Shown here in pieces: positions 1 through 15,168 of a stretch of 15,168 bases of DNA (the first letter of the stretch is position 1; each line of letters opens with the position of its first letter). The stretch is from Myxococcota bacterium (GTDB taxonomy: Bacteria > Myxococcota > SpSt-1050), in contig JBMFOP010000074.1 in the NCBI GenBank assembly GCA_049969675.1, positions 1 through 15,168 on the forward strand, given 5' to 3'. The notes beneath the pieces were generated by a model. That model worked only from the letters and a program-made list of their open reading frames with translations. It did not search any database and was not told where the DNA came from. The position numbers were made by a program, and so were the translations under genes.

Positions 1-368
1 GGTAGATTCCAGGGTTTGATATTTACCTTCTCTCCTATATAGAGATATCTCTTCCCATTTACCTCAAATTCAAATGTATATCTTATTTTAAATTCAGAAA
101 AGTATCTGAGTTCAAGTTTGCCCACAACCTCTGCATCTTCACATAGACCTCCAACTGTTACAAATCCCTTTAAATCGTTCACAAGAAATTTATCGCTTCC
201 AGGGTTTATCCAATCTATGAGATTATCTGTTCCCCACACAACATTGAATGCAAAAGGGAGTTCTCCCTCTGGACCAGATCCATTTTCAAATCTGTGAGTC
301 CCGCTCATAACCTCTCTCATCTCAAAACCGAATCTCTTCTGCGAAAGTCTCTGTAATATATTCAGCAT
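1..368 (-). CDS. Hypothetical protein, 5' part only (runs off left edge); not in ORF track
   Basis: Manual translation from ATG at 368: MLNILQRLSQKRFGFEMREVMSGTHRFENGSGPEGELPFAFNVVWG...GFVTVGGLCEDAEVVGKLELRYFSEFKIRYTFEFEVNGKRYLYIGEKVNIKPWNL, 122 codons with no stop. SD GAGGT (373-377) overlaps the SDR stop codon. Confidence 0.8.
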   Translation of the reverse strand, partial: MLNILQRLSQKRFGFEMREVMSGTHRFENGSGPEGELPFAFNVVWGTDNLIDWINPGSDKFLVNDLKGFVTVGGLCEDAEVVGKLELRYFSEFKIRYTFEFEVNGKRYLYIGEKVNIKPWNL

Positions 369-375
369 AAATACC

Positions 376-1182
376 TCACTTTCTCCTGGTCAACAACATT
401 GCAGATGTTGTACCTAACACATCCTGAGCGAATGGAATAAATTGCGAATAGAATCCGACCTCATTAAAAATAGAGACCTTCTCAACCTTCTTCTCCTTCT
501 TGATCGCCTTAAGAATGATCTTTGCCACGGTCTCGGGCTTCATTGAATAATATGGCACGAGTTTCATAGAGAGTTTTGCACTGAATGTCTCACCTTCAAT
601 ATCCTTATAAAAAGGGGTATTGACCATAAATGGATAAACAGTGGTCACACGGATGTTGTATTTTTTCGCTTCATAGTACAGTATCTCTGAAAAGACCCCT
701 AAAGCCGCCTTTATACTTGCATAGGCGCCCCAGCCGGGGAGTTTAAAAAATGCCTGACCCGATGAGACATTGATAATATGTCCGTCCCCTGCGCTTCTCA
801 TTGAATTAAGAAATGCATAAGTATGGTAAATTGGCCCCATCAGATTTACATTTATCAATTTTCTCCAGACATCTATAGGGGTATCAATAAGGTCTTTTGA
901 ATATCCTATGCCTGCATTATTGATGAGTATATCCAGGTTCCCATCAGATAGAATAGTTCTGGCAACTGAATTTACTGCATTCTCATCAGAGACATCATAT
1001 ACAAAATATTTTACATTGACACCATCAGCCTTAAGGGATTCCGACAGTGTCTTAAGCCCTGATTCATTTATATCAGAGAGGTAGAGAATCGCCCTCTCCT
1101 TTGCAAGGAGTTCCGATAAAGACCTCCCGATTCCACTTGCTGCACCAGTTACAAGTATTCGTTTTGATTCCAGCCTCTTCAT
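376..1182 (-). CDS. Short-chain dehydrogenase/reductase (classical SDR)
   Basis: TGAASGIG Rossmann motif, NNAG, NVSS and catalytic YxxxK (YASIK); 268 aa. Confidence 0.93.
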   Translation of the reverse strand: MKRLESKRILVTGAASGIGRSLSELLAKERAILYLSDINESGLKTLSESLKADGVNVKYFVYDVSDENAVNSVARTILSDGNLDILINNAGIGYSKDLIDTPIDVWRKLINVNLMGPIYHTYAFLNSMRSAGDGHIINVSSGQAFFKLPGWGAYASIKAALGVFSEILYYEAKKYNIRVTTVYPFMVNTPFYKDIEGETFSAKLSMKLVPYYSMKPETVAKIILKAIKKEKKVEKVSIFNEVGFYSQFIPFAQDVLGTTSAMLLTRRK

Positions 1183-1183
1183 A

Positions 1184-1834
1184 CTAATCTCCTTTCTTTA
1201 ATGGTTCTGGTTTGCCAACGAGCCCATAGAATGCAAAATCCACAACCTCATTTATTATCCTATCCACATCCTTCTCGTCCACTACCCCGCTAATCCACAT
1301 ATTCAGGAATGAAAATCCAAGTCCCACGACGGATTTTGAGACAATCTCCGAATCACACCTTCTTGCAAAGCCTTTTTTGATAGCATAATCCAGATAATAC
1401 TTTGCAAGCTCCGCAAATCTCATCTGAAGATCAAGAATCTTCCTCTCAAGTCCCCTATCAACAGTTATCGCCTCTTTAACAAATATCTGCACCAGTTCTC
1501 TATTTTCAATTACAATATCAATCATTCGTCTGATTGCTCTGATTGAAGCCTCTCTATACTCTTCACTATTCTTTGGTAATTCATTACTCATTTCAGAGAA
1601 GGATAGAAGCAGCTTCTCCACCAATTCACCTATCAGATTTTCAAAGATATCACGCTTATCAATAAAATTCCTGTAAAAAGTCCCCTGTCCAACCCCAGCC
1701 CTCTGTACGATCTCTGAGACGATTGTATTGTGATACCCCTTCTTTGCGAATATCTCTTTCGCCGCCTTGAGAAGCCTCCTGCGGGTCAATTCCTTCTTCT
1801 CAAGATTCTTTAATTTTCTAAGCTCTGAAATCAT
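1184..1834 (-). CDS. TetR/AcrR family transcriptional regulator
   Basis: N-terminal HTH (RRLLKAAKEIFAKKGYHNTIVSEIVQRAGVGQGTFYRNFIDK); SD GAGGT upstream; stop lies 1 nt before the SDR start. Confidence 0.95.
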   Translation of the reverse strand: MISELRKLKNLEKKELTRRRLLKAAKEIFAKKGYHNTIVSEIVQRAGVGQGTFYRNFIDKRDIFENLIGELVEKLLLSFSEMSNELPKNSEEYREASIRAIRRMIDIVIENRELVQIFVKEAITVDRGLERKILDLQMRFAELAKYYLDYAIKKGFARRCDSEIVSKSVVGLGFSFLNMWISGVVDEKDVDRIINEVVDFAFYGLVGKPEPLKKGD

Positions 1835-1855
1835 ATCTTAACTACCTCAAAACCA

Positions 1856-1888
1856 TATATACACGAGATGGACGGACCTGTCAATCTC
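1856..1888 (-). promoter_or_regulatory. Sigma70 promoter of the tetR operon overlapped by a palindromic operator
   Basis: Minus strand TTGACA (1884-1879)-N17-TATATA (1861-1856). The imperfect inverted repeat GAGATgGAC-ggacct-GTCaATCTC (1865-1888) covers the -35 and most of the spacer. Confidence 0.75.
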
Positions 1889-1950
1889 ATTTTAGAATAT
1901 TTTTATTAAAAGTCCCAAAGTAATCTGAAAAATCAATGAACTTTTATCAT

Positions 1951-1978
1951 TTGCATAATTTGATTTAATTGTTATATT
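1951..1978 (+). promoter_or_regulatory. Probable sigma70 promoter for tatD
   Basis: TTGCAT (1951-1956)-N16-TATATT (1973-1978) with TG at the extended -10 position; SD AGGAG before ATG 1997. AT-rich context weakens the call. Confidence 0.45.
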
Positions 1979-1996
1979 TTCTTTCAGGAGCATTTT

Positions 1997-2830
1997 ATGG
2001 TACTGATTGATACACATCTACATCTGAGTTCACCAGACTACAAAGAAGATATTGAGGCTGTCATATCGCGGGCAAAGACCTCAAATGTAAAATACTTTAT
2101 TACCATTGGTTCTGGCTATGGGGCTGATAACTTTTTAAGTACCATAGAAATCTCTAAAAAGTATAATCTCTTCTTCGCACTGGGCGTTCATCCGCACGAC
2201 GCTGATATGGGATTGAAGATAGCGTCTCCAAACTCTATCTATTATGAGAAGACCGATGAGATTCTACAGAAGATTAGAGAGGCATCTAAAAACATAAGGA
2301 TGGTAGGTATTGGTGAGATTGGACTGGATTACTACTACGAATATTCCAATAAAAAGATTCAACGTGAGACATTTGCAAGATTTGTTGACTTTTCCTCATC
2401 AATTGATATGCCAGTAATAATTCATTCAAGGGATGCATTTTCAGATACATTAGATATTATCAAATCAAATCGGAATGGTACAAAGGGTGTCTTCCATTGC
2501 TTCTCTTACAACCTTGAGATGGCTAAAGCGGTTCTGGATATGGGCTTTTATATCTCCATACCCGGCATTGTGACTTTTAAGAAGTCAACAGATATGCAGG
2601 GAGTCACAAGATATATTCCAGAGGATAGGATTCTTGTTGAGACAGATGCACCATTTTTAGCCCCGGTCCCATATAGAGGTAAGAGGAACGAACCATCATT
2701 TATTGTGGAGACATATAAAACAGTTGCATCTATCAGAGGAACAACAGTGGAGGAGCTCTCACATATAGTATTGAAAAATGCGATCTCCTGTTTCAGAATA
2801 AGAAAGGAAGATTTAGTTGATACCGATTAA
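1997..2830 (+). CDS. tatD: TatD family metal-dependent hydrolase/DNase (YcfH-like)
   Basis: DTHLH, GVHPHD, IGEIGLDYY, IIHSRDA, HCFS, ETDAPFLAPVPYRGKRNEP motifs. Confidence 0.95.
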   Translation: MVLIDTHLHLSSPDYKEDIEAVISRAKTSNVKYFITIGSGYGADNFLSTIEISKKYNLFFALGVHPHDADMGLKIASPNSIYYEKTDEILQKIREASKNIRMVGIGEIGLDYYYEYSNKKIQRETFARFVDFSSSIDMPVIIHSRDAFSDTLDIIKSNRNGTKGVFHCFSYNLEMAKAVLDMGFYISIPGIVTFKKSTDMQGVTRYIPEDRILVETDAPFLAPVPYRGKRNEPSFIVETYKTVASIRGTTVEELSHIVLKNAISCFRIRKEDLVDTD

Positions 2831-3545
2831 AGACGACATTCCATCCCGAACCTTCCCCATCGTCAATATTACATTGATAATATTGAACATCTTCTTCTTC
2901 CTCGTAGAGATATCATTTGGTTCAAAATTGAATCTACTATTTAATAGCTTCGGTGTTGTTCCTGCAAAATTCTTTGCGAGTTACTATATCGCAGGTGACA
3001 GAATTGTATATGTAGGAGTTGCAGACAGAATAATTCCACTCTTTACATCAATGTTTTTACACGGCGGATGGTTTCATCTGCTCGGGAATATGCTCTATCT
3101 ATGGATATTTGGAGACAATGTGGAAGATAGGATGGGGCATTTCAGATATCTCATCTTTTACATACTCTGTGGACTCATTGCAAATATCACACATATCATC
3201 TTTAATCCCTCTTCAGGGATCCCATCTGTTGGTGCATCCGGTGCGATCGCTGGTGTGCTCGGTGCATATATGCTCTCATATCCCACAGCGAGGGTGGTTG
3301 TTTTGCTAATATTATTCTTTTATATAGATTTCGTTGCCCTCCCGGCACTGATTGTACTCGGTTTCTGGTTTGTAATACAGTTCTTCTCTGGAGTTTTGAG
3401 TCTGGGTGTAGAGAATGCCTCCAGCGGCGGGGTCGCATGGTGGGCTCATATTGGTGGATTTATTGCCGGTATGGCTCTGCTATTTGTATTTAGAAAGAAA
3501 AATTATTACATATCTGGAAGAGACCTCTGGTGGATCAGAAGGTGA
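2817..3545 (+). CDS. Rhomboid family intramembrane serine protease
   Basis: TSMFLHGGWFHLLGNMLYLWIFGDNVED, catalytic GASGA and AWWAHIGGF; TTG start overlaps the tatD end. Confidence 0.95.
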   Translation: MIPIKDDIPSRTFPIVNITLIILNIFFFLVEISFGSKLNLLFNSFGVVPAKFFASYYIAGDRIVYVGVADRIIPLFTSMFLHGGWFHLLGNMLYLWIFGDNVEDRMGHFRYLIFYILCGLIANITHIIFNPSSGIPSVGASGAIAGVLGAYMLSYPTARVVVLLILFFYIDFVALPALIVLGFWFVIQFFSGVLSLGVENASSGGVAWWAHIGGFIAGMALLFVFRKKNYYISGRDLWWIRR

Positions 3546-3548
3546 TTA

Positions 3549-4217
3549 CTATTTCAATACAACAAGGGCATCTATGGCGACTGGCTCACCATCTTCAAAC
3601 ATTATTGGGTTGATATCTACCTCTGAGATCTCCTGAATCTTCTCCGGGATTTTTGAGAGATTTACCATCATCTCTTTTAATCTCTCTATATTTACTGCCT
3701 TAAAGCCTCTAATCTCTTTTAAGAGCGCTGAGGATTTTACCTCTAAGAGCATCTCCCCTGCATCGCCCTTTGTAATAGGGCAGATTCTGATTGAGATATC
3801 TTTTAATGCCTCCGTAAATATGCCACCCAATCCAAATAGAATTGCATAACCAAACTGGATGTCATATTTGAGGCCAAGTAAGAACTCCCTCCTGTCGATA
3901 ATCTGTCTTGAGATAAGTACCCCTTCCACCCCTTCCACTCCCTTTAGTTCCTCAACCTCCTTCTTTAATTCAGCCTCATTCTTTATCCAGAGTCTCACCA
4001 GATTCCTCTCCGTCTTATGTGCTATACCCTTTGAGATGCCCTTTGCCACAAGAGGAAAACTTAGATTTGAAATCACTGATAGCTCTGAGATATCTCTTAC
4101 AAATATCTCCTCTGCAAGAGTAATACCGAACTCACGAATAATCTCCTTTGATTCATACTCTGAGAGTGTCTTCCTCCCTTCTATCTGTGCCTTCTCAATA
4201 ATCTCTTTGTAATCCAT
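3549..4217 (-). CDS. Stand-alone ATP-grasp domain protein of the ADP-forming acetate/acyl-CoA ligase beta-subunit type
   Basis: LSEYESK, FPLVAK..S..IAHKTE, FG..ILFGLGGIFTEALKDIS, EVDINP..AIDA motifs; 222 aa. Confidence 0.85.
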   Translation of the reverse strand: MDYKEIIEKAQIEGRKTLSEYESKEIIREFGITLAEEIFVRDISELSVISNLSFPLVAKGISKGIAHKTERNLVRLWIKNEAELKKEVEELKGVEGVEGVLISRQIIDRREFLLGLKYDIQFGYAILFGLGGIFTEALKDISIRICPITKGDAGEMLLEVKSSALLKEIRGFKAVNIERLKEMMVNLSKIPEKIQEISEVDINPIMFEDGEPVAIDALVVLK

Positions 4218-4218
4218 C

Positions 4219-4611
4219 TCATTCTCCTATCTTGAATATTTCAGGTAGTAATTTTGATATCCTGTACTTTCTAAAACCCCCCTTTGAGTCAAAGAGATAT
4301 ACATCAATATCCGGTGCAATCTCCGCTATAAATTGTCTACAGATTCCACAGGGCGGGATAAAATCAAATCTGTTTGAGATTATTCCAATCGCCTTAAACT
4401 TTGAAAACCCCTCTGAGATAGCCTTTGTAAGGGCAACCCTCTCTGCACATATAGTTGCACCATAACTTGAGTTTTCAACATTGCACCCTGCAAAGATAAA
4501 GCCATCTTTTGTTATAACGGCAGAACCTACCTTTATTTTTGAATATGGAGAGTATGAATTCTTCATAACTGCCCTTGAATGTTCAAATAATGTCTCGGGG
4601 ATATTCTTCAT
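4219..4611 (-). CDS. cdd: Cytidine deaminase (homotetrameric type)
   Basis: YSPYS, GCNVEN, CAER and PCGICRQ zinc motifs; ATGA overlap with the upstream phosphorylase gene. Confidence 0.95.
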   Translation of the reverse strand: MKNIPETLFEHSRAVMKNSYSPYSKIKVGSAVITKDGFIFAGCNVENSSYGATICAERVALTKAISEGFSKFKAIGIISNRFDFIPPCGICRQFIAEIAPDIDVYLFDSKGGFRKYRISKLLPEIFKIGE

Positions 4612-5429
4612 AGACTTTTTATTACCTCCGAAATTAACCTGAAAAATCTATCTTTAATCCGCTCTGCTACATCGCTTACATCTGAATGCGAGAGCCTCAC
4701 CCTCTCAATCCCCGCAGCCATATTTGTAATTGCGGAGAAGCCGAGCACCTCCACACCCATATGATTTGCCACAATAACCTCAGGCACAGTTGACATCCCA
4801 ACTGCATCCGCACCGATCCTCCTGAGATATCTAATCTCCGCCGGTGTCTCATAAGATGGACCATGCATCGCCGCATATACACCTTTTTTAAGCTCTATCT
4901 TCAGTCTTCTGGCACACCCCTCTGCAATCCTCCTTAATCTCTCTGAATAGGCATAGGTCATATCGGGGAATCTCTGTCCCAACTTATCAATATTCCTCCC
5001 GATCAGAGGTGAATCCCCCATAAGATTGATATGGTCTGTAATCAGCATTATATCCCCCTTTTTGAATAGCCTATTAATCCCGCCAGCGGCATTTGTCACA
5101 ATCATTCTTTTTACACCAGAATAGAAGATTGACCTGAATGGCAGGGCTATCTCCCTCATTGAGTACCCCTCGTAATAATGAAACCTCCCCTTCATAAGAA
5201 GGATGTCCTTATTATAAATCCTGCCTTTTATCAGAAGTCCTTCATGACCCGCCACAGTTGAAACTGGGAAACCTTTTAGACTCTTATATGGAATGGCTAT
5301 TCTATCTTTTAAGATATCTGCAACAAATCCGAGCCCGGAGCCCAGGACCAGCAAAGTCTCCGGGATTGAACCAAACCTTTTCTTAATAATATTACTTAGA
5401 GCCTCTATCTTATAAAAATCATCCTTCAT
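4608..5429 (-). CDS. punA: Purine nucleoside phosphorylase (trimeric PNP I/xanthosine phosphorylase family)
   Basis: LGSGLG, STVAGH, GRFHYYEG, TNAAGG, GPSYETPAE, VGMSTVPE motifs. Start moved from 5498 to ATG 5429, which follows the SD GAGGTG. Confidence 0.92.
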   Translation of the reverse strand: MKDDFYKIEALSNIIKKRFGSIPETLLVLGSGLGFVADILKDRIAIPYKSLKGFPVSTVAGHEGLLIKGRIYNKDILLMKGRFHYYEGYSMREIALPFRSIFYSGVKRMIVTNAAGGINRLFKKGDIMLITDHINLMGDSPLIGRNIDKLGQRFPDMTYAYSERLRRIAEGCARRLKIELKKGVYAAMHGPSYETPAEIRYLRRIGADAVGMSTVPEVIVANHMGVEVLGFSAITNMAAGIERVRLSHSDVSDVAERIKDRFFRLISEVIKSL

Positions 5430-5554
5430 AATCACCTCACAAATAACGGTATTCTTATAACACAAAAATAAAATTTGAGTAAGCAAATTTAAGGACATTT
5501 GCTCTTCTCACCATCACCATATACTCGCCATCTATTAAAATTATTATAGCGTTC

Positions 5555-5622
5555 CACACCTGCCCAAAATAAATTTTGATTGAAACCCCAAATAATATTC
5601 ACAACTGTCCAAAATAATTTTT
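5555..5622. repeat. Imperfect direct repeats in divergent intergenic region
   Basis: CACACCTGCCCAAAATAAATTTT (5555-5577) and CACAACTGTCCAAAATAATTTTT (5600-5622) match at 20/23 positions, 45 bp apart, with a partial copy CCCCAAATAA (5586-5595) between them. Confidence 0.55.
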
Positions 5623-5833
5623 TAAGAATATTTTACAGATAAAAACCATGAGAGGAGGCTCCCTTTGAATAAATATAGCAGTATCTCCGGACAGATCTAT
5701 GATTGATGTATGCAGATTCCACAGATATTTTCAAAGAATGATTTTTGCAGGGCAACATATGAGACGAAGGATTATTATGGGGTAAAGTGATTTGGTTGTT
5801 GTGAGAAATAATTTTTTTGAAAATATTTGAAAA

Positions 5834-5842
5834 TGGTATAAT
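5834..5842 (+). promoter_or_regulatory. Extended -10 promoter element for the radical SAM gene
   Basis: TGGTATAAT (TGn-TATAAT) ends 11 nt before ATG 5854; no SD is visible, implying a very short leader. Confidence 0.5.
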
Positions 5843-5853
5843 ATTTTAATGTA

Positions 5854-6840
5854 ATGCTTATGGGTGTACCGAGGTATCTATATCTTACAATAACAAGAGA
5901 ATGTAATCTGAGATGCCAGCAGTGTCACTTCTGGACATATAAAGACCCGATTGATAGACTGAGTATCTCTGAATATTTAAATGTTATAGACCAGTTTTAT
6001 GAGATAAATCCAGAGGGAATTGTGGTGATAAATGGAGGTGAGCCGACGATCCATCGTGAGGAATTCTTTGAAATTACAAATTATATAAAAAGACTTAATA
6101 TGAGGTCTGCCTGTGTAACAAATGGCTACAACTTTGAGGATGATATTTGTAGACGAATGATAAAAGAGGGTCCCACATATCTGACCATCTCACTTGATAG
6201 TCATATCCCCGAGATACACAACAGATTGAGAGGGAGGGAAGATGCATTTGATAAGACTATATCTACAATAAAACGGCTGGTATATTATTTAAATGGTCAG
6301 AATGCATCAACTCTGGAACTCACCGTCACTACTATAATATTTGATGAAAATATTAAATACCTTCCTCAGTATATTGAATTTATAAGAGGGATTGGAGTCA
6401 GAGGGGTGCTCTTTCAGATAATAAATCCTACATTTGCACGCATTTCAAAGGAGGATAAATTTTTCAATGAACACTTCTTCAAAAATAAATCAGAGGCAAT
6501 AACTCATATTAAAATGGTATATGAAAAATACAAGAATGATTCATTTGTATTTCTTTCTGAGAGTGAGGTAAACTGGATCTGCTCTTATATTGAAAATCCA
6601 GATTTCTTATCTGAACCTGTCTGCGATTCACACAACAAGAATATATTTCTTGAACTAACAGGGGATATAGTGCTCTGTGCCCATATGCGAAATTTTAATA
6701 ATGGGGCCGCAATAGGAAATATTAGAGAGAAAAGACTGAAAGATATCCTCAATTCCGATATCGCACAAAAGATGAGAGGTATAATGGAGAGGTGCAGAAA
6801 GAACTGCGGACTCCTTGCCTGCCATAAGAAGGATACATAG
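5854..6840 (+). CDS. Radical SAM protein with C-terminal Twitch/SPASM-like cysteines, substrate unknown
   Basis: CNLRCQQC (CxxxCxxC), GGEP, VTNG, ISLDS..HN.LRG; C-terminal VC...GDIVLC...IGNI...CRKNCGLLAC. Confidence 0.9.
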   Translation: MLMGVPRYLYLTITRECNLRCQQCHFWTYKDPIDRLSISEYLNVIDQFYEINPEGIVVINGGEPTIHREEFFEITNYIKRLNMRSACVTNGYNFEDDICRRMIKEGPTYLTISLDSHIPEIHNRLRGREDAFDKTISTIKRLVYYLNGQNASTLELTVTTIIFDENIKYLPQYIEFIRGIGVRGVLFQIINPTFARISKEDKFFNEHFFKNKSEAITHIKMVYEKYKNDSFVFLSESEVNWICSYIENPDFLSEPVCDSHNKNIFLELTGDIVLCAHMRNFNNGAAIGNIREKRLKDILNSDIAQKMRGIMERCRKNCGLLACHKKDT

Positions 6841-6898
6841 ATTGAACTGTAAATGACCTGAGTTCATAGCACCTTCTAAATCTCAATATAAGTTAAAT

Positions 6899-6918
6899 GG
6901 CGGAGGCTTCGCTCCGCC
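6899..6918 (+). terminator. GC-rich hairpin downstream of the radical SAM gene (possible terminator)
   Basis: GGCGGAG-gcttcg-CTCCGCC, a perfect 7-bp stem; no immediate U-tract on the + strand. Confidence 0.4.
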
Positions 6919-6952
6919 TCGTGGATATAATTAAATCCACTTAAAGTTTTAT

Positions 6953-6981
6953 TTGACTTTTTTACCTTAGTTGAATAAATT
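6953..6981 (+). promoter_or_regulatory. Probable sigma70 promoter for the outer-membrane protein gene
   Basis: TTGACT (6953-6958)-N17-TAAATT (6976-6981), then SD AGGAG (6993-6997) and ATG 7004. Confidence 0.55.
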
Positions 6982-7003
6982 ATATCTCATCCAGGAGATT
7001 GTG

Positions 7004-7840
7004 ATGAGAAGGTATATACTTACTTTTTGCTTTTTATTTTTTGCCTTAAATATTTATGCGGGGCAGAATGATTTGAATCTATCCGCTCTATCTTATTACG
7101 ACTATGTTCAGAGAAGGTATGTAGGAGATGATGAGGCATTCTATAAACTCGCCAATGAATTAGGTGTGGCTATTGCACCAAAACTCCTCTCTCCTGCAAG
7201 CACCCCTGGACAGGCGGGATTTGAGATAGGAGTTGAGACCTCGCTCACCCCTATTAACTCCACTGCAAATTACTGGAAGAAATCAGTTGAGGGTGGACAG
7301 CCATCAGATATGTTAACTGTTGGGACATTTCACCTGAGAAAAGGCTTTCCGCAGAGCTTTGAGGTAGGGACATCCGTCTCTTACATATTCCTTAGCCAGA
7401 TGTTTTTAGGTGGTTTAGAGGCAAAGTGGTCTCTGAATGAAGGATTTTATTATGTCCCGGATCTGGGAGTGAGATTTGCGGTAAACAGACTCTTTAATGC
7501 CAGAGACATTGACCTTACAACTGGAAATCTGGATGTAATACTCTCAAAGACCTTCGGAGTAGGTGGCTTTATGCAGATAACCCCATATTTTGCTTATAGC
7601 TATCTGGAGGTCATCACAAGTAGAAGAACTATAAATGCAACACCATGGGATTCCAGAGATAATGGCGGAGGGTCTGGCTACCCGGTGGATCAGTTTACAT
7701 TTGATTCAAAGTGGCAGTCAAATAACAGATTCTTCTTCGGACTCAAACTTAAGGGACATATAGTAACGACATATTATGAATTTGCACTTGTACCTGATGC
7801 AGTGAATTCTCACTCATTTAAGCTCGCAGCGGACTTTTAA
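7004..7840 (+). CDS. Exported hypothetical protein, probable outer-membrane beta-barrel
   Basis: Start reassigned to ATG 7004 (SD AGGAG 6 nt upstream). Signal peptide MRRYILTFCFLFFALNIYA; alternating amphipathic strands; C-terminal Phe (HSFKLAADF). Stop overlaps the convergent gene's stop (TTAA 7837-7840). Confidence 0.7.
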   Translation: MRRYILTFCFLFFALNIYAGQNDLNLSALSYYDYVQRRYVGDDEAFYKLANELGVAIAPKLLSPASTPGQAGFEIGVETSLTPINSTANYWKKSVEGGQPSDMLTVGTFHLRKGFPQSFEVGTSVSYIFLSQMFLGGLEAKWSLNEGFYYVPDLGVRFAVNRLFNARDIDLTTGNLDVILSKTFGVGGFMQITPYFAYSYLEVITSRRTINATPWDSRDNGGGSGYPVDQFTFDSKWQSNNRFFFGLKLKGHIVTTYYEFALVPDAVNSHSFKLAADF

Positions 7841-9771
7841 GAAGGTAGTCTCTCAATGGGCTTTAATTCAACTATTCCATATAGATTGATATAGTTTTTA
7901 AAGAGTCCTTCACAGACAGAATCAAATAGACATTTAGCACATACGGGAGATTTGGCTTTAAGCACATTTAACTTCCTCTCCCTCCAGCTAAATCTTTCAA
8001 TAAAGTCCGGGTCTGTTCTGGTTCTGAATATTGTAACAAATGTATCAAGGTCTCTCAATTCCCCGATATACTTACCAAGGAGTCTCTTATCTCTCAGGAT
8101 TCTCTCTGGAAGCAGACAGAAAGGTATATCTCCAATGGCGATATATATCTTCCCTTCTGTCTCATTCCAGAGAATAAGACTCTCAATATAATCCCTCACC
8201 TCACTTAGTTTTGGAATAATATTTTTATCAAAGACTACCTTATTCTCTGGCCTGATGAAGTTGAACCTGATGTCGTTGATGCCAATATCTTTGAAGAATC
8301 TGCAAAATTCAATCAGCTTATTGTAATTGAGTTTATGTATGCAGGAATTTAGCGAGACCCCGTGCTCAATCTTTCTCTTTTTGTTAATTTTTACAAGATT
8401 CTTTAATGCCTCAATCTTCTCTGAAAAGGCATTCTTCCTCCCATTTAAGAAGTTCTCCACACCCTCTTCATAAGAATGTATTGAAATCATAAATCTGGTA
8501 ACACCAGCCTTTACCAGTCGCTCTGTAAATTCAATGTCGGATAACCTCCTCCCATTTGTACAGAGGGCGATTCTCTCAAACCCTTTCCTCTTTGCAAATT
8601 CAATAATTTTAATTACATCCGGGTGGATGGTAATCTCTCCCCCCAGAAAACTCAGTGAGCGAAAGCCATCATTATATGCCTTTTCAATCTCATATATAAT
8701 CTTCTCATATTCAACAAATCTATTCTCCTCCCTTGAAATCACCCCGTTTGCACAGAAGATACAGGAGTTGTTACAGAGCTTCCCTATATTCACCTCGTAA
8801 TTTTTATCTTTATTAAGTTCTACTATATTGACCTGCTCACCTTCTCTCTTTCTCTTCCCAATCGGGAGTAGAGGGGTGTCGGAATTCTCTATATATCCTC
8901 TGTATATACCCCTGCATCTCCTCTTCTTACTACAGCTGTTACAAACTCCATTTACATAAGCCATATTCTGATAATCTACCCTGAAAAATTTCTTCTCAAA
9001 CGACTCTGACATGTAGAGTATATTCTCAGAATACATATCCCTATTATATCTCTCATAATCTGGAGATAGACAGTACGGTAGCCCATCATGATAGACTGAG
9101 ATATTGGGAACAAACTTCTCTATCTCTATAGCCTTCTTTATTACATCCGCCGTGCCTGCAAGTGGAGGAACTACTTCTTTATAATTAATATACGCATTCC
9201 CCTTGGGCTCAATTACAGACAACTTAATCCGTCTCACCCCGAGGAGTGCTAACTTACAGACTGAATCCACAATATCATTTAGATTATCTTTAACAATCGG
9301 GATATTTACAGTGAACATTATTGAGGGGATACTCTGGATATTCAATATTGCCTTAACGGATTCATTCAGCCCATCCACCTGCGTAACCTTTTTATAAATA
9401 CCTTTATCTGTGCTTACTAAGGACATATAGACATATCTCAAACCAGCATTATATAATTTTTGCAAAATTATTTTATCAGATAAAATTCTACCATTTGTAA
9501 TCAGACCAGAATACATCCTCCTTGAGAAGGTATACCTGAATAGATTCTCAATATCCTTTATTAATAGTGGTTCACCACCGGAGAAGAGGAGAATCTTTAC
9601 ACCGAGTCTTTTTGCTGAGTCAATCTTCCTCTTTATCTCAGAGATAGTAAGAGATTTTTTATCTCTGTATTCTGCACTGTGGCAGAAGATACAGTCGCTA
9701 TTACAAGAATATCCCCATTTTATTATTGCCTTTCTTAAATTATCAAACGCCTTACCTGAATCTCTTACCAC
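7837..9771 (-). CDS. Tandem double radical SAM protein, HxsC-like second maturase of the His-Xaa-Ser system
   Basis: CNSDCIFC (res 23; nt 9705-9682) and CNNSCIFC (res 333; nt 8775-8752), each followed by GGE, TNGR, PxC and CxxCx5CxG. GTG start overlaps the precursor's TGG-TAA; the frame is closed by TGA further upstream. Confidence 0.85.
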   Translation of the reverse strand: MVRDSGKAFDNLRKAIIKWGYSCNSDCIFCHSAEYRDKKSLTISEIKRKIDSAKRLGVKILLFSGGEPLLIKDIENLFRYTFSRRMYSGLITNGRILSDKIILQKLYNAGLRYVYMSLVSTDKGIYKKVTQVDGLNESVKAILNIQSIPSIMFTVNIPIVKDNLNDIVDSVCKLALLGVRRIKLSVIEPKGNAYINYKEVVPPLAGTADVIKKAIEIEKFVPNISVYHDGLPYCLSPDYERYNRDMYSENILYMSESFEKKFFRVDYQNMAYVNGVCNSCSKKRRCRGIYRGYIENSDTPLLPIGKRKREGEQVNIVELNKDKNYEVNIGKLCNNSCIFCANGVISREENRFVEYEKIIYEIEKAYNDGFRSLSFLGGEITIHPDVIKIIEFAKRKGFERIALCTNGRRLSDIEFTERLVKAGVTRFMISIHSYEEGVENFLNGRKNAFSEKIEALKNLVKINKKRKIEHGVSLNSCIHKLNYNKLIEFCRFFKDIGINDIRFNFIRPENKVVFDKNIIPKLSEVRDYIESLILWNETEGKIYIAIGDIPFCLLPERILRDKRLLGKYIGELRDLDTFVTIFRTRTDPDFIERFSWRERKLNVLKAKSPVCAKCLFDSVCEGLFKNYINLYGIVELKPIERLPS

Positions 9772-10136
9772 GAGCCATGTGAACCGTGAGAACCGTGAGA
9801 ACCGTGGGATGCGTGAGAACCATGGGATGCATGAGAACCATGGGATGCATGAGAGCCGTGAGAACCGTGAGAACCGTGAGAGCCGTGGGATGCGTGAGAG
9901 CAGTGAGCCACTTCATTTGAGGTTGTAGATGACGCCACAAGTGTTGCCGCATCAAAGTTGTCAGCACCATCAGGTGCAACATTGTGGTGGTGTGATGCAT
10001 CTACCGCCCCACCCAATAGCATCAGTGAGGTAGAGATTGCAAGTGACTTACCTCTTGTAATCTTTCCCTCTTCACTGTTCAAGAAGAGTTTTGCATCTCT
10101 CTTTAACTTTGATTTCTTATTGTTTTTCATCTTCAT
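9765..10136 (-). CDS. hxsA: His-Xaa-Ser repeat precursor peptide (HxsA-like)
   Basis: 123 aa; C-terminus HCS-HAS-(HGS)4-HAS-HGS-HAS-HGS-HAS-(HGS)4-W; lies between two radical SAM genes. Start is ATG 10136 or 10130 (purine-rich SD AGGAAGAGAGG). Confidence 0.9.
   Translation of the reverse strand: MKMKNNKKSKLKRDAKLFLNSEEGKITRGKSLAISTSLMLLGGAVDASHHHNVAPDGADNFDAATLVASSTTSNEVAHCSHASHGSHGSHGSHGSHASHGSHASHGSHASHGSHGSHGSHGSW
9771..9905 (-). repeat. 15 x 9-bp coding tandem repeat (CAY-GGY/GCA/TGC-TCN)
   Basis: 135 bp encoding 10 HGS, 4 HAS and 1 HCS; His and Ser codons vary only synonymously. Confidence 0.95.
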
Positions 10137-10145
10137 CCTCTCTTC

Positions 10146-11624
10146 CTACTCTCTTGACCTAAATATAGACCATTTTTTAAAAATTTGAAACAATTCATTT
10201 GAGGGGTTATGCATTTTATTAAAAAGGTAGCTCAAAATAGCCTTATTGATGTGGCATTTACTACTATGCTCCATAGAGCCGAAGATATCACCCTGCTCCA
10301 TATAATTGATAATGGGACATATCCCGCAGTAGGGCTTGAATGCACACCCCTGACAGTACGGATATGAATCCAAAAGTGATGCAACCAGTATAGATCGCGT
10401 GATTGGTGAGCCGACAAGGTCAACATAGAATTCTTTACCTGCACTCCCTAACAGGAACAGGTCCTCTCCCATCTCGTGCATCATCCTCGCCTCATCACAG
10501 GTAAATATCTTCCCATCATAGTTATAAGCCATCTGACCTATCCCCGCCCCACAGGGGGACCTGAGATCCAGAAAATTCGGGTCCCTATCCGTAATCATCT
10601 TGATTATAAAGAGTGCGGCCGTCCTCTCCTGAATCTCTATACCTTTCAGGTTGAGTTCTATTACATAGTCAAGAACCTCAAAGTAGAACCTTAAGAACTC
10701 CTCAGTGGTATAACCTATTTTTGACCAGGTCCTGGATGCGAATCCCAATGGATTCAATGGCCTGATATGGATTACTTTTATTCCATGCCTTACATATTCA
10801 TCCACAATCTCCCTGGCATGGCTGAGGCTCTCACGAGTGGTGGTCATCAGGGCATCCACATGATAGAGATTTGTGTCATATCCTCGCCTTTTGTATTCCT
10901 TGTTTATTTTTGTCATCCATTTGATTGTCTCTCTATAAGAACTGTTTTTGGAGAATGGTCTATTCTTATCGTGAATCTCCTGTGGTCCATCAAGCGATGT
11001 GCAGAATAATACTCCTCTATCAAGTAGATACTTTATCTTCTTTTCATCAATCCTGCTAAGATTGGTCACTATAGAGAAATAGAGTTCTTTATTTATCTCC
11101 TTATTCTTTTCAAGGGCATACTCTATAATGAATTTGACAATGTCAAAATTTACAAGTGGCTCACCACCCTGAAATTCAATGGTTATCTGCGGTGAGGTAG
11201 AGTCAAATATTGTATCAACAACCTTCTTCGCCGTCTCTTCTGTCATATCGTAACCGCTCTTATGCTCATCCCTTCTTGAGGCGTGGCAGTAAAGGCATTG
11301 CTGATTACATCTCAAAGTAGGAATTACTATGTGTAGATTTGGTCCTGCATTTAAGAATTTCATCTTCTTCCTGACCCTATCCACCATCTTCTCTTTATCA
11401 ATCCTGCCCGGGAATAGATTCTTCTCCACCAATATCCTGCCGAGCGATGAGTCCTCTTTGACCTCCCCCTTTGCAAGTCTATAAAACTCACCGATTGATA
11501 CAGTATGAAAATCTCCCGCATCATTTGTGAGGACAATTATCTCCCCTGTATCATAGAAGTAGGGGAAGCCCTCTTTTATTTTATATGATTTGAGCTGTGA
11601 ATTATTTGGTATCTTCTCTCTCAT
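10146..11624 (-). CDS. hxsB: His-Xaa-Ser system radical SAM/SPASM maturase HxsB
   Basis: LTNDAGDF, LHIVIPTLRCNQQCLYCHAS, IEFQGGEPL, DLRSPCGAG..AYNYDG.IFTCDEARM, CQGCAFKPYCGICP; features typical of TIGR03978-type proteins; adjacent to the HxS precursor. Confidence 0.9.
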   Translation of the reverse strand: MREKIPNNSQLKSYKIKEGFPYFYDTGEIIVLTNDAGDFHTVSIGEFYRLAKGEVKEDSSLGRILVEKNLFPGRIDKEKMVDRVRKKMKFLNAGPNLHIVIPTLRCNQQCLYCHASRRDEHKSGYDMTEETAKKVVDTIFDSTSPQITIEFQGGEPLVNFDIVKFIIEYALEKNKEINKELYFSIVTNLSRIDEKKIKYLLDRGVLFCTSLDGPQEIHDKNRPFSKNSSYRETIKWMTKINKEYKRRGYDTNLYHVDALMTTTRESLSHAREIVDEYVRHGIKVIHIRPLNPLGFASRTWSKIGYTTEEFLRFYFEVLDYVIELNLKGIEIQERTAALFIIKMITDRDPNFLDLRSPCGAGIGQMAYNYDGKIFTCDEARMMHEMGEDLFLLGSAGKEFYVDLVGSPITRSILVASLLDSYPYCQGCAFKPYCGICPIINYMEQGDIFGSMEHSSKCHINKAILSYLFNKMHNPSNELFQIFKKWSIFRSRE

Positions 11625-11821
11625 CTTCTCTTTTCCTCTATTGTATAAAGTAAAACCATACTCTCAAAATGATGCAATCTGTCGTCAAATGACTCTGGAA
11701 GTTCAATGATATACTCTTCTGATGTTACCTTTATTCTCTTTGCCTCCGAATTACAAAGCTCAGCGTATGCCTTCTTTATTGCTTCCTCTGAATAAAGTTT
11801 CCTATCAAATGTTACTTTCAT
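11621..11821 (-). CDS. hxsD: HxsD-like small protein of the His-Xaa-Ser system
   Basis: 66 aa starting MKVTFDRKLYSEEAIKKAY; strong SD GAGGTG; ATGA overlap with hxsB, the usual position for hxsD. Confidence 0.7.
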   Translation of the reverse strand: MKVTFDRKLYSEEAIKKAYAELCNSEAKRIKVTSEEYIIELPESFDDRLHHFESMVLLYTIEEKRR

Positions 11822-11832
11822 AAGATGTCACC

Positions 11833-11994
11833 TCAAAAGATTGTATAAATGAATGGGGCGGCGGCTGTCTGTCCTAATATAATTATTACCGCCGTCAATA
11901 AAAGGATTACTATTATCGGAATAAGCCACCACCTCTTTCTCTCTCTAAGAAAATTAAATAACTGAGACACTGTTGAGATATATCTCCCTTTCAT
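11833..11994 (-). CDS. DUF5989/SxtK-like small membrane protein (53 aa), missed by ORF track
   Basis: Manual translation MKGRYISTVSQLFNFLRERKRWWLIPIIVILLLTAVIIILGQTAAAPFIYTIF*; shows the family's F-x-x-ERK-x-WLxP, one TM helix and C-terminal APFIYTxF. Its TGA overlaps the hxsD SD. Confidence 0.85.
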   Translation of the reverse strand: MKGRYISTVSQLFNFLRERKRWWLIPIIVILLLTAVIIILGQTAAAPFIYTIF

Positions 11995-12003
11995 AGAAAG
12001 GTA

Positions 12004-12032
12004 ATTTTAATACATTATAAATTAAAATACAA
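12004..12032 (-). promoter_or_regulatory. Candidate promoter of the Hxs operon
   Basis: Minus strand TTGTAT-N17-TAAAAT ending 9 nt before ATG 11994; a TATAAT also lies in the spacer. The region is very AT-rich, so chance matches are possible. Confidence 0.4.
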
Positions 12033-12101
12033 TATTTTTTTATTGCCATATTGCTTTTTATAAATAAAATTAACCTCAGTCACATCCTCTGGAGGTGCTA
12101 T

Positions 12102-12731
12102 ATGAAATCCCTGTTTTACCTATGCATTATTGGAATTATGATCTCATCCGGTTGCAACGACTCTGGAGACAATACACCTGATGCGGGAGGAATCACCACA
12201 GAAGCCACAGAGAAATATTTTGGGTTTGAAGATAAGAAGGTCATCTCATATGAGGGAACACAGATAGTAAACAATAATACCGCACCAGCCACCTTTGATA
12301 TAAGCATAGACATTGATACGGTGACACTCGGGCGAAAGACATTCAAGATGACATGGAGGTCTTCTATCGGTATTCCATTTGAGGAGTGGTTTGAGGTAAA
12401 GGACGATACAGTCTATAAGGTGGCTCAGAGATATGTTGAGAATAGTCTGGAGAAGAAGATTATCTTCTCAACACCAATAGTTTTTGGGAAGAATCCACTC
12501 AAAGACGGTGAGAACCTGAAGACTGAGACTGATGGAGGTACATATACTTATATTGTGAGCAACTATCAATACAGGACATATAAGAACGACTTTGGTGAGG
12601 TAAAACGGATAATAGGGAGTGAAAATGGCGCCTCAAACGAATATTATCTTAAAGAGAACGAGGGGTTTGCAGGGTTTAAGTTTAATAATCACCCCGCCCT
12701 ATTTACTATTGAGGTAGAGAAGAAGAAATAG
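12102..12731 (+). CDS. Hypothetical lipoprotein
   Basis: Start reassigned to ATG 12102 after SD GGAGGT; MKSLFYLCIIGIMISSG-C lipobox-like signal, low-complexity linker (NDSGDNTPDAGG), beta-rich body. Confidence 0.75.
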   Translation: MKSLFYLCIIGIMISSGCNDSGDNTPDAGGITTEATEKYFGFEDKKVISYEGTQIVNNNTAPATFDISIDIDTVTLGRKTFKMTWRSSIGIPFEEWFEVKDDTVYKVAQRYVENSLEKKIIFSTPIVFGKNPLKDGENLKTETDGGTYTYIVSNYQYRTYKNDFGEVKRIIGSENGASNEYYLKENEGFAGFKFNNHPALFTIEVEKKK

Positions 12732-12734
12732 AGT

Positions 12735-14324
12735 ATGCCCATAAATTCCGATATACTGATTATTGGAGGGGGAGTAGCAGGTCTTACCCTTGCATTAAGA
12801 CTCAGTAAGAGATATCAAATTTCTATTCTATGCAAAGGGAAACTTGAGGATTCAGCCTCGTCTGTTGCACAGGGCGGTATTGCAGCGGTCTTTGATAGAG
12901 AGGATTCATTTGAAGACCATATCAGAGATACCCTCATGACTGGCGAAGGACTTTCCAATTTAGAGGTGGTAAGGTTGTGTGTAGGTAAAGGACCGGAGTT
13001 AATAAAATGGCTTGAAAGTCTCGGGGCTGAATTTTCCCGAAAAGAGAATTCAAATGAATTTGATCTGGGACTTGAAGGGGGTCATTCTCACAGAAGAATT
13101 GTACATGCAAAGGATATCTCCGGAAGAGAGGTAATCAGGGCACTTGCAAAAGAGGTGAGAGGGAGAGAGAACATCAGAATTTTTGAAAATCACTTTGCAA
13201 TAGACCTCATATCTACTCTAAGACTCGGGATTTCAAATAAAAATTCTATACTTGGTGTGTATGTTTTGAATCAAAAGAGCGGTATTATTGAGACCTTCTT
13301 TGCAAATAGTGTAGTGCTGGCAACCGGTGGCGCGGGCAAGATATATCTCTATACCTCAAATCCGGATATCTCAACCGGTGATGGAATAGCAATGGCTTAC
13401 AGGGCCGGTGCAGTAATTGAGAATCTGGAATTTGTGCAGTTTCATCCTACCTGTCTCTATCATCCTGATGCAAAATCATTCCTGATCTCTGAGGCACTAA
13501 GAGGAGAAGGTGGAAGACTTTTAAGACCGGATGGTTCTCCATTTATGCACCTTTATCATCCAGAGAGAGAGCTTGCCCCAAGGGATATAGTGGCACGTTC
13601 AATAGACTTTGAGATGAAGAAGAACGGATATGACTTTGTATTACTTGATATGACACATCTTGGTAGTAAGTTCCTGAAGAAGAGATTCCCTTCTATATAT
13701 CAGAGGTGCCTTGACTTTGGATTTGATATGGCTGCAAGGCCTATCCCTGTTGTCCCCGCCGCTCACTATTTTTGTGGTGGTGTAAAGGTTGATATCTTTG
13801 GAAGAACCAATATCGGTTCGCTATTTGCCATAGGTGAGGTCTCTTCCACAGGACTTCACGGTGCAAACAGACTTGCCTCAAATTCGCTTCTGGAGGGCCT
13901 TGTATTCGGCAATCAGGTGGCAGAGTATCTAAATCTACATCCACCTGAAAAGGTATCAAAGCACAAGGTACCGGACTGGGACTATGGTGATGCGGTTGAG
14001 CCGGATGAGGCGGTGGTTGTCAGCCAGAACTGGGACGAGATAAGAAGGTTGATGTGGAATTATGTAGGGATTGTACGATCAAATAAGAGGTTGAGGAGGG
14101 CGTTGAGGAGAATAAATCTACTAAAAAAGGAGATAAATGAATATTACTGGAATTTCAGAGTTACAAAAGACCTTCTGGAGTTGAGAAATATAGCGATTGT
14201 GGCTGAGCTCGTCATAAGGTCTGCGATAAGAAGAAAGGAGAGCAGAGGGCTGCATTATACAATTGATTATCCAGAGAAAGACGATAAATTTGCAAAGCCA
14301 ACAAGGATAATAAGAAAACTATAA
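12735..14324 (+). CDS. nadB: L-aspartate oxidase
   Basis: IIGGGVAG, AQGGIAAV, EGGHSHRRIVHA, QFHPT, LISEALRGEG, ELAPRDIVAR, HYFCGG, GLHGANRLASNSLLE, ESRGLHY motifs. Confidence 0.96.
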   Translation: MPINSDILIIGGGVAGLTLALRLSKRYQISILCKGKLEDSASSVAQGGIAAVFDREDSFEDHIRDTLMTGEGLSNLEVVRLCVGKGPELIKWLESLGAEFSRKENSNEFDLGLEGGHSHRRIVHAKDISGREVIRALAKEVRGRENIRIFENHFAIDLISTLRLGISNKNSILGVYVLNQKSGIIETFFANSVVLATGGAGKIYLYTSNPDISTGDGIAMAYRAGAVIENLEFVQFHPTCLYHPDAKSFLISEALRGEGGRLLRPDGSPFMHLYHPERELAPRDIVARSIDFEMKKNGYDFVLLDMTHLGSKFLKKRFPSIYQRCLDFGFDMAARPIPVVPAAHYFCGGVKVDIFGRTNIGSLFAIGEVSSTGLHGANRLASNSLLEGLVFGNQVAEYLNLHPPEKVSKHKVPDWDYGDAVEPDEAVVVSQNWDEIRRLMWNYVGIVRSNKRLRRALRRINLLKKEINEYYWNFRVTKDLLELRNIAIVAELVIRSAIRRKESRGLHYTIDYPEKDDKFAKPTRIIRKL

Positions 14325-14649
14325 ATTATTGACTGCTGTCCAGAATAATCTGATTTGAGAAGTTAACTATTTGTAAAATATGGTAAACACAGTTGGAAAT
14401 CTATTGCTACTAATTGCCCTCAACAACTGCTCCCTTATCAACATCTGTCTATCTTATCGCCTTATAAAACATATAAGCAGTATTTGTAGAATTTATCAAA
14501 AACTAACGCTATTAATATTCATATAGTTCCTTCTCTTCAAAATTCAATATATGTAAGGGGACTAAATTTAAAATTCATTTTTGACAGATGTGTAAATTAT
14601 TGAATCCTTTAATCTAAAATTTCATCCAAATATTATTGGAGGTTGTTTT

Positions 14650-15039
14650 ATGGGATTGCTGGATTTTTTGACAGGTGGACCCAAGAAGGACCCTGTGCAT
14701 ATTACAGATGAGAACTTTGAAGAAGAGGTTCTCAAATCAGAACTCCCTGTTGTACTTGATGCGTGGGGACCGGATTGCCCCTGGTGTATGAAGATGGTCC
14801 CAACTATAAGGATCCTTACAGCGAGATATGACGGCAAAATAAAGGTTGGTGAGTTTAATGTGGCAGAGGCAAAGAACATTGCCCGTAGATTTGGCATTCG
14901 TGGTACCCCCACTATTCTATTCCTTAAGAAGGGTGTGACCGTCGCCCGCTTCTCTGGCTATCAACCAGAACAACTCCTTGAGGAGGCGATACAGGAAAAA
15001 TTCTCAGATTACCTCTCAGATGCCGCCAATACCAGATAA
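14650..15039 (+). CDS. Thioredoxin family protein with CPWC active site
   Basis: [29 protein letters not shown], cis-Pro motif GIRGTPT; SD GGAGG. Confidence 0.9.
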
Positions 15040-15168
15040 AATCAGGTCAGTCTACATTGATAAGATAGAACATATCTATAATCTAACACAATCGGGGAAA
15101 TATTACTTCTTATCCCGACCGAGGAGGTTTGGGAAGTCTCTGTTGATAGATACAATCCATTGCCTCTT
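15020..15168 (+). pseudogene. 5' fragment of an AAA-ATPase-like (PF09820-type) gene, N-terminus apparently damaged; runs off right edge
   Basis: Manual translation [57 protein letters not shown] Walker A signature. Lacks the usual LPIGIQxF start and an SD. Confidence 0.6.

Follow-up and report, generated by a model that had tools for sequence, protein, structure and literature searches.

Five tightly coupled minus-strand genes of a Myxococcota bacterium probably form a condensed core within an expanded His-Xaa-Ser system of the A4 type, the other parts of which are scattered over the genome (Table 1). The genes lie within the analysed stretch of 15,168 nucleotides (hereafter the window), and membership in the gene set, both of the core and of the scattered homologues, was established by sequence comparison. 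On the same grounds, the operon is not self-contained. The gene junctions described in the first-pass annotation were all found in place, including an 11-nt gap between the 53-aa and 66-aa genes with a GAGGTG that overlaps the stop codon of the first gene, an ATGA overlap between the 66-aa gene and hxsB, a 9-nt gap between hxsB and hxsA4, and a GTGGTAA overlap between hxsA4 and the double enzyme gene. The five-gene order is common to all four genomes of the genus (G000-G003) and to the metagenome loci L022-L024, and therefore the arrangement is not due to chance. The coupling of the genes suggests that they are co-transcribed; a promoter scan of the locus stayed at chance level (15 sites vs 14.4 expected). 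The locus also shows synteny with nadB.

Table 1. Features of the A4-type core locus in the window
Feature	Position	Strand	Details
DUF5989 micropeptide gene	11833-11994	-	53 aa
HxsD-like small protein gene	11621-11821	-	66 aa
hxsB	10146-11624	-	492 aa
hxsA4 precursor gene	9765-10136	-	123 aa
Double radical SAM enzyme gene (Ca-Cb)	7837-9771	-	644 aa, GTG start
Ca, N-terminal half, HxsC-like radical SAM domain with four-Cys auxiliary motif	8848-9771	-	C23/27/30, C234, C277/280/286
Cb, C-terminal half, second intact HxsC-like radical SAM domain	7837-8847	-	C333/337/340, C552, C611/614/620

The assignment to the His-Xaa-Ser systems, proposed from the first inspection of the sequence, was borne out by two family models: HxsB, a radical SAM/SPASM maturase, matches TIGR03978 with 537.9 bits (cut-off 370), and the precursor peptide matches the HxsA4 model NF038313 with 69.6 bits (cut-off 55). 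Likewise, the three radical SAM domains expected around one repeat peptide correspond to three CxxxCxxC motifs, at C106 of HxsB and at C23 and C333 of the double enzyme, and the repeat peptide has 15 HxS triplets. HxsB possesses additional C-terminal cysteines between positions 358 and 457, and its nearest solved sequence is 5WGG (E 1.9e-21). The predicted proteins provide the features of a radical SAM RiPP pathway, namely intact radical SAM and auxiliary cysteine motifs and a leader-core precursor, which the enzymes would modify. Among the triceptide enzymes, the radical SAM proteins HaaB, HtkB and YhhB act on His-X-X motifs of three residues, forming a HisC2-to-Cbeta cross-link (PMC11499958); cyclophane-synthase models score far below their cut-offs on HxsB (YhhB, 50 vs 445; GrrM/OscB, 47 vs 310), and the likeness is an analogy of chemistry alone.

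The HxsA4 peptide comprises a basic leader with the motif F18-L-N-S-E-E-G24, a hydrophobic stretch at residues 33-45, a spacer, and a core of 15 contiguous His-Xaa-Ser triplets (H78-S122) followed by the terminal W123. Across the 15 units, the codons for His and Ser vary at their third bases and never at the first two, so this frame is the coding one for the repeat. The protein stops at the repeat, having no C-terminal domain, no match to TIGR03979 and only a weak collagen-like match in Pfam. Two further HxS runs, at C1:87076 and C5:7752, were considered as extra precursors and rejected as opposite-strand readings of other genes.

The layout of the peptide draws on an alignment of 22 precursor sequences. 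Leaders are of two types: the form FLxx[ED]G, present in the genus genomes, G004 and the loci L036, L062 and L066, and twin-arginine leaders (TRRx[FLVA][LV]) in all ten peptides of family f4. A twin-arginine consensus before the hydrophobic stretch marks Tat substrates; this motif is absent from the HxsA4 of the window, which has TRGKSL at the respective position. TatC is present in the genome. The marks of an A24 substrate are a Flp-like FLxxEE motif with Gly at -1 and a hydrophobic mature N-terminus, processed by a two-Asp peptidase. The first-pass annotation was right that the operon contains no peptidase or exporter gene; a candidate for the leader peptidase, predicted to cleave after Gly24, is the A24-like protein encoded on contig C132. 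Its ED and GDAK motifs are conserved, its score is 23.3 bits against a Pfam cut-off of 26.5, and no standard start codon precedes its first Asp. Residues +1 to +6 after Gly24 (KITRGK) are charged, unlike those of typical pilins. Homologues were found in G000-G004 and in none of 14 f4 genomes, where the blank may reflect sensitivity because the matches are weak (E 1e-6 to 1e-8). The presence of the protease covaries with the FLxxEEG leader, the relatives with twin-arginine leaders having given no match in this weak search, and in L036 the A24-like gene heads an hxsD-hxsD'-hxsB-hxsA run.

The 66-aa gene had been annotated as hxsD, a name that has to be withdrawn. Its product has no match to the HxsD model TIGR03976, and its sole family match is NF038315 (HxsD_rel), at 18 bits vs a cut-off of 41; the TIGR03976 HxsD is located on another contig (G000:C43) and scores 57.3 bits against a cut-off of 50. 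The gene occupies the position taken in relatives by members that pass NF038315. Profile comparison with hxsB-adjacent HxsD_rel proteins, one of which passes NF038315, gave an E-value of 0.003 with a probability of 10%. The AF2 model (pLDDT 92.7) has a beta-alpha-beta-beta-alpha fold, and fold searches with it returned common alpha/beta arrangements alone (best Z 5.9), with no Foldseek hit at E <= 0.001. By these comparisons, the protein is not HxsD itself but a putative HxsD-like paralog of it.

The double enzyme scores below cut-off on both HxsC models, as a whole (NF038332, HxsC4, 186 vs 500; TIGR03977, 105.5 vs 267.9) and in its halves, with 62 vs 500 and 59.6 vs 267.9 for Ca, which falls under all cut-offs, and 133 vs 500 and 59 vs 267.9 for Cb. 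In the phylogenetic tree, Ca belongs to a clade with support 0.995, Cb to a separate clade (0.98), and canonical HxsC to yet another one nested within the same enzyme radiation. A recent tandem duplication is ruled out by the 25% identity between the halves and by their separate clades. The comparison identifies the double enzyme as a fusion of two distant HxsC-like subfamilies, neither of which is canonical HxsC. Given the scores of 186 vs 500 for this enzyme and 18 vs 41 for the 66-aa protein, both represent unmodelled subfamilies. With HxsC4, HxsC and HxsD_rel all under cut-off, not every gene is covered by an existing model, and the earlier view of a non-canonical subtype stands. Among 150 representatives, Ca is fused to a class I methyltransferase in 59 and stands alone in 50, these being the prevailing states in relatives, and the Ca-Cb fusion occurs once; in most loci read, Ca lies beside hxsA. 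The AF2 model (pLDDT 88.8) shows two barrels, for which Foldseek retrieved generic radical SAM folds with at most 25% identity, the nearest solved ones being viperin, BlsE and MoaA. Identification as viperin was rejected, as the scores (PADLOC pVip, 102 bits; NF038283, 86.5 vs a cut-off of 180) reflect generic similarity. Apart from generic likeness to viperin and TatD, no defence genes were identified in the window.

The 53-aa protein at the head of the operon is a DUF5989 member (PF19451, 73.2 bits vs a cut-off of 27) forming a single membrane helix that is hydrophobic at residues 23-41 (mean KD 3.0). It adjoins hxsB in all four genus genomes, but is found within 10 kb of hxsB in none of the 13 other genomes having both, contrary to the initial proposal of a dedicated membrane component. 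In four of the six foreign contexts read, DUF5989 lies within 1 kb of a carbamoyltransferase; from its genomic contexts, it appears to be a genus-specific passenger that is usually part of a carbamoyltransferase module, in which its gene comes after that of the enzyme. The SxtJ label for a 131-aa gene preceding the C25 carbamoyltransferase was left unconfirmed, with no Pfam or NCBIfam match. A self-contained five-gene RiPP operon, in which DUF5989 (as the dedicated membrane component) together with HxsB, the double enzyme and the 66-aa protein would be enough to make the product, would agree with the tight coupling and the order kept in the genus, with the higher frequency of DUF5989 in genomes with this HxsB subtype (17/25 vs 56/226 others), and with its location in G229 (3 kb from hxsA4) and in G045 (about 20 kb from hxsB). 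We consider this scenario very unlikely: the HxsD protein lies on another contig, DUF5989 is missing from eight of the 25 subtype genomes and occurs in 56 genomes in which no HxsB exceeds the cut-off, the Ca-Cb fusion is a single case among the 150 architectures, and G004 lacks Cb but still has the system.

The further parts of the proposed system were found unlinked to the core. The first reading of the locus had noted an extra radical SAM domain; the non-canonical double enzyme is indeed present, but "one" understates the case, as the genome encodes eight HxsC-like domains, two in the double enzyme and six elsewhere (C16, C20, two on C31, C61 and C132). The tree pairs these six with members of single-contig arrays (e.g., L062, L066 and L120). 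Other partners include a methyltransferase (C31), the C132 protein resembling A24 peptidases, and nitrogenase-like homologues, D/K on C1 and H on C75, recognized by family matches (PF00148; PF00142, 281 bits). Co-occurrence was analysed in 251 genomes, including 25 with this HxsB subtype, 15 with canonical HxsB (ten of them classed by HxsB score and family rather than by locus reading) and 211 others. The C16-type enzyme was found in 24, the Ca orthologue in 22, the nitrogenase-like genes in 19 and Cb in 17 of the 25 subtype genomes, each in 0/226 others, although these counts rest on few lineages (about 7 families), as the genomes are related. The C16-type enzyme is sporadic in families that mostly lack the system (2/95 in f10 and 2/33 in f15), and the nitrogenase-like part is not obligatory, since six subtype genomes gave no match. 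In relatives the parts are clustered around hxsA/hxsB: at least eight HxsC-like genes share a stretch of 20 kb in G215; in G045, the genes for Cb, DUF5989, a carbamoyltransferase and nitrogenase-like proteins all lie no more than about 35 kb from hxsB; and in G016, hxsB and hxsA are separated by NifH- and NifD/K-like genes. That the gene set persists as a whole even where it is dispersed speaks for a single pathway and against clustering by chance.

Alternatively, two pathways may travel together, a small HxsA/B/D peptide system and a pathway of most HxsC-like enzymes and the nitrogenase-like reductase for a small-molecule cofactor, which partly uses the double enzyme. Meheust et al. 2020 (10.1101/765248) propose that group VI nitrogenase paralogs, encoded next to arrays of radical SAM genes, reduce tetrapyrroles, and this family is described as having no characterised member (Chem Rev 2026, PMC13474568). 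Group VI loci resemble the present case in having NifH/D/K-like genes beside many radical SAM genes, Myxococcales included, and word searches of the two texts returned no mention of His-Xaa or Hxs. They differ from the genome studied here, likened to the group by family matches, in that its nitrogenase-like genes are unlinked and co-occur only with this HxsB subtype. Two pathways would accommodate the B12-type radical SAM, glycosyltransferase and carbamoyltransferase genes also present in relatives' clusters, the lack of Cb and nitrogenase-like genes in several subtype genomes, and the action of viperin, BlsE and MoaA on small molecules. We regard this scenario as quite unlikely in view of the strict confinement of all four tested partners to the subtype genomes, the position of Ca beside hxsA in most loci read, and the nesting of canonical HxsC within the same radiation.

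The canonical system provides the closest reference. E. coli HxsDBCA is an anti-phage system that blocks 110/113 phages (Li et al. 2026, PMC13128918), in which HxsD is essential and HxsA, which needs its peptidoglycan-binding domain, is processed, modified (+8 Da; +C/-4H shift), exported and periplasmic (PMC13128918); the earlier statement that the mature product is uncharacterised is thus outdated for this system. The protein is reported to be insoluble when HxsA is made by itself. Both systems possess an HxsB orthologue, an HxsD-family protein, HxsC-like domains with a second Cys motif, and an HxS repeat protein with an N-terminal hydrophobic leader, encoded in an operon without peptidase or exporter. 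However, the A4 locus has 15 contiguous C-terminal HGS/HAS triplets plus Trp, whereas canonical HxsA has five and a peptidoglycan-binding domain; its order is D'-B-A-C rather than D-B-C-A; and the genome has two HxsD-family proteins, the canonical one being unlinked and absent from the operon. No canonical HxsC lies next to hxsB, whereas the positive control, canonical L125, scores 397.8 on TIGR03977. Unlike canonical HXS, the A4 type is lineage-fixed and has methyltransferase, A24-like protease and nitrogenase-like partners. In NCBIfam, compared by model names and scores, the peptide passes HxsA4, and the double enzyme and the 66-aa protein score best with HxsC4 and HxsD_rel, respectively. 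Shared HxsB, HxsD and HxS repeats would also be compatible with a functionally ordinary HXS anti-phage system that has extra, dispensable paralogs. This is highly improbable, considering the gene order, the precursor without a C-terminal anchor domain, the double enzyme without a TIGR03977-level HxsC, and the fixation of the A4 type in its lineage vs the patchy HxsB matches in f10 (26/95). In a literature search covering few subscription journals, neither HxsA4/HxsC4 nor DUF5989 nor any expanded Hxs system was the subject of a paper; the supplements of PMC13128918 and the figures of Meheust et al. may show such structures.

For the preferred reading of a condensed A4-type core with scattered partners, we infer the following chemistry and function from the encoded proteins. 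HxsB, with its RRE-type N-terminus and SPASM domain, would engage the HxsA4 leader. HxsD and the HxsD-like protein would hold HxsB and the HxsC-like enzymes, which would jointly modify the (His-Gly/Ala-Ser)15-Trp core many times. By analogy with the triceptides and the E. coli HxsA shift, the most plausible chemistry would be cross-links from His to Ser spanning three residues, or desaturations, together with the addition of carbon. The A24-type protease would cleave past Gly24 and the hydrophobic stretch would bring the product to the cell envelope, DUF5989 being a presumed passenger. The likeliest job within this model, at somewhat less than even chances, is envelope-level protection, e.g., blocking phage DNA entry; the main alternative is a structural or metal-binding surface role. 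The precursor without the peptidoglycan-binding domain that E. coli HxsA needs speaks against this model. It should be noted that near-fixation in the lineage (4/4, 14/17), nadB synteny and the lack of defence genes in the window beyond generic viperin/TatD likeness suit housekeeping better than a defence island.

A bolder possibility, which we rate as rather unlikely, is that HxsA4 is a prepilin-like envelope peptide cut by the A24 protease at FLNSEEG, and that about nine radical SAM domains, the methyltransferase and the nitrogenase-like reductase build a surface polymer rich in cross-links from its (His-Gly-Ser)15-Trp tail. If so, the nitrogenase-like enzyme would belong to a peptide pathway, its substrate being no tetrapyrrole, and lineages would have switched between prepilin-type and Tat export of one product.

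The four-gene HXS is the sole system studied, and its A4-type relative would be a much larger machine. The locus offers a genome-level test of the link between the A4-type system and nitrogenase-like proteins and points to a protease that may remove the leader at a predicted site, and its compact, low-GC five-gene core may serve as a practical starting unit for heterologous work.

The five minus-strand open reading frames of the operon, their junctions and the three CxxxCxxC motifs all match the first-pass annotation, and the gene order is conserved in all four genomes of the genus as well as in loci L022-L024. The genome itself comprises 3.05 Mb at 39% GC, and the window spans its contig C74 end to end. 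The atlas clusters of neighbouring genes suggest a Myxococcota origin. HxsB exceeds the TIGR03978 cut-off (537.9 bits against 370), the peptide exceeds that of HxsA4 (NF038313, 69.6/55), and the 53-aa product is DUF5989 (73.2/27). The 66-aa product has a sole match, HxsD_rel, below the cut-off (18/41), and the 644-aa double enzyme falls under the cut-offs of both HxsC4 (186/500) and HxsC (105.5/267.9). In HxsA4, H-x-S triplets follow one another 15 times without a break, and the last residue is Trp; across these repeat units the first two bases of the His and Ser codons are fixed and the third is variable. The location of the operon beside a lipoprotein-like gene and nadB is a stable housekeeping address.

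The window locus misses several defining features of the canonical HXS system. According to Li et al. 2026 (PMC13128918), E. coli HxsDBCA stops phage DNA entry, HxsC binds HxsD, HxsA undergoes cleavage, becomes 8 Da heavier (+C/-4H) at an SHRSS motif and ends up in the periplasm, and the order D-B-C-A occurs in 99.6% of the systems surveyed; the earlier statement that the mature product is uncharacterised is outdated for the canonical system. Among 251 genomes, HxsB scored above the cut-off in 40. Fifteen of these, all from family f10, have canonical HxsB (each at least 588 bits); a canonical-clade HxsC follows hxsB in all five canonical loci read, and in four of these an HRSH-type protein is encoded that extends further at its C-terminus. 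The other 25 have HxsB of the window subtype (424-552 bits), including G055 and G070, which were assigned without their peptide being seen; in the genus (4/4) and in family f4 (14/17) it is close to fixation. Both subtypes occur within a single phylum. Canonical loci L123-L126 of f10 encode HRSH-type HxsA, one with a weak PEGA match at its C-terminus, and no peptidoglycan-binding Pfam domain was found in the three such proteins scanned.

The AlphaFold model of the double enzyme (pLDDT 88.8) contains two complete barrels, each half carrying its own auxiliary Cys set. Since the N-terminal (Ca) and C-terminal (Cb) halves share 25% identity and form separate, well-supported clades in a FastTree phylogeny of 159 HxsC-like domains (209 candidates minus 50 duplicates or matches below 40 bits), the enzyme is a fusion of two old subfamilies; canonical HxsC (L125, 397.8 bits) falls into another clade, the third. 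Of the 150 best Ca representatives, 59 carry a methyltransferase-like domain at the C-terminus, 50 are free-standing, one is Ca-Cb and one Cb-Ca, under score thresholds of our own. The Ca-Cb fusion is a local arrangement. Domain shuffling is common in the HxsC-like family; several such domains also occur per protein (~940-1400 aa) in P0020, P0021, P0030, P0032, P0046 and P0074.

The operon is not self-contained: partner genes are clustered in relatives, and are present but scattered in this genome. In relatives, hxsA-hxsB lies amid numerous HxsC-like genes and fusions of Ca with a methyltransferase, together with genes for B12-type radical SAM proteins and genes resembling nitrogenase components, and metagenome contigs L036, L062 and L066 bear similar arrays. 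The genome studied here has the same parts, but dispersed over contigs (see table), and its six scattered HxsC-like domains pair with array members in the tree. HxsD was also found in all four relatives tested, above the cut-off in three. Across the 251 genomes, 24 have the HxsC-like enzyme of contig C16, 22 have Ca, 19 the nitrogenase-like subunit and 17 Cb; every one of these genomes belongs to the 25 of the subtype, and each partner was found in 0/15 canonical and 0/211 other genomes, counts in which kin genomes are not independent and single-protein queries may overlook distant orthologues. HxsA4 exceeded its cut-off in 22 genomes, 21 of the subtype and one outside (G033). The four sporadic subtype carriers in f10 and f15 have the C16 enzyme (4/4) and Ca (3/4), with no match to Cb or the nitrogenase-like subunit. 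Judged by gene content, the operon is best described as a fragment of a larger gene set.

Features around the operon, in the rest of the genome and in compared loci (scores as bits/cut-off)
Location	Feature	Remarks
Window 1997-2830 (+)	TatD family nuclease of the usual kind	TIGR00010 267/206; QatD below cut-off
Window 5854-6840 (+)	Orphan radical SAM/SPASM gene	Under all cut-offs; outside HxsC-like set (123 bits); absent at same place in L001, L013
Window 6971-7840 (+)	Convergent secreted protein	Stop overlaps double enzyme stop (TTAA); conserved in genus; no Pfam or NCBIfam match; falls in atlas clusters of hypothetical proteins from Myxococcota; a beta-barrel is hinted at by DUF6588, present on 21% of one cluster
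Window 12051-14324 (+)	Divergent lipoprotein-like gene and nadB	Also flank the operon in L001, L002, L013, L024
Window 14978-15168 (+)	Partial ORF, P-loop-like motif	Cut by contig end
G000:C1	Nitrogenase-like D/K	
G000:C20:32061-34673	870-aa DUF483 protein	Adjoins HxsC-like gene; DUF483 recurs in arrays of L035, L036, L039, L066
G000:C31	Methyltransferase	
G000:C43	HxsD	57.3/50
G000:C75:1991-2839	NifH-like gene (L151)	PF00142, 281 bits; unlinked to D/K pair on C1
G000	Eight HxsC-like domains	Each at least 182 bits; next-best 130 (clear score gap)
L002:4896-5286 (G003)	hxsA	Out of frame inside repeat; assembly error or broken gene
L016:6484-18702 (G004)	Two nitrogenase-like D/K pairs, NifH-like, iron-alcohol-dehydrogenase-like gene	Directly around hxsB-hxsA-Ca
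L018:4361-8017	1200-aa Ig-like lipoprotein gene	Upstream of hxsD-hxsD'-hxsB (hxsD', HxsD-like small gene) in most f4 loci read (also L107, L108, L109, L112, L113, L116, L020)
G149:C104:65353-66642	Tandem pair of HxsA4 precursors	

The DUF5989 micropeptide, previously proposed as a membrane component, is not a dedicated one: it adjoins hxsB in the genus only. It occurs in 73 of the 251 genomes (17/25 subtype, 0/15 canonical, 56/211 others), and in none of the 13 non-genus genomes having both genes does it lie within 10 kb of hxsB; three of them have it on the hxsB contig at 20, 50 and 89 kb, and in G229 it is 3 kb from hxsA4. A carbamoyltransferase was found less than 1 kb from DUF5989 in four of six foreign contexts read (one by motif only). 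Because carbamoyltransferases recur in the large clusters, DUF5989 is best read as a leftover of a carbamoyltransferase module; it may still play a part in the pathway.

Among 22 aligned precursors, ten (window, genus, G004, L036, L062, L066) have FLxx[ED]G ahead of a hydrophobic stretch, in ten, all from f4, it is replaced by a twin-arginine motif of the Tat type, and two have neither. The FLxxEEG of the HxsA4 leader resembles Flp prepilin cleavage sites. An A24 peptidase-like gene is the first of the hxsD-hxsD'-hxsB-hxsA run in L036 and lies among radical SAM genes in L035; in G000, G002 and G004, an HxsC-like gene is followed by a homologue that has both Asp motifs (23.3 and 31.9 bits to Pfam A24, cut-off 26.5). 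Such homologues were found in four of 34 genomes queried (G000, G002, G003, G004), also in G001, and in none of 14 f4 genomes. Because these hits are weak and the residues following Gly24 are charged, the A24-like protease as a candidate processor of the leader is a lead, not a result.

No description of an expanded HXS system turned up in the literature searched. HxsB and HxsC are merely named as sequence clusters in the portion of PMC9062424 consulted. Meheust et al. (10.1101/765248) describe radical SAM arrays adjoining group VI nitrogenase paralogs and propose a tetrapyrrole substrate; 'His-Xaa' and 'peptide' are absent from its searched text. The searched passages of a 2026 review (PMC13474568) call group VI nitrogenase-like proteins uncharacterised and do not contain 'Hxs'. 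The window locus newly contributes the dispersed arrangement, counts of co-occurrence at the genome level and the finding that leader and protease covary.

Starting from the observed parts and their co-distribution, the HGS tail would be modified repeatedly by radical chemistry guided by the leader. The products might include three-residue His cross-links, as suggested by triceptide chemistry (PMC11499958), and added carbon, to which the mass shift seen in E. coli and the frequency of fusions between Ca and a methyltransferase both point; the peptide would then be cut after Gly24 and displayed at the envelope. By homology, this system may have an anti-phage role; against this, lineage-wide retention, nadB synteny and the absence of defence neighbours suggest a housekeeping envelope or metal-binding role.
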